Positions 1 to 15,140 of a stretch of DNA of 15,140 nt are shown here, one piece after another. A program made the position numbers and the translations under genes. This stretch comes from a virus. Lineage: Duplodnaviria > Heunggongvirae > Uroviricota > Caudoviricetes. Every line of letters begins with the position of its first letter. The stretch's first letter is position 1. Below the pieces are notes generated by a model. The model searched no databases and had not been told where the DNA came from. It worked only from the letters and a program-made list of their open reading frames with translations. The stretch covers positions 1 through 15,140 of the IMG/VR virus record IMGVR_UViG_2698536369_000028; one strand, given 5' to 3'.

Positions 1-1269
1 ATGCCAAAACTCACAGATATGCAGATCCGCGCATGGATAAAGGCGGGAGACAGATTTGATGGCAAGGCAGACGGCAACGGCCTTTATATTTGCTACCCCA
101 AAAACTACACAGTCCCGTTCTGGCGATTCCGATATAAGCTCGCAGGAAAACAGCGGGCTATGGTTATCGGCTCTTACTCCGAACTGTCACTATCAAAAGC
201 CAGAGAAACAGCAAAAGAGCTGTCAGCCAGAGTTGCTCTTGGCTATGACGTAGCAGCAGAAAAACAGGAACGAAAAGCTGAAGCCCTGGCAAAAATGGAG
301 GCTGAGAAAAACGCCATGCGCGTTTCAGATCTGGCCGCCGAATACTTCGAGCGACAGATACTTCCGAGATGGAAACATCCCGATATCCTTCGCCGGAGAA
401 TTGATAAGGATATTAACCCCTGCATTGGGCATATGAAGGTAGAGGACGTTAAGCCACGCCACATTGACGACATGTTGAAAGGTATCGTTGACCGAGGAGC
501 ACCAACGATAGCAACAGATGTATTACGCTGGACACGCCGTATCTTTGACTATGGGATAAAACGCCACGCTCTGGAGATAAACCCTTGTTCAGCGTTTGAA
601 GTATCTGATGCTGGTGGTAAAGAGGTTTCCCGCGACCGTTGGCTAACTCGCGATGAGCTTATCAAGCTATTCGAGGCTATGCGCACCGCAAAAGGATTCA
701 GCCGCCAGAACGAACTGACATTTAAGCTATTGCTGGCACTATGCGTTCGTAAGATGGAGTTATGCGCCGCACGATGGGAAGAGTTTGATTTAGATGGTGC
801 GGTATGGCATTTGCCGGAAGAACGCAGCAAAAACGGAGACCCTATTGATATACCTCTACCTTCTCCAGCCGTTGAATGGTTGAGAGAGCTACACACCTTT
901 TCATGTAATAGCGCATGGGTGCTTCCGGCCAGGAAGATGCAAAACAGAATGATCCCACATATTCAGGAAAGCACTTTACCCGTAGCACTGGCTAAGGTTC
1001 GCGCCGAAATGCCGGATGTGCCTAATTTCACGATTCACGACTTCCGGCGTACCGCACGTACTCATTTAGCAGCATTGGGTGTTGATCCTGTCGTAGCGGA
1101 ACGATGCCTCAATCATCGCATTAAGGGTGTAGAGGGGATTTATAACCGCCATCAGTATTTTGATGAGCGTAAAGCTGCGCTGGCACAGTGGGCTGATCTG
1201 CTGGTGGAACTGGAAAGCGGAAATGACTACAACGTAACGCCATTCGATAAAGCCAGGAGGCAAATGTGA
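1..1269 (+). CDS. int: Tyrosine recombinase, P4-family phage integrase (422 aa)
   Basis: Seen: N-terminus MPKLTDMQIRAWIKAGDRFDGKADGNGLY and C-terminal HDFRRTART...NHRIKGVEGIYNRHQY. Established: this N-terminal arm-binding pattern and the catalytic R/H/R/Y region are typical of P4-type integrases. Starts at window position 1, so upstream context (att site, tRNA/tmRNA) is not visible. Confidence 0.9.
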   Translation: MPKLTDMQIRAWIKAGDRFDGKADGNGLYICYPKNYTVPFWRFRYKLAGKQRAMVIGSYSELSLSKARETAKELSARVALGYDVAAEKQERKAEALAKMEAEKNAMRVSDLAAEYFERQILPRWKHPDILRRRIDKDINPCIGHMKVEDVKPRHIDDMLKGIVDRGAPTIATDVLRWTRRIFDYGIKRHALEINPCSAFEVSDAGGKEVSRDRWLTRDELIKLFEAMRTAKGFSRQNELTFKLLLALCVRKMELCAARWEEFDLDGAVWHLPEERSKNGDPIDIPLPSPAVEWLRELHTFSCNSAWVLPARKMQNRMIPHIQESTLPVALAKVRAEMPDVPNFTIHDFRRTARTHLAALGVDPVVAERCLNHRIKGVEGIYNRHQYFDERKAALAQWADLLVELESGNDYNVTPFDKARRQM

Positions 1270-1916
1270 ACAACATCTTGAGAAAATCGCCAATCGAACG
1301 GCTTTGTTCATCTGTATCGATTACCCCTCATGAAATGGCTGTGGCCTTGGCTGGCCTAAACCCATCTATGCGCATTAGCGATGTGCCTGAGGAAAATTTC
1401 GAATATGTCGATTTTGTCAGAACTCATCTTGCCAGAGCTATCAAGGTGTACAGAGGTGAAAAAACTAGTAAAGACGAGCCTTGCCATGCCCTTGATATTT
1501 TCTTAGCTTCTTACCCATTTATTGACACAAATACACCAGAAATAATTGTTCAGAAAATATCAGAAGCGATTGATGATTTGCGTGGCACCAAGGGATGGGA
1601 AGAAAAAGCCCGAAATCTTGGAGGACTCCAGTTAGTAAACTACATCAAAGAAACCAACCGCAGCGGACGTGGGCAGCATAGAAAGCAGGATGAGGAAAAC
1701 GGGACAATGAAAATGATGGGGTTGATAGTACATCTGCTGATAAAAAAATCAGGCTCATCTTCCTACATCCAAAATGGGAAACCTAATCGCACAGCTATAT
1801 ACCGTGACATAGAAACCTTAATCAAGGATGAAGGGATATCCCATAAAGGAATAGCAAAAGCCACATTCCTAGAAAAAATCTCACGGGCTTTATTAGCTGT
1901 CCACGATCTCGACTAA
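1266..1916 (+). CDS. Hypothetical protein (216 aa from GTG; alternative in-frame ATG at 1335)
   Basis: Seen: long ORF whose GTG overlaps the integrase stop; AT-rich by eye relative to neighbours; no motif I recognise. Start codon uncertain. Confidence 0.5.
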   Translation: MNNILRKSPIERLCSSVSITPHEMAVALAGLNPSMRISDVPEENFEYVDFVRTHLARAIKVYRGEKTSKDEPCHALDIFLASYPFIDTNTPEIIVQKISEAIDDLRGTKGWEEKARNLGGLQLVNYIKETNRSGRGQHRKQDEENGTMKMMGLIVHLLIKKSGSSSYIQNGKPNRTAIYRDIETLIKDEGISHKGIAKATFLEKISRALLAVHDLD

Positions 1917-2407
1917 TCACTTTTCACGCCCCTCCAAAGCAATGGCGGGGCTTACCTCATATGACGAGGAATTACCTGTTTACCCATCTCCACCAGCATA
2001 GATAATTCTCGCCTAGCCATTGCTATATCTGTTCAGCTTAGTTCATCTGTAATCACCCCATCTCTAAAAGATACGCCAGCTATCATTAGCCATTTTAAGC
2101 CATCATGAGCCATTATAAACCGACTCAACCAATTGAATAATAAAAGATAAAAAGAAATGTAAAAACATGATGAATGACGATGAAAGATATAACTCTTTGA
2201 TAAAACAATGATTTTTTAAAACAGGTAACTAATTGAAAATAAAGAAAATAATTACCCCCCCCTGCATTTGGAATCTTTCAGTGGATCGGTATTTTTTCAA
2301 TAGATTTATAATTTCTTTCGATAGATTCTAGTCTTAATAGAAATACTGTATAGGCAACCACTAAACTTTAAGTAACTTCACGAGCTATCAGAGAGGTTAC
2401 TAGAGAT

Positions 2408-2626
2408 ATGACAGCACACAAGCCAGCATCATCAGCTATCCCAACAACTGGATACATCCGTCGCTTTCGCATGCCGGAATTGCTAGGTGTTTCACTGCCT
2501 ACTATTGATAGATGGGTTAAAAATGGCACTCTTCCACGCCCAGTGAAGCTGACAGATAACGTGACTGCGTTTGATGCGGTGGAAATTAATAACTGGCTGG
2601 CAGAACGCCGAAACACATCAGCCTGA
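2408..2626 (+). CDS. alpA: AlpA-family phage transcriptional regulator / excisionase-like HTH protein (72 aa)
   Basis: Seen: IRRFRMPELLGVSLPTIDRWVKNGTLPRPVKL...AFDAVEINNWL; GAGAGG about 12 nt upstream of ATG. Established: matches the AlpA (Phage_AlpA) HTH pattern and the usual int-alpA neighbourhood. Confidence 0.85.
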   Translation: MTAHKPASSAIPTTGYIRRFRMPELLGVSLPTIDRWVKNGTLPRPVKLTDNVTAFDAVEINNWLAERRNTSA

Positions 2627-2700
2627 TTAAATGACTACGGGGGATGACGTTCTACCCCACCAGCAAATAAAAGTAACTTAATTCGACAGCAGGAGTTTCA

Positions 2701-3399
2701 ATGAAACGTCCAAATATGCCCGTACAGGGGCAGGGCTTCGTTCGGCCTGAAACCAGCATGAGCGATATTCTGGTTAGTCACAAACAGGAGTCGCGCATTG
2801 ATTCGCGCTTATTTGCTGAGCGTATTGGCATAAAGCACAAAAACCTTTATTCGCTCATTCAGAAGCACAAAACCGGATTGCGTGAACTGGGCATCCTTCC
2901 GTTTCAAACGGAGCGATTAAAAACCCGTCAAAATGGGGAGCGTGAACATAAGTTTGCCCTCCTGAATAGCGATCAGTTTGATTACATGTGTCGCATTGTG
3001 CGCGGTCGTGATGATGAACGCATGAACCGCTTCAAGCTGGATGTTACAAAGGCATTTGCAAAGCGTCGCGCCGCTGAACCCGTACGCCGCGAATATCTGC
3101 CGGGCTATCACGAAAGCCGTGAGGGGCTTAAAGCACTGGGTGCAGAACGTCACCACTACATCAATCTGGCACGCACAGAAAACCGTTTTGCCGGATTGGT
3201 AACAGGTGAACGCCAGGCAGCCAGCGATCCGCAGTTAGGTTTGCTGGTGGTCATGCAGAAAATCGAGCAGGCAGCATTTCACGAAGCGATACAGAACGGC
3301 ATGACACCGACCGAAGCGGTGCGGGAGGTTGCCCGCCGCATGGAGACGTTCGCCAGCCTGATAACGTCAGCGCCGTCTCTGGGGGTGAAATATGCGTAA
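2701..3399 (+). CDS. Rha-like phage regulatory (antirepressor-type) protein (232 aa)
   Basis: Seen: N-terminal ILVSHKQESRIDSRLFAERIGIKHKNLYSLIQKH. Inference: resembles the Rha-family N-terminal DNA-binding region from memory; not verified by search. Confidence 0.6.
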   Translation: MKRPNMPVQGQGFVRPETSMSDILVSHKQESRIDSRLFAERIGIKHKNLYSLIQKHKTGLRELGILPFQTERLKTRQNGEREHKFALLNSDQFDYMCRIVRGRDDERMNRFKLDVTKAFAKRRAAEPVRREYLPGYHESREGLKALGAERHHYINLARTENRFAGLVTGERQAASDPQLGLLVVMQKIEQAAFHEAIQNGMTPTEAVREVARRMETFASLITSAPSLGVKYA

Positions 3400-4168
3400 T
3401 TATGTTATCCCGCCCAATCATGAAGGCGGTTATATTTATGTGGCGCTTTCTGACATTGGATTAGTTAAGGTTGGAAAAACCAGAAATGTTTCAGCCAGAA
3501 TGAAACAGCTATCCACTGGTAGCGGCATCGAAATCACTAAAGTTGAGGTGTTGGGGCCATTTGTTAATTACGGACAAGTTGAGTTAGCTATTCATGCAAA
3601 ACTTTCATCAGAACGCCGCTCTGGTGAATGGTTTTCTGCCGATTTGGATACGGTTAAAGCAATTGCCATCGACGCATCAAGAATTGGCACTCCAGGTACG
3701 AAGTTAGTTAATAAAGATGTTAACCATCCAATAATTGTTTACTTGTGGCTTGACGCACATGAGAAACACACCGAGTACGAGAAAAAACTATGTGAAATAC
3801 TGTCTGATAGAGCAATTAACTTTCTTAATAATTATGGTGCGCCTTGCGTCCCATATGTTGCTTTATGCATTCATACAATGGGGCAGGTCATTCTTCAACA
3901 AGGCCAAAAGGCCTACTCTGTGTATCCACGAGGATTTGAAGCGTCCTCATTGCATCAATTAAGGGAGGATTGGGGGAATTTTGCAGATAAAGATATTTTC
4001 GAAAACTCTGAATTTGACGAGTTTCTTATAGATATAAGCGATAAAGATAAATTTAAGTCCGCGGCTGAGAAATGGAGGTCTGAGGCAATAAATAATCTTT
4101 TCGCAGAACTTACAGATGATTACCAGCGCTGGTTAGCCCGCCACATGGAGGTGAGCAGCCATGCGTAA
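3392..4168 (+). CDS. T5orf172 (MUG113, GIY-YIG-like) domain protein with uncharacterised C-terminal half (258 aa)
   Basis: Seen: GYIYVALSDIGLVKVGKTRNVSARMKQLS...ELAIHAKLSSERRSGEWFSADLDTV, the typical T5orf172 pattern (GYIYV, KIGKT, R..L, GEWF). Gene is AT-rich by eye; start overlaps the upstream stop within ATGCGTAA. Confidence 0.7.
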   Translation: MRNYVIPPNHEGGYIYVALSDIGLVKVGKTRNVSARMKQLSTGSGIEITKVEVLGPFVNYGQVELAIHAKLSSERRSGEWFSADLDTVKAIAIDASRIGTPGTKLVNKDVNHPIIVYLWLDAHEKHTEYEKKLCEILSDRAINFLNNYGAPCVPYVALCIHTMGQVILQQGQKAYSVYPRGFEASSLHQLREDWGNFADKDIFENSEFDEFLIDISDKDKFKSAAEKWRSEAINNLFAELTDDYQRWLARHMEVSSHA

Positions 4169-4718
4169 ACCTGTCTTTTATGCCGGGCGCACTGAAATCT
4201 CTGTCATTAAATTCGATGACATTCAGGTGCGCATAGTGAGTATCAACGGCGAACCGTGGTTTGTTGGCGCTGATGTGTGTGCTGCGCTGGAAATCAGCAA
4301 TGTTACTGATGCCGTTTCAGTTCTGGATAACGACGAGGTAATGACCCTAGCTTTAACCGAGGGGCATTCCGGTAAGCGTGGTGGTGCCAGAAGCTGGAAT
4401 GTTGTCTCTGAATCAGGTTTCTACAAACTGATCGCCCGCAGCCGTAAAGCTTCCACACCAGGCACATTTGCGCACCGTTTCAGTAACTGGGTATTCCGCG
4501 AGGTTATCCCTTCAATCCGCAAAACGGGGGGTTATGGTGTTCCGTTTGCCATGCTGAATGATTTCAGTAAACGCCAGGCTGCCTATCAACAGGAAGCCAG
4601 CAAACGCGGTTACAGGTTACAGCAATGCAAAGAGGCAAAAGATGCACTGGAACGAGAAGAGCGGGCGCTATGGCGTAAATATCAGCCTGATTTTCTGGAG
4701 GGTGAAAACAATGTGTAA
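4161..4718 (+). CDS. Bro-N domain protein (phage antirepressor-type, 185 aa)
   Basis: Seen: FDDIQVRIVSINGEPWFVGADVCAALEISNVTDAVSVLD...ESGFYKLIARSRKA...FSNWVFREVIPSIRKTGGY, a classic Bro-N pattern. Start overlaps the upstream stop within ATGCGTAA. Confidence 0.85.
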   Translation: MRKPVFYAGRTEISVIKFDDIQVRIVSINGEPWFVGADVCAALEISNVTDAVSVLDNDEVMTLALTEGHSGKRGGARSWNVVSESGFYKLIARSRKASTPGTFAHRFSNWVFREVIPSIRKTGGYGVPFAMLNDFSKRQAAYQQEASKRGYRLQQCKEAKDALEREERALWRKYQPDFLEGENNV

Positions 4719-4765
4719 CGATCCGAACGTTACAGAAAGAAAAAGCGCTACGTTGCTGGATAACT

Positions 4766-4797
4766 GGCAAAACAAAGGCGACCGGGAGAGGTCGCCA
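4766..4797 (-). terminator. Candidate intrinsic terminator for the leftward small-gene operon
   Basis: Seen: inverted repeat GGCGACC (4777-4783) / GGTCGCC (4790-4796); on the minus strand the hairpin is followed by TTTGTTTTG (complement of 4768-4776). No T-run after the hairpin on the plus strand. Confidence 0.45.
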
Positions 4798-4862
4798 GTG
4801 GGAACAAAGGAAATCAAACGCATCGCCAACAATGCCAGATTTGCAGCTGGTGGGCAATGTGA

Positions 4863-5057
4863 TCAGTCAGATTTGGTTCGTTCCAGGGTTTGCAACGAGA
4901 GCTTTTTCCTGTGCTCTTTAAGGAATTTCTCAAGAGCAAACGAACAAGGTGCGAATCTTTCTGATTCATGTTCATGCGCTATATTTTTGCGTCGTCTCTT
5001 ACGAGTTGGTGATGGTGTTTTGGTTGATTCTTTATCGGTCATTGTGTTGTCCTGCAT
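4863..5057 (-). CDS. Hypothetical small basic protein (64 aa or shorter)
   Basis: Seen: ORF with charged, Lys/Arg-rich composition lying between the small minus-strand gene and the minus-strand terminator. No clear Shine-Dalgarno; start uncertain. Confidence 0.4.
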   Translation of the reverse strand: MQDNTMTDKESTKTPSPTRKRRRKNIAHEHESERFAPCSFALEKFLKEHRKKLSLQTLERTKSD

Positions 5058-5099
5058 AGCAATGCGCCTGCGTTCCTCAAACTATGGCGCTGATAGTGG

Positions 5100-5279
5100 C
5101 TATTCCTGCTCTTTGGCCTTCCGGCGCTGTCGGCGTTTGATCTCGCCGCGCATGGCTGCACTTATAAACTGCCCTGTACTTTCGCCTTCTTCTTTCACGT
5201 TTTCCATGCCTTCAATAATTTCATGGGCAATACGTGCAGTTACAGATTGTGATTTTGCATTCTTTGGACCTGTTGCCAT
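5100..5279 (-). CDS. Small putative DNA-binding protein, possible repressor (59 aa from internal ATG)
   Basis: Seen: AAGGAG 6 nt upstream of the ATG at 5279 (minus strand); protein MATGPKNAKSQSVTARIAHEIIEGMENV... Inference: short strand-then-helix layout looks ribbon-helix-helix-like; it is divergent from an operator-bearing promoter region. Confidence 0.5.
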   Translation of the reverse strand: MATGPKNAKSQSVTARIAHEIIEGMENVKEEGESTGQFISAAMRGEIKRRQRRKAKEQE

Positions 5280-5295
5280 GTCTAACTCCTTATGT

Positions 5296-5395
5296 TTTTG
5301 GTGTAAGACAATATACATGAAAAAAAATTATTTTGAAGGGTTGACGTGTAAGACACTGCTATTTTACATTGTGTCTTACACCTTGTTGGTGCAAG
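5296..5395. promoter_or_regulatory. Divergent promoter/operator region with three copies of a 10-mer
   Basis: Seen: GTGTAAGACA at 5301-5310 and 5346-5355, inverted copy TGTCTTACAC at 5372-5381; TTGACG at 5341-5346 with a possible -10 (TTACAT) about 17 nt downstream for rightward transcription. Sits between divergently oriented genes. Confidence 0.5.
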
Positions 5396-5478
5396 GTGCA
5401 GAAACGACGAAACCCGGCAGTGCTGGAACACTAACCGGGCTTCTAACCACCAACGATAGCAGAAGTATCGAGGTAGCT

Positions 5479-5682
5479 ATGAGAAATCATACCACACACC
5501 CGCAAGGGCGGGACTCGCACAACCTGAATAAATACATCTGGCGTTTTATCGCCCTGAGCACGGCACAACCGCGCGTAATCCACATTGAGGCCACCAGAGA
5601 ACAGGAAGCCCGTCAGCAATCCCCGGCTGGCTGCGTGATGGTATTTACTGCCCGCATCCGTCAGGAGGAACACTATGCGTGA
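5479..5682 (+). CDS. Small protein, Icd-like (host cell-division-inhibitor-like, 67 aa)
   Basis: Seen: GAGGT 5 nt upstream of ATG; KYIWRFIALSTAQPRVIHIEATREQEARQQ...VMVFTARIR. Inference: resembles Icd-like small proteins of P4-type elements from memory; unverified. Confidence 0.5.
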   Translation: MRNHTTHPQGRDSHNLNKYIWRFIALSTAQPRVIHIEATREQEARQQSPAGCVMVFTARIRQEEHYA

Positions 5683-5932
5683 TGAACGATTTATTCTTCT
5701 GGAGCAAAAATTCAGCGAAGCGCCAAAAAATGAAATTGATGCTCTTTTGCATATCGCGAATATGCTAAAAGTAGCAACGTTCCTTATAGTTTCGAATCTG
5801 GAGCATGAAACGGCGTTAGATATACTGAACAGTGCTGTCGATTATTCTGAATATATTGCCGAGGATAAATACAGGCAATTACCAGATTTGTTAACCCATA
5901 AATATAAAGAAGAACCCCATACCGGGAAATAA
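5675..5932 (+). CDS. Hypothetical protein (85 aa)
   Basis: Seen: ORF whose ATG overlaps the upstream stop within ATGCGTGA; lies in a same-strand gene string leading to the primase. No recognised motif. Confidence 0.5.
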   Translation: MRDERFILLEQKFSEAPKNEIDALLHIANMLKVATFLIVSNLEHETALDILNSAVDYSEYIAEDKYRQLPDLLTHKYKEEPHTGK

Positions 5933-5934
5933 AC

Positions 5935-6237
5935 ATGAAGAAGATTAAATTTACTGGCTTAAATGCCAGCGGACAGACTCACCCGAAAATCAGGATCGGG
6001 GATATTTTCCGGGATAAATATGGCGACAGTGTGGTTATTAATTCCGTGTATGAACGGCACATTACATACCGCCGCGCAGGGTACGACTATGACTGTGTGA
6101 TGCCCGTTCATCAGTTCCGGCGTGATTTTTCACTGGTATGTGCAGCACCACGCAGTAAGCCCACCAGTAAAGAGAAAGCACGGGCAAATATTCAGGTAAT
6201 AAAGAACATGATTAACGCATTCAGGGGCAAGAAATGA
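5935..6237 (+). CDS. Hypothetical protein (100 aa)
   Basis: Seen: ORF whose stop overlaps the primase start as ATGA. No recognised motif. Confidence 0.5.
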   Translation: MKKIKFTGLNASGQTHPKIRIGDIFRDKYGDSVVINSVYERHITYRRAGYDYDCVMPVHQFRRDFSLVCAAPRSKPTSKEKARANIQVIKNMINAFRGKK

Positions 6238-8360
6238 AACGCGCACCGAATTTAAAGCACCAGCCGAAAGACAAAATGACGGAGGTGATTATCTTTGCGG
6301 GTAGTGATGCCTGGGCACATGCGAAAGAGTGGAGCGAATGGGCCGGAAAGCATATTGCGGCAGATGATACACATCCAGTTATTCTTGGACCGGAACAACT
6401 GGCGAGTCTGGCAGACACGCAAATCATCGACAAAGGGCGCTATTACGTGCGCGTTTATCGTGCTGGTGAAATATCAGAGCAGCACCTTACACAGATAGCG
6501 ACACTGCTTGCAGTGGCGGGTGTGAAGGAGGCGCGTTGCTACCGCAGCTTTGTTGACCAGCAGCCGGAGGACTGGACACCGCGCATGGCTGGACTGAAGG
6601 ATGATGCGGAACGCGGTAACAGTCTGGTGTTCAACCTTCCGGCAAAGACAAATTTCACCGGAAATTATGATGACGAATTAAAGCCTCGTGTTGAAAGTCG
6701 CGTCGATGGTGTTTTCTGGGTAACGCCCAAAGTGGACAAGCAGTCAGGCGAAATTATCCGGCCTGAGACGTGGTTATGTTCTCCGCTTGAACTACTGGGA
6801 ACAGGAACAATCGGCAAAGAGCATTACCGCGTGATGCGCTGGAAAAAACCAGCAAACCATGAGGTCATTACAATGGCGGTCCCGTGCGGAGGCATTGGTG
6901 ACCGTGACGGCTGGCGGTTGCTGAAAGACCACGGTCTTAACGTGACGACCAACGGCAAATACAGAGCCATCCTGGCTGACTGGATGCAGTTAAGCGGAAG
7001 TCATGAGGAATGGCAGCTAAGCACTACAACGGGCTGGCATTTTGGTGCGTACATCATGCCGGATGGTTCGGTCATTGGTGAATCAGAGAAACCCATCCTG
7101 TTTACCGGAAAAACTGCCGCAGTTAATGGCTATTCCGTGGCGGGAACAGCGGAGGGCTGGCGCGATACCGTGGCGCGGCTGGCTGGTGGTAATCCGTCCA
7201 TGATGCTGGGTGTGGCGGTATCGCTATCCGCACCATTAATCGGGCTGGTGGGTGCTGACGGCTTCGGGGTTCATCTTTTTGAGCAATCATCAGCAGGTAA
7301 AACCACCACACAGAACATTGCATCAAGTTTATGGGGAGAGCCGGACGCGCAACGGCTGACCTGGTACGGAACGGCGTTAGGTATCGCCAACGAGGCCGAA
7401 GCACATAATGACGGGCTGTTACCCCTGGATGAAATAGGCCAGGCCGGAAACGCACGGGAGGTGTCCACGTCAGCCTATACGCTGTTTAACGGTTCCGGGA
7501 AATTACAGGGGGCGAAGGACGGCGGCAACAGGGAGATAAAACACTGGCGCACGGTGGCAATCAGCACCGGAGAAATGGACGTTGAAACATTCCTCAAAAC
7601 GGAAGGGATAAAAATTAAAGCGGGGCAGCTTGTCCGTCTGCTTAACGTACCGATGGAAAAGGCCTCGCAGTTTCACGAATACAGCACCGGAAAGGCGCAC
7701 GCAGACGCGTTAAAAGATGCCTGGACAGAAAATCACGGGGCGGCAGGTCGTGAGTGGGTTAAATGGCTGGCAGGCCACCAGCAGGAGGCAAAGGACGCGG
7801 TAAGGGCATGTCGCGAACGGTGGCGCAACCTGATACCGGAGAGCTACGGCGAGCAGGTTCACCGTGTGGGGGAAAGATTCGCCGTACTGGAGGCCGCGCT
7901 TGTGCTTTCCGGTCATGTTACAGGCTGGGATGTTCAGGCGTGCCGTGATGCAGTTCAGCATAACTTTAATGCCTGGGTGAAGGAATTCGGCACGGGCAAC
8001 AGGGAATTTAAACAGATGGTTGAACAGGCTGAGGCGTTTTTGTCGTCGTTCGGGTTCAGTCGATACCTTCCTTATCCAAACAGCGACGAGCGTGATTTAC
8101 CGATTAAAGACCTTGCCGGATACAGAAAGGGGAGTATCAGAAACGAAGATGACGAGTTCCGTTTTTACACGTTCCCGCATGTGTTTGAGGGTGAGATAGC
8201 ACAGGGATTTAATCCGTCTCACTTTGCCCGCGCGTTGAGTGCTGCCGGAATGCTGGAAGCGGGAGGCGACCGCCGTTACAAGAAAAAGGCGCTCGGCAGG
8301 ATTGGCGGGAAGCAGCATATTTTTTACGTGCTGATGTTCCAGCCTGAAGCAGAAGATTAA
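6234..8360 (+). CDS. Replication protein: primase (Toprim-like N-terminus) with a P-loop NTPase/helicase-like C-terminal region (708 aa)
   Basis: Seen: N-terminal TEVIIFAGSDAWAHAKEW...PVILGPEQ (Toprim-like) and a central P-loop-like SSAGKTT. Inference: D5/DUF927-type primase-helicase, consistent with the adjacent iteron origin, SSB and int/alpA backbone. Confidence 0.8.
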   Translation: MKRAPNLKHQPKDKMTEVIIFAGSDAWAHAKEWSEWAGKHIAADDTHPVILGPEQLASLADTQIIDKGRYYVRVYRAGEISEQHLTQIATLLAVAGVKEARCYRSFVDQQPEDWTPRMAGLKDDAERGNSLVFNLPAKTNFTGNYDDELKPRVESRVDGVFWVTPKVDKQSGEIIRPETWLCSPLELLGTGTIGKEHYRVMRWKKPANHEVITMAVPCGGIGDRDGWRLLKDHGLNVTTNGKYRAILADWMQLSGSHEEWQLSTTTGWHFGAYIMPDGSVIGESEKPILFTGKTAAVNGYSVAGTAEGWRDTVARLAGGNPSMMLGVAVSLSAPLIGLVGADGFGVHLFEQSSAGKTTTQNIASSLWGEPDAQRLTWYGTALGIANEAEAHNDGLLPLDEIGQAGNAREVSTSAYTLFNGSGKLQGAKDGGNREIKHWRTVAISTGEMDVETFLKTEGIKIKAGQLVRLLNVPMEKASQFHEYSTGKAHADALKDAWTENHGAAGREWVKWLAGHQQEAKDAVRACRERWRNLIPESYGEQVHRVGERFAVLEAALVLSGHVTGWDVQACRDAVQHNFNAWVKEFGTGNREFKQMVEQAEAFLSSFGFSRYLPYPNSDERDLPIKDLAGYRKGSIRNEDDEFRFYTFPHVFEGEIAQGFNPSHFARALSAAGMLEAGGDRRYKKKALGRIGGKQHIFYVLMFQPEAED

Positions 8361-8382
8361 CTTCCCTGTGTGAGGTAAAAAG

Positions 8383-15140: not shown

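Follow-up and report, generated by a model that had tools for sequence, protein, structure and literature searches.

In the immI region of phage P22, the small ribbon-helix-helix (RHH) repressors Mnt and Arc act on operators over the divergent promoters Pant and Pmnt, and the antisense RNA sar lies over a downstream ribosome site. The Icd open reading frame (ORF) of phage P1 is the first gene to be translationally blocked by the small C4 RNA, with polar effects downstream. Both systems resemble the interval considered here, positions 5100-5682 of a 15,140-nt stretch of viral DNA (the window). As in immI, divergent promoters with RHH operators and a short antisense RNA are predicted. The likeness to the C4 - icd - ant order of P1/P7 lies in the leading Icd ORF, the predicted translation block by a small RNA and the polarity. 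The operators differ, as P22 has one of 21 bp whereas the window has three separate boxes of 10-11 bp, 22-45 bp apart. C4 is sense-encoded and processed, whereas the RNA predicted in the window is cis-antisense, and the genes downstream are for replication rather than, as in the immI regions, an antirepressor.

The Omega repressor of pSM19035 is also an RHH protein (PDB 1irq, 2bnw), but its heptads are contiguous and cooperatively bound, while the window has longer boxes (GTG-N5-CAC) that stand apart, each fixed at one of three promoter positions. In the FinOP system (FinP, traJ, FinO), an operon's first regulatory gene is covered at its ribosome site by a two-stem-loop cis-antisense RNA, as is predicted here, and the island in the window also encodes a ProQ/FinO-domain protein (9033-9530). 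However, just 2 of 31 related loci have a ProQ homologue within 6 kb and EcCICFT073 has none, so the protein would not be an obligate partner of the antisense RNA, and its candidacy as a FinOP-like partner was downgraded.

Among the satellites, the Stl/Rpr repressors of Gram-positive PICIs (SaPIs) are encoded divergently from the excision/replication operon (PMC6092414), the arrangement also seen in the window. Proteins of the helper phage relieve Stl and Rpr, which are large and of the helix-turn-helix type, whereas the window protein is a predicted RHH protein of 59 aa, and islands of the window type need the activator AlpA for induction. EcCICFT073, the model Gram-negative PICI, is induced through helper-induced AlpA and is not SOS-dependent; over-expression of AlpA alone leads to excision and replication, and no repressor was detected (PMC6092414). 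The founding paper described it as unclear whether Gram-negative PICIs have a global repressor, with only the activator AlpA identified (PMC6092414).

The closest RNA counterpart is symE/symR of E. coli K-12, in which SymR represses SymE synthesis, as reported by Kawano, Aravind and Storz in 2007 (PMC1891008). The symR -10 (CATTCT), which was mutated experimentally, sits in symE codons 5-7 (PMC1891008). SymE has an AbrB fold and its sense promoter carries LexA boxes, whereas the target here is Icd-like and heads the replication operon of a mobile island, with predicted RHH operators on the sense promoter.

Organisation of the locus

A PICI of the EcCICFT073 type probably has its master control in this interval, through two locks: an RHH repressor and an antisense RNA. 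The features on which this reading is based are listed in Table 1.

Table 1. Features in and beside the control interval, with positions in the window
Feature	Position	Strand	Details
Probable rest of leftward transcription unit	4777-5057	-	64-aa ORF (4863-5057, phrog_21027) and terminator-like hairpin
59-aa YlcI/YnfO-family gene, predicted RHH repressor	5100-5279	-	Predicted beta-strand, residues 10-17 (SQSVTARI)
Shine-Dalgarno (SD) of the small gene	5286-5291	-	AAGGAG, read from the sequence as reverse complement; 6 nt before ATG
Putative operator box O1	5300-5310	+	GGTGTAAGACA; overlaps last base of leftward -10 and predicted leftward start
Leftward promoter-like site P_L	5310-5337	-	-35 TTCAAA (reverse complement of 5332-5337), 16-nt spacer, -10 TATATT (reverse complement of 5310-5315); consensus scan
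Rightward promoter-like site P_R	5341-5370	+	-35 TTGACG (5341-5346), 18-nt spacer, -10 TACATT (5365-5370); consensus scan
Putative operator box O2	5346-5356	+	GTGTAAGACAC; within P_R spacer, one base shared with -35
Putative operator box O3	5371-5381	-	GTGTAAGACAC on the minus strand; directly after P_R -10, over predicted +1
Predicted 5' hairpin of rightward mRNA leader	5379-5398	+	8 bp; partly overlaps O3; in some relatives only
Predicted SymR-like cis-antisense RNA	5406-5479	-	Predicted 5' end 5478-5479, 3' end about 5406-5398; two stem-loops
Icd-like gene, first of rightward operon	5479-5682	+	67 aa; SD GAGG 5470-5473; stop overlaps next start (5675)
Predicted extended -10 of antisense RNA	5486-5494	-	TGGTATGAT; within Icd-like codons 3-6

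The window holds int (1-1269), an AlpA-like gene (2408-2626), Bro/Rha accessory genes and Icd-like/DUF4222/DUF927/SSB/PerC genes. The order int - alpA - accessory - replication/primase is that of EcCICFT073 and places the element among the Gram-negative PICIs. EcCICFT073 itself carries the module, with SQALKARV as its beta-strand, boxes of the GGGGA/GGCCA type and a predicted antisense RNA of 62.6 bits. The counterpart of 5400-5480 in CFT073 is NC_004431.1 1380769-1380852, minus strand. The rightward operon runs from the Icd-like gene through a hypothetical gene and DUF4222 to a DUF927 primase/helicase, and its stops and starts overlap or abut. The Icd-like product scores 64.9 bits against NCBIfam NF033153 (cut-off 25); the gene might itself be a regulator, because its PHROGs label is 'transcriptional repressor'.

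The product of the small leftward gene belongs to the YlcI/YnfO family (NCBIfam NF041551; DUF3950), with 66.8 bits over residues 9-50 against a cut-off of 30, and RefSeq names the identical protein YlcI/YnfO. A monomer model predicts an N-terminal beta-strand followed by two helices, as in RHH (MetJ-Arc) proteins; sequence homology to Mnt or Arc was not detectable. A tblastn search of 50,697 deposited phage genomes returned no match, so at this similarity the family would belong to satellites and islands and not to sequenced phages. In K-12, YlcI (DLP12) has another context, between ybcW and nohD. A search of the literature outside subscription journals found neither a functional study of YlcI/YnfO nor a publication that connects SymR with PICIs or with Icd-like genes.

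Further left, the probable transcription unit ends at an intrinsic-terminator-like hairpin (4796-4777) of six G-C pairs and a T run. EcCICFT073 has a small leftward ORF at the place equivalent to the 64-aa ORF, and tblastn found no homologue of that ORF in the 31 genome loci, so it is taken not to be a core part of the module.

Repeat boxes and promoters

When up to one mismatch is allowed, exactly three copies of GTGTAAGACA occur in the 15,140-nt window (5301-5310 and 5346-5355 on the plus strand, 5372-5381 on the minus strand), and there are none beyond the boxes flanking the rightward promoter-like site. Boxes 2 and 3 belong to a perfect inverted repeat with arms of 11 nt, GTGTAAGACAC / 14 nt / GTGTCTTACAC (5346-5356 and 5371-5381). 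The initial annotation had described a 10-mer present twice directly and once inverted, overlapping a plausible promoter that faces the Icd-like/primase operon, with a divergent 59-aa gene preceded by an AAGGAG ribosome-binding site. These points are borne out by the exact counts and positions, by TTGACG-18-TACATT lying over and between boxes 2 and 3, and by the gene and its SD in Table 1.

The consensus scan puts the start of the rightward transcript at about 5377. The TTGAcG adjoining box 2 is kept in relatives, as are the leftward -10 (TATAnT) and its upstream A-tract in 58 distinct relatives; the leftward -35 is not kept. Equivalents of the leader hairpin occur in relatives with closer box-3 spacing. 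From its position over the leftward -10 and start, O1 is a predicted site of autoregulation.

There are only three short repeats, and the promoters were called by matching to a consensus, which might suggest a chance pattern or a relic beside a small ORF that is no regulator. This explanation has a negligible probability: when the 199-nt intergenic region was shuffled, any 10-mer reached three or more occurrences on either strand in only 3 of 20,000 shuffles, and the positions are conserved and the three boxes change in concert across 112 loci from many genera.

The proposal that the switch is a target of SOS signals found no support. No LexA/SOS box (CTGT-N8-ACAG, up to one mismatch) occurs in 5250-5500, so the region does not class as a LexA/SOS promoter and SOS control was set aside; induction of EcCICFT073 through helper-induced AlpA, which is not SOS-dependent (PMC6092414), also speaks against it.

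Covariation of boxes and predicted repressor

The comparison set contains 112 related loci from many genera, including 80 loci from IMG/VR and 31 from genomes. In the 112 loci, GTG-N5-CA(C) boxes stand at the same three positions: at the leftward -10/+1, beside the rightward -35 and at the rightward +1. The initial annotation had staked its reading on conservation of the repeats in related elements, and this is what was found. Measured from the ylcI ATG in the 31 genome and 80 IMG/VR loci, the boxes lie at 22 nt, about 67 nt and 88-104 nt. The first GTG-N5-CA box starts exactly 22 nt away in most of the IMG/VR loci and, among the genome loci, in 30 of 32. In nearly all relatives O2 is 66-68 nt from the ATG and 45 bp from O1, and O3 follows O2 at 22-26 or 35 bp, in direct or inverted orientation. 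The conserved scaffold reads GGTG-N5-CA-gTATAC ... TTGAcGTG-N5-CAC. Such spacings (45 bp; 22-35 bp), together with an O3 that varies in orientation, are at odds with the tight packing of classic RHH operators.

Within a locus the 5-nt cores of the three boxes agree; between loci they differ, following residues 12 and 14 of the small protein. Serine and threonine (S,T) at these positions go with TAAGA (34 loci), M,T with TATGT/TATTT (21 loci), A/S,K with GGGGA/GGCCA (18 loci) and K,E with GCTGA (12 loci), among other pairs. The code has one exception, the TCCGA core, which goes with both K,S and R,D. Protein and core are correlated with a Mantel r of 0.70, a value reached in none of 10,000 permutations, and the correlation with adjacent non-box DNA is far weaker (r 0.29-0.43). 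Where the rest of the protein has 50-85% identity, core identity is 0.96-0.98 with the same beta-strand and 0.28-0.30 with a different one. The comparative evidence is strong for a repressor-operator pair that falls into 12 or more specificity classes and in which the core appears to track residues 12 and 14 independently of overall relatedness. Some of the co-variation would reflect shared descent, because the protein and the boxes are physically linked; the divergence-stratified control reduces this concern and does not remove it. Four genomes have two modules each, and the specificities of the paired modules always differ.

Co-variation of alternate strand residues with the core gives indirect support to an RHH-type two-stranded sheet on repeated operators. 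Together with the predicted fold, it favours the DNA-binding role first suggested for the small protein. The three boxes very probably serve as genuine operators for a small repressor that silences a phage-parasitising island.

Short direct and inverted repeats are also typical of iterons and of recombinase arm sites, and binding of the boxes by the YlcI-like protein is a prediction only. AlpA, the integrase/excisionase or a replication initiator might be the binder instead, with the YlcI-like protein acting elsewhere, for example by neutralising the Icd-like protein. This is very unlikely. The core follows YlcI residues 12 and 14 even at equal divergence of the remaining protein, and the same TGTAAG core is kept in elements whose primases match that of the window over the N-terminal segment only. 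Moreover, the boxes are present in all 31 loci, against 12 of 31 for DUF927, and they occupy -35/-10/+1 positions of two promoters. The iteron or origin reading was rejected, as the boxes vary with the YlcI beta-strand rather than with the replication protein.

Predicted antisense RNA over the Icd-like start

The core of the repressor-operator switch put forward in the initial annotation is strongly supported by these comparisons. The account was incomplete, as the interval is predicted to hold an antisense RNA gene as well, an overlooked second layer of control. This RNA would span the SD, part or all of the Icd-like start codon and most of the leader. Its predicted 5' end falls where the target ORF begins, and a predicted sigma-70 -10 lies in the first codons of the target, which is the placement of SymR on symE.

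An Rfam scan of the whole window at gathering level gave zero matches. The SymR model (RF01809) scores 33 bits in the window (E 4e-4) against a gathering score of 61, and 35.5-45.6 bits at the correct place and strand in four of five relatives scanned. A model made for this analysis (R1) scores 80 bits in the window and recovers the annotated K-12 symR on the correct strand with 32.5 bits (E 2e-6). The two RNAs align over their full length in both model directions and have in common two stem-loops and a UUAG linker. By the Rfam criterion the window RNA is no SymR member, and it is treated here as a probable distant homologue. The RNAs of the islands are left unannotated by Rfam because their scores fall far below the gathering threshold.

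In 62 of 64 distinct sequences a TAnnnT element ends exactly 6 nt before position 1 of the model (5479 in the window), and this offset is constant despite the overlapping codon 6 varying between H, S, D, C and F. In most relatives the -10 occupies ORF nt 14-19, as in symE; in the window it occupies nt 8-13, 6 nt nearer the ATG, and reads TATGAT on the minus strand of 5486-5491. The 3' tail of the RNA, UUUCGUCGUUUCUG, is a weak U-run.

The minus strand folds at -48.8 kcal/mol (z -6.8) versus -33 for the plus strand. The predicted antisense RNA was found in 80 of 80 independent IMG/VR loci, where pairing is 98.1% with 15 compensatory pairs; none of 500 shuffles reached the observed values, and slid controls gave 34-47%. 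Compensatory changes affect 14 of 22 helix pairs.

The icd gene of P1 is controlled by the sense-encoded C4 RNA, and helices look alike on either strand. C4/isrK-type RNAs have also been reported in some Gram-negative PICIs (PMC10111431). The structured leader could by analogy be a sense immunity RNA of the P1 C4 or P4 CI kind, processed from the rightward transcript and acting on downstream sites, which is most improbable in view of the strand evidence. Read on the minus strand, helix cells with G-U outnumber those with A-C by 95:2. The consensus energy is -28.7 for the antisense against -12.5 for the sense direction, the antisense fold being more stable in 32 of 32 sequences. The fixed offset of the minus-strand -10 and the homology to symR in the symR orientation agree with this. 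The C4, P4 CI and IsrK models (RF01695, RF01394) matched nowhere in the window at gathering level, and within 4800-6000 they gave no hit even at E<=10. On the strand ratio and the two energies, the sense immunity RNA was rejected.

Proposed two-lock mechanism

In the first lock, one dimer of the YlcI-like RHH protein would bind each 10-11-bp GTG-N5-CA(C) box, the core here being TAAGA. Occupation of O2, between the -35 and -10, and of O3, over the +1, would block RNA polymerase at the promoter of the Icd-like/DUF4222/primase-helicase genes. Binding at O1, over the leftward -10/+1, would provide negative autoregulation. Specificity would come mainly from two beta-strand residues, 12 (Ser in this protein) and 14 (Thr). 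Since islands carry different residue/core pairs, co-resident islands would be orthogonal.

The second lock is suggested by homology with the experimentally studied SymR. An RNA of about 75 nt would start from an extended -10 promoter within the first Icd-like codons and run antisense over the start codon, Shine-Dalgarno and leader. Its pairing with any rightward transcript would block Icd-like translation, destabilise the mRNA, or both. Through coupling and polarity, this block would probably also lower the downstream replication genes, because the genes of the operon overlap or abut. Observed are the features in the DNA and how far they are conserved, the joint variation of protein and boxes, the covariation in the RNA with its bias to one strand, and the relationship to symR; binding, repression, the direction of regulation, the polar effect and the inducing signal are inferred.

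A different division of labour might be drawn from the homology of the antisense RNA to the SymR antitoxin and from the annotation of Icd-family proteins as cell-division inhibitors. The Icd-like gene and its RNA would then form a type I toxin-antitoxin pair like symE/symR, the RHH protein would autoregulate or fine-tune, and induction would depend on AlpA alone, whose over-expression suffices for excision and replication of EcCICFT073 (PMC6092414). O2 and O3 lie, however, on the promoter of the whole operon, in which translation couples the genes as far as the primase-helicase, and the positions of the boxes relative to the rightward -35/+1 are kept in 112 loci. The toxin-antitoxin explanation is judged unlikely, and it and the master-repressor reading are not mutually exclusive.

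Under the two-lock reading, transcripts of the alpA operon, which lies upstream, could offer a bypass by running on through the convergent ylcI gene. The first lock may be secondary, since AlpA was sufficient and no repressor was detected in the work on EcCICFT073.

Implications for satellites and symE/symR

More broadly, YlcI/YnfO may be the master repressor of Gram-negative PICIs and cf-PICIs, EcCICFT073 included, with the residue 12/14 code, at least a dozen orthogonal classes, a universal backup by SymR-family RNAs, and symE/symR as a domesticated remnant. This combined proposal is tentative, and rather more likely to fail in some part than to hold as a whole. If it is true, a simple two-residue code that is able to evolve reads the 5-nt core of GTG-N5-CAC, which would let several islands coexist in a cell, and symE/symR of E. 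coli is what is left of a satellite control cassette.

Satellites of the Gram-negative PICI and capsid-forming PICI kinds are abundant, and defence and virulence genes travel with them. Concrete candidates for their control are now available in a repressor, its three operators and an antisense RNA missing from annotations, each of them present in EcCICFT073. The comparisons suggest a candidate function for YlcI/YnfO (DUF3950), a family of unknown function, and a residue-to-base recognition table that could yield orthogonal repressor/operator parts. The SymR RNA family would be widened from one chromosomal locus to more than 100 mobile-element loci missed by the Rfam threshold. Of 5,426 complete E. 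coli genomes, at least 701 have a detectable ylcI-operator region.

Predicted operator boxes and divergent promoters

The 59-aa leftward gene ylcI (YlcI/YnfO family) is predicted to encode a ribbon-helix-helix (RHH) repressor. The initial annotation described a divergent small gene with a strong ribosome binding site, three copies of a 10-mer and a plausible rightward promoter, and its stated facts were all borne out by a check of the sequence. The AAGGAG lies 6 nt 5′ of the ATG. The 10-mer GTGTAAGACA occurs twice in direct and once in inverted orientation, with no further copies in the window when up to one mismatch was allowed. GGTGTAAGACA is the extended form of box 1. Boxes 2 and 3 mirror each other perfectly over 11 nt, as an inverted repeat with a 14-nt gap. 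When the 199-nt intergenic region was shuffled 20,000 times, only 3 shuffles had any 10-mer in three copies. Box-to-box distances are 25 and 45 bp.

Judged from sequence, the three predicted operators (O1, O2 and O3) are at repressing rather than activating positions. The predicted repressor would occlude the rightward promoter-like site (P_R) from O2 and O3 and, through O1, place the leftward site (P_L) under negative autoregulation. The leftward unit probably includes a 64-aa ORF and runs on to a hairpin that makes a good terminator candidate.

Features of the window
Feature	Position	Strand	Remarks
Integrase	1-1269
AlpA-like regulator	2408-2626
Rha, GIY-YIG, Bro-N genes			after AlpA-like gene, followed by two small leftward ORFs; Bro-N about 4160-4718
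Terminator-like hairpin	4796-4777
ylcI	5100-5279	-	59 aa
Copies of GTGTAAGACA	5301-5310; 5346-5355; 5372-5381	+; +; -	boxes 1, 2, 3
O1	5300-5310		overlaps final base of P_L -10 and predicted leftward start
P_L	5337-5310	-	TTCAAA-16-TATATT; ends at box 1
P_R	5341-5370	+	TTGACG-18-TACATT; bracketed by boxes 2 and 3
O2	5346-5356		fills P_R spacer; one base common with -35
O3	5371-5381		begins directly after P_R -10; over predicted +1 (about 5377)
Rfam SymR match	5406-5478	-
Predicted antisense RNA	5478/5479 to about 5406-5398	-
Predicted antisense-RNA promoter	5486-5494	-	TGGTATGAT (reverse complement); extended -10
Shine-Dalgarno (SD) sequence	5470-5473	+	GAGG
Icd-like gene	5479-5682	+	67 aa
ProQ/FinO-domain gene	9033-9530	+	3′ of SSB
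138-aa ORF	9511-9927	+
PerC-family gene	about 9934-10160		after 138-aa ORF
Large proteins	10596-13127; 13127-15055	+

Proposed pairing of YlcI with its boxes

The comparison covered 31 loci from one-genome-per-species contigs and 80 from IMG/VR, with distinct sequences used for statistics because of near-duplicates. Loss of the repeats in related elements had been named initially as grounds against a switch; their positions are conserved in relatives. In window orientation, box 1 (GTG-N5-CA) starts exactly 22 nt from the ylcI ATG and box 2 (GTG-N5-CAC) at 66-68 nt, directly abutting a conserved TTGAcG. Box 3 starts at 88-95 or 101-104 nt and is direct or inverted. This variable orientation recalls the omega repressor, whose asymmetric repeats can point either way and are each read by a single RHH dimer. 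Across 58 distinct sequences the scaffold GGTG-N5-CA-gTATAC ... A-tract ... TTGAcGTG-N5-CAC is kept, whereas the N5 core is not. A chance origin of the boxes is excluded by conservation.

The cores are the same within each locus, differ between loci and track residues 12 and 14 of the predicted DNA-reading β-strand of YlcI (residues 10-17).

Strand residues 12 and 14 and the associated cores
Residues	Core	Loci
S,T	TAAGA	34, window among them
M,T	TATGT/TATTT	21
A,K or S,K	GGGGA/GGCCA/GACCA	18
K,E	GCTGA	12
K,Q	GAGTA/GAGTC/GAATC	9
R,D	TCCGA	5
Q,N	CGATT/CTATT	5
Q,A; Q,V; L,T; Q,S	one own core per pair
K,S	TCCGA, shared with R,D (single exception)

This link was supported by a Mantel test (r = 0.70; none of 10,000 permutations as high). 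As protein and boxes are physically linked and share common descent, the loci were stratified by identity of the remaining protein. At 50-70% helix identity, core identity was 0.98 with matching strands versus 0.30 with differing strands, and at 70-85% it was 0.96 versus 0.28. Adjacent non-box DNA had a far lower correlation (r 0.29-0.43). Binding of the boxes by a protein other than YlcI is very unlikely given this link of strand to core. Four genomes (P. brasiliense, P. carotovorum, P. versatile and Y. pekkanenii) hold two modules, always of different specificity, which fits a repressor-operator pair. For a putative cognate protein-operator pair, comparative data alone could hardly give stronger support.

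A 101-aa YlcI variant (SQSLTARI) is encoded by capsid-gene elements of E. coli ATCC 25922 (L035 6249-6554) and CFSAN061768 (L036 6284-6589). The primases of these elements share only an N-terminal segment with the DUF927 protein of the window; the TGTAAG-core boxes are nevertheless kept, which argues against iterons of a replication protein. In both islands these boxes are degenerate and a fourth, inverted box lies between O1 and O2. The variant has a ~40-aa insertion in the C-terminal helix, which may be an oligomerisation domain. The ylcI gene of E. coli K-12 (L034 4252-4446, DLP12 prophage) also has an RHH-like sequence pattern, in a different context, flanked by ybcW and the terminase gene nohD and close to cos.

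A predicted SymR-like antisense RNA

A permissive Rfam scan returned a single notable match, to SymR, on the minus strand of the Icd-like leader (33 bits, E 4e-4), short of the gathering score of 61. The Rfam model also matched at the expected place in 4 of 5 other loci scanned (35.5-45.6 bits). The fold energy is -48.8 kcal/mol (z -6.8) for the minus strand versus -33 (z -3.2) for the plus strand. Alignment of the window with the 31 genome loci gave a consensus of two stem-loops with 22 pairs, 14 of which have compensatory changes. The consensus energy is -28.7 antisense versus -12.5 sense, and the antisense fold is better in all 32 sequences. Helix cells contain 95 G-U and 2 A-C, a bias which indicates a minus-strand RNA, as a plus-strand RNA would give the opposite. 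This strand evidence makes a sense-strand C4/CI-type RNA extremely improbable.

A covariance model built from this alignment, whose E-values are rough, recovers the annotated K-12 symR at full length and on the correct strand (32.5 bits, E 2e-6). It gave a match in each of the 80 independent IMG/VR loci, with strand (that of ylcI) and distance from ylcI unchanged throughout. In an alignment of this set fitted to the model, 98.1% of cells pair and 15 pairs have double changes; none of 500 shuffles did as well, and pairing in slid controls was 34-47%.

Of 64 distinct sequences, 62 have on the antisense strand a TAnnnT hexamer whose end lies exactly 6 nt 5′ of model position 1. Its three key bases are invariant, yet the overlapping Icd-like codon 6 encodes H, S, D, C or F; this putative promoter is thus conserved. 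It occupies ORF nucleotides 14-19 in most Icd-like genes, as in symE, and 8-13 in the window. It has been shown by experiment that the symR -10 sits in symE codons 5-7, that SymR disappears when two silent changes are made in it, and that SymE synthesis is repressed by SymR (Kawano et al., PMC1891008).

The predicted RNA covers the SD and most of the ~100-nt leader, with the start codon covered in part or fully depending on a 5′ end at 5479 or 5478. By analogy with SymR, it would block Icd-like translation and/or destabilise the message. In P1 c4-icd-ant there is a polar effect on the genes behind. As the operon genes here overlap or abut (5675/5682, 5932/5935 and 6234/6237), a similar effect on the replication genes may be expected. 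Much of the data would also fit a stand-alone type I toxin-antitoxin formed by the Icd-like protein and the RNA, a reading that does not exclude the repressor; as the whole explanation it is unlikely.

Additional SymR-like copies away from the ylcI-proximal site (L028 929-1001 (+); L045-L047 about 3548-3630 (+)) score 41 bits with Rfam and 60-68 bits with our model. They may belong to elements arranged in tandem or nearby, or to another operon under such control. The co-resident modules of Yersinia pekkanenii (L016 and L021, alignment A3) differ in RHH/operator specificity; the second stem-loop of their antisense RNAs is nevertheless identical, and the RNAs as a whole are 85% identical. Islands kept apart by the protein layer may therefore still cross-talk through the RNA layer.

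The Icd-like gene

RefSeq annotates a 159-aa Icd-like CDS (window 5206-5682; L001 12407-12883), which spans all three operators and overlaps ylcI in antisense. This mechanical long ORF looks like an over-extended gene call. The 67-aa reading is preferred, as it agrees with the conserved start, the SD and the family domain, and the short version is the one annotated in CFT073. The protein is labelled 'transcriptional repressor' by PHROGs (phrog_6196 at 4e-42, phrog_1743) versus cell-division inhibitor by NCBIfam.

Relation to known systems

Both components are of known kinds: RHH repressors that act on repeated operators, and cis-antisense RNAs of the SymR type. Together they are reminiscent of the P22 and P1 immI regions. 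Measured against the literature that could be searched, which omits most subscription journals, four points appear to be new: a proposed function for YlcI/YnfO proteins; a set of three single boxes at fixed positions, read by a predicted two-residue code with at least 12 specificity classes; SymR homologues that score below the Rfam threshold in every one of more than 100 satellite loci; and the presence of both a YlcI-like protein with boxes and a SymR-like RNA in EcCICFT073, the model Gram-negative phage-inducible chromosomal island (PICI). A 2023 survey of Gram-negative PICIs reported C4/isrK-type immunity RNAs in the Bro zone, with no mention of a SymR-like RNA or YlcI-like protein (PMC10111431). 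A 2026 survey listed YlcI/YnfO only as an accessory 'prophage-associated protein' (PMC13612085).

Island organisation and possible trigger

The locus identical to the window adjoins yicC in the E. coli SCEC020022 chromosome. The rightward genes are, in order, Icd-like, hypothetical, DUF4222, DUF927 primase-helicase, SSB, ProQ/FinO-domain protein, PerC (frameshifted) and large head/injection-like proteins. This organisation matches EcCICFT073 (int - alpA - small ORF - leftward YlcI/YnfO - Icd-like - ... - DUF4222 - primase - SSB - PerC - capsid).

SOS signals had been suggested as a trigger; no LexA-like box with up to one mismatch was found in 5250-5500. In the window, alpA and the Rha, GIY-YIG and Bro genes all point the same way, towards the convergent ylcI, and no strong terminator on the plus strand separates them from it. 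An antiterminator role has been described for P. aeruginosa AlpA (PMC9998450). Taken together, these features make it conceivable that read-through from the alpA side could silence ylcI and bypass P_R. The int-alpA RNA motif (RF02996) exceeds its gathering score in related islands (L028 3847-3913, L006 8461-8529) and was not detected in the window.

The ProQ/FinO-domain RNA chaperone (PF04352, 84.9 bits) could assist the SymR-like RNA, as FinO does FinP. Among the 31 related loci, only L006 and L010 have a ProQ homologue within 6 kb, and none was found in EcCICFT073. The two large proteins match phrog_992 'head protein' (E 4e-296), injection/transglycosylase families and phrog_1145, with no Pfam domain in either. 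They resemble the 'DNA transfer protein'-like genes located 3′ of the primase in EcCIMP1 (PMC11773190). The PerC-family and Bro-N genes are both annotated as frameshifted in the identical RefSeq locus. The 138-aa ORF matches phrog_63 'anti-repressor Ant' (2e-26).
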